A stretch of 63,810 bases of DNA, the filler included, from Reticulomyxa filosa (Eukaryota > Protista > Foraminifera), in assembly GCA_000512085.1 (NCBI GenBank). It is 19 parts of 19 records of this genome, joined end to end, with 100 filler letters (N's around TTAATTAATTAA, not from the genome) between each part and the next. Parts side by side here need not be neighbours in the genome. Positions count along the whole stretch, not along the records: positions 57,720 to 63,810 come from ASPP01024046.1; 18 more parts are not named here. One strand, 5' to 3'. The translations under genes were made by a program, and so were the position numbers. The stretch's first letter is position 1; each line of letters begins with the position of its first letter. Positions 1 through 63,810 of this stretch are shown here, in pieces. The notes under the pieces were generated by a model that did not search any database, was not told where the DNA came from, and was given only the letters and a program-made list of their open reading frames with translations.

Positions 1-1190
1 TGTGTGTGTAAACTGAATGTTCGCCGGTACTTTTCTGAAGAGACTGGGCATGAAACAGTGAGGCCAAAAAATAGTGGAGTTCAAAGTAGTCATTTTGGGT
101 GAGAAAAATATTCATGTCATTCAAACTGAGATGGATGTGTGTGGACTTGAGCTTGCCGGTGGGCTCTCTTTGCATAATAAATTTGATGATGAGCATCTGT
201 CGCTCCAACAAGTGAATAATGCGGGATTTGTGATTGGGTGGGTCGTTTGCATGGCGACTGGGATTGGGAAACAATGAAATATTAACGGATTTGGAAGTCA
301 ATGTTTTGTACACACAAAAAGCAATGTCGCGATTCCCTTGTTCCTTTCGGATCTGTTGGATGTTGTGGTTGGACTCCCATTGCGAATTGGTTTGACACCA
401 AACGCATTCCACCAATTCAAACTCAAAGATTTCCGGTTCGCCCCCGATTTTTTTTAAGTTCTCGCCGAGGAACCACTGCGAAGAGGAAAGCTTCTGTTGT
501 TCTAATGTTTCCCCTGCTGGTAGTCCGCTCAGTCGCATTCGCAATCTTAGTTGTGCTATTTCGACCCGCACTCCGTCGATCACTTTTTGTAAAATCCCAT
601 ATTCGCTAGTTTTTTTTTTTTCTTATTACATTTTTTTTTTTCTTCACCCCTTTTTTTTTTTTTTTTTCCCAACATCAACCTCCCCCCCCCCTTAAAAATA
701 CAAAAAAAAAAATCGCACTGCATAATACATAATTACGTTGCTTCTTCTTGTTGTGAGGGGCCTGATGCGAACGACAGGTCATTTATACTTGTCTCTGCAC
801 CACTTGGCTTGGGCTTGGAAAAATCTCTTTGGATACATTCCATTTCAATTTGCCCGATTTTTACCACTGTCGCATTCTTTTTAATTGCGACGTAATTGGG
901 AAGCTGCACTGTTACATCGGACACTTTCAGTTTCGTCACTTCCAAAAATGGTACATACGACTCCATATATATGTTCACCACGTTCACATCGATCTCTGTT
1001 TGTCCCACACTACTTTTCTTCCAAAAATCCTTGCCTAGTTTAAACAAAGGCAAAAATGTATTTGTTTCTCACCAAAGTCTTTCAATTGCACACTGCCTTT
1101 GATCAATGAGACATCCAATTGCTTCTTGCTATAATTTTTGATCACTTTGGACAAAAAACCACTCAATTTTTCCACAACAATGTTTGACAT
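1..1190 (-). CDS. Chorein-N bridge-like lipid transfer protein, BLTP3/UHRF1BP1-like (5' part, multi-exon, runs off the window start)
   Basis: Spliced translation MSNIVVEKLSGFLSKVIKNYSKKQLDVSLIKGSVQLKDF|EIDVNVVNIYMESYVPFLEVTKLKVSDVTVQLP...|EYGILQKVIDGVRVEI resembles the UHRF1BP1 N-terminus (KHLSRFTKNLSPDKINLSTLKGEGELKNLELD...EYGFAEKVVEG). ATG at 1190. Confidence 0.75.
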
Positions 1191-2273
1191 GGTTCAAATA
1201 TAGGATTATTTGAAACTCTTAAAAAGGCCTAATTTGAGCGCTATTCTTCTATTTTTCTTAATATTGTGTAAAATGCATGTTTGCTACATTACAATCTTAT
1301 AGAAAAGCTTAATATATTTATATTTTACAAAATTTATTTATTTAAGTCAACAAGGACAAATACATTAGATTTGCAACATCAAGTAACATTTGCACATTTT
1401 ATTTAATTGATTATTTGAAGTGAAGTAATACACAAGCTTAAATCGAGCTGATGTAACTGATATAACAATTATAGCCGCTTTTTCTGGTCAGTAATGAATA
1501 GAAAAAATTGATAATATCTCAATATACAGAGTTATACATCATTTTATTATAAATTTGAATAATTGTTTCAAGGAAAATGTGGTGCTGTGGTGTAAGGCAC
1601 TGTGAGCGTAGAGGTAGCTGAACTTAAATCAATTTCACTAAACTTTTTTTTTCAAATTAATTTAAAATTATTTCAGAAAAAAATAAGAATCTATTCAACA
1701 CTCCTTAAGCTTGTATTCGTGTTGTTATGAACACGCAATCATAAAAAAACTCCAAAACCATGTCTCGCAACTGTTTTCAGATTGTACTTTTTTTTCATCA
1801 AAGAATGATAAAGAAAAAAAATTTTTTGAACAGTTTTATTTTATAAGATGATCCAGCAAACGAAATGTGACCGGGGAGCTCGCCGCACCGACACGGTTGA
1901 CATCCGGCCTGCACAGTAAGTTTACTGATTCTTTCAAATAAAGTGTTGTACCTCTACAAATTTGAGGTAGTCGTTATTCCTATTAATGCCTTGTCTGTAT
2001 AGGCCTACTAAAATTTCATGCATCACACTTTTTTAAAAAAAAAATTGTTATTTTGAACATCAAGAAATTGAATAATGATTTTTGATTATTTTCAATTCTT
2101 TGGTTCGAAAATACGCCGAAAAGAAAATTTTTTATGTCACAATTTAAGAACTTTTGCCAAAATGATCGCATTTTCAAATTTGTCACACGAAGGAGGGTTC
2201 TCAACAATATTTTTTTGTGATTGTTTATTTTTTTTACGTTCTTGTCAAAACAGTATCTTCTTTCTTGTTCAAT

Positions 2274-3582
2274 ATGAATAACCTTCTACAAATAAAACCT
2301 TCAATTGATACATCTACGACTGGAGCTATTAGTATTTCGTTGGAAACCTTAGACGACGAAAAAGTTTGGTCCATTGTTATTAAGTATTTGATCCGGACGC
2401 TACACATTGGCTTTGGATGGGATGGTCATATAGAAAAAATCATCACGAAATATGTTTGTTTTATTTATTTATTTTTTTTTTAATTAAAAAACAATATATG
2501 TACATATATACGTATATAAATATATAAAGACCGTAAATTATTATTTTCGGGACTTTATGGAACGGCATATCTTTAAAAGGGTTGATCTACATCATGATTT
2601 GATCTCAAGTATAGATTATTTAAAATTGAATAATCGTCAATTAATTTGCTCTGGATCATATGACAAAACTGTCAAAGTATTTGATTTAAAAGCAAATAAA
2701 AAAATTAGATCGTTCAATGGACATTTAGACTTTGTGAACTGTGTGAAATTTTCACCATATCATTATCATAATGACAACCGTAATATCATTTGTTCTTCAG
2801 CAGCTGATAATACAGTTTATTTTTGGGATTTTGAAAATGATACATTATTAAAAAAAATGAGTTCATCATCACCATTTTATGATATTATATTTTCATCATT
2901 TAGTGGTGGTAGATATTCATTTTTTGGATCATTTAACAAAAAGATTAATTTAGCAGATATGGACACATTTAAACTCATTTACATTTTTAAGGGACACGAA
3001 GGGCGTGTCTTATGTTTAGATATTTTACCATTACAAAATAATAATTATAATGATGAACATAATATTATTGGTGTGATTGGTGGTAATGGATATACTTTTT
3101 GTTCTGGTTCAGATGATAAAACAATTCGCATATGGGATATTGAAAAAGCCAGTCAATTGAGCGTATTAGAAGATTCATCACCAATATTTAGTGTAAAATA
3201 TGGATCAAGCAAGTTTAACATAGTTGGTGGTGCAAATACGATATTATCTGGATCAAGTAATAAAAAAGTTTGCCTATGGGATATTCGATCAGGTAAATTA
3301 ATTGAAGAATTTAATGGACATGAAGATTCTGTCAACTGTGTGGATTATTCATCATTTGTAGTAAATAACTTGGAAGTTGGCGATTCAAATGTGATATGTT
3401 CTGGATCATGTGATAGTACAATCCGCTTTTGGGATATTCGATCAAAAAAAGGTGAATTAGCAATATTAAAAAGTGTTGATGGAAGCGAAATTTTTTCTTT
3501 AAAATTTATCGAAAATTATATGTTATGCTATGGTGCAAGGAGTGGTAAATTATTTGTAGATGACTTTTTTAGAAAAAAATAA
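2274..3582 (+). CDS. WD40-repeat protein (lineage-expanded family), 2 exons
   Basis: Multiple GH...WD repeats (GSYDKTVKVFD, GSDDKTIRIWD, GSCDSTIRFWD). Short first exon ...IVIKYLIRTLHIGFGW is shared with the paralog at 53265. Confidence 0.9.
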
Positions 3583-4101
3583 GGGAAACTCTTTTTTTGT
3601 TACTCAGTGTATATGTTCGCTTTGTCACTAGAATTTTTACAGTCATCAGAAAACATTAATTAAATCTTCATTGTGTTATTAAATTATTTTGTGTAATGCG
3701 ATTGTTCTTAAAAAAAAAAAGATTGACTCGTACAAAAGTTGGGCAATACATAATATTCTACAATATTCTTTTGTTTTGTGAAGGTTTCATATGAAAATTA
3801 CGAACAGAAATGAACTTGCTTTGCTTTGACAATGATTGCAATTATATCTCTCTCAAGAAAAAAGACAAACAGATCCCACATTTAATTTGAATATTCACCA
3901 GCAATTGTTGTGGCACAAGTAAGCTTAAATAACTTTTGGAATATTTCACCTCAAATTTCTTCCTTTTACAAAGAAGATTTTGGAAATAGTGTATTTCAGG
4001 CGATTTTTTTTAAATTTAGCAGAAACAATGTTTACTCTTTTTCAAATTTTGTTTGAATCAATAAATCTACTTTTAAGGAGGGAAACAAAACATAAAGAAT
4101 T

Positions 4102-6279
4102 TTAAATCAATTCAAATACTGATAAACGATTATCTGTTAATACAGCCAAACGATTTTGAAACATTCTGACCCCGTGAATGCTGTCAGCAGAATTTAAACA
4201 TATGTAGTCCTGATCACTAGTAACGTCGTTGATGCCTTTTGGCAATTGATAGAAATTCAGATATTCCTTGAAATCGACAATGATTGCTGTACTCCCATTT
4301 GCAGTTAGCATCACACTTTTGGGATTTCTTCGACTGGATGACACCATACCAAATCCTGGAAAGGTTTTGATATGCTTCATTTTGTACTGTGCATTTACAA
4401 ACAAACAATTCTGTCATACGAAAAGAACAAAACAAACAAAAAGGCATTTCGAACTTGTGATTTGGATTCATTGTCTAAGTATTGCAAAGCAAACACAACC
4501 ATATCAACATTAAATTGGATGCCTAAGTAGAGCAAAGTGGAGTCTAAAGTTTGATCTTGAAAAGAGCTGAAACAGATTAAATTCGTGCATGAAGATTTGT
4601 GGAAATTGAAACATTGTTTGGAGCGTATTTTGACGCTTTTATCAACACAAGGGAAATCAAAGCATTCCAGTACAGCTGTGTTGTGTTCACTGTGACAGAG
4701 CATATTTTCGAATTCTTGCGTATCGTGCGTCTGTGCCTCTTCTTCAGCATCTTCGTCCTCTTGCAGCTCATCTTTAAATAACGATTATATATACATATAT
4801 ATATAGTGAGAATGTATTCACATAAAGCAAACCTTGCACAAATATGTGATTTTTACAATTAGCAACAGAGTATTAATAATAAAAAATGAAAAACCTGTAG
4901 TCGATGGTTCAGTATCTTTTTTAAATCTTTTGGTTTCTGGCAAAGCTCCCAAACCAGTGTGCTTTTCTTCTCCAATAGACAGGTGATCATGCTTCGAGTC
5001 AGTGTGGTCATCTCTCGCCATTTCTGTGAGGGATCTTTTCTTAGCGTGGCATGAGGAGTGATCACCCGAAGAAGAAGAAGAAGAAGAAGAAGAAGAAGAA
5101 GAAGAAGGACAGCTGCTATCTTTCAACTTCGATGTACTTGTAATGGTAAATTTGCCAAGAGATAATAGCAACAATTGGTAGCCATGAGACGCGTCCTTTC
5201 GAAAGATGCCTGATTGGATGGAACCTCCTCCTTTCAAATGCCCAGTCGCAATACACGTCGAGGCCTCATAATTGACGTCGACAATGGAGCACCACAGTTC
5301 ATTGCTCGTCGCATTCCAAAACGACACCAAACACCGAATCACATGTGCATCTATTCATTCCATCATCCAATGCATAAAGAAGATTAAATGTTATTGGTTG
5401 TGGTGCAGCAACCCAAATAAGCACCTCGCAATTGCGCAACAAACAAGTATATATTTTTCACAAAGGTCTGTCACCAGTGAGTGTACATAAAAAAAAACAT
5501 CAAATAAGTAAAGAAACAAATGGATATACAATTACATAAATATATATATATATATATATGTATATATCACATATAAACCTACGTAACCGCAATATGAATG
5601 GCACTTTCAACAAAGATTAGACCATCTTTAATGTCTACACCTTCGACTGAAAATGAAACTGAAGTCTTCTCACTCACAGTGTCAGGTTGGTGAGGATTGC
5701 AAAAGATAACTACAAGCGACATATCTTTTCGAGACAATACTAACCACTCTTTCCATTTCGTTACTCCTGTGATCGCTGATCCATTTTCTTTGAAATATAA
5801 TATCTTGCTTTGACGCTATCCATTTCAAAATCAAAAAAAAAAAGACAAAAAACTTCACATACAATTTTTTTGTCATTGTTCTGTTCCCCAATACCAAAAA
5901 AATAAAATAAAATATATATGTATATATAAATGAAAACTTCAGTTAAATCGTGCAAATAAACCCTTTTGCTGTCGAACGAATACAAGAAACTCGTATTATC
6001 CATTGGCAAACAATAGTTGGTTCTCAAAATCTTATCCATTTGCTCAAACCTCTTTTCTGGAGATGATGTTCCAGCCAACACTTGCATCAATTCGTGAGTT
6101 TGAGGTAATGGCATCTCAAACGACTGAGAAGTCTCTCCATTGCTTTTTTCACCATTTGCCTCTGTGCTGCTGTCAACTGGGGCAATAATTGAATTGAAAT
6201 TCAACTTATAGCTATCAAATTTGTTATTTAGGAGTTTTCGATCAATACTAAGAGTATCTTCATCAACCAAGGCAGTCAT
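4102..6279 (-). CDS. NUDCD1: NudC domain-containing protein 1-like, multi-exon
   Basis: N-terminus LSIDRKLLNNKFDSYKL and C-terminus HIKTFPGFGMVSSSRR...RLAVLTDNRLSVFELI match the NUDCD1 termini. ORF pieces at 5761-6279, 4818-5342, 4395-4703 and 4102-4404. Confidence 0.7.
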
Positions 6280-6751
6280 ATCTAATTATTATCAAGATGG
6301 CAAGAAAATTCAAAGTTCCCTTTGTTTGTTCCAAAACAAGAGAATAGTAGCTACGCAACTGAAATAAATGTTCAATGGCCTATTCTCGGAATTGATGTAC
6401 GATTCCATCAGAGTTTGGTTATTATTGGATGTGAACAAACGAAAAGTAGCGGTTAAAGCAGTTCTAGCACAGACGCTGCTGTGCCACTTGTTTTTGTTTT
6501 GCATTTGAGTTGTATTGTCGTTTGGCAGTACAAGAAAACGAGTACACAAGAGCGACCTTAAAAAGGGGAGGAAAAAACCCCAGCAACACCATGAAATGGT
6601 CTCTTTGAGTGAGCAAATCTTGAAAGAAGATAGTTAATTTGTTTATTTTTGATCAGCAAAGTATTTGCATGGCAAGCAAGCAGGTTTTTATAGTTGGTGG
6701 TATTTGTTTTGTTGTTTTGCAACAAACAAAAGAGTAGAGAAGTGGAGGAGG

Positions 6752-6785
<34 letters not shown>

Positions 6786-6805
6786 AGACCACTTAGGCTG
6801 ACCGC

Positions 6806-7669
6806 TTGCATGAGTTGCGAAAAATTGGTCCAAATATGTCACAAACGCCATTGACTCCAAACAGTACAAATTCAGCAGCAATGACGCCATCACCGCCACC
6901 AGAAGTAGCAGCAGCAACAGCAACAACAGCAGCAGTGGCAGCAACATCATCGTCATCATTATCATCATCACTCGCATCATCCTCCTCTTTCTCTTCCTCT
7001 TCCTCCTTTTCAGCAGTGAAATGGAAAAGACATGAGAAAGACCATAAACAGACCGAGCATATAGAAGGAACGGGATACGAGCATCGCAGAAGTGTTCCAT
7101 CGACAGTGCGCGTTGAAGTGGAAGCGACAGACAGATGGAGCAGCGGACACGAAGACGGGAGCGACATGCAACGCCGACGAGTGGATGACAAGAAGACAAA
7201 GATGATGCGACCGACAATGGAAATAAAGGCGCCGGCGTTGTATCACTCTCAAGACGAGCTGCGATACTACCAAAGCCCGTCGTATCCACAACAGACAGGC
7301 CGAGACAAAGACGCACGTCGCACACACAAGAAAGCGGCCAAGTTGAATAAAAGGAAGTACTTTGCGTCGATGGAAATGAACCCATCTCGCGACGATGGTA
7401 TCGACCGAGCCAAGGAATTGGACACGACACAACAAGACGACAAACAACAGCAGCAGCAGCAGCGCAACTTTTGGCTGAGCGTACATCACGCCGGTACATA
7501 TCATACCAAACGTGGTATCGTCAATGGCAATGCGAAGCTTGTTAATCAGTCACTGGTTCATTATCGACATATACACGACAATTGGATTGATGCTTTGCAT
7601 CAAGGAAATGATAATGATAATAATAGTGATGATGATGATGATGATGATAGCATTGATGATGATGATGAT
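6806..7669 (+). CDS. Hypothetical low-complexity protein, truncated by contig end
   Basis: About 290-codon ORF with higher GC and S/A/Q/D runs, ending in a GAT microsatellite. Confidence 0.55.
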
Positions 7670-7769
7670 NNNNNNNNNNNNNNNNNNNNNNNNNNNNNNN
7701 NNNNNNNNNNNNNTTAATTAATTAANNNNNNNNNNNNNNNNNNNNNNNNNNNNNNNNNNNNNNNNNNNN
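7670..7769. other. Artificial contig-joining spacer (N-run + TTAATTAATTAA + N-run)
   Basis: Identical 100-nt spacers with stops in all six frames also start at about 18657, 21256, 22957, 24215, 29397, 35171, 37362, 38627, 40748, 43160, 44394, 46302, 47918, 54058, 55166, 56266 and 57620. Confidence 0.98.
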
Positions 7770-8562
7770 CATTTTAGGTGTCAACTTTCTTTTTTATCTT
7801 ACTGTATTTGTAAATTTTTTTTATCAGGTTTTTGCAATAACAACATTCCTATTCTTTTTTGAAAACGTTCTTTACCTTGAACTAGTTTCTTGACATTATG
7901 ACAAATACCATTTTCGTTTTGACGAAAAAAAAGAAAGTTAAGGAGAATAAGTTAATAATTAGAGAAAACAACTAACAGAGTATGCAATTACAAAAAAAGT
8001 TCATTCAAATATTATTTTAAACGTTTTTTTTTCTAGTAATATCTTTTTTATTTCTTTTCACACTTTAGTTTCTTTATGATTGTCAATATGTCGGACATTT
8101 CAAATAATTATTTAGTCTTGCTTTTGTCGGAAATCATGCAGTGCCAAAACTGTTGCGAAAATTCATTGACATTAAAAAGTCGCTCAACATACAAATCTGC
8201 TAGAATAAAAAGTTACAAATTGATTTTAAAATATTTAGTGTTAAAATTGTGGAAATTTTACCAAACATAAATAAAAAGAATGATCTAACTATTAAATATA
8301 GTCACCTCTGTAGAACACAATAGAAGATATCCACTTCCTCGTCAGATCGATAAGCGAATTATTGAAATAAATTGTATGTACTCAAAATTAATTTCTTGTA
8401 ATATAAGTAATTTACGCATTAAGAAATATGGTTTCATAAAGGCAATTCAAATTACAAAGTGTATGGCTGATAGATTGTATAACTGTTTAGCTCTAAGAGC
8501 TTAAAAAAGTCAATATTAAAAAAGGGATTCGTCATTTTTAATACCTGGAAGCAAGAATAAAT

Positions 8563-11037
8563 ATGAATATCCAACAAATCCCTGGAGGAGATGATGATTT
8601 TGTATGTCTTAAGATATATTTTAGGTCTTTTTTGGATGTATCTGCCCATGATAGTGCTGAAAGGCTTCAGGCGTTTGACAAACTTGGAGAATCAGTAATT
8701 CAATTTGCTTCTACGCTGTGTGCAAACTATTTGTGGCAACGGGACGCCTTTCATTTGGTTCGTCACTACAAAACCGAAAAGTTAAAAACATGGAAATGAG
8801 TAAAAAATGCTGTGTACGAAAAAAGAAAAATAAAAAATGAAGCCACACAAAACCAAAAAAAAAGGAATGCAATATCTTATTGGGGTCACACTCGCTTGTA
8901 CACCGGTAATAATATCGAGGATGAGTGGTTTATGATCTATTTGTTATTCGCATTGTCGCAACAGTTCCAAGAGCAAGTAATAATTTCCGTAGAGGATAAC
9001 GACGGGGAAGTGTTGTTGATTGAATGTGCATACAAATTGCCGAAGTGGTTATCGTCAGTAGATGCAACAAGAAAAAATTATGCGTTTGTTTACAAAAATG
9101 AAGTTCATATTGTGTCATTACAAGCAGCGCAATCACAATCGCAATCCAAATTAGACACAGACAAAACATTGGAAGCATTGAATATGCTATTTTCCAATAG
9201 CAAGGAATTAAACAAAGATCCTAACAGACACGCGGTGGATAAAAATATCCAGCAGATCATTCAAGGAAAACTCAATCAATTTAGTAGAGATCCAAAAAGA
9301 TTGCAACAAAATAATGCCAATGTCGATTGCAAGGGCGATAGCAATGAACATTATGCATTATGTGTTTTGCCATTGTCACTGAAATACTACTTACAAAGAT
9401 ATTGTGGCTTGCTACCATTTGTTGGCGAATTTTTGATAAAATATCATTTGGAAATCGACAAATGGGTCGGTCAACAATATGATCCAACCAAAAGATTGTC
9501 TCTTCAACATATAGAAGAAGATGAGCTAGTTTTTTGCTCTTTGCGGATGACTCATTATTGCTATGCCATGATTGATTCCCATAAACTATTTGCACACAAA
9601 AACAAATTGTTTATCAATCGTGGTTTTGATTTTCAGGAATATGTCAAACGTGAATATAACAATAATAATAAGAAGAAGAATATTAGCACAAAAGACTTAA
9701 ATAGCTGGTCAAAAAAAGTGCTAACAAATAATGGAATCGACTTGAATCAAATCAAGATCGCATTCGAGTTTGGTGTCAAAATTGCTGTCACCATGGAATA
9801 TATTCTTTCTCAAGGAAAACCATTTGTAAATCCTTCTGCCGGTCTTGGGCAAAATACATGCTCTTGTGATGCTATTTCAAATGTGGCCAATACACAGGCA
9901 GATGTCGATCGCATCTTTGACACGAATTTCAACTTGAAGTGGAAAAAATATTTAAACAATTTGAAACGGATTGGGTATTTTAGTGATTTGTTGGAACATT
10001 CCAAGGCCTATGATGCCAAGTTAGATGAAGCTAAACAATACTATTTAAAAAATATTCACAATTCATTTGGCAAAGAAGTTGACAACAAATCCGAGAAAAC
10101 AACGAGCCAACGCACAAGTACTAAAGATTCCAAAATTAAAATGATTGAATCCAAAATGATATTTTTTGAAAAAGATTATTATGATCAGTTCACTTGCTAT
10201 ACTGATAAGGACAATACCAACAAAGAGAATAGTGAATGGATCAATAAATGCATCTACTGTGCTAAAAAATTGTTTGCTACCAATGAGAAAGTAAATTCAA
10301 TGAAGGATGCGATATTTGTGTATGACAATTCAATGACAAAGGAACAAGAAGAAAAAAAAGGAGAAACAGATTTATCACAAATACAATTAAGAAATGATGA
10401 TATTTCATGGCTGCACATTAACGAAAAAGACTTGGATCAAATGATGAATGATCAGTACTTGCCTCGTGATATTAAACAACAAGAATTGCTTTATCAGGAG
10501 TTTTTGGAAGGGGATAAACAAGGTGAGGACGAATCTGACACACCAGATGAAGAAAAACAAAACTTCAAAGTCCCTCAAGATTGGCAAAACTTCAGCCAAT
10601 CCGTACATTCTTTCTTGAAAACTACGAGCGGTTTGGAAGGTGTCGAAGTTCGAGATAAAGGCAACTCAGCCTCTGAAATTAATATCGACGGTGATCAAAT
10701 CCTCAATATTTTAAATACACAGTACGATGAAGATACATCATCCTTTTCGCAGAATCAAACCTCCGAAGAGCAAATGAGATATTTAATGGAAACAATGGAC
10801 CTCGAATTGAATCAAAAATACCTGAAACACAAGGATGGTAAACAAAAAGATCATTCTGATGAACAAAACTCATCCGAAGAGATCACAAGAGAACCTTTGG
10901 ATATCGATATTCACTTAGTACAAAATATTTTGGACAGCCATTTAGCGTCAACTGATACTGGTGGAATGGGACCCGCACGACACTTATTAACTCAATTGGG
11001 ATGGAAACTAAACACTCCACAAACAAATTCAAAATGA
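8563..11037 (+). CDS. ECD: Ecdysoneless (ECD/hSGT1) homolog, 2 exons (intron 8781-8864)
   Basis: Motifs YLWQRDAFHL, GNNIEDEWFMIYLL, DNDGEVLLIECAYKLPKWL, WKKYLNNLKRIGYF and DIDIHLVQNILDS...GPARHLL. The GT..AG phase-2 intron joins the two ORFs in frame. Confidence 0.9.
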
Positions 11038-11578
11038 TTTTATAAACACTAAATCACCTATTTTTACGACTTTCTCTTCCATGTTTGTGTTTCTTAAACT
11101 CGGTATCTCCTCACCAACTTCCCATACTTTTCAACAAAAAACTCAAGAATATTTTTTGTATTATTGAGCATAATTGATCAAAAGAGTCATTTTTCAGTGA
11201 AGCAGCAAGCCGAAGACAATTAAGACGAGATATGGTCACTGATAAATAATATTTCTTCAAAAGTAACTTTCTTACGTTAGAAAAAATGTACTGAAAAATA
11301 TCATTTTTCTATGATCTTTATTCAATTTATGTATTCAACGAATGGTGAATTCATTCTAGTGATATCTCACATAGGCAAACACAACAAGCAAAAAAATTAC
11401 CACTGTCCGTCACAAATTTCTTATTTTTTGGTTGATATCGAGTGAGTCATCCTCGAAACATTTCTAGTAAATCAAAAATAATTGATAGAGTATAACTTTG
11501 TATAGATAAGACTCAATACACGGACAGTTGAGTAAAGTACTTGAGAAAAAAAATTAAATTGTTAGGCCAAAAGAAAGT

Positions 11579-13516
11579 CTAAAAGGGCCACATTCTCTTG
11601 AAGCTGTAAGAGCTTACAGAAGCTTCAGCACATTTAATACAAATATCTTGGCCCATGGAATGTTCTTTGGATTTACCGGCAGGACAATGAAACACAGCTT
11701 TGGATTTAGGAATCGACTCAAAGCACTTATTGCACATAACATTGCTTGTAGGATAACACTTTTGTGTCAAAAAGGCGGCCATTTCTTGTCCACAGTCGCA
11801 CACAATGCGTTTATTAATATGTTGTGTTTGTGATCGTGCTTCACCACAAGAGTGGCACAAGTCAAACCCTTGCGAATGTTGTGAGTTAAAATTCGTTGGG
11901 CAATGAAGATAGCCCTGATGCAACGAAATTTGCGAGTGGCAAATATCGCAAGCAACAATCGTGTTATTCGCATACTGTTGAGTAATTGTAGTTTCTACCA
12001 GCTCAGTTCCACATTTGCATAAAACTCCACTCCCAATAGCCTCATTTTCCGTGTCCATATCGTCTTCAAACTGTTTCACTGCCATTTGTAAAACCTTCCA
12101 TTCTAAATCAATTTCTCTCTGCGTGCATCCAAGCAATTTTATTTTGTATTTTTCTCCTCCAACTACATGCCAACTTTTTGGATCTTGTTTTTGTTTTTCA
12201 GCGGCCTTTTCATCGTCTTGGTTTATATTCTTCTCTTCTACATTGTTATGATTCGCTGCAGCAAGAAGGGAACCATTCTAAACATTTAGCAATCCCCCCC
12301 CAAAAAAATTACGTGTACGTAAAACTATTTATATTTCGATAATACGATATGTATACTTATTATAATAAATAAACGCACATATAATTTTTTTTTGATAAAA
12401 AAAAAAAAGAAAAAACGACCCCCCCCCCTTCCATCTACATAAATGCCCAACAACTTTTGCTTCTTTGTCATTGTTTTGTTTCTCATCAGGTAGTCCTTGT
12501 TCGTATTCCAATTCAAGTGGGAATGGAGACGATTGATCTTCTTCCTCCTCAGCAATGGGCGTGGGGAAAAGGCCGTATCGTTGCGCCAAGACTTGGTTTT
12601 CGCACGTGACAATCCAGCGTTTGTTTTGAGCGTCAAAGCGAATCAAAGTATCGCGTTCGGAGGTTCGATGTCGATAAGAAGGTCGACCGTCGTAAGGCTG
12701 TTTCCATTGGCGTTCGTATATACCACTGATACGTCCGCTTAGTTCATCGGAATTAATACGAAGCAATTCGGTGGAAAAGATCAATCTCTCCAAATACGCT
12801 TGTTTTAAAACGCAATGAGCCCAACAATGAGTCGACAGATGGTCTTTCAACTCTTTGCGAAGAAGCGACCCTTTTGCAATGACACAGCCAAAACCTTCAA
12901 AGGGGCATGCTGCTACACTCATGGCGCACTTTTGCAAATGCTGTGGTATGTGCTTACGCAGAATCTTGTCGTTCGTGCAACCTTTATTGGGACATGCGAT
13001 TGGAGCATCAGTACATTCGTCGCGCAAATGCGCTTCCGTTTGTTTGCGCAATACTTTTTGGTTGCAACATTTGCAATCGATTGGATATTCCTCACATTCT
13101 TCCCAATGCTTTGCCTCGTCTTTTCGCACATATTCTACTTTTTTGCAGAATGTGCAACTTACTGTGCTCAACATACACTGCTGTAAATGCCCCTCTAACT
13201 TATTCAACTCCCCTATCCATTCGCATCCACTTTCACGATTGTTGCACTTCACCCTCAGCTGTAGGATCTCTCGCTTGATAAATCCACTTGCATTCTTCGA
13301 TTGGATCTCACTCCGACAGTTTGGACATACTGATTGGTTATGTGACAAATACGAACTCAAACAATCTTTGCAAAACAAATGCCCACAAGGCTGCGTTTCC
13401 GTGGGTTCACGTGCTATGCAAGTGCATATTGCACAACGGAATTTCGACGCTTTGTCATGATCTTCTTCTACAAAGTCTTCACTATCATAGCCACTTTCCA
13501 AAACTTCTTCTGGCAT
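11579..13516 (-). CDS. RING + TRAF-type zinc-finger protein with two C-terminal ZZ-like zinc fingers
   Basis: C3HC4 RING (CAIC...CGHLFCKDC...CPNC), repeated TRAF fingers (CNNRESGCEW...HLQQC), and a distal exon with two CxC...CDIC/CNKC...HCP...H...DLC/DIC units. Confidence 0.85.
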
Positions 13517-15559
13517 TATTTTCTTCTTTATGACCTTTTTTAGAACACAAGGCGCGACCTGCGCTAAAAAACTGCAGCTCAGGTTAGCACATCACATACA
13601 ATTTTATTATAACTTACACGTGTAAACACAAGCTCAAGTAAACGGCGAATATTCCAACATTTTATCAATAAATAACAGGAAACATAAAAATATTGAAATT
13701 TTTCACAAAAAAAACAAAAATTATTTATCAATAACTTCATTCTGTTTTACTTCTTACAGTTAACACAAGCTGATTTAATTTTTTGATATTTTCTTTATGA
13801 AAATCAAACAGTTGCTTCGTTCTTTTCAGTTACACGATATCACATTCTCGCAATTCAAAACATATTAGTTGGAAGCCAAATTGAAATCTTAAAAAAATAA
13901 AAATTATGCAATTTACTGTACGAACAAATAAAAAAAAATTTATAATTTCAGTAAAAATCTGCAACACTAAAAATTGCAATGCTATTTATCTTACATGAAA
14001 ACGTATTATATATATTTGTTAATTAGTATGCCCCAAGATAATAAGTAGTCCTTCAGATCAACAAAATTTACACAGTAATTGAATGCTAATCTGAATAACT
14101 AAATTTTGTAATATATTTTTCAATTATTATTATTATTATGCAAGTGTGTCTGTATTACTTTCTACAGACTTTCTTTTTTTACTTAATTTTTGACTAATAC
14201 TTATTGAACTAGTTTGCTAATTCCCAATTTGCGAATTTTTACTTGCACAATCGCTGTTACTTTCATTTTCATCTTTATTTTCATTATAATACATTTTTGG
14301 ATAATGACATCAAAATCATTTAGTTTCAATTGTCCTAAACTTATATAATTTGCTTTTCAATGTCTTCAATTTGAAAAGATATTTTACAAAATATCAATTG
14401 GATAAAATTGTAAATATGGCAAATATGTTCAACCACTAATCAGTCAAAATCTTTGGCTGAGTCCAAATCTTTGTACAGTCATTAAATATACAATCTCTTT
14501 TTTGAGTATTATTAATTGTAAAATTCAACATATGTGAAGTAAAAACATTCATGCAGTTGAATATCTTAAGACAACAAGTACAAGTAAACAAAGTAACATT
14601 AGTCACTAAAGTAATCTTTTGGTCCAGTTAGCCAGTAGATCTAGCCATAGTATCAGCAGCCGACATCTTGAAATAAATGATTGAATGATTGTCGGTTTTT
14701 TATCAAACGGTGAGGTTTTAAACTTTGCTTCATGTCGCTTATGAAACTTTAGCTAAATTTTAAAAAATATTAATATTTTCATTTGTTATTTATCGTTTTT
14801 TGTATTTTGTTGAGCTTAATTTATGGGTTAGTTATGAAATATTAAATAAGTGTTTTAATTTTAAATGATTTGTTATATTTTTAGTAAGTTTTTTTATGCT
14901 CAATTATTAAGTTAATTATGTTTTTATAATTGCGAGTATTTTGCAAAGTAGAAATGTTTTTTTTATACAAATTAGCATTTTTTTTAAATTATTGTTATGT
15001 ATTTCGAGCTGATTATATTTAAAATAATTTTGGGCTGACAATGCGTTCAAATTATTTTTTGTATATATTCACAACTATTTTAACTGAACTTTTCAATGAC
15101 AATTCTAAATTGCGATATTTAACGTAAGGTATGATACTATTCTGAATGAAAATAAAAGCAAATAATATAATATACACATTTTTATTCTTTGTTAAACATT
15201 TTTTTTACCCTCTCGACGCGAGTTTTTCATTATATTGATATTTATTATTGCTTATAAAATGCTTTTTACTTCTGTAAAATAAATGTCAAATGATTTCCAC
15301 TTTATCTGGTCTTGTCTCTGTGTCAATTTGTACGTGTTCTTTTCATTCCACGTAAACGAAAGCAACGAATTTCCTTTTTTTACAGAAACAGGAAAAATAA
15401 CCCCAAAATTATGAAAATGTTTCAGCAAAACAAGATCATATGAAATGTCAACAAATCAAAGAGGTGCAAAACCAAAGAAACACAAAAGAACAAGCAAAAC
15501 AAAAAAGGGGAAAAAAAAATAGAAATTTACAATGGGACAAGGGAAATAAAATTGAAAAT

Positions 15560-17341
15560 TCACACTTGGTCATTTTTAGGGGGGCGTTTGTTTCCAAGGT
15601 TAGGATTTGAAGTAGAAGTTTTTTCTTTGGGCCTAATTCCAGTTACACTACTTAAATTAGGATTATCTTTGGGGTTATTTTCAGTAATATCAATGGGTTC
15701 TAAATATTGGAACCATTGATGAAAATGTATTTCATTGCTTTGGAATTCATTGATTTGTTCCCAAAGCATTTGCAAATGTGCTTCATGAAATCCAAATTCT
15801 TTGCCAATGTCTAAAAATTCTGTTCTTTCAATGCCCTCTTCCATAAATGAGGAATCCATTCTCATATCAGAAGCGCTCTTTTTAGCTGTTTCGCTAGCGG
15901 TCGCACTTTTGCTGCCTTTCTTTGCTGATTTTTTGGTAATGGGTTTGTCACTTTTTTCATCGTCCCGATCACTGCCATTTTCCTCTGTTTCTTCTTCATT
16001 CTCAGTTTCAGTTTTTTGTTCAAGTTTCGTGTCAGTATCTTCTTGAGAACTGGAAGATGAGGTTAATTGCGATTGTGATTGTTGTAGTTGTGATTGCGAT
16101 TGTAACTTTTCTTTTCTCTTCTCATGTTTTTTCATAAATATTTTGGCGATCATTACAAACGTGAAAAATCTGTCGTTTTCGCGTATCCAGCGTTGCGCGT
16201 TTTTTTTTTTTTTTTTTTGTCATCAGATGATATATATATATACCATATAACGAATTTTTTCCCTCCCTTTCCCCTTTTTATTTTTGCTGCGGCCTCATTT
16301 ATTGGAAGAAGGAGAAAAAAAAAATACCTTGATCTTTTTTCACCCATGCGTGAAAGTCATTCCAGCTAATTTGGTTATTTTCATCCTTGTCAGCCAAAAG
16401 CATCATGAAATGTCTCAAGTCCGATTCGCGAACTCCCATTTTAAATAGCAAGCGTTTGAAGTTTTTGCTACTCAATACCCCATCTTTGTCGTCATCATAA
16501 AAGTTAAATACTGATTTCATTACCACACTTGGGGTTCGCTCGTCCAAGTTCACACGGAAAAACTCTTCAAAGGAGTTTTGACTATCCATCGATGCCAATG
16601 AGTTGTTGCTTGCTTCAATCAGCTTTCTCATGTCCGGAATCGATGATGTTTGATGAAATATCATTGTCCCATCTGACGGAACCATTTGACTTGGGTCAAA
16701 GAAGAATTCATTTGGCTTTTCTTTTTTTTTTTTTTTTTTTTCATTGATCAACTTTTAAAGAAAAGATTTTTCTAAAAATTTCGAAAAAAAACAAACATTT
16801 TTTATACGTCTTTTTTTTTTTACCATTGCCGGAAAATGACCGTTGTGAATGCGATGCACTGCGACTTCGTGACGTAAACATGTGTGAATAGTATTCCTGG
16901 GCTCGCAACGCTTGAGCAAATCTTCTTATGTCATTGGCGTCAACCCCATCCCGGGTCATTTGGGACACCACTAACGTTATGTTTGGTTCATTCTCTTGAG
17001 CGTCGTATTCACCTGTTATTTTATGCAACTTGCGCCCGTCTTTATTCTTTCCGTTTTCGTCTGCTTCCAAAAGTGGAGACTCTGGTGGTCCTTTTTTCAA
17101 TTCTTTCTCTTTTTTCTTCTCATTTGCTTTTTCATTAGTTGTTTCACTTGATTTTTTCCTTATTCGCATTGCTCACTTCTTCTGGCACTGCTTTCAGATC
17201 GTTATAGTACTCTACATATTTTGAAAACTGTGGGGCGCTTAGTATCGCGTTATCCTCTCGATAAGATGGCTCATGTCTTGACTCTTCATCACTGCTGTTG
17301 CCTGAACCTGCCTTTCTCGGGGTTGTGCGATTAGTGGTCAT
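15560..17341 (-). CDS. EF-hand calcium-binding protein, multi-exon
   Basis: EF-hand pair FNFYDDDKDGVLSSKNF and ADKDENNQISWNDF; collinear ORF pieces separated by AT-rich introns. Confidence 0.7.
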
Positions 17342-17903
17342 TTTTTATGTATAGTTTGTTTTTTTTCCCTTAGGGCGTTGAAAACATCAAACTCACAACT
17401 AAAATTAAATTGTCTAGGATTATGACAATAGAATAAAAAATTTTTAGTATGCTAATCTATTGAAAATACTAGCAATTGTAATGGTAAGTTGCTTTTCTTT
17501 TCAGATTCGCAACAGTTTTTACTGCTGAGATAATGATAATCGAGTTTAAAGTTATCAAACTTTATCAGAGAGTACACGAATAAACAAAGAAAAACGCTCA
17601 AATATCAGATGAGTACAATCCTAACATGCATATATTTTGTCCAATGTTTTACTCTTAGAAAAGTGTTCATTTTAAAAGAATGTGGCAATTAATAGCAAAA
17701 ACAAAGCAAGACCGCCATAAAAAGATGAATGGTTTCATTCAAGATAATTTTAATTTGTTAGGGAAAATTATCATATTGCTGTCTAAGTGACAAAAACCGT
17801 GGACAGTTCAAGCAATTTCTGTATTTTTTTTTTTTAAAAAATAAATTATGGCGCAACCAGAGATTAACCAACACCTGAGCAACAGCAGCATAGGAGGCTT
17901 AAA

Positions 17904-18605
17904 TTGCAAGATAAAACTCATTCACCGCAGCAAAGTAGTGTAATAGCTTTCAGCGAGGCTGAGATCGAGCTTTTGACGGAGAATATTCAGCCGGACGAGG
18001 AGCAGGTGACATCAGTGGTGAGCAATGGCGGAAAAGAATTAAATGGGGAATCGAAAGAGCAAAAAACAGAAGAGGAAGTGAAAAAGGGAGAAGAAGAGCA
18101 AAAAAGAGAAGAGACAGAAGAACCACCATTGAAAAAAATGATGTCCGATATCCCATCACTGACATATTCAGTGCGACAAACCACAGAAGACTCGCAACTG
18201 ATCAAAGTGAGAAGTATGCATAGTATTGAGATCAGTATGACGGAGTCGGTAACAGCAACATCAGGCGCACTTCCTGTGTCTCTTCATCGAATGGACAGCA
18301 GCGAGATTCATACACAATTGCATGGAAATGTAGCCACCGATAAGAAAAACCAATTGGATTCCCCGGCTCAAAGTCGTGAGAATAGTCAAACCACGAGCCA
18401 TTTGTCGCTTGACTTTGCATTGCCCGAGGGCGAAATAGAGCAATTGGAAAACGACGACAATGACCACCACGACCCCAACGCCAAACACAATAAGAAGAAC
18501 TACATTTCGATGCGAGACTTGATCATTGAAATGGCGAGCGACGTGGGCAAAGAGATCCGAAGGGCCATTGTTTTTTGTCACAAGCAATTCACCACTTCTG
18601 AGTAA
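17904..18605 (+). CDS. Hypothetical acidic protein, partial
   Basis: 233-aa ORF with coding-like composition; true start and remaining exons unclear. Confidence 0.5.
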   Translation: MQDKTHSPQQSSVIAFSEAEIELLTENIQPDEEQVTSVVSNGGKELNGESKEQKTEEEVKKGEEEQKREETEEPPLKKMMSDIPSLTYSVRQTTEDSQLIKVRSMHSIEISMTESVTATSGALPVSLHRMDSSEIHTQLHGNVATDKKNQLDSPAQSRENSQTTSHLSLDFALPEGEIEQLENDDNDHHDPNAKHNKKNYISMRDLIIEMASDVGKEIRRAIVFCHKQFTTSE

Positions 18606-18756
18606 CCCAAAACTGCTACTACTATACTTTATATACACACCCAATCAGAACATTATNNNNNNNNNNNNNNNNNNNNNNNNNNNNNNNNNNNNNNNNNNNN
18701 TTAATTAATTAANNNNNNNNNNNNNNNNNNNNNNNNNNNNNNNNNNNNNNNNNNNN

Positions 18757-21193
18757 AAAAAAAAGTGGAATATGCCCCTGTGGACGCAAAAATAATTGGA
18801 GCGGAAATGAACCGAATCACGCTCGGTTGGAAATTGGAAGATGTGTCATTGACTTCAATTGAAGGATATTTGAAGAGATGTAAGACGAAAGGATTGCAAG
18901 CAGACACAACCAAGCTGTGGTGGTTTGAAGTCCGTGTCATAGATATCTCATCTTCAATGCAACAAAGACCTTCCACAGACATCAGAGAAATGGAGGAAAA
19001 AGTCGAGTCCAAAGCGGATCTAGAGCCTCTCTACTTCACGGTTGCGAATGACAAGAGACACATGGTGTTGAAAGACTTGAAAGAAAACAGCAAATATGAG
19101 ATTTCAGTGCGAACGTGTATCGACTGGCTCACCTCCAAAGATGTGAATAAGAAGATTAAAAAGGAGTCATCGTTCACATCTCCGTTGCACGAGAAAACAT
19201 ACAAAACCTTTGAGGATATGCTGGGGCTGTTGACGCGACCTCGTCGACCATTGTTCCCACAAGTGATCAACTTCGAGGCAACCAAGGTGCAACTGAAATG
19301 GTGGCCTGCCAAATTTTCCAAAAATGATTCGGAAGATATCACTTATCGCATTCGTGAGTACAATCATCATCAAGGAGTTGTCGTTGCCACAGTTAAAGAC
19401 ACTACCAAATGGACTTTTGATGGCTTGAAACCTCAATACGAATACTTTGTGACTATATCCGCAGTGAATCAACAAGAAGAGGAGACTAAGGAAAGCTGGC
19501 CTCTTGTGTTCAAAACATGCAAAGAACGCACATCCAAAGAACACACATTCGACCAGGCTGAGTTGACTCCGGCTTCACCGATCGACGTTCGACTGTTCCG
19601 TTTTAGTGAGGACAAGAAACATTCTCAATGGGTGTGCTGGGGTTCTCCTTATGAAGGTGTTGGTAAGATCGGCTATGAGATGCAGTTTAGCAGCAATTAC
19701 AAAGACGAAAACACAAAATTTGTCGAGTCTATTGCTAATCCACTTGTCCCTAGCTCGCAAAGCTATCTCTTCTTTGTACACACTCAATCCGAATTTGAAG
19801 GGATTGAATACACTTCCAGCGCAAGTGATACCCTCGAAGTCATCAGCGAAAACATAGTTCGAACAGAATCTCCATTCATGTATCACATTGTTTTGCTCAC
19901 GAGTAAAGAATTAAAAAATGGTGAATATTATATGCAGCCGATTATTGATGGTTAATCAAATTTTTTTTTTTTTCTTAACTTTCGTATTACACAAATGTCA
20001 ACACTTGTGTATTTGATTGGGTGCGCTTTATGTGTTATTGGATATGGGGGGGGGTGTGGAATCAGAAGCTCCCAATTTATTTGAAAAAATTGCAAGCGGT
20101 GCTAATGTGTATTGGTGTGTTTGGGATTCGAATCCATTCAAATCACAATCAAATAAATGGATAATGAAAATTAAAACATTTGAAAATGTAAAACGAAACA
20201 ATTATCAAATGACATGGATTTCAGACGAGCAATGGCGTATTGATCCAAATGTTCAAGTACTGATTGTTGATATTTCGGAAAAAAAACTTCTTGGTCGCCA
20301 CCAAGATGCTTATGGAGACTATCTCCTTGCAATTTTGGAATATTTGAGCTCGCGAATAAATGAGCCCATTCCTGTTGTAATTGCTCTTGAAGTATTGAAC
20401 CAATATTTTCAGCATTGCGAAAACAAAGGAGTCGACAAAAAAAAATTAATCAAAAAATTTGTGGATACTATTAAAACTGATTTGTCAACATTGATAAATG
20501 GAACTGAGGCCCCACCTTGGGAAGGAGTTTTGTCCATTATCTTTATCTTTGATTTTGTTGAATGCATTAACAAAACTAAATTATTGCAACCTCAATAAAA
20601 AAAAAATAAAAATAGGTACTCAATGGCCTGTTTGGATTTTGTGCACAACTCCTTTATGCACCAGATCATTCACTTCCTGAATCCTATTTTAAATTCTACA
20701 ACTTCCTTTGCGAGTCAAAAATGGACCCAACGGTACCACTTTACCACAAACATTGCAATTTTTTTTATTAATCTTAATTGTTAACAATGATTTTCATATC
20801 CGTGTGTGTGTGTGTGTGTGTGTGAAATAGATTATAGCAAAGAAAATGGCGGCAATGGCTGGAGTTAAATTGGAAATGATTCAATCCGCGCTGTGCAAAA
20901 AAGCCAGTGAAAGCGTAATGGGAGACGCGCGGTACCAACGGTTGTTGTGGTACAATCTGTTTGGTGCTGTTTCTCCACCTCTACGACAATTAGATCAAGC
21001 CCATCAAATCAGAAAATTACCAATCTCTTTAACTATCCCAAGAATTGATATTTTGTCTTGTGTTGAAAAAGAAATGAAATTCTTTGGAAAGTTATTCCGC
21101 CCACTTCCATCAGAGGAATTTTATTTTTTTCATTTGCTGCGACACAGTCATGTACGTGCAGAGCCGGTGATCGATTGGATGAAAGAGAGTTAA
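18757..21193 (+). CDS. Fibronectin type III domain protein (partial, multi-exon)
   Basis: FN3 hallmarks ITLGW...LKDLKENSKYEISVR and VQLKWWP...FDGLKPQYEYFVTISAVN; downstream exons at 20017-20598 and 20846-21193. Confidence 0.75.
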
Positions 21194-21355
21194 TTTCATT
21201 TTGAAAAATCTTTGAAAAAACAAATTGCACGTGAATTGTTGTTTACAAAAAAAAANNNNNNNNNNNNNNNNNNNNNNNNNNNNNNNNNNNNNNNNNNNNT
21301 TAATTAATTAANNNNNNNNNNNNNNNNNNNNNNNNNNNNNNNNNNNNNNNNNNNN

Positions 21356-22101
21356 TGGCGCCGAATGATTGTATGACGGAAAGTCGCAATTCGTCGGTGG
21401 TATTTAAGTGCAGTGACGACAACAGTGGTGTTAGTCGGCTGACATTTTCGACGCCAAGTTTTGTTGTCTTTTTTTTTTGTTTTGATGAAAATAAAATGCA
21501 AAAATTTATTTAAAAAAAAAATAAACAAGATTGCACGGGACCAAATACCTCGTATCCGCATCAAGACTACTTCAATTGTGCATGGAAAAAGTCGTGCTTT
21601 TCAGAGTATGTAACGTATGAAAATCCTCAAGCCAATGATTCTATGTGCTCGCAGTCAACCAACACACCCATCTCACGCTGGGTTTATGCGACCACGTGTG
21701 TCACTGACTTGTCCGGCTCTGTCAAAGCCACTTGCAAAGATAATATCCTCTCACTTGACGAGTTGTGCAAAAAAAAAAAAACAATTCGATTTGTTTTCTC
21801 CATCCTTTTGTCCACATAAAAATATACGTATATACGTCTATATGTATGTTACACTGTGTGCTTGTCAACTATTATTTACACTGAATTGCGCTGCCCTTCG
21901 TCCGCTTCTGCCAGTTCTTCCATCCAACTCTCCAGCGGGTGCAAATATGTCTCCCATCTTGACGGGTATTACAAGTTCGATGTCATTTGTCCAGTTAGTG
22001 ATGATGGTGGTAATAACAACGTTTCTTCTGTTTCACACGTCGCACACTGCGCTTGGCTTCAGGCTCTGCTTGCTGTCCTTGTCGTATTTTCGTTATTTTG
22101 A
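21356..22101 (+). CDS. Cys-rich putative surface (GPI-anchored or tail-anchored) protein, 3' part
   Basis: Spliced reading APNDCMTESRNSSVVFKCSDD...CTGPNTSYPHQDYFNCAWKKSC...ELRCPSS...; ends in a Ser-rich linker and the hydrophobic tail WLQALLAVLVVFSLF*. Confidence 0.45.
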
Positions 22102-23056
22102 TACTGCTTTACACAGTTGCTTCTGCTTCTACATAATATTTTTAAACTTTTTTTTTAGATAAAATCAATGCCGCTTTTTGGCAAACAAAACTATGCCAAG
22201 GGCGTAGCACTTTTTTGTAATTTTGTGGGTCATTAAGTGGCTCAATTAAAACGATTATATTATTGATAAAGAGGCTATCTTTTGAACAAATAAAAAATAT
22301 TCCACTGATTTGAGTGGTATTAAACAAGCAATATAAAGAAAAAATGTTCAAAAGGAGCAGTCATTAATTTATTCTTTTTCTATATTTTCTTCTTAAAAAA
22401 AAAAGGTAATTCAAAAATGAATTTCAAATTATACGAATTTGCAAAATATATAAGTAAAATTAGCGTTTCTCTTTGTCGTAAAAACGAACCAGTTACATCG
22501 TTGGAAAGCATAAAGAAATGAGCATCTTCTAGTGCTAATTTCTTTTCATTAGAGGTTTTTTTTTGCCTGCAGACAACAGCAATTCTTGTACTCGTATACC
22601 TTTTGGTAGCATCAAGCAGTATACAAGCAGATAAGCGCCAGCATGCCAACTAAAACTCAAAAGATGACTTGCTCAAATGTCTGGTTCAAAGAGCAATGGA
22701 TCAAATGGGCCATTACATTGATGTTTATTACATCTTGGCTGTTATTCTTACTTTGAAACTGGATACTATCGCTACTACATTAACAATGATGTTAATAACT
22801 GTCAAGTTAATTTTGGAAGAGATCTTTTTGAAATTATGGCTTTTACGCTTTGCAAAACTCAAAATACCATCACTCAAATACAGTAAGATAAAAAAGAAAG
22901 TTGACACCTAAAATGCCACCTTGTAGAGATTATTGTGTTTCTCCATGAAAAAACAANNNNNNNNNNNNNNNNNNNNNNNNNNNNNNNNNNNNNNNNNNNN
23001 TTAATTAATTAANNNNNNNNNNNNNNNNNNNNNNNNNNNNNNNNNNNNNNNNNNNN

Positions 23057-24214
23057 GTGTTTTACCATATCCTCCTTTACGCCAGCAGCGCTTCTTCTAC
23101 CTTAAAGGCAGGTGCTGATCCATGAAGGCTACTTATTTCCATTGAAATTTCACAACAATTGCAGCTATCAGTCCATTTTTCAAAGTCGTCCTTGCCATTA
23201 TTTTCATCCATTTTGAACATGTCGTCCATATTCTATTTTTTGCTCCACATTGTACGATCTATCAAATTTTTTTTTGTTTGTTGTTATAAAAAAAAAAAGT
23301 ATTAAAAAAAAAAAGAACATAACATTGAAGTATTGAACAACATTTGAAAAACATTGCTCGCTGATAGAACCATGACTTGCGAATAGCGAATTGTTGGTGG
23401 ATGACAAAGTTGATGGCCTTTGCGACAATATCTTGGACTTGTGTGTTTGTCTTGTGTAAATTTGGAATCTTAATTTTTTTTTTATTATCATGAAACATTT
23501 GAAATGCAGAATTGCAGCTGATAACCAATTCGGCATTCGCGCTGACGTGGTACTGGAGCAATTGGTCACAAACAATTCGTTAAATGCTCTATTCGTTAAC
23601 GCATGTCCAACCCATCTGCACACTACATTCGACAGTAATGTGCTTGTCATCACGATTACAACTGCACTTGTAAATACACTATGTTTTTGTTTGTTAAAAA
23701 GTCTATTTTAAATCAAGGCTATCATATATATACAATCTATCCTCCCCCTTACTATTTATTGCTACACGTATACCTCCTTTTTTTTTTCATGATCATTTTT
23801 TTTTTATTAGATCTTTATGTCACTGTTATATACCTATGTGCTAATGAGTATAATTTTGATGGTATTCCCAAAGTATGTGTGGAAATATTTATTGTTGATA
23901 TTTTTATACACATATTCTCATTGGACTGCATTTGATTGATTATTGATATGCTTCTGAGAACACGTACACTTTTGTGCACCGATACATTATTGAAAATTTG
24001 CAATGACAATATTCTTACGTTGTTATGGTTCAGTGGATATTGCACACATATGCACATTTGACTGATAGAGTTGGCTAACATATTCCATGATATAATTGAT
24101 ACATATATATCGTTTTGATTATTTAAATATTTTTTGCTGTCCTTGTTTGAGTTGTCTTTGGCCACGTCATTTGCACTTGTTACCACGTGAAACGCGTTTA
24201 ATACGTGCAGTACC
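23057..24214 (-). pseudogene. Possible EEP-family (CCR4/nocturnin-like) gene fragment
   Basis: VSIISWNMLAN resembles the first EEP motif; downstream frames do not give a clean continuation. Confidence 0.2.
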
Positions 24215-24379
24215 NNNNNNNNNNNNNNNNNNNNNNNNNNNNNNNNNNNNNNNNNNNNTTAATTAATTAANNNNNNNNNNNNNNNNNNNNNNNNNNNNNN
24301 NNNNNNNNNNNNNNAAAATGAACAAAAAAAACAAAAAAACAAAAACAAAAAAAAAAAACAACCCAAAAATTATTGGAGT

Positions 24380-25099
24380 ATGTTATCATTCATTCAAAGC
24401 TCAAATTTGAAAAATGGAATTGATTTTTTATTGGTCACTGAACATGAACAAACAATCCAATTAAAAAATAAAAAATGGAATAATTATAAATTTGGAATAT
24501 TTTTACTTGGAGAAAATATCACTTTAACTCTTGGTTGTAATAGGAAATATGAAGAAGAAGAACTTGGACATCTAAAAATCAAAACAAGTCATTTGTGGAT
24601 TAAACATTCTTCATCCAAAATTGATTGCTCAGAATTGGGATATTCAATGAATCAAGGTCCTGGAAAGGGTAACTCTGAAGGTTTTGGGGGTGGTGGATAT
24701 GGAACAAAAGGAGAAGGAAATGATGGACAAGGTGGAGAAATATATGGAGAAGAGACTTTGTTGAAACAAATTCATTTTGGAAGTGGAGGTACATTTGGAG
24801 TAGGGGGAAGTGGTGGTGGAATAATTCAACTGATAATTGAACAACAATTGCTCAATGATGGATCGATTCAATCCAATGGAGGGAATGGAACTTGTGGTGG
24901 TGGTGGAAGTGGAGGATCAATATTGATTGAATTACAATGTCAATCTCAATTCAAACAAAATTTTGGAACTATCAAATGTATTGGAGGAAATGGAGGGTAT
25001 AAAGGTGGAGACGGAAGAATTGCAATTTATGGTATTGAATTATCATCAAAGCGTATGTTAAAAATGGATCCAAAACCATTTAATAGGCTCCGCAAATAA
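24380..25099 (+). CDS. Glycine-rich repeat protein of a lineage-expanded family (3' part)
   Basis: GGGGYG...GEIYGEETLLKQIHFGSGG...GGGIIQL...GGGSGGSILI...GGDGRIAIY periodic Gly/beta pattern. Confidence 0.75.
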   Translation: MLSFIQSSNLKNGIDFLLVTEHEQTIQLKNKKWNNYKFGIFLLGENITLTLGCNRKYEEEELGHLKIKTSHLWIKHSSSKIDCSELGYSMNQGPGKGNSEGFGGGGYGTKGEGNDGQGGEIYGEETLLKQIHFGSGGTFGVGGSGGGIIQLIIEQQLLNDGSIQSNGGNGTCGGGGSGGSILIELQCQSQFKQNFGTIKCIGGNGGYKGGDGRIAIYGIELSSKRMLKMDPKPFNRLRK

Positions 25100-26094
25100 T
25101 TTCATTTTATTTTTTTATTTTCAAATTTTTTGAATTGAAATGATTTTTATTTTTACCAATTTCAAATTATTTTTTAATTTGGAAGTTTAAGTTTTTTGAA
25201 ATGCAATCAATCCACTTTCAGTGTTGACTTTAATACAAATTATTTCTTCTATCACAAAAAAAATCACATTTGCTCATAAAAGTGAAAAATACTTTACGTA
25301 ACTATTTAAAAAATTATTATTTTTTTAAGGACATTTTAGAATTAAATGACTTTTATTATATTAATTATTAATATGTTGTTGTGTTACGTTTTTGAGACTT
25401 TTCAGGTCTAAATTTAGCAAGTGGACATGCATCTATAACTTTGTTAAGGTTTTGATACAACATTTACAGTTTTATATACCACCATTGCAAGTTCTCTTTC
25501 AACGATACGTTTTAGTTTTTGTTCTTTTCTATTTTGAACTACACCCTTTTTGTAGCTTGTCTTTTTTCTAACAAACTGTGTTTCTCGCGGCCTCAGTATC
25601 AAGTACTAATAGAATTATCCTTCAAGCTTAGAATTTTTTTCTTAGCACTGCAATTAAATCATTTGAAAAAGCTAAATTTTAAAATGACAACAAAAAAACG
25701 AATTAAACACATACAAGATTTGTAGATATTTTTTAAGATGAAAAAAAAATACTTCTATTGCATATATGTACATACATATAAAAGAAAACAGCACAGTGTT
25801 ATGCAAATAAAGGTACTCTATTTACAATTAAGTGTAATTTTTTGTAGAAGTACATAGTAGAGTGTAAGGAGGTTGAGAATTGCCAATGTGATAAAAAGTT
25901 GTATGCAAATAGTAGTAATAACAAGTAAAAAAAAAAAAAAAAAGGATCAGGGAACCCCCCTTTTGTTATGATAAAGTGTAAGCAAAAGCAAGAGATGCAC
26001 ACCATTGCTGAGAGAAACTGTAAAAACAACAAAACAAACAGACAACCAAAAAAAACTCAGCCCCTCTCCCCTCCTTCAAAAAAAAAGTAAAGAG

Positions 26095-26488
26095 TTAGGA
26101 CGTAAACAAGTAAAAGAAGATGGACGCAAATGGAAAAGAGATAGTGAAAAAACAAGAAAAGAAGAGGAGTAGCAAAAGCGCAAGGAAGAGGAGAAAGGAG
26201 AGACGAAAGTGAGAAAAGAAGAGTATGAGAAAGGAGGAGAGTCCATAAGCGATCCAGAAATATAAAAGGAGGAGAGCAAAGAAGACCTTGAAAGAAGAGG
26301 ACGAAAACAGAGAACGCAGATTGGAAACCACGCGACGCGAGTGGTGCAAGTGCGTGTGAAATTTGTATCGCGACTTGAACTTGGAGAGAATTATCAACGT
26401 GTAAGGAAATAAAGGCAAGATTGAAAATAATATTATTATCACAAAAAAAAAGGAGCAAGATTGAACACAATTGGTACAATTCATGTTC

Positions 26489-26547
<59 letters not shown>

Positions 26548-26990
26548 GTCACTCTTTAAAAATAAGTAAAACAAATGGACGATAAGAAAAAGCTTAGGCA
26601 CATTGAAGGTAAGCAAGATGAAGAAGACTTGAGACGTGGTGAGAGTGCGGTCGACGTAGTAGGCGAAGAAGCAGGGGAAGAAGTGTATTATTTCGACGGA
26701 CAGAATAGGGATACAGATGACGGACCAGATGAAGACGATGAAAGCCTTGTCTTTCGCAGACAGGATGAGTCCTTTGCGGTGCATGTACGTGTGCACGTGC
26801 GTGGCCGACACAAAGTTGTGACAAGGCACCACGATCAGTACGAACAGCGACATGGCCAGCTGCAGGCCGTTGTAAATGCTGATGCCACTGTAGTTTTGTG
26901 CACGTTCGAGCATGTACGAAAGATTGATCAAATACAGCGGATACGTCATGAATCCAGTTAGCAATATCGAAATGATATTATCATAAGACA

Positions 26991-27028
<38 letters not shown>

Positions 27029-27735
27029 AATGATAATGGTGATGACCAGGGTATGTTATCCTTCTGTTTTATTGATTGTTGTGGTTGCTGTTGCTGTGTC
27101 AATAATAGATAATACAATACATTCACAATTGGTATTTTGTATAGCCAATACTTAAGCTTGACTTTATTATTATGGCTTGGAAGCGTACTCCAACAAATGC
27201 CAATCGATGTCAACACCAACGGCCCGGCAATGAACCCTAATGCAATCCCAAAGAAAAACATGTCGTTATGTCTATACACGTGCACAATCAATAGCATGTC
27301 CAACACTAATGCGATTATCATCGAGTACTTTATCATTACCGTCCATGTCGTCTTCAACACCTCTTTCATCTTCACTCCACTTTTATTGCTTTTCCTTTTC
27401 ATTTTTATTATGTCTCGTGTTTTCACATATACCTCTTCTTCTTCTTCTTCTTCTTCTTCTTCATTTTCTAATACTTCGTACAATAAGTGCGCTTTCCAAT
27501 ACACCTCCTCTGTACTCTCTTCAACGTATACGTTTCTATCAATCCGCTCCAATGTGTATGGTATACGTCCCTCATTGTCATCGTCATCATTTTCATTGTC
27601 ATTGTCATTGTCGTCCTCGTTTATATGCTTTTGCATCGTGTATACTTTTACCCCTTTCAAACAATCCAAATTACTACCCCATATGTTCCTATATTCTCGC
27701 ATTTCTCTTGCATCCTTTTCTTCTACATTTCGCAT
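26095..27735 (-). CDS. Multi-pass membrane protein, possibly XK-related
   Basis: 546-aa intronless ORF with many hydrophobic segments after an acidic N-terminus; weak XK-like motifs. Confidence 0.6.
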
Positions 27736-28720
27736 CTCTTGCTTTTTATAATACCGCTCTGTTGTTATTATTCTCCATTCCTATTTTCTTCTTCTTCTTC
27801 TTCTTCTTTCTTTTCATTCTTTACTTTGTCTTTTTTTTGTTGCCCTTTCCTTCTCTTACTCCTTTCCTTCTTTGTAGTCAACGGCTCTTTCAACTCCACA
27901 CTTTTTCACAAACACATTGTACTTTTCTTTTTTTTTGGAGTCAGTCAAACGACGCCTTTTTTTGAGGTGAACACTATATTGCTTGTTTTTTCTCACTCCT
28001 GTCATTGCTATTATTTATAACTCCCTGACCTGGGGCCATTTGAAGCCATTATTTTTACAAGTGGATTATGTGTATTTACTTTTTTTTAATGGAGCAAACC
28101 GGAATTTGAGTTTCCCTTGGTCCCTCTCCTGTTTAGAAAAAAATAAGTAGCTTTCTAATCTGTGTGGCTTCCTTCTTGTTTTAAACATCTTTGTTCTTCG
28201 TGTTATGTGTTTCAGCTAAACTCTTTTTTGAAATGAAAGGGTTAACATATATTAGTCGATTAGAGTTGTAACTGGCGCAGCCAAACCAAAACCAAAAAAA
28301 TCAGATATTATTGGTATTGCAATCGCAATAAACAAATTTCAGTTGATGTTTAACAGAGTTGGTAAGAGAGTATAAAGGTTGGAGTGTTGTACAAAATTAT
28401 AAAGATTGAAAGTTTCATTTCAGTTATAAGAAACAGTAACTCTGTAAGATCAATTTTCTTCATCGCAATTACGCAAGCAAAAAATAGAGTAAAGTTTTTA
28501 TACAGTCACCCGTTTCTTTTCCCCTATCCACATCAGTCAACAAAAAATTAACGAGTCTTTCCAATTTGTCGTGCAATCTCGCCCTCTCTGTAACTAACAG
28601 TTTTGGCAACTAGAGTTTTTTAACAAAAAAAAAGAAAAAAGGGGGGAAAACTTTTTTTTTTTAATTTGTTGGTGCCAAAGCCTAAGAAAAAAAAGGCAAA
28701 AAAAAAAAGTAAGAAGAAAA

Positions 28721-29396
28721 ATGGGTGGAATATGTATGTCTGCAGCAAACAATGAAACGAAAGATGAAGCAATACTTGCGAATATCCAAGCGGAAGAAAG
28801 CACGTCGGAGCAAGCAAAGAAGAAAGCGAAAGCGAGTAAAAAAAGTGAGAACGTGAATGAAGCGAAGGAGAAGGAAAAGGAAAAGGAAAAGACGAAGCCG
28901 AAACTGCTAACAACCCCAAATGCACAAGAGCCAAAGAAGACAAAGCCAGAGTTAGTGGAAGGAGACGTATCGAACCGACCGATGGAAACGCCAGCACTCA
29001 AAGTTCAGAATTCAAGATCGTTGATTCCTCCACAAACTCCGACCTATCAGTCTCACAATTCTCCGCCAGACAAGTTGGAAGACAATAACAACTTTTTCAT
29101 CATGAGCCACCCCGATGACAATGATAATGACAATGATAATGATAATGATAATGACAATGACAATGATAATAACAAGGCCAACGAAGACAGTGTCCCCGAA
29201 GCAGGTGCCGACGCAGGTGGGCATGTCCTCACTGTCAAAACACCTTCCGACATCACACACGCGTTGATACTACCGCTGACTGATCATCAAAACAATCTTC
29301 CTGAAGCCCAGTCTCCCTCTGTCCAACTCCTGTCCTCTCCGACCCAGTTTCACTTTTATATACATATATACATATATACATATATACATATATACA
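28721..29396 (+). CDS. Hypothetical protein with possible N-myristoylation/palmitoylation start (MGGICMS), truncated
   Basis: Long ORF with K/E and DN repeats; contig ends in a TA repeat. Confidence 0.55.
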
Positions 29397-29496
29397 NNNN
29401 NNNNNNNNNNNNNNNNNNNNNNNNNNNNNNNNNNNNNNNNTTAATTAATTAANNNNNNNNNNNNNNNNNNNNNNNNNNNNNNNNNNNNNNNNNNNN

Positions 29497-30326
29497 AAAT
29501 ATTAAATTATTCACAACGACCAGAAAAGTTTATTCCAATCAATGAAATAACATGCACAACAATTATGTCAGGATTTTTGAAAGCGAATAAAGTGAAAGAA
29601 ATGTTTGATTTTTATGATAATCAAATTCCAAAATTGGCTTTGAACAATAATATTAACTTGCAAAATAAGTTGATAATATCATTGAAAAGTGTCGGACATT
29701 TGAAAATGATGGAAACATCAGATGGAAATGAAATTGAAAAATTATCATTTCATCATCAGAAATATTTGGATATTTTTAAAAATGAATTATATCCTGATAT
29801 CAAATTTAAACCTACATCTATTTCTTTGAATAACGTCGATAAGCTGATAGAAGTGTATGTGTTATTGAATAAGAAATCATGGATGAAAGCAGTGAAAGAT
29901 GTTGAAACAATATTATTTTATGAACCAAATTACATTCATTCATTAAGTTATTGGAAACAAGATATGCTAAACAAAAAACAAACATTGTTGGACTTTAACT
30001 ACTTTTCAACCCCTACAACTTGTTTTATGTTGCGTTATTTGATGACATTTCAAAGACAAGAATTGAAGAGAAAATTTAAAAATGGTCCAATAAAAATATT
30101 ATGTGGAAAATCTCAATTCTCAAGTAAGAAAAGATTAAGTGGATGGAAGGAAGATTATGAATCTCCAAAAAAGAAGAGTATTGAAGATGAATTAAACAAA
30201 TGGAAGATACAAATACGATTAGAACAAGACAATTTCAATCCAGCTGTGTGGTATTTGAATGAAGAAGATGTTCAATTGTTTTTTGAGACAGTACCTCTGA
30301 GTGAAGATTGTTTGATAGTGAAATGA
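29497..30326 (+). CDS. PPR-like helical repeat protein with C-terminal Smr-like domain (3' part)
   Basis: PPR-like TTIMSGFLKANKVKEMFDFYD; Smr-like LLDFNYFS...IKILCGKSQFS...KKSIEDELNKW...DNFNPAVWYL. Confidence 0.6.
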
Positions 30327-32066
30327 AAATGTTGAATGTGATAGCATTAGAAAAAGAATCAATTGTGATTGATCTATCTTTATTGAGTGAACCAATGATA
30401 TGTTTGGAATTTTTTCATTTCAAAATGTTTGTGGTTTGTTGTTGCTTATTTGATAACATTCACTTTAAAAAAAGAACTGACATTCATTTTATGTTAAAGT
30501 GAGATTCGTTGATTTCAAAAGAAATAAATTAATATATATATTCCTTTTTAAAAAAATGAATCCAACCTCCACGTGTGAATGTTGATCCTGTTCATGTTCT
30601 TGCGTTAAGAATATTTAGTAATTGTCGACAAATGAAGAAAAAAAGTCTTTGCTCAGCATATACGCATATAGATTAATGAATAATTTTTTAAAAGAAGCAA
30701 ATCTTTTCTCAATTGTTCAACAAAATACAGTTTTTATTATGGATTTTTTTTTCCATTTTCTAACTTTTTATCAGCTCTTTCCACATTCAAGACCAACATT
30801 AGAGTTTCTTTAGTATGAGGAAGAGTTTTTTTCTCCAAAAAAAGTTATTTATAAAAAAGGGAAGAACATTATTTGATATCTTTGTTTATAAACAAAAATA
30901 AAAACTATTCAACTCAAATGATTTTTTGGAACGAACATATTCATGAACTAGAATACAAGTTGCATGTATTTGTCCCCAAATACGAATAAGATCACGATAA
31001 TAATATTGTGAAAATTTTATACAATGTATTGAATCTGAATGTCGATTATTAAATAATTTTTTGTTTGTTAGTATCTGAATCCAATATGCAAATGGTTTTA
31101 TCTTCTCATACTGTCTACCCTATTAGTCATACTGTCTCCATATATATTTCGTAATTTTTTTGGGCAACGTCAAAACGCTAGGACTCATATATGATCTACC
31201 TCGTATTAGACTTTTTAAATAGAAAATGTATACAACTGTGTATTTATTAGTACTAACAAAAATGTTAGAGATTTGCATCGTATTAGAAAATTTGTAATAA
31301 ACGAATAATAACAATATATTTATGTGTATTTTGGTGAGTTGTATTGAAATATTTACATTCGGGGTAGTTTTAGCCATTTTTCCACAAGCGTTTGCAGAAC
31401 AGTAGTTTTTTGTATGGGGAGTGAGCTAGGAGCAATAACAAAAAACTTATTTTGTACTTTTGCTTGTTGTTTTTTACTTCATTATTGCTTTTTATTAAGT
31501 TATTACTTTTAATTTGAGGTAATTGCTTAAGATGTCTGAACATCACAGCCATGACCACCGAGATAATGAGGAAATGTCTTTGCATGAACCTCCACCGCTT
31601 GAAGGCCGGGAAGCTGTCATTGATGTTACCAACGAAACAAACAAACAAATAAAAAAATAAACTTTGGCTTTGTAATTAGCCTTCGATTTAGGTCTCAAAT
31701 CTTCTTTTTGTTCTTCAGCAGCCTCCTGCTCAGGTTCAAATCTGGAACCTCGCCAAACATGATATCTTCCAAGTTCACCGGTGGAACAGTCGACTGACTT
31801 GATGGTTCATGTTTTATACGTATAATTATTGATTGTTTTAGGCCAATTTGCAATTTGATGCGTATAATTTACCGGATGATTTAACGGAATATCGAGTGAA
31901 TTGGAGAACAGCAGTTAAAAATGACCCTAGTGATTTTGTTGTACGTCCAAGGCTTAATCCGGAAATGATCAGCAGAGATGTTTTAAGAAAATGGGAAACG
32001 TTTTGTGATATTATGGTTAAAGCTGCTGAAAAACGAAAGGAAGAGTTCAAAGTTTAAAATTATGTA

Positions 32067-33026
32067 CAGTAAATTGCAAAAAAAACTGCAATACCTAAAT
32101 GGCACTATACAAAGAGAATCGATTTTCTCCATGAAAAATAAAGATTTAAACCTAATTTTTTTAAAAATATGTACTAATCTTGTAGTTTTTAAATATGAAA
32201 TTGGTTTTATGATAAGTTTTTCCTAGGTTGATGAAAAATATGATTTTTTGAAATGATTTTTAAAAATTTCGAAGGAGTTCATATAAATTGAAACTGTATT
32301 GAAAATAAGAAATTTTTAAATCTTTTTGTTTTCATTTAGGAATCTTCAAGCCACATAGATACTTTTTTAAAAAAATTAGCCTTGTATCTTTTGTAGTTTT
32401 TAACAAAATTTTGAAACGTTTTTTTTGATTATTTGAATTTTTTTAAAAAAAATGTTTTTGTTAAAAATTTATTTTTTGTAATGTTTTCACTATTTTATTG
32501 GTTTTCCTTGTGCATTGATTAAAGCTTTAATTCTCCTTGGCATTGGCTCAACTAGAGCTTAACATAGTTTAGTGTCAGTTTTTTAACATATTTTTTAAAA
32601 ATTTTTCACAAAGTTCTTGTTTGTTGTTAATTTTTTTGACTTTGTATAATTTTACTTTATACAGCTTTTCTTTTTACTATTCAATTACACTTATACAACG
32701 CCAGCCAAAATCGAAGCGAAGCTATACTTACATTAAATTTCTTTGCTACAGATCAAATGCTAGCTCCACCAACTAGCATACTAACAGCAACTCCTTTCTT
32801 AAAAGCACTAAAATGTTTCACCATTTTAAATATCAACATTTTGAAATGTCAATTAAAAATATCAACAATAAAGAAAATTATAAAAAAAAGGAATTTAATA
32901 TTTAAAACTACAATATTAGTATATATTTTTTAAAAAATTAAGTTTAAATCTTTATTTTTCATTTAGAAAATCGATTCTCTTCATATAATGCTATTTAGGT
33001 ATAGCAGTTTTTTCTGCGATATACTG
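32067..33026 (-). mobile_element. Internally deleted (non-autonomous) Tc1/mariner element
   Basis: About 135-bp imperfect TIRs (32067-32202 and 32892-33026) with CAGT/ACTG ends, flanked by TA on both sides (32065-66, 33027-28). Interior has a transposase N-terminus MVKHFSAFKKGVAVSMLVGGASI*SVAKKFNVSIASLRFW (from 32824) close to a C-terminus ALVEPMPRRIKALINAQGKPIK*. Confidence 0.9.
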
Positions 33027-33558
33027 TATAAGTTGCACAAGAAATTACAATATCTAAAAAGATAACGATCATGCAGCAATAATTATTGAATTTTCTGCCA
33101 CAATTGCGCCGTTCATATTGTTTACAAAAATAAAATGAGCAGCATTGCCTTCTAATACAAACTCATACATACGTAATTTCTATCTTTTTTTGAATTAATT
33201 AGAATCTAATAGTATCATTTGACACAAATACGATATTTGTATTTGATACGAAAACTTCTGGCTTTGCTTGATGTTCGACAGATTTTTTGAAATAGTGCGG
33301 CGTGTGGTTACTATTTGATATTGGAGTGTGACTAGTTTTTGCTTGGTTAAAATTTATTTTTATTCATAATAACAAAAGAATCAATTCAGTGGCTTGCGAC
33401 TATTACACGACTCATTTTTTTTGAAGATATAATCGAACAGATGAAAGTCTTCAGTTTAACTGCTGAACATGAACCGCAAACAACTGTGCAGTTCGAAAGG
33501 ACAAGGAACTTTTTGCAAAAATATTTCTAATTTCTGCATTCTGCTTTCTTGTTAGAAA

Positions 33559-34285
33559 ATGGCCCAATCCAGTTTTAAACAAGCCCACAACTTAGGTGCT
33601 ACTTATGTTGCCTTGCAAATTATTCTTCTAAATAAAATTATTTGTAAACAAGCAACGTAAAACACAAACACAAAAAACAAAGAAAAAAGGAAAAAGGAAG
33701 GCAGCAAAATTCTGGCCAAGTATCCTGACAGAATACCGGTACATTACCCAAAAAGTGCTACATGAATCAAAAACACACAAATATCTATCACAACTGTTCA
33801 CATAATAACACAAAAACAAATTAATGAAAGGTGATTTGTGAAAAAGCAGCAAAAAGTGAAATTGTTGACATTGACAAGAAAAAGTTCATTCACTTCGAAA
33901 AAAACTTTTTTTCCCTTTTGCGTCTCTCATATGCACTTCGTGTCAAAAAAGTTCAATCCCATTAAAAATAACAAAAGATACTTGGTGCCAGGAGATTTGA
34001 CAGTCACCCAGTTTGTATACGTAGTTCGAAAAAGAATAAAAATACCATCGGAAAAGGCCATATTTCTTTATGTCAATGGGATAATTCCTTCGCCATGTTA
34101 TAACTTTATTTTTCTTTTCCTCCTCATCCTCTCTTCTCTTACAAAAAAAAAAAGAGATTAATCAACATGTTTTTTTTGAATGTACAGCTTCTCTGATGTC
34201 CGCCATTTACAAGCAGCATAAGGACGAAGACGGATTTTTGTATGTGACCTATTCTGGCGAAAATACATTTGGGACTGTCTTTTAA
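33559..34285 (+). CDS. ATG8: Autophagy protein ATG8, 5 exons
   Basis: [12 protein letters not shown]|[19 protein letters not shown]|[17 protein letters not shown]|[40 protein letters not shown]|[32 protein letters not shown]; all introns GT-AG. Confidence 0.95.
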
Positions 34286-34841
34286 TGTATTGGCGTTTGA
34301 CTGTTTTTGGAAAGAAGGGGTTTAATTAAGTTTTCTTTTTAGATCTTTCGATTCTTTACGTATTAATCTTTAAGATCACTCTTTTCAATGTCCAATCCAA
34401 TTAAGATTACAATCGTGAGTTTCTCCGCAGAATGTGTTCCAAATCTTGCAAAACAAATATTGGATATTAGAAACGTATGATCGAATATTCGTTATTGTGG
34501 GGATGAAATTTTTTTGCGTGCATTTAAAATTTTTGGAGCTGCCTAAAAAAAAAAATGAACAAAAAAAATTATACTTTTTTTTTGGAGTAGAATTTGCTTT
34601 GTTTTGCAAATCTTAGTGATCTCAATTTTATTCAAAGAGTTTACATTATTTTCCTGATTTGATAAAAGTCCGAAACAGTTGTAATGGTGAAGGTCAAGGA
34701 AGAAAAAAAATTTACAACAAAACTCTTAAAAAAAAAAAAAAAGTTGGTGACAAGAGAGCGAAGGAGGGGTTCAACTGTAGAAGAAAGAACTTTTTTTTTC
34801 CAAAGTAAAATATCCCTTTTCGGAAGATCATAATAGCAGCA

Positions 34842-35090
34842 ATGACTGAATCCAAACGAACAGCCAGTGTTGCAGACGTAGTGTTGATAAATGGACAGTT
34901 GGGAGTGGTGAAATATGTAGGTCCTCTGAGGAACGAGTCGGGCGTTTACTTTGGGGTGGAAATGAAATCGAAGCCGTCACAAGGACACAATGGGACATGG
35001 AAGAACGTGACGTACTTTACAGCGAAAGATGGTCACGGGATATTGACAAAATCCATTGACAGGTTTTTCGTCTGGAATAAAAATATTTAA
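34842..35090 (+). CDS. CAP-Gly domain protein, first exon (truncated)
   Basis: GVVKYVG...GVYFGVEM...QGHNGTWKNVTYF...GHGIL. Confidence 0.85.
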   Translation: MTESKRTASVADVVLINGQLGVVKYVGPLRNESGVYFGVEMKSKPSQGHNGTWKNVTYFTAKDGHGILTKSIDRFFVWNKNI

Positions 35091-35129
35091 TTTTTTTTTT
35101 TATTTTTATTTTTTATTTTTAAAAACAAG

Positions 35130-35170
<41 letters not shown>

Positions 35171-35270
35171 NNNNNNNNNNNNNNNNNNNNNNNNNNNNNN
35201 NNNNNNNNNNNNNNTTAATTAATTAANNNNNNNNNNNNNNNNNNNNNNNNNNNNNNNNNNNNNNNNNNNN

Positions 35271-35306
<36 letters not shown>

Positions 35307-35852
35307 GTTGTTGACATTGGGATCCTTGGCGACATCCTTGCTATCATTATGAGAAGGGATTGATCCAACTTGAATTGGATCTGAAGAGGAGATAGGCAAT
35401 TGTGGCTCCGGTAAGTTGGGCAAATAGATCAAGTGAGCATCATCACTCCAACTGTCATTTGTGTGATGATGATGATGATGATGATGATGATAGTGGTGTT
35501 GGTCTTGCATTGGTGGGTCTGCAGCATCGGTGAGAATGGGTCCGGGGTTGGCAAAAGAAGAGGACAATGGAGTCGATGGCGAAGATGCATACGAGTCGAA
35601 CGAAGAGCGTCTTTCATCTAAAGATGGGGGTGGCTGTTTCTGAAAGGAATCGTGTTGAGCGTCGACGCTGTTGGTCTCATCTTTGCCATTTGACTTATCT
35701 TTCATTTCACGTTTTTTTTTTCTTGCCTTTATTTTTTTTGTGTCTTTCGGAGGTTTGTTACTACTTTTGTTTTTGGCATTGTCTTTATTTGTCAAGTGTT
35801 TTTTATTGGCTTCTGTTTGTTGATTGGTTGACACATGAATGATTGGTGGTGT

Positions 35853-35910
<58 letters not shown>

Positions 35911-36601
35911 GGTTCATTCACCTCGGTCACAATGCTCATCTCAAACTTTTCTTTTTTCATTTCCTCCGTCATATTCCGACTATTCACGTCCATTGGATGT
36001 CGCATGTATTTTTGTGACAATTCCAACGACTGTCGATGAACCATGTGCTCGATTCGTGCCTTTTCTGCTTTGTCAGACAACTCACTTATTGTTCGATTGA
36101 ATGAACGTCGGGCCACGATCCTCTCCAAATTCAATTCTTCTTCGCTCTCCTTCTTGCTATCTATCATCTCCTTACTGTCTTTTTTACCGTTTCTCTGCAT
36201 CTCTCTTTCCGTTCCCTTTCTTAGTGGTCCGTTCAATGCCCCACCATTATCACCTTCTGCGTTAGGTTCCACTACTATGTCAATATATTGTACATACAAA
36301 AAAAAAAAAAAAAAAAACCAGTTTTGTTGTTTGCTGTTGTTGTTGCTGTCGTATTGTTGTTTTTAATACTCTCTTTTTTATCTCTACTCTTTTTTTTTTT
36401 TTTTTTTGGGAAATTTTGCTCTTCTTATCTTCCTCTCTTCACCCGTCACTAGATGCGTTCCCCTCTCCTTTACGTAATGTTTAGATTGATTCCAACTTTA
36501 CCTTCTTCTGTGATGGTACGAAGAATGATAGGGTTTAAAGCATCATTCGCTAGAGCCTTAAGAGATTTTGATACATCTTCTGAAGATCCGTTTTGAGACA
36601 T
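35271..36601 (-). CDS. Hypothetical low-complexity protein (polyQ/H/N), truncated
   Basis: ATG at 36601 and long exon 35271-36299. Confidence 0.55.
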
Positions 36602-36950
36602 TTTTAAAGGTCACAATAAGTTGAACTTTGCACGTTACACTATACTCAAAGTCACCAGCTTTCCTTCAAAAAAAAGAGCTTACAGTATGTGGAAACAAAG
36701 AGATTAAATCTTTAGCGAAAAGGATTAAGTATAGTTTTTTTTGGATGCTGACACTTTAGCTTGTGTCAATTAAACTCTCAGTCTTAAAACTAAATTGAAA
36801 AAATCCCAAGTTTTCAAAATAAACGGCACTCCTTGTCAAGACGTATATGCTAATCGTGTTTTGTAAAAGGTTACTTTCTGGCTTTTCTCCTTCCAAAAAA
36901 AAAAACTCAAGCATTTGATTGATTTGTTACCTTGACTTATTTATTAACAA

Positions 36951-37190
36951 ATGTCTAAGCGCTTACGAATTTGTTATGATGATTTTGTAGAGTTAGATGA
37001 CGGACGGAAAGGGACAATTAAGTTCATTGGTCCCCCAACGGTCCAGAGCGACATTTGGTATGGAATAGTACTGACCGAGCCAACAGGAGAGCACAATGGT
37101 CGTCAACGTGGACGAACTTATTTCCGGTGTGAAGATAAGTATGGAGAGTTTGTGAAGCCCCACAAAGTATCAAAAATTTTGAAAAGTTAA
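36951..37190 (+). CDS. CAP-Gly domain protein, first exon (truncated)
   Basis: GTIKFIG...WYGIVLTEPTGEHNG...RTYFRCEDKYGEFVKP. Confidence 0.9.
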   Translation: MSKRLRICYDDFVELDDGRKGTIKFIGPPTVQSDIWYGIVLTEPTGEHNGRQRGRTYFRCEDKYGEFVKPHKVSKILKS

Positions 37191-37325
37191 GCGATACAAC
37201 AAACAAGCAAAATGTATTTTCGAATAGTTGATTGTAACTTAAAAAAAAAGAAAAAGAAGGGACAAACAACAATATAATTTGGGATACTCATATTTTCGCA
37301 ATTTTCACAACAACGGTGTTCATTA

Positions 37326-37361
<36 letters not shown>

Positions 37362-37461
37362 NNNNNNNNNNNNNNNNNNNNNNNNNNNNNNNNNNNNNNN
37401 NNNNNTTAATTAATTAANNNNNNNNNNNNNNNNNNNNNNNNNNNNNNNNNNNNNNNNNNNN

Positions 37462-38626
37462 CACCACTTCTGGAAGTCGTCGTAGGGCCGGCTCGTCCGA
37501 TCGATCTCCACCACGATCGGAACCTTGCGCAACAGGGCCGGTTCGCCGCCGCGCACCTTGTTCCAGTAGTCCAGCAGGTCGTAGTCGAGCTTCACCTTGA
37601 TGTCGCCCTTGGCGAAGGGCTGGTGCACCAGCGCGTGGTTCAGCCTGACCGCCTCTTCGACGATCTCGATCGGCAGACCGTCGCTCCGCGCCCGCACGGT
37701 CTCGGACAGCAGCGCGCCCGCCTCCTTGTAGAAGTCGTCGAACCGACCCTCCGCCGTCAACTTGACGAAGATGTACTCGTCGGCCGGCCAGAAGATGTTG
37801 AGATATTCCTTGGAGAAGACGTACTCCGCGCCACCCTGCTGGATGGACCCGGCCTCGCTTTCGAAGAAGGCATTGATCCCGGCGATGGTCGGAAACCGCT
37901 TCGCGTCCGCCGCCATGAAGGCTTCGATCATGTCGCGATAGGAAATGCCGGAAATGCCGTGAGCCAGAACCAGCGGGATCTGGAACAGCTTGTCGAAATG
38001 CAGCAGCGCGGTCATCCAGCAGAAGATGCGCGTGCGCCGCCAGTCGTCGAGCGGCGTTGCCGCCGTGGCGATGACCAGATCCTGCATTCCGGCACATCGT
38101 CATCGAGTTCGATGCGCTCGCCGTGGATGTTGATGATCTTCGACTCGACCGTGACCATGCCGTACTTGGCCTGATAGGCGGGATCGCCCATCTCGGCGTT
38201 CGGCAGGATCGACAGGTTGTTGAACTGGATGCGGTTGTGCTGGCCGTTCTCCATCAGCTGGTCGACGCCGCGCACGAAGGATTCGTATGTCTCGCCCGGC
38301 AGGCCGAGGATCAGGTCCGAATAGGTCTCGACCTTGTCGCGCGTGAAGCGGCGCTGCAGCTCCATGTAGGTGCCGAGCGAAATGTTGTCGCGCTTGATGG
38401 CCTCGAGGGTCGGCATGTCGACGCTCTGCATCGACAGGGCCAGCCCTTGTTCAGGCCGGCATCGGAAAGAATCTTCTGGGTTTCGTAGGCGCGTTCCGTG
38501 GCGTTCTTGGTGTTCTGGACGGAGAGCGCCACCGGATAGCCGGTCTCCTTCTTGATGCCGGCCACGTAGTTCGCATGTCGACGTCGCGCTTCTGGATGCC
38601 GAAGTTGGCATCGCAGCAGAAGATGT
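37462..38626 (-). CDS. Bacterial B12-dependent radical SAM protein, internal fragment with frameshifts (foreign contig)
   Basis: Much higher GC than the rest, no introns. Motifs IFCCDANFG, LSMQSVDMPTLEAIKRDNI, SDLILGLPGETYESF, LSILPNAEMGDP. Confidence 0.85.
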
Positions 38627-38995
38627 NNNNNNNNNNNNNNNNNNNNNNNNNNNNNNNNNNNNNNNNNNNNTTAATTAATTAANNNNNNNNNNNNNNNNNN
38701 NNNNNNNNNNNNNNNNNNNNNNNNNNATCAACGGTTGTGTTTATAATAGTTGCAAATTATCTGCAAAAAAAAAAAAAAAAAAGAAGGATTAAACGCTTCA
38801 CCAATGTATTTGGGACAACTTTAGTGTCAATACATTTTTAAAGATTATCCACTTCAAACTTGGATTAAATAAAGATGCTTATGTTTACAAAAATGTGTAA
38901 TCAAAGTTTTAACAATAAAGCATTCTCGTAAACAATGAAAAAAAAAAATTTTCAAGCGTGTTTAACAATAACAATAATAATTATAAAACTCATTA

Positions 38996-39616
38996 CTACC
39001 AACGATCCTCAACAAATGCAGTAATTGCATACAAAAGTGTCCAACCTATAGCCAATTCTACAATCCCGGCTTTATAATGCTCATTTGTGTAAAGAAACAC
39101 GAAAATTCCATACACTGTTAGCACAGAGCCAACATACTGGGGGTGTCTAATGACATTAAAGGGGAATCCAGTGTACCACTTCACTTTTTTTCCTAAGCGT
39201 ATACCATAATAAACACCATCCTTGCCAATGGTCTTGTACACTCCAATGTTCAATATCTTTTTTTGTTGCCAAGTTATTCGGTATTCGCAATCAAAGAAAA
39301 AATAAGTAACATATACAAAAACAAGTACTTGTCCTAAAATTATCAAAGTAAGTGCTAATATCCATTTCCACCACTGGATTGCATATAATGTACTCAAAAT
39401 GGTATACTTGCTCCCCAAGAAATAATAATACCAAATGCTCACAGTAATAAACTGTACTACTTTAAGCGTTGAAGCCACTATTGAAAAGATTGCCACAGGA
39501 TCTTGCCTGGTACTTCGACAATACTGCAACCATTCGTTATGTTGAGTCCATACCCAGAGATAATACCAATGGGGGATTGATATAATTAATAAAGCGAGCC
39601 AAGTTAATAAATACAT
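38996..39616 (-). CDS. Phospholipid N-methyltransferase, plant PLMT-like (PEMT family); probable 72-nt intron 39257-39328
   Basis: PHWYYLWVW, GQ|ILNIGVYKTIGKDGVYYGIRLGKKVKWYTGFPFNVIRHPQYVGSVL. Confidence 0.85.
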   Translation of the reverse strand: MYLLTWLALLIISIPHWYYLWVWTQHNEWLQYCRSTRQDPVAIFSIVASTLKVVQFITVSIWYYYFLGSKYTILSTLYAIQWWKWILALTLIILGQVLVFVYVTYFFFDCEYRITWQQKKILNIGVYKTIGKDGVYYGIRLGKKVKWYTGFPFNVIRHPQYVGSVLTVYGIFVFLYTNEHYKAGIVELAIGWTLLYAITAFVEDRW

Positions 39617-39929
39617 GTAAGGTTTGCTCTTTTGTGAACAAGCTCAACTTAATCCGAATTTATGACGAAGACAGTATTTAATTAACTTAGTTGACTGCTA
39701 TTTTTGTAATTAATTGTTCTAAAAATAAGTAAAGCAGTACTTTAAACTGATTAAATATATATATTTTTGTCAAAATTTTTAAATCGTGCTCAGTACGTTT
39801 CCATATCAAATACTTTGACAATATTCATTTTGCTGCTGATAAGTACTGCAGTTTGACAACACAAGGAAAAATTATGGGATACATTTTACAATTTATGGGG
39901 ACTTCAATCTTAAAATTAGAAAAATATAA

Positions 39930-40385
39930 GTGATAATGTTTTCATTTTTGACTGGCCTAAATATCGCCAATGGTATCACTAATAAGAAGAAAAATCCTCA
40001 ATCTCAGCTAAATCCCTTGTCTCATGATTCAGGAAGTAGAACGTCACTGATTAGTAAGCCAAACCAAATACAAGAACCTCGAGTGGATTACGTTGCAAAC
40101 GTTCACACACAAAATCGCTTTAATAACGATCAAGCAAACACCCCATTTCGACCAGAACCACCAACTAATGAAAGCACAATTGTCAATACACCATCTCAAC
40201 AAAAAGCAGTTATCACAAAAAGGAAAATGCTCGACGGTGAAGGATTACGTGCTGTGGACTTGTTGTTAGGAATTGTGGTTTTATTGTTTACACTTTCCAT
40301 TAATCACTTCATAAAATCTATTATCACCTCTTTGCTTCTTTCCACCATTGTGATGGCTTCCATTTATGCTTGTGCAATGTCATAG
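39930..40385 (+). CDS. Hypothetical small membrane protein
   Basis: 151-aa ORF with two C-terminal hydrophobic segments. Confidence 0.5.
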   Translation: MIMFSFLTGLNIANGITNKKKNPQSQLNPLSHDSGSRTSLISKPNQIQEPRVDYVANVHTQNRFNNDQANTPFRPEPPTNESTIVNTPSQQKAVITKRKMLDGEGLRAVDLLLGIVVLLFTLSINHFIKSIITSLLLSTIVMASIYACAMS

Positions 40386-40851
40386 AAATTTTTATAATAT
40401 TTCTATGAAGGTATTATATAACAATAAAAGAACCCACAAAATGCAATAAATTTGATCATTTGTTAATTTTTTAGTTTCCATTTTTCTTCTTGTCTAGTTG
40501 GCCAATATCCTTCAAAATATTTGATGTGTGGCCAACATAAATTCACATTTAAAAAGATTGAAAAAAATTGTATAAATATGATCGATAACTAATCCTTAAG
40601 ATCAAATCTTAAAAATTTCAATTATCATATCTTATATTTCCATTTTTTCCTTTTGGATGGAGTTTCAATACCAAACATATTTGTTCCAAAGATTATACAT
40701 TTTTTTCATATGTTAGAACCTATAAACAAAGCTTCATTTGTAACATANNNNNNNNNNNNNNNNNNNNNNNNNNNNNNNNNNNNNNNNNNNNTTAATTAAT
40801 TAANNNNNNNNNNNNNNNNNNNNNNNNNNNNNNNNNNNNNNNNNNNNAAAA

Positions 40852-40883
<32 letters not shown>

Positions 40884-40942
40884 GTATATATTATTATCCT
40901 ACTCGACTTGTATGTGTTTGTAAAAGGTATACGATACTCGGG

Positions 40943-41524
40943 GTGACAGTCGCAAGCTACTTTGGAAGTGACATTGAAACGCCATGCACACTGAACTGGG
41001 GCCACTTCCAAGGCTTTCATGCCTCTGACAAAAATTCATTCTGGGTGTATTTCATCTCATACTTGGTGGTCCTCTTCCCTGCCTTTGATGTGCTGTCTGC
41101 CTTTCCGCTCAATTGCATTACCTTAGCAAACAATTTACTGGTTGCCTTCTTGCCTTACCACTTGTCCACACAGAGAAAATATGTCATCATATCCCGCTTG
41201 GCTTGTGCCGTTCTTCCCATTGCTGGAGGGGCCTTGGTCAGCAATCTCGACACCATTTTGCAGTTCACTGGTTGTGTCGGCATTCTCATCGGCTTCTTTT
41301 TCCCTGCTTTGATCGAATTCAAATCCAAACAGCTTTGTCGACAACTTTATCCGCCCAGAAACGCACAAAGTGCTGATGCATTTCCCACTCAACCCGAGAA
41401 GTCTTTTGTTACTCCTTATACTTATTGGTTTTGCGATGACCGCTTTGTAATAGGGGGATTGGTGTTTTCTGTTTTAGCTTTTACTGCTTCATTGTACGCT
41501 GCTGTAGTGTCTGCAGAAAGCTAG
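40943..41524 (+). CDS. Amino-acid transporter family (TMEM104-like), last exon
   Basis: LVVLFPAFDVLSAFPLNCITLANNL...NLDTILQFTG...FFFPAL; several TM helices. Confidence 0.7.
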   Translation: MTVASYFGSDIETPCTLNWGHFQGFHASDKNSFWVYFISYLVVLFPAFDVLSAFPLNCITLANNLLVAFLPYHLSTQRKYVIISRLACAVLPIAGGALVSNLDTILQFTGCVGILIGFFFPALIEFKSKQLCRQLYPPRNAQSADAFPTQPEKSFVTPYTYWFCDDRFVIGGLVFSVLAFTASLYAAVVSAES

Positions 41525-41736
41525 CCTCAGCAATTTGTATTGTAAGTGCATTATTGTAGAAAATGGCCTTTTTTTTAAATAATAATTGCAGATATATTTT
41601 TTTTCTCTCTCTTTTTTTGCAGCAGTGAAAAAAGTAAATATGTCAACATTAAAGAGAATAAGGGAGGGGGGGGGGACGCGAATCAAACCAAAAAAAAGAT
41701 AATCAACTAAACTAAGGGTCTTTGCAGAAGCTAAGC

Positions 41737-43119
41737 ATGACACAAGTCACACAATCTAAATCATTACAACTTCATCCAACCTTATCAGAGTCTCCAGAGT
41801 TTTTGGAATCAGATCGGACAGCAGCAGAAAAAGAAATTGAAGCCCACTTGGTAAAAGCCAAGTGCATCGAAGCAGAAAGCGACCCGTTGCGTCAGGATTA
41901 CAAAGAAGTGGTGAAATGTATCCGATCGTTTTCCCCAAAGACGTGTACGTACTTGTCTTTGTTGGACAAGATTAAATCAGCAGAGGAGCTGTGGCCATTC
42001 ATTTACAAGGAATTGCTGTCTTCGAAAGAAGCGCAGTACAAGCATAAAATCATTTCTGTGATTGGTATGAATATGTGTGTATTTTGGAAAGAAGAAAGAG
42101 AGAGAGAGAGAGAGACAAATAAATGAGCAAATGAACAAATGCATTGCGAACAACAAAACAAGGTGAGCTAATGATTCACGAGCCAACACAATGGTTGGAA
42201 ATATATCGTCAAAACGAGCGTTGGAGTCAAACGACGAATTTGCTATGGCATTTGGTCCAACACCAGACGGTGCATATCATTCGAGACATTTACCAATTTC
42301 CAAGCAAGATTTGCAAGGACTATTTGAATGTGGCCATTGGTTATGGGAAGTCATTGCAAACAGGCAAACAACAAAAAGAAACATCAAGAAGAAGAAGAAG
42401 AAGAAGAAGAAGAAGAAGAAGAAAAGAGAAAACGCAAAGAGGTAAATAAAGAAACGAACCAAGAAGTGAACAAAGAGAATGCAACGCAACAGACATCGAA
42501 AGAACCACTCGAAAGTGCAAGCGATGACGAAAAGCGCAACATGTCTCACTCCAACACGTCAAATGAGCAAATGCAAATCGGCACTGTCAATTGCGACTGC
42601 ATTGTGACGGCGTTGCATTTGAAGAAGTGCGGCTTCAATCCTGTTATTTTGAATTTGGCGAATGGGACAGCCCCCGCCGCAGCCACTCATTCAAACTCTG
42701 AGGGTTTATATACATATATATATATATATATATATGTATGTATATATATAATATATTTATATATACTTACATATATTGTAAGGAGGTACGCAAGAAGAAA
42801 ATCTGTTCAAACGCAGCACGTATTACCTAAGCCTATGGCCACGGCGCAACCAACACATCAATCATCAACCTTATGCAGATTACAAAAGCAGTGGTCCGAT
42901 GATAAACCCGTCTTTGTATCCAATTGACGACTATCACGGCGCCATTTACTCGCCTTTTGTATACGTGTTTCGAAGCTCGGAACAGTCGGGCTATGCGCTC
43001 TTGCCGTTGCAACAAAGGGCTGTGCTCTCCTTCATTGCCGCACAGGCACCCATCAATTTCTCTGGTAGCTCCGCTTTGGCGTCCACTCAAAAGAGTATGT
43101 TCCTTGCCAAAATCAGGTA

Positions 43120-43159
<40 letters not shown>
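41737..43159 (+). CDS. Bacterial-type poly(ADP-ribose) glycohydrolase (DUF2263/TIGR02452 macrodomain), multi-exon, truncated
   Basis: DCIVTALHL...PVILNLAN...|GGTQEENLFKRSTYYLSL...LYPI...GAIYSPFVYVFRSSEQSGY...LSFIAAQAP...KIR. Confidence 0.8.
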
Positions 43160-43504
43160 NNNNNNNNNNNNNNNNNNNNNNNNNNNNNNNNNNNNNNNNN
43201 NNNTTAATTAATTAANNNNNNNNNNNNNNNNNNNNNNNNNNNNNNNNNNNNNNNNNNNNAGTAAGAAAAAATTAAAATTGCGAGAAATGACTTTTGATTC
43301 CTGTTTACAATCGCTTAATGATCAATACAAATAATTTTTTACTTATGTTTGGTTCGAATTTCTCTTTTAATAAATTACAAAACGCAAATATAATAAAACA
43401 ACACCCAGAAATATGAATTAAACACAACATTTGCACCCAAATATCCCTTAATCTGGGCACAAAGCCATAAAGTAAAATAATAAAAAAAATGTAAACATGA
43501 AATT

Positions 43505-44393
43505 TTTTTTTAAAATAACAGTAATGATCTGGTTTGAAAGGTTCATCTTGTTTGATTCCTAAATATTTAGATTGCTCCTTGCTCAATGGAGTTAATTTGG
43601 CTCACAATTTGTCCTTTTTGACAAATTATAAACACAAACTTTGTATTTTCCATTGCCCTTATTTTCCCACAAGTTAATTTGAGCAATCACTTGGTTGGTG
43701 AACGAACAAGACATGATGTAAACGATTCCGTGACCAAGTCAAAATTTGACAACCATTTATGGTTGTCGTCGTCATTCATTGCCTGACGGAATTATGCACG
43801 CTACTGATGTCATGATTGTGCTGGCAAGCAGGTGATGATTTGTGGTTATGGCGATGTTAGTAAAGGATGTGCCCAGTCGATGAAAAGTGTGCGCTACTAG
43901 CAAGGGAACAGCAAAGCTCCTTTCCTTGACCATACTATTATACAACCGGTTGCACACCAGTCGTGATTTCTTCAGAAACTCCAACAACTCGAGCAGCAAT
44001 CTTATATTCCACTTTTTCATATCTTTTTTTCAATTGCTCTTTAATGGGCGTTAACACGATCTTGAATTTGGCATTGGTTGCTTTGCTTGAGTCAGGGAGC
44101 TTTCCATTGATCTCGAATATATATATATTTTTTCCCCATTTCACACACACATTCGTGGATCAACAACGTTGCATCGCCATTGGACCATGTCAACATTTCC
44201 AATGTACAGTCCCAAGTAATCACCTTTCCACGCAACAATAGCTGCGGTACCTTTTGCAACCACTGCCGTGGCTGCATGGTCTTGCGTATTGCAGAGAACA
44301 TATTGCATGATGCCCCAATGCAATTCTAATCGACACTGCCATTTGGATCGTCATATGCAGAGATCCTGAGATCTTTGCACCTTTCAATGGTTG
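43505..44393 (-). pseudogene. AHCY: S-adenosylhomocysteine hydrolase pseudogene with inverted middle segment (about 43716-43897 on +)
   Basis: Minus strand: QPLKGAKISGSLHMTIQ, TQDHAA, AWKG, GDATLLIHE, GVSEEITTGV, then [12 protein letters not shown]...KPDHY. Plus strand: [24 protein letters not shown]...GYGDVSKGCAQ. Many frameshifts. Confidence 0.9.
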
Positions 44394-44493
44394 NNNNNNN
44401 NNNNNNNNNNNNNNNNNNNNNNNNNNNNNNNNNNNNNTTAATTAATTAANNNNNNNNNNNNNNNNNNNNNNNNNNNNNNNNNNNNNNNNNNNN

Positions 44494-46033
44494 AAAAAAA
44501 AAAAAAGATAAATGCAGAAGCTGTCCATGACAAAAAACTCTCGAACAATGAACTGCTTGGCGACGACAAGAAGGATGAGAGCAGTAGCGAAGAGAAAGGC
44601 GGGAAAAGCAAAAACCGAAACAAAAACAAGAACAAAACGGGCAGCGACAATGACAATGACAATGACAATGAAAATGAGAATGAGAATGACAATGACAACG
44701 AAAGTGAAAACGATAACGAAAACGACAGCGAGACAATGGCTGGCAACAATGTGAACAGCAAAACGAACACTGATCTCACCGGTAATGAAAATGGACAGCA
44801 CGCGAAAAACAGTGAGAGCGGCCGAACCGCTTCGCTGTCGCCATTGTCGCCCAAAACATCGCCAGACATACTGTTGCATGCACATCAAATGAAGCGACTG
44901 AGTGAAGCTTCCGACTTGCAAGAGAAGCAACAGCTGATGGCCGAAAAAATAAAACTCTGCGAACTTTCTTGCGATTTCAATGCCACATCGGTGAACGAAA
45001 AGCAAAGAATCAACAATAAGAAGGAGTTGTTGTTGGAGACTTTGCAGGCGATGAACGGATGCAAATGGAACTCACCGCAACTGCTGGCTGCGTGTTTGTC
45101 CACTATTCAGCGCAACTTATTCCGCGCTTTGCCGGACGAAACTGTTCCCAATGGAAATCAAAACACTGAAGAAGAATTAGAATTCAAAGATCCAGCTTGG
45201 TATAATATTATAAATTTTATTATTATAATTTTTTTTTTTAAAAAAAAATTAAATAAAATTAAATTTAAAAAAAAAAAAGGGAACATTTGCAATTGATTTA
45301 TGAACTCACTTTCCACGTTGTGACAAATACCAGTGTCGACAAACGGACAATGAAAAAACACTTGCAAGGCCAGTTCTTGCAACGGCTGACACTGCTGTTT
45401 GGGTCTCCAGATGGACGTGAACCACAATATGTTAAGATCATTTTGCACGCCATTTATGGTCGCTTCATGGCGCTGCGCAAGGCGATTCGAAAGCATTTGT
45501 GCAATTATTGCTACAAGTACATCTATGAAAGCATCCAAGACAAGGAAACGTGGCAAGGCTTGCCCGAAATTTTGGAAATCTTTTGCAGCATCTTCCAAGG
45601 ATTAAATGTCCCTGTCAAAGCCGATTATCGCTTGCTCATCAAAAACGTTATCATCCCATTGCACAAAACGTTTCATTTAGACGAGTTTCATGATCAATTG
45701 GTTGCCTGTTGCACACAATTTGCAATGAAAGATATTCAATCTGTTCCTGTTATTTTAGGTGGTATTCTTAAAGTTGATTTTCAATAAACTTTACACGTTT
45801 ACACACATATGTAACATTTTGATAACTTGACTTAAAAAATTATTATTTGCATACAATCACAATCTTCTATAAATAAATACACAAAATATAAAGTATTGGC
45901 CAAAATTTAACCCAGGAAAAGAACAAATGTTTATTCAGGAAATTGTTCATATTATTACCATTTGCAGCAGAGATCCTAAGTTTATAACTTTGCCAGACTT
46001 TATTGCTATTATTGTAAGTTGTTTTTCCTTATA

Positions 46034-46064
<31 letters not shown>

Positions 46065-46301
46065 GTAAATACATATTTTGTCCATTTTCTTCCTCCTTTT
46101 CTAACCACAAATAAACAACACACAATGAAAATTATATCCATAAAAGCCAGCAATTTTGGACCAATTTCTTCAATGCATGAAATCATTGCATCATCAAGTG
46201 GCAGAGCGTGCTTTGTCGGCATGGCGTGAAGAGTCAATCTACGCATTGGTTGACGTGAAAAAAGAGGAGATATGGCCGAAAGCCATTCGAATGCTCCGAC
46301 A
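44494..46301 (+). CDS. PP2A regulatory subunit B' (B56 family), partial, multi-exon
   Basis: KIKLCELSCDF, NLFRALP, DPAW|HLQLIYEL, LFGSPDGREPQYVKIILHAIYGRF, GLPEILEIFCSIFQG, YWPKFNPGKEQMF, SLHHQVAERAL. Confidence 0.93.
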
Positions 46302-48017
46302 NNNNNNNNNNNNNNNNNNNNNNNNNNNNNNNNNNNNNNNNNNNNTTAATTAATTAANNNNNNNNNNNNNNNNNNNNNNNNNNNNNNNNNNNNNNNNNNN
46401 NTATATATATATATATCATTTGGATAGCATGTAAAAAGTACTGAGTCCTTGCTATTACGGAACTTTCGTAACATCTCAGCGGATTTACCATAAACAACAT
46501 TACTAAAGTAATCTTTACGTATCATTGTCTATCAAAAAAGAGAACAAGATACAAAGTTTTTCCTTTTCTATTATCTAAAAGTGCTAATGTAAACACAAAA
46601 TAGAAAAATAAAGCAACTTCAACTCCGTTCATCTTGTGCGCTTTGTTAGAATTATGTATTTCACCTAAAAAATAGTGCATATGTTTTTTTGAGGGGAGGG
46701 GGGAAAAAAACTATCGTGCGTAGATGCGTCTTTACGGGGAATATTCTTTTACACATTTTGATTGATACAAGAAAAAAAAGAAAAAAAGAAACAAAGCATG
46801 GACAAACACATTACCTTTAACGAATCGCATTTTGAAAGAAGAATGGTCCTAAGCTCAAATGATGATGATAATGATGATAAATAAAAAGTGCACCTAGTTT
46901 TTTTAAATCAAAGTTCTTGCCCGTCTACTTCATAAAAAAAATTCAAAATCTCAAAGTGTAATTAATTTTAATTGTATTAACATATTTAACTTGAATAAGT
47001 TAATGTATTTATTATATAAAGAATGCATTAAATTTTAATACGTTTTTTAACGGAACCTTCAATTAGAATAGTTGTTTAAAATACGATTTTTCTTTCTTTT
47101 GTACACAATCCCAAATTTATTGAAATTATACAGTTATTTTTTAACTGTTTACAAGTGTCAAAAAAAGCATCCGCGATTGACGTATTTGAGGTATACGATA
47201 TGTTGTTCGTTTCATAGTGAATCAGTGAATATTTGGATGCATTTGTTTTCATTTGTATTGTTTTTAGCATTTGCAGCGAAAGAAATATACGTGCACACAA
47301 CAAGCATAATGATCATGGACTGATTAACGATTATCATTCGTGTGTGTGGAATATACGCAATGTTTGAATGAGGATATATTTGGAATATTTGTGGAATAGA
47401 ATAAGTGCATTATGTTACGTATACAAGTATATTCCAGATTCGATTGTGTATATTACTTGTTTGGAAAGAGGAGGGAGAGACAAGGTATCCAGTTCAATTT
47501 TGAACTTACAATGTTTCGTTACAACAAAAATGATAAACCGAAAGTATTTCAATGCACTCTTTTGTCTCATAAATTAAAAAATTGTAAACAATTCAATTAC
47601 GACGACATCTGTGGAATTGTTACTATGATTGGATCATTCAACAAAAAATGTTAATTATATGTCCTTATCTTTATGTTATTTTGTTGTTTTAATATAAATG
47701 ATATAACCAATATTTTAAATAGATATCCTATTCCAATGAGAGTGTGTATGTTATCGAATGAAAGGTGGTAAGAATATGAAAGTATGTTTGATTAACAATA
47801 ATGTTATTGGATGAAAAAATAATAAATTAAAAATAAAATCATTACAAGTTGAAAATCCAAACAATTATACAAATACAGTAGGTTTCAAAAAAAACTAAAC
47901 GCCTAAAAGGCACCTTANNNNNNNNNNNNNNNNNNNNNNNNNNNNNNNNNNNNNNNNNNNNTTAATTAATTAANNNNNNNNNNNNNNNNNNNNNNNNNNN
48001 NNNNNNNNNNNNNNNNN

Positions 48018-49076
48018 CTTCAATGGGATTGATTTCCAAGTTTAGTGATGTTTGTTGGGCGAGATCGCAAATCGGCTTTTTAAGAATGTCTTTGAGCACT
48101 CCCAGTCCTTGTCCTCTTCGCGCGTAGGCTGAAAGCATCTGCGTGACCGCACTATTGGCACGCATAAAGGACCCGATCTCATCCGCTTGCTCGAACGAGA
48201 TCCGCAACACCTGTCGGAACAATGTCAACAGCAGTCGCTCTTCGTGCGAGTCGTATTGATTGCCGTACAGGTCGAACACCACCGTTTTTACAAAGTCGTT
48301 CGTGTCCTTCGTCTCCACGTAATACGACAGACACGCCAAGTACTTGTCTTCTTTTCGCAACAAGTGGAACAACTTCTCGTAATGACTTTTCTTCTTGCCG
48401 TCCAAAAGTCGGTCTATTCGTGGAGTATTGGTTTCTGGGTCGATCATACTCCCTGTTATTTCGTTTAACTATTTATTATATACACACACACACATATACA
48501 TATGTATATATATATATATATATGTATATCGTGGATGTCACTCAGCTTCTCCTCACTCCAATTTTTTATTAAATACAAAAAAATCTCTCTTTTTTTTTTT
48601 TTAAAAAAAAAAAAAAGCTAAACTTGGGTTATCGAAATCATGTTTTGTATAAAACGCTCAATTTGCTTGTCCAATAACATCAAGTTCTTTTCCAACTCAA
48701 AGTTACGCTTTGCTGCTGGACTAATCTCTTCTTCAAGCCTTTGCATTTCATTTTTATCTGTTACCACAAAAAAAAATTCGCTGCTCAATGATTCAAGGGT
48801 CTCATTTCCAAACATGCTCAAAAAAAAAAACAACACACACACACATACACATTGCGTACCCTCTTCTAACTGCTTTGCAAGTTCATCTTGGTTGTAAAGC
48901 AATTCTTCTTTGCATGCCACCAAGTCCACTCTTCTTTCCACCAGTGAATCTCTTGCACTTTGTTCACCTTTTCTTTCTGGTTTCTTTCTCTCCGGCCATC
49001 CCTTGTTATCTTGTACCTTTCCTTTTTGTGCCTCTTTTTTCTTCGTTTCCAGTGTCTCTTGACTAAATGCTGACAT
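48018..49076 (-). CDS. Gap1/Sar1-like RasGAP (IQGAP-related GRD), 5' part
   Basis: LYGNQYDSHEERLLL...FMRANSAVTQMLSAYARRGQG...LNLEINP. Confidence 0.85.
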
Positions 49077-49524
49077 TTTCTTCGTAGGGTTATTTTTTGC
49101 TTTTATTTGTTATGTTGTATAATAGAGTCCTATTTCAGCATAAAGTGTAGTTATATAAAATATATAGCATTACAAGGATTATAACGTTGGAAAGTTCAAG
49201 GCGACAAAACTAGAATTAAAAATTTTTTGCAGATATTTTCCGCAGATTTTCAAGCCCAAACTTACCAAACCTTGCCAGTACAATTTGCTATAAAACATGT
49301 CACTTATGCATAATTTTATCCTTACTTATTAAGTGAACAGTTTAAAAGCTTTTAGCTACAAGCGCTAGCACTTTTACTGCAAAGAGCATCGCTTTTGAAG
49401 ATTTTAAATTGCATCAAGAACAACCCTAACTAAAGAGGAGAGGAGACGGCCAACGCCGCTGTTTTTTAAGTTTATTTTTTTTTGAAGATTTATTTGAATT
49501 CGTCACCGTCTATTATACGAAAGA

Positions 49525-52366
49525 ATGCCAAAAAAACAAACCACAAAAAATTCTGGGCTAGGAAATGCTATAAGAAATAAGCAAGGAAGGAAAAATGCGC
49601 CAGAAAATCGAGCGTCAGGTCGAATGAAGCGACGTCAAAATGAGATAAAGCAGCTGGAAGTGCAAAACCCGAATTCGAACGCACCAAAATTGAGATCGGT
49701 GACAGAAGTGACAGATTTGCAGGAGTTTGTGGATACAATAGTTGAAGCTCAGAAATATGAGCAAGTAAAAGAGGAAGTGCAATTAATCGTCAAAGAGAAT
49801 GACGTAGGAGCGCAGGAAGCCAAGTTGTTGGCCGAACTTGCAAAGTTTGAAGTAGTAAAAAATAATCAACAATCAAAAAAAAAAAAATTATTTTGCGTTT
49901 TTGCGTGAAACTTATATCTTTTTTTTTTTTTGTGGTAATGGGGGGGAATAATAAATAAATAAAAATAGTGATATACAAACAAAACAACATTGCATCAAGG
50001 TCGGAAATCTATAGTTATAAAAACTTGCCGATTCCTCGACGACCCCATTGGGACAAAACGACAACCAGCGAGGAGTTGGACAAATTAGAGCACTTGGAAT
50101 TTATAAAATGGCGACGCAATTTGGCGCACACAGCCGAAAAAGCGCAACAAGAAAAGACACCGCAGACGTACCTCGCAGGTGGCATAGGCCCCTCGGTGGT
50201 GATGACGCCGTTTGAAAAGAACTTGAACATTTGGCGACAACTGTGGCGAGTGTTGGAACGCAGTGACTTGCTGTGCGTGATCGTGGACGCGCGTAATCCA
50301 TTGGCGTACATCTCCAGAGACTTGTGGTGCTACGTTCAGGAAATGAACGACGCCAACGAGTCCAACCCACACTATCGCAAAAAATACGTCTTACTGTTGG
50401 TGAATAAGGCCGATTATTTGACCCCTTTGCAGAGACAGTACTGGAGTGAGTACTTTGAATCGCAACGTATGCAATATGTATACTTCAGCGCCATGAACGA
50501 AAACATACGAATGCAGCTGCTCAGCAAATCCAGTCGAGAGGAAATGTCTCAAGAACGTCTCGAGACTGTTGTCAAAAATAGCGCTAATGTTGTCGACGAT
50601 CAGAACACCAATGCCGATCATCCAACTGATGATAGTCGTGGCAACATTGATAATGATAATAATAATAATAATATAATAATAATAATATTAATAATAATAA
50701 TATTAATAATAATAGTGATAGTAATGACACTAATAATAACAAAAATAATAATAATAACAATAATAACAATAATAACAATAATAATAGTAACAATAATAAT
50801 AATAAATTCCAAAAGTTTTATCGCCAAACTCACATCTTCACCACCGAAGAGTTGCTCGGACATTTCAAAAAGTATCAAAAACTTGTGCTTCGCGATCAGG
50901 AGCTGCGAGCCCAACAAATACGAAAAGAACAGGAGGAGATACGCGCAACTGAAAGTAAACTTGCAAGTCAAGAACTCCAACAAGAAAAGGCCAAGGAGGT
51001 GGGAACTGACAAAGAAAAAGAAAAAGCAACAGAGGGAGAAAAAGAAAAGGAAGAAGGGGAAGATGTAGAGGAAGAGGGGGAAGATGCTGACGATGACGAT
51101 GATGAAGAAGAAGAAGAGGAAGAAGAAGAGAAAGAGGAAGAAGAAGAAGAACAACAACAGAAATCGAAAGATGCTTCGAATACCACTCCAAAAAAAAATG
51201 CAACCGATGCTAACAATGAGACACCATCAAAGAAGAAGTTGGACAACAAAGATGCCACTGAAAATAAAAAGGAAGAACACGAATATAAAAGTTCTGGCAT
51301 CGTAGTTGGAATGGTCGGATATCCGAACGTCGGCAAGTCTTCGATTATCAATGTGTTGTGGGGTGCCAAGAAAGTCGGTGTGGCAGCGACGCCAGGTTTG
51401 CGAGTAGTATATCTTTGTGAGAAAAGAGAGAGAGGGTAGGGACTACTAAACAAATACGCACACGTGTGCGACATATTGCAGTTGGATGTGACTTAAAACA
51501 AAACAGGGAAAACCAAACATTTTCAAACATTAATCTTGTCCGAGGACATAACACTATGCGACTGTCCGGGATTAGTGTTTCCAACGCTTATGTCTTCCAA
51601 AGCAGATTTGGTGTTGAACGGAGTGTTGCCAATTGACACACTGACCGACTTTCTCACTCCTTCTCGTCTAATGTTTCATCGTTTGAACGCACAAAAAATT
51701 ATCGATTGTTATAATCTAAACTTAAATCCAATGGAATTTTTCCGCAAGACAAAACGCAACGTTACAGTCTTTGAAGTTTTGGACAGCTTTTGCTTCCAAA
51801 AAAGTATGCTGGGACACTCACAAGTGCCAGTGCGCAATCAGGCTGCACGTGTGATGTTGAAAGATTATGTCAAAGGGAAACTCTTGTACGCCCATCCTCC
51901 TCCTCATTTGACCGAACAGGAGAGACATTTATTCCAACATGCCGATATTGTTCGACCGAAAATTGACGACGACCATCTCGACGATGAACTGGAACGTATT
52001 GCCGAAGACCCAAATCAAGAAACTGAACCAGAAGAATCACAGGATCAAACTCAAGACGACCCAAATGATGCGCAGCCCAACAAACAGGAGGAACCAAATC
52101 CTAATAAGGACATTTATGACATTACTGATGAAGAATTCTTAGAATTATGGAAACATCCACTGGACAATTATAGCGAAGGCAGGCTTGGCACTTCCAAGTC
52201 CAAACACGAAAAAAAGGCAAGGACAATACGCAGAATTGAGAAAAAACAATCCAAAAGAAATAGATTGTTCCGCAAAGATCCTGACAACTTCAAATATGGT
52301 TCGAACATAATATCCACAAGCTGTGTACCATTTGTCAGTACTGTTCATGGACGGGCAGCAATTTAA
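49525..52366 (+). CDS. LSG1: Large subunit GTPase 1 (circularly permuted 60S biogenesis GTPase)
   Basis: LPIPRRPHW, TPFEKNLNIWRQLWRVLERSD, DARNP, NKAD, GYPNVGKSS, TPG|KTKHFQT, LCDCPGLVFP, AARVMLKDYVKGKL. One 1-nt frame break in the AAT repeat at about 50673. Confidence 0.95.
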
Positions 52367-53264
52367 AATCTTTAAAAGTAAAACAAAAAAAAAAACAGAA
52401 ATTTTGATTATTTTGTTAAATTTGATTTTAAATTATAACATGATTGTTATATGTTTTTTATTAATAATAAATGATTATGCTAATTTTTTGTCATATTCAT
52501 TGTTTATTTCACAAAACAATCAAACGAAAAAAAAAAATCAAAAATATTTCTTCCAGTAAGATGGTTGTGAAAAGGTGTGGTCCACATAATAATAATAATA
52601 ATTCTTTACAACATTACAAATGCTTGCTTTTAAATAATTGATTAGAGCTTATGCATCTGTGCGTTTGTGACTGACAGATTTGTACAACACTCTCAAATTG
52701 TCGGTGGAGCTGGCGGAAATGCCAGTGGACCAAGTGGTGGTCCTCAAATTAATGATGTTGATTAAATTTATTTTTATTTGAAAAGACCACGCGAATTTTT
52801 GCAAAAAAAAGTGTTCTTTCAGTGTTTTGGTTTTAAATTTTTTTTTTTTTTTTAAGTCATTGATCAATCTGAAATTTCATCAACTTTTTTTCCATTAAAA
52901 AAAAAAAGTGTAATGAATGAAAAAATATATAAGGTAATGGAGCAAGATATTAATGAGGTTTTGTACTACATCAATGGTAGTAATTAAAATTAGCTATTGT
53001 GTATGTTCTTACCGGCTGCCGTTGGCTTGGGTCGGTGAGAGCGAACTTGGGGGACGGCTTCACGTTAGATAATAGCATGATTGTATAATTTTTTTTAATT
53101 TTATTTCAAAAATTATTATAAAGAAAGTAATTAACAGACGTTTTGCTGATGTTTGTTTTCATTTTAAAAAAAAATTAAAGATGATATGATTAACTCGAAC
53201 AACTTTTTATTTCAACGTCAAAGCTACTTTTTTACATTTTCAAAAGAAAAAACTTCAATATCAA

Positions 53265-54057
53265 ATGGCAACTCTTATCAATGCGAAGAACATTTCAACA
53301 CAACAAGCATTGGTAAGCTTTATTAAAGCCTTTCACAAAGTCTATTGACTTTTTTATTTCATATATAAACAGTCCGAAAAAGAAGCGATACAAATAATTG
53401 TGAAACACTGGGTCCGTGTATTGCACGTTAAATTTGGTTGGATTAATGAACTAGAAAAAATGATCGCCAATTATGTTAATTTATTTGTATTTTCTTTTTT
53501 AAAAAAATAACAAATAAACATATTTAAATATTCAACAGGGTGTCCAATTTATATTTAATATAATTCAATTATCAGCCAAATTAATGAATACTTTTACTGG
53601 ACATAATGGTATTGTATGGAATATTGATTATTCAATATTCGATGATTGTCAATTCATTTGTTCCGGGTCAAAGGACGAAACTATTTGTGTATGGGATGTT
53701 GGTAACAACAAATTATTTCAATCATTCCATAAACATTTAGGTTCTGTAAATTGTGTAAAATTTTCACCTTATCATTATTATAAATATCGTCAAAATGTAA
53801 TTTCTTCTTCATCACATGACGGTACCATTCGTTTTTGGGATTTTAAAGATAATCAACAATTACAAATATTTAAACACAGTGATCATGTTGGTGGAATTGA
53901 ATTTTCACAATTTACTTGTGGTAGATATTTGTGTTTTGGATCATACAACAATACAATTAATTTATTGGACGTTGAAATACCAAAATCATTACATGTTTTC
54001 AATGGACATGAAAATTATGTTTGGTGTGTTGATATTTCACCATTACAAAGCAATAAT
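53265..54057 (+). CDS. WD40-repeat protein, paralog of 2274-3582, truncated
   Basis: GSKDETICVWD, CVKFSPYHY, SHDGTIRFWD; same first-exon type (IIVKHWVRVLHVKFGW). Confidence 0.9.
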
Positions 54058-54605
54058 NNNNNNNNNNNNNNNNNNNNNNNNNNNNNNNNNNNNNNNNNNN
54101 NTTAATTAATTAANNNNNNNNNNNNNNNNNNNNNNNNNNNNNNNNNNNNNNNNNNNNTGTACAGTTTTTTTTTAATCGTTTTTGATAATCAAAGTACTTG
54201 GTCGGATAAAAAACTTAAAAAAAACAGACCTACTTTTGCAAAATTGTTTTCTGTCATCAACAAAAAACATTTTTTTTATAATGCAAACACATAAAATGTT
54301 GGACCGTTTTTATTGCACACTAGTCCAAAATGTACAGCTTTTTTTTTTGAAGCCCGAAAAGTGCTTTTGTTAAAAAAGTATTCGTTGTGATATAACACTT
54401 TTTTAGGACTTGATTAAATTGAAAAGATGCTGTAGGTGTAATCTAGCCATAAGCAATTTTGAGAAAATTTGCCAAAAAAATCTTTTTTTTTTTTATGCAA
54501 GGACCAGACTTGACAAATCATCATTAAAAAAATTTAATTTTTTGACTTATGCATCATCTTAAAAAAAACAGGATCGAAACATTTGTTTGATGACGTAGAA
54601 GAAAC

Positions 54606-54890
54606 TTTTGTGCACTAATCAAACTTTTGTGCATTAGTCATTTTTGTGAATAAGCAAAATTTTGTAACATTATTAAATTTTTGTTCATAAGTCAAATTTG
54701 TGAATTAGTCAATTTTGACATCAGACAAATTTTTGTCATTAGTAAAATTTCGTGCGTTAGACATTTCATGCATCAGCCAATTTCTGTGCACTAGTCAAAC
54801 TTTTATGCATTAGATATTTAATGCGTCAGCCAAATTTGTGCATTAGTCAAATTTTTTATCATTGGTCAATTCTGTGCATCAGCCACATTT
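54606..54890. repeat. Degenerate minisatellite, about 16 copies of a 17-19 bp unit (consensus near TTTTGTGCATTAGTCAAA)
   Basis: tttgtgcactaatcaaac, ttttgtgcattagtcat, tttgtgaattagtcaat, ttctgtgcactagtcaaac, tttgtgcattagtcaaat and others, head to tail. Confidence 0.8.
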
Positions 54891-55265
54891 ATCATACAGA
54901 AATATTTCAAAAAAAAGTTATTTTTGCTTTGAAAATTCGTATATTTTTATCGAGAAAGTATTTTTTTTGATAACATCTTTGGTATTAATTCGTGTCACGC
55001 TTTCAAAAAAGCCACAGCAAGCTCACAAGGCCGCCAAATAAAAAAAAAATTTTCAAAAACGTTATCTCCTGCGGCGCTTCCCCCTACGCAAGAAAGATAA
55101 AAATAATAACGGCGAAAAAGAGCCGACAAACACGCATACTCAAAATAATATTTAAAAAAAAAAAANNNNNNNNNNNNNNNNNNNNNNNNNNNNNNNNNNN
55201 NNNNNNNNNTTAATTAATTAANNNNNNNNNNNNNNNNNNNNNNNNNNNNNNNNNNNNNNNNNNNN

Positions 55266-56265
55266 AGTAAAAATGGTTCTTCCATCATTTTATGTAAATT
55301 TGGAAAATTGTTTAATGTTTCTTCATATTGTTGTATTGTCCAATCCAAATTATCATTCATTTTATTTTTTTTATTCATTTTCACAAACTTGTCGATATAT
55401 CCGTTCATTTGTTCCTTTGAAAAAGGCCACAAATATATCATTGATGTTGTTGTGTTTTTTGAACCAATTAAAACATGTTGGATATCTTCATCACTTAGCA
55501 CATGACTTCGACATGTTACTATAATTTTTGCATTCCATTCATTTAAATTGAATCGATCATAAAAATATCTTTCATTATTATTATTTTTATCAAATTTGTC
55601 AAATATTTCATCAAATCCATCTAAAATAAATACAAATGAAATGTTTTCACGAACGATATCTATGATCTCTTTATTGATTTTTTTTATTTGTATAGATTGA
55701 GAAATGATTTCTTTTTCGTTTAGCTCGTTATAACATTTTGATAATGAGATATAAACAGGAATGAATGTTGTGGACCCATTTACATATGATTCCCACAATG
55801 TTTCTTCTAAATGACGACAAAATAAACTTTTACCTGATCCTGACTTTCCTTGTAATACTGTCACTTGTTGTTGGTTTTCATTTTTATTCTCTTCTTTTTC
55901 TTCAGACAACAAATCAATTATATGTTGACGACAATCATATGCATCATTTTTTTTATTATCATTACTGGTATATGAATAATTATTTGCTTGCAATGAAATA
56001 TATGTTTCAAGTGCTTGTGACATAGTTATATCTTCTTCTAATTCTTGCTTCCTTGATTCTTTTAATAATGATATAACATCAAAACAACTTGCGGGATTCA
56101 TTTCACCCATAATGTATTTCTTAAAATATTCAAATAAAATAACATAAATAGCTTGTCCTTTCATTTTCGTTGGATTGAATTTACAAAGTTGATCATAAAC
56201 AAATTTGGTTAATTTTAATGTGATATCATTTTTGGCATTGATTTCTTCTTCATTTATTCTTTTTA
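55266..56265 (-). CDS. NACHT-type P-loop NTPase (NLR/STAND-like), internal fragment
   Basis: Walker A VLQGKSGSGKS, Walker B FVFILDGFDE, IIVTCR, LWPFSKEQM, EEPF. Confidence 0.85.
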
Positions 56266-56365
56266 NNNNNNNNNNNNNNNNNNNNNNNNNNNNNNNNNNN
56301 NNNNNNNNNTTAATTAATTAANNNNNNNNNNNNNNNNNNNNNNNNNNNNNNNNNNNNNNNNNNNN

Positions 56366-56492
56366 AGAAGATGGTGGAATAACTTGTCTTAAATTTATTG
56401 TATTGAAAAAGAAAGAGAATACAAAGAATATTTCATATGATTTGAATTTGTGTTATGGTTCAAGCAAATGTTCCATTCGTATTTGGGGATAA
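56366..56492 (+). CDS. 3' end of a third WD40-family paralog
   Basis: EDGGITCLKFIVLKKKENTKNISYDLNLCYGSSKCSIRIWG* parallels the end of the 2274-3582 protein (SLKF...LCYG). Confidence 0.7.
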
Positions 56493-57719
56493 TTTACGTT
56501 TTTGTCGAATAAGAAATGAAAGTGTTTTTGTTTGAAAAGTTTGATAAAAGAAAAGTAATTTGATATCAAACTTATCTGATTTGGTTGAACGCAAGCATTG
56601 AAATGATTTGTTTTATTTTACTTTGTTGTTTAAAAATTGAAAAGTTGCATTAAATATTTTTAAAGAATTCAAAAGCATAATTGATGAAAATTGTGTCCAA
56701 ATATCAAAAATAAATTGCAAAATATTGTGTTTCTTAATTGCAAATTACTGATATTTTTTTAAGATTTTTTTTTGTATGGCAAAACAAGATAAAGTAGAAA
56801 AGAAAATTGCTTGTAAGGAAAACAAGTTTTGATTGATTGCAAAAAGAAAAGTGTTTTGATTTTTGGAAATTAACTGATTGCGTTTTTTTAAATTTGAATG
56901 TCCACCTCTGAACGATAAACTCGAAGAACTTGGCACATCATTAAAAAAATTCGTAATTTATGTCTAAAAAAACAAATGAAAATGCACAAAGTTTTTTTTT
57001 TGAATTGTAAGGAGATAATTACAATATAATATTGGAATCAATTTTTATTTTAACAAAAAGCGTATTTAGATACAAACACCCGGTTTTACTCAAAGATGTT
57101 TGGCTGTCGATTCGTGTCCACACGAGAAAGTGGATGCCCTCTCTCAAATACTTCAACATTTACAGTTTACATATACCACAATTACAAATCCTCTTTCAAT
57201 GATCCCATTTTAGAGTCTTCCCTTTTGTAACTTGTTTTAGTATATTGTTTTTTTTTTGACAATTATGTAAATCTTTGTATTTCGAAAAAAGAGTAAGCGT
57301 ATGTAATGAAGAATTTGTATTCTTCGATAACAAAAAAAAAGTTAAATTTAACAAGTTTTATAAGCCTTTTTTCTTCATCAATTTAAAATCAATAAACGCA
57401 CACAGAAAAAGGCAAACATTCAATGTACTTGTTTTAATGAATATAAGATTGCTTATTGTTTGCATTTATCTTAGTTTGATTTATTTGTGTTGAGTGGTTG
57501 TACTATTTTTCAATTGCTTCTTCGATTATTGTATTAGTAAGTTCTTCCTTTTGGTGGATACATTGTATCCACCACTTGAGCAAAGCGCCAAAATACTTGT
57601 ACACTTTTGAAAAACAAGANNNNNNNNNNNNNNNNNNNNNNNNNNNNNNNNNNNNNNNNNNNNTTAATTAATTAANNNNNNNNNNNNNNNNNNNNNNNNN
57701 NNNNNNNNNNNNNNNNNNN

Positions 57720-57758
<39 letters not shown>

Positions 57759-58343
57759 TATATGCCCCCAAATTTTCTTGAACCACTTGTGAACTTTTTT
57801 TGGTTACTGTTTGCCTAATTTATTTGAAGTTTTGGGTGGGTTTTGTTTGCAACAATAAAATAACGTAATCATAACATTAAAAAAAAATACAATTTTACAC
57901 ATGCGTCAAATCGACCTCCTTTTCGATTTTACCCCAAATCTATGCTTCCCTTGTAATTTTTTTTTTGTTCCTCCCCCCACTATGAAAACGCCTTTTGATC
58001 CCTTTCCTCATATTCTCCTTATACTTGTCATTTTCTTGTTCCAACTGCTCATAACATTTTGGTTAATTTTTACAACGATGAGGAAATAAGGGAATGTAAC
58101 CGAGTTGTTGTAGTACCTCATATAGAAATAACATACTTTACATTTTTCTCAATACCTTGTAGAGCGTGTCGGTATTGATATATGTTTCAATTTACCCAAA
58201 AATAAATGTATCAAACAAAGATTTGCAAAGTTACTTTAATTTTATAAAGCTAAGACAATACTTGTTGCGTCGTAGAGAGGTTACCAGCTAGATTTTTTTT
58301 GTGTGTGGTTCTTTGCTCCCTTTATTATATCCCGGAAAAAACA

Positions 58344-59435
58344 ATGGAAACACTAAAGTCTTGGTATGGTATAGCAGTGACTTATGTCAATTCAAGCAGG
58401 AAAAATCAAATACTGTTTGGAGTAGTGATTCTGCCTGCAACTTTGTTAATTTTGACGAGAGCGTTGTTGCGAAGTCGCGCGCCAGCATACAACAAACTTC
58501 GAGGGGGTTTGCATGAGGAGATAACACTGCCACGGAAGCTGAAGAGCATGGACATCGAATTGTACCACAATTGCATAAGCACGTGCAGCGTGAAAGTGCG
58601 TCTGTGTTTAGCAGAGAAGCGGATCCCATACGTATCGAATCACATTCACTTGATAGAAACGGGATGGTACGAGTCGTGTTCGCCCGAGTTTAGTCTGATA
58701 AATCCAGGGAAAGTGGTTCCAGTGTTAGTGTTCAAAGGCCATCCCGTGTACGAATCGGACGACATAATCGAATTTATCGAGACGAAGTTGGACTCGTACG
58801 CGCAAAAGAAGATTGCGTTATTGTCACCCGGCGACAAAGACAAGGAAGCAAGAGCAGTGGAGATAATGAATCGATGGTTGCAACAGGGATCAACCAAGCA
58901 TGAAGAGCACAGACCGACCCCGGCCGAGGAAATTGCAGTGTTATCGGTCCCGATCTTTACGGCGATGATGCAATATATCCCCTTACGACATGTCTTCTAT
59001 GGCTTCATCTACCATTTCGAAATGAAGCGTCCGTTCTACTTCATGATGATGAAACTTCTCGGAACACGGTTTTTTACAAACCCCGGATTTTTGAAAAAGT
59101 TTTATCATGCCAGAGAACGCATGTCGTTGGCGCTGAAAGAGCTCAACGACAATCTGAAGGAAACCGGAGGTGATTACATTTGCGGCAAGTCCTTTACTTT
59201 GGCTGATGTCACTTGGATGCCTTTGCTCTGGAGGCTGGAGGAAACGGGACAAGAAAAACTGTACCAACAGTACGAATATGTCGATAAATATTGGAAGGCG
59301 TGCAAACAACGCGATAGCTTTGATGTGGCTATCACACAAGTTAATCAAAGCTTTCCCATTGTCGCTCAAGCTAGTGCCTTGTTGAAACAATGGAGAGCTC
59401 AGTATCCTCATATTGATGACATGTTGAATCCTTAG
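58344..59435 (+). CDS. Glutathione S-transferase (GDAP1/TCHQD-like N-domain) with N-terminal membrane anchor, intronless
   Basis: ELYHNCISTCSVKVRLCLAEK, INPGKVVPVLV...PVYESDDIIEFI, YICGKSFTLADVTW; TM-like ILFGVVILPATLLIL near the start. Confidence 0.88.
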   Translation: METLKSWYGIAVTYVNSSRKNQILFGVVILPATLLILTRALLRSRAPAYNKLRGGLHEEITLPRKLKSMDIELYHNCISTCSVKVRLCLAEKRIPYVSNHIHLIETGWYESCSPEFSLINPGKVVPVLVFKGHPVYESDDIIEFIETKLDSYAQKKIALLSPGDKDKEARAVEIMNRWLQQGSTKHEEHRPTPAEEIAVLSVPIFTAMMQYIPLRHVFYGFIYHFEMKRPFYFMMMKLLGTRFFTNPGFLKKFYHARERMSLALKELNDNLKETGGDYICGKSFTLADVTWMPLLWRLEETGQEKLYQQYEYVDKYWKACKQRDSFDVAITQVNQSFPIVAQASALLKQWRAQYPHIDDMLNP

Positions 59436-59806
59436 AACTCTTTTTTTTTCCCCCCCCTTCTTTTAACTGTCTTTGTTTTTTTTTTTAAAAAAACAACAGT
59501 GTGAATGCTAATGTTTCTTTTACAAAGTTTATAGTAAATCACTTTTCACACTAGCCAAATATAACTCTTGGAAATTACTTCAGCTTCATATTCATTCCAT
59601 CGGTTTTTTTTTTTGCTGGTCAATTTTTCCGTAGATTGAACTCAACCCAAAAACTAATTTTAAAAACTATTTGCTTTCTAAGAATTTACTTCTATTTAAC
59701 CTAGTTAATTATTTTCCCTTGAAGGAGGGGAGAGCAGTTTACAAAGTTCTTAAATGCCAACAAATTGTTAGTTGACACACATTTTTGATCGTTTTTCTGA
59801 TATCCT

Positions 59807-60365
59807 TTAATTGCTCTCAGGTAGCTCATACATCATATTGGCACCATTTTTGTTTGGTTCCGAACGGTCAACGTTCACAATAACACCTCCAGGTAGTTTT
59901 GAAAATAAGTCACCAAATATTGTCACCAGCAAAAGCGAAGCCATGTTGAGGACAGAACCAGCTAACCGACGGGCTACTATCTATAGTAAATACAAATTAT
60001 TATAATATATGGCTCATTCGGGCTCTTCTCCTTCCATTTTGTTTTATTGAATTATTTAGCATAGTTATAAAATGAATAACTGTGGTGGGCATTATCAATT
60101 GCATGACAAAAAATTGCAGGGCTCCCATCACCAAACCCCACGTAATTGCCAAAAATATGCCTAGAAGCACAGACAGCGACGCAAATATTCCCTTCTTGGA
60201 GGCATTGTAAACGCTTCTCTTGACTGAATACAACAATGACAAATCATCCGCTCGGGGTAACGTTTCTTCAAAAGAGAAATTATCAGAAAACTTCTGTTCA
60301 GCATGTTTGATAGAAAAGGTACTGTAATTCCCATCTTTTGCTTTCAAAAGAGTGCTTTGTTCCAT
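59807..60365 (-). CDS. Caveolin-like protein, 152 aa, 2 exons (60365-60081, 59980-59807)
   Basis: FSFEETLP...YSVKRSVYNASKKGIFASLSVLLGIFLAITWGLVMGALQFFVMQLIMPTT|IVARRLAGSVLNMASLLLVTIFGDLFSKLPGGVIVNV aligns by eye, ungapped over the core, with human CAV1 as recalled. 100-nt GT-AG intron. Confidence 0.7.
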
Positions 60366-61020
60366 TTTCAATGTGATTTAAGTCTTGTATGCAGCTAACT
60401 CTTCGATCCCCTTTTAAAGGACTGTCGCAAACTCGTTTTTAAAGATAGTTGTCAAATCGATTTCAGTAGGCTTCAAAGTTTTATTGTGAAACAGACTTAT
60501 CGATTTTGAGCGTATATACATTTTGTTCCTCTTTCGAGTAAGACCTATATAAGGCTGGAGATGGTAATTCTAAATCGTTTTATGTTCGCAATTACACCCC
60601 AAAATTTCGTACATGTTAATAATTGCTTATCAATAAAATCAAAAGCAATCTGATAATAAACTGGTTTTAGATTCCAAAATAACAATAAAAGTTAAAAATC
60701 GCAGAATTAGGCTCGATTGTCACACACTTTTAAGAGTGTTTAAGAAAGCTTATAGGCCAATAACTATAACAACACCGGTGTTACACATAGAGACAATATT
60801 TTAAAAAATTTTGTTAAAAATTATAAATCAGTTCTTTTCTAAAATGCACACTAACAGTGACAAGGGCGGAGCACCAAATAAAATGGCTCCAGAAAAATAT
60901 TATTTATACATTTTGTCATTTATTTTTTTTTTTAGTATAGTTCAATATTTGAGATTTTAATCATTTTTATTTGATTGAAAAAGTGAAAGTAAAGTTAATT
61001 AAAAAGATAGTGGTGTAATA

Positions 61021-61380
61021 CATGGAAGATACAACGAGCACTACTTACCGAAAATGCAATCGTAAAAAGATAAAAATTTAGTGGTGGAAGTATGATCGAA
61101 TGGTCTTGCTTTGTAGTGTTAGAACATTGTCATTCATGTAAAAGTGATGGATGTGTCAATGCAGACATATACAAAGAAATTATATGGTATTAAATGCTTA
61201 AAAGCATTGATTAGTGTTGATAATGAAAATTGTATATTTCACAAAGCAATTACAATAAAGGAATAGCTTGAACAAAACGATATCAAAGTGTTGAATTTAC
61301 CTTCAAATTCTACAGACCTGAACATAATAAAAAATATGTAGTTGACATTGAAAACAAAATATACAAAAATGGAAAGGTCT
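61021..61380 (+). mobile_element. Decayed Tc1-type transposase DDE-domain remnant
   Basis: KFSGGSMIEWSCF, DGCVNADIYKEII, KE*LEQNDIKVLNLPSNSTDLNIIKNM* correspond to KHGGGSVMVWGCF, DGxMNSxxY and WPSQSPDLNPIENLW; stops and frameshifts. Confidence 0.8.
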
Positions 61381-62911
61381 AGATGCTGTTTTTTCATGAA
61401 GAAAATCAATTATATATATATATAAGGTGCCGTTTTATGTGTTAATTCACTTTGCACTTATTATTCGTCAACTGTACGGTCACAAAATTATTATTAAACC
61501 AATATGGCCAGGCCATTGGCCGTTTCTGCTACGTTCTGTAATATTATATATGTATGTGTATATACGTATAGCCTAAAAAAAGTCTTCAATCAAATTTTTA
61601 GATAAATTTAGTCTAAAGCATTAAAACAGATTTTGATACATGTTTGGTGGTCGAACTGATCTCATATTTAGACTCTCACAAAAGCGCAAAGTTATGATTA
61701 TAACTCCTTGGCAGGCGATAAAGAAAACATTGTTCGTTCTAATTGCTGTATTGCAGTTATGGAATAACTTGTAACTATTATCTGAACGGATATTATACTC
61801 AGACAGCCGATTTTTCATTGTCGTTTTCTTCATTGTTTGTGAATGACTATCGATCATTGTATTACTTATATCAGTTGATTTGCCGTTGACATATTGAAAC
61901 TCCATTTGGTATGATGAAGGTACGTCCAAACTTATTCTTCATTTTAGCTATAACGTTGCTCAAATATATCAATTTTTGCTGTGTTTTTTTGTTGGCATCA
62001 TCACTATTATCATTTGGCTATGTTCGTATCATTAAGTCCATTCAAAATGTTGGGGTGGGCGACAATGCTTTGCCGACTGCTATCGAAAATACCAGTTTCG
62101 AACCAATGTTTGGATGTGCATGGTCAAAAAGAGGCAGACTCATGCTATGCGTTATCAGGTTTTGCTGAGTGTATGCAAGGAAAAAGGAACAGTGGATATA
62201 CTAATTTGCTATTAAATGATCTGGAACACGTCCATGAGCTATATCCTTTGCGCGATGATGCCACGATTGCGAGGTATGGTTTTTTTGACCCAACCACCGT
62301 GCAAGAAGCAAATTCTCGTCGGCCATTGCTGTCCATATACAATTAAACTACTTTTCCACTTGCAGCATCTTTTTTTTTAAAAAAAAACGGAGCTAGTTGA
62401 CAACTATGGGCAAATAAGATTTTTTTGGAAAGAGCTGTGTATTTACGATTATTGATTAATTGTTCCAGACCAACAATTGTGCTCTTTGTTACACATGAAC
62501 AACGAATTTTCAGGGGATCATTATTTTTGTCCAAAAAAAAAGATAAGAGTGAGTCGTTGCAAATGTCTGTTTATAAGCTTCAATGTAATGAATTTAAAAA
62601 ATAAGGGTGTCTTTTTTTTCAAAATAACAAATCAAAAAGGAATACATATGTATACTTCATTACAACAAGTAGGTTTTGACAGTACCAAAACCAAGTTTGA
62701 ACTATTACAATAAAAAAAAAAGAGCACGATTAAGCGAGTGTAAAAACAATGATTCGATCAACTTAAAGACAATAGCAGCAAAAATAATTGAGAACTGTTG
62801 CCGCAGCTTTGCTTCTGACCCTTGGCAAGTCTTTTCTACATTTTGCTTGTGAATTTTGAGCATTTAAAAAAGCAGCTATATTTCCGCAGGTTATATTTGC
62901 GTTATTTTATC

Positions 62912-63810
62912 ATGTCCCACTTCGAAGGTAAAGGTGGCATTGTAAGATAACAGTCTGTTTGGAGCAATACTAAATAACCTCTTTTGGTATATGAACCAAA
63001 AAAAAAAAAAAAAAAAAAGGTAAAACTGGAAGCAAAAGACCAAAGAATTTGAGTTCCAGAAACTCAACAAGCAAGTGTGGGAGTGGACACATCGAAGAGG
63101 CGTCCAGCTTGTCTGGCAGCCTCTCGAAAGTCACTCTCCCCAATGAACGAGACATAAATGAACATTATGACAAATTTCGCGAGTCCCACGGTGATTTTTC
63201 GACTCAGGTTTTTGTGTACGTATCCACCGACTAGAATGAGCAAACTTGAATTTTGTGTGTCCCCCCCCCCCATCCCTCTCCTTGTTCACTTCAAGAAATT
63301 GCTGGGCAGTGAGAGTAAGTACAATGATACCGAAGGAAACAACGATAGAAACAATAAAGTTTTGTCCCCTCCTTTCCCCTCCTCCGTCTGTATAATTGAA
63401 TAACACCAAAAGAAAAAAAGTTATTGTTGGACAACTCTTTTTTTTTATCCCCTTTTTTTTTTTTTTTTTTTTTTGTAGTCCCCTTTAAAAAGTTTGGTGT
63501 GCTACCCCGTGTTGAAATGCAAAAAAAGCGCAAACGCTCCAATGGCTCAGACAGTGGCCGGACTCCAAAAGCGAAGAAGAGAAGAGGCAACAATGACAAA
63601 GACAATTCCTCAGAGGTATGTAATTAATACACGATACTTGCTAATGCCTTTTTTTTTTTTTTTTTAAGTGTCACATGTCACATCACCCATCACCATAATA
63701 GAACCACTCTGAAGCAGACATGAAGAAACAGCTTTGGGAGGGATTTACCACATTTGTAACAGTTGCGTCACTCGTTTGCAATGCTCGAAACTTTGCTTTT
63801 TTTTTTTTTT
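62912..63810 (+). CDS. Hypothetical multi-exon gene (5' part) with a basic NLS-like segment
   Basis: ATG at 62912 followed by a GT donor; GC-richer exon-like blocks at 63019-63207 and 63491-63615 (KKRKR...KAKKRR). Confidence 0.45.

Follow-up and report, generated by a model that had tools for sequence, protein, structure and literature searches.

A divergent caveolin gene in the genome assembly of Reticulomyxa filosa and a probable caveolin group of foraminifera

Caveolins, as surveyed in 2025, are limited to animals and one choanoflagellate, Salpingoeca rosetta, and a candidate from Capsaspora was rejected (PMC12330381). The scheme of Han et al. from the same work divides these proteins into seven elements, of which the hook, the scaffolding helix and the spoke are universal, and the pin and strand are optional; the pin motif is limited to type II caveolins, type I being without it (PMC12330381). 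[quoted passage not shown] The HMM searches of that survey covered holozoan genomes only, Rhizaria are never mentioned in it, and it leaves the choice between inheritance and horizontal transfer undecided (PMC12330381).

The gene described here lies in a window of 63,810 nucleotides (the whole stretch of DNA that was analysed, along which all positions are counted). The piece at 57720-63810 is the complete 6091-bp contig ASPP01024046.1 of GCA_000512085.1. Under this accession stands the genome of Reticulomyxa filosa (PMC9231491), a foraminiferan, as had been proposed from the DNA itself. The contig has 35.7% GC and contains poly-T tracts. Its sole annotated gene is a GST, and the caveolin gene, unannotated, stands tail to tail with it (Table 1). 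Translation begins at an ATG at 60365 (context AAAATGG), exon 2 contributes 57 codons followed by TAA, and the predicted protein has a total of 152 residues. The intron starts with GTTATT and ends with TACTATAG; its GC content is 25%, compared with 40-43% in the exons. Introns of R. filosa average 87 bp. An initial sequence-only reading had proposed this two-exon gene, with the same intron, and had remarked that the ORF track misses exon 2. Translation and the register tests described below bear out the gene model, and the start of exon 2 is indeed absent from the track.

Table 1. Features of contig ASPP01024046.1, in window positions.
Feature	Position	Strand	Basis
Caveolin exon 1, codons 1-95: variable N-terminus, hook/signature, alpha-1 scaffolding helix, hydrophobic first half of spoke	60081..60365	-	translation; Pfam; 15 relatives
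F32-P37, FEETLP, facing the hook signature motif; group consensus FDxxFP	60255..60272	-	F32 invariant; profile alignment
L42-L68, equivalent of alpha-1 scaffolding helix (CAV1 81-107), first half amphipathic	60162..60242	-	model and hydrophobic moment
G59-T95, 37 residues without charge; G69, W76-G77, F85, P93 = CAV1 G108, W115-G116, F124, P132	60081..60191	-	relatives; 7sc0 alignment
Phase-0 GT-AG intron, 100 nt, two codons past the P132 equivalent	59981..60080	-	register; site common to seven related genes
Caveolin exon 2, codons 96-152 and stop: distal spoke, candidate beta-strand, variable C-terminal tail	59807..59980	-	translation; alignment to relatives' second halves
G127-V132, GVIVNV, candidate C-terminal beta-strand for central barrel	59870..59887	-	alignment to relatives
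GST	58344..59435	+	annotation
Decayed Tc1/mariner-like transposase remnant	61080..61400	+	weak DDE_3 match, E 0.14
Region of overlapping ORFs	61900..62350	+	
Probable unannotated gene start, truncated by contig end	63517..63810	+	
First exon of this probable gene	63517..63616	+	

The register test anchored exon 1 on nine intron-less relatives and scored the first 32 residues of exon 2 at 21 shifts. Zero shift alone scored positive (+95, the next best being -21), and the observed score was reached by 3 of 2000 shuffles; that register is kept across the splice junction had also been claimed at the outset. A unique acceptor restores the register, and it gives the 100-nt intron. In addition, seven related genes from three other samples (one each on L005, L007, L012 and L015, three on L006) carry a phase-0 GT-AG intron, 78-247 nt long, at the very codon where the R. 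filosa gene has its own. Since exon 2 is in exact register with the intron-less relatives and seven genes share both site and phase, the predicted intron is well supported. The common site also points to a eukaryotic family of intron-bearing genes that share a history.

Other readings of the 3' half were rejected. Read-through into the intron as the true C-terminus scores -184 against +117 for exon 2. All but one of the alternative in-frame GT-AG pairs remove 2-44 codons and the last adds 14, the register being kept by none. RNA contigs found through the GST (2-4 runs, shallow) cover the GST only, with no read over the caveolin gene or its intron.

Intron position varies among the relatives. 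For example, in L013:32-734 (Tara) the intron lies elsewhere, being in phase 2 and some five codons ahead of the conserved P, and L008 and L011 hold genomic caveolin copies with no intron. The predicted structures on these three contigs show intron gain or loss inside the group.

The rest of the contig holds several other features. The GST is intron-less, with Pfam domains GST_N_2, GST_N_3 and GST_C and a hydrophobic N-terminal segment. One close relative (69% identity) comes from a JGI sample; the remainder share 34-39% identity with it and, where named, come from bacteria, so that this may be a bacterial gene transferred into the R. filosa lineage. RNA-type contigs match it at 89-99% identity, which suggests several paralogues or alleles. 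The transposase remnant has broken frames and motifs resembling GGGSVMVWG and WPxxSPDLNPIEN, which we take to be consensus motifs of Tc1/mariner-like transposases. The truncated gene start is without a Pfam match; its first exon is K/R-rich and NLS-like and is followed by a 53-nt intron of the form GTATGT...poly-T...TAAG. The region of overlapping ORFs (85-121 aa) has slightly higher GC, its longest ORF is without a Pfam match, and it is possibly a decayed gene.

All tests were run exon by exon. Exon 1 alone matches Pfam Caveolin (PF01146) at 26 bits, above the gathering cut-off of 25 (E 1e-5), and matches no other family. Its first match in the ESM Atlas is Caveolin (0.91), and the ten best named matches there are all caveolin. 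Against the PDB, the three best matches are the three solved caveolins, although the pairwise E values are weak (0.03-0.36). The alignment to human CAV1 (7sc0) is gap-free over CAV1 85-132, with a numbering offset of 39. Exon 2 on its own matched neither Pfam nor the PDB nor the group profile at a significant level, and the C-terminal half taken separately did not significantly match the solved caveolins. A word-based homolog search with the exon-1 ORF gave no match.

The sequence-only reading had claimed caveolin homology, with 12 identities to CAV1 in exon 1 (K96, L103, S104, L106, G108, I109, A112, W115, G116, L122, F124 and P132), four further putative ones in exon 2 (S149, T154, L159 and F160), an F in place of P110 and FEETLP at the position of the FEDVIAEP signature, and had named the Pfam profile as a check. 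All 12 exon-1 identities occur in the 7sc0 alignment, P110 faces F71, and profile alignment with F32 invariant confirms the place of the signature. The homology itself is supported by Pfam, the ESM Atlas and the group profile run against the PDB. By every sequence test the gene is a true caveolin, and it is not of the CAV1 type (type II).

A full phmmer scan of exon 1 against 1.84 billion protein representatives returned 15 proteins. With a few further sequences these form one alignable, distinct caveolin group. Each of the 24 aligned rows has a match to Pfam Caveolin, and none matches another family at E 0.001; full-length relatives reach 29-49 bits against the cut-off of 25. In the relative P0030, for example, the match takes in Pfam Caveolin profile positions 23-131 of 133, and the Atlas places this protein at 0.95 with caveolin clusters. 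Profiles of the group, run against 177,635 PDB sequences, returned only 7sc0, 9dn0 and 9dn1, with E values of 1e-11 for human CAV1, 8e-11 for the sea-urchin caveolin and 5e-8 for that of S. rosetta.

The named members of the group come from Bolivina argentea (P0029, P0030) and Nonionella stella (P0038), both benthic foraminifera, in EukProt. Two others are MMETSP transcripts, and the rest are JGI, ENA (including Tara), Logan and NCBI contigs. P0030 and P0038 are 99% identical and were counted as one source; this hints at carry-over between the Bolivina and Nonionella transcriptomes. Pattern scans (two alignments) of JGI metagenome, viral and prokaryote contigs confirmed no relative within the reach of the patterns used. 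A search for foraminiferan relatives had been suggested together with the original claim, which concerned a single gene. That gene is real, but it does not stand alone, being one member of a group with other members in the Bolivina and Nonionella transcriptomes. Some relatives already bear automatic Pfam labels in public collections, so the signal has been available and seems unreported.

Several relatives have a more elaborate architecture. L006:308-5612 (ENA ERZ893790) carries a tandem of three genes, in each of which a Cys-rich N-terminus is combined with a hydrophobic helix and a pair of caveolin domains. One of the three has a weak PSI/plexin-repeat match (E 0.13-0.56). L007:2691-3712, from the same ENA set, is a two-domain gene lacking the Cys-rich part, and is followed by the start of another caveolin. 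The shared intron falls in the second caveolin domain of the L006 genes, and both contigs have 27% GC. We know of no animal caveolin that combines a Cys-rich part, a helix and two caveolin domains.

The universal caveolin elements can be recognised in the R. filosa protein with varying clarity. The hook, with its signature ahead of alpha-1, is present by sequence in a divergent form, and its shape is of low confidence in the model. The group profile aligns the FEETLP/FDxxFP position with FEDVIAEP of CAV1 and FDDSFP of S. rosetta. A helix is predicted from residue 42 onwards (mean pLDDT of 81-96 per 10-residue block in the monomer model), and the alpha-1 region has a hydrophobic moment of 0.48 (shuffle p 0.03), as befits an amphipathic helix. 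The spoke is represented by the uncharged stretch, identical in length in five relatives, by the conserved residues within it, and by exon 2, which is in register with the relatives and, in their second-half alignment, keeps the invariant G of IFG in the distal spoke. For the exon-2 helix, amphipathy does not exceed that of shuffled sequence (p 0.40).

Among the optional elements, GVIVNV aligns with GATINV, GTTVNV and GVVNV of the relatives; this candidate strand is absent from the monomer model. The protein ends in a polar tail after GVIVNV. The N-terminal region is unconserved in the group and gives no sign of a pin. With a signature that is divergent and shorter than the full FEDVIAEP, and with no pin motif, the protein departs from type II. 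P110 is likewise absent from most group members and from the S. rosetta caveolin; because that protein forms discs, and many group members also lack the residue, its loss is no problem. Modelled as monomers, P0030 and exon 1 each come out as one long helix, with pTM 0.33-0.41, and three fold searches with these models gave nothing or unrelated generic long helices, with no caveolin fold match. The caveolin fold exists only as an oligomer, and the monomer models were therefore treated as uninformative.

The new protein can be compared with each solved caveolin in turn. Human CAV1 (8S disc, 7SC0) has the same hook/signature position, alpha-1 helix and long uncharged stretch with G108, W115-G116, F124 and P132. 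The foraminiferan proteins differ from it in their signature (FEETLP in R. filosa, FDxxFP in the group), in a loop 2-4 residues shorter, in mostly lacking P110, in showing no sign of the pin motif, and in having a rhizarian host. The S. rosetta caveolin (9DN1) shares the pattern FDxxFP...E.VRK...Y and, like the R. filosa copy, lacks P110, but at 233 aa it is longer, its N-terminus and barrel being extended, and it is without the WG of the foraminiferan group. The type-I caveolin of Strongylocentrotus purpuratus (9DN0) is the best pairwise match of exon 1 (E 0.03), is of similar length (159 residues) and lacks the pin; it differs in being an animal protein, in keeping the P110 equivalent and in its low identity. 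Cavins are not known outside vertebrates, and classical caveolae are therefore not expected in foraminifera.

Within the group, the R. filosa copy is the most diverged row, an unusual divergence that the sequence-only reading had missed. It departs from 8 of 20 conserved exon-1 columns, where other rows depart from 0-6, and in exon 2 from 7 of 10. Exon 1 no longer has the F, R and W of the group; from exon 2 the P, G and C are gone. In a poorly resolved tree of the group alone its branch is 1.85, against a median of 0.36, and the best-scoring pairwise match in the core, P0021, has 38% identity. The group could thus be real and the R. filosa copy a relaxed or decaying duplicate, or one whose function has changed, the disc job falling to a better conserved paralogue elsewhere in R. 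filosa, or to none. Residues lost in both exons and the long branch agree with this, as do the missing annotation, the lack of caveolin RNA among the contigs found through the GST and the frequency of gene duplication in foraminifera (10.1101/2023.01.27.525846). However, that RNA consists of shallow contigs found through the GST, and the frame, stop, splice sites and exact spoke length of the gene are all intact. All four invariant exon-1 residues are kept, together with G69, F85, P93 and the 37-residue uncharged run. We regard decay or change of function as unlikely. A native member of a foraminiferan caveolin group, acting by the disc mechanism set out below, is a good deal more than a working guess and in our judgement the probable reading of the R. 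filosa gene.

Contamination is a known risk in rhizarian data (10.1101/2023.01.27.525846). Caveolin genes of eukaryotic prey or contaminants, whether animal, choanoflagellate or another protist, might be present in foraminiferan samples. The 99% identity of the Bolivina and Nonionella copies suggests cross-sample carry-over, the hook and alpha-1 motif resembles that of S. rosetta, and the neighbouring GST, with its mostly bacterial-type relatives, does not fix the host. Yet an animal contaminant should have drawn animal-named matches, and the 15 best among the 1.84 billion proteins include none; these matches form a coherent group. That same group occurs both in the R. filosa assembly and in separately made foraminiferan transcriptomes. 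The low GC, poly-T tracts and short AT-rich introns of the contig are presumably typical of R. filosa. A foreign source for these genes is very improbable, and the earlier view that the gene is native and not an animal contaminant gains support from the foraminiferan members and from the lack of animal-named relatives.

Convergence, in which a protein with a long hydrophobic helix or hairpin (reticulon/REEP-like, or with two transmembrane helices) merely scores as a caveolin, would fit the weak pairwise E values, a Kyte-Doolittle peak of 2.2, within the transmembrane range, and the empty fold searches, but it is already largely refuted and scarcely credible, given that the match takes in the polar hook and alpha-1 region and nearly the whole Pfam model in relatives, that every row of the alignment is free of matches to other families at E 0.001, and that the group profile finds caveolins alone in the PDB.

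If the native caveolin reading is followed, a mechanism can be sketched from the three solved caveolins (PMC12330381). The protein would be monotopic, inserting from the cytoplasmic side without crossing the membrane. About 11 copies would pack through their hooks, alpha-1 helices and spoke helices into a flat spiral disc. The hydrophobic face of such a disc, formed by the uncharged run together with the Leu/Ala face that exon 2 supplies, would stand in for cytoplasmic-leaflet lipids, and a central barrel may be closed by the GVIVNV strands. Discs of this kind would bend or order the membrane without cavins. Perhaps they buffer tension or aid trafficking in the very large, fast-remodelling reticulopodial membrane, which is the weakest step and a guess, though one in keeping with the cell.

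Where the foraminiferan genes came from can be considered in terms of the same comparisons. The group's scores for the human, sea-urchin and choanoflagellate caveolins are roughly equal and do not identify a donor. The hook/alpha-1 pattern looks closest to S. rosetta, but group profiles give that caveolin 36-38 bits and animal caveolins 39-48; S. rosetta, scoring no better than animals, is therefore not nameable as the donor. Among gene transfers in foraminifera, 26% were inferred to be opisthokont in origin, a figure subject to database bias (10.1101/2023.01.27.525846). We favour, somewhat beyond an even call, an old transfer from opisthokont prey (choanoflagellate- or animal-like) into a foraminiferan ancestor. 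Descent from the last eukaryotic common ancestor, followed by many losses, is the less probable course, and transfer in the reverse direction is less probable again. These gradings are judgements and were not computed.

The literature searched, with subscription journals mostly outside it, yielded no report of a caveolin in Reticulomyxa, foraminifera or Rhizaria. A preprint on gene transfer in Rhizaria, including its supplements, makes no mention of caveolin (10.1101/2023.01.27.525846), and among the papers listed on foraminifera and reticulopodia, one general review alone uses the word caveolae. What seems unreported is thus a caveolin group from a supergroup new to the family, some of its members having a new architecture. 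That foraminifera possess an old and diversified caveolin system, in which membrane-embedded discs shape or buffer the reticulopodia alongside Cys-rich, transmembrane and two-domain forms not known from animals, is a proposition for and against which we find the case evenly balanced.

Foraminiferan caveolins, from within SAR, break the published range of the family and offer a third, distant lineage for rooting it. If the proposition holds, caveolin discs would be a membrane module of two supergroups, either pre-dating the animal-choanoflagellate clade or moved by transfer. The forms with a Cys-rich, PSI-like part, a transmembrane helix and two caveolin domains could then couple an outside signal to disc assembly. 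The two-domain fusions could also test how protomer number and symmetry are set, because linked pairs cannot make up an 11-fold disc evenly. Foraminifera would provide natural test cases for the role of caveolin discs without cavins or caveolae, in cells with extreme membrane turnover. The origin of caveolins and their cavin-free function would both become testable questions.
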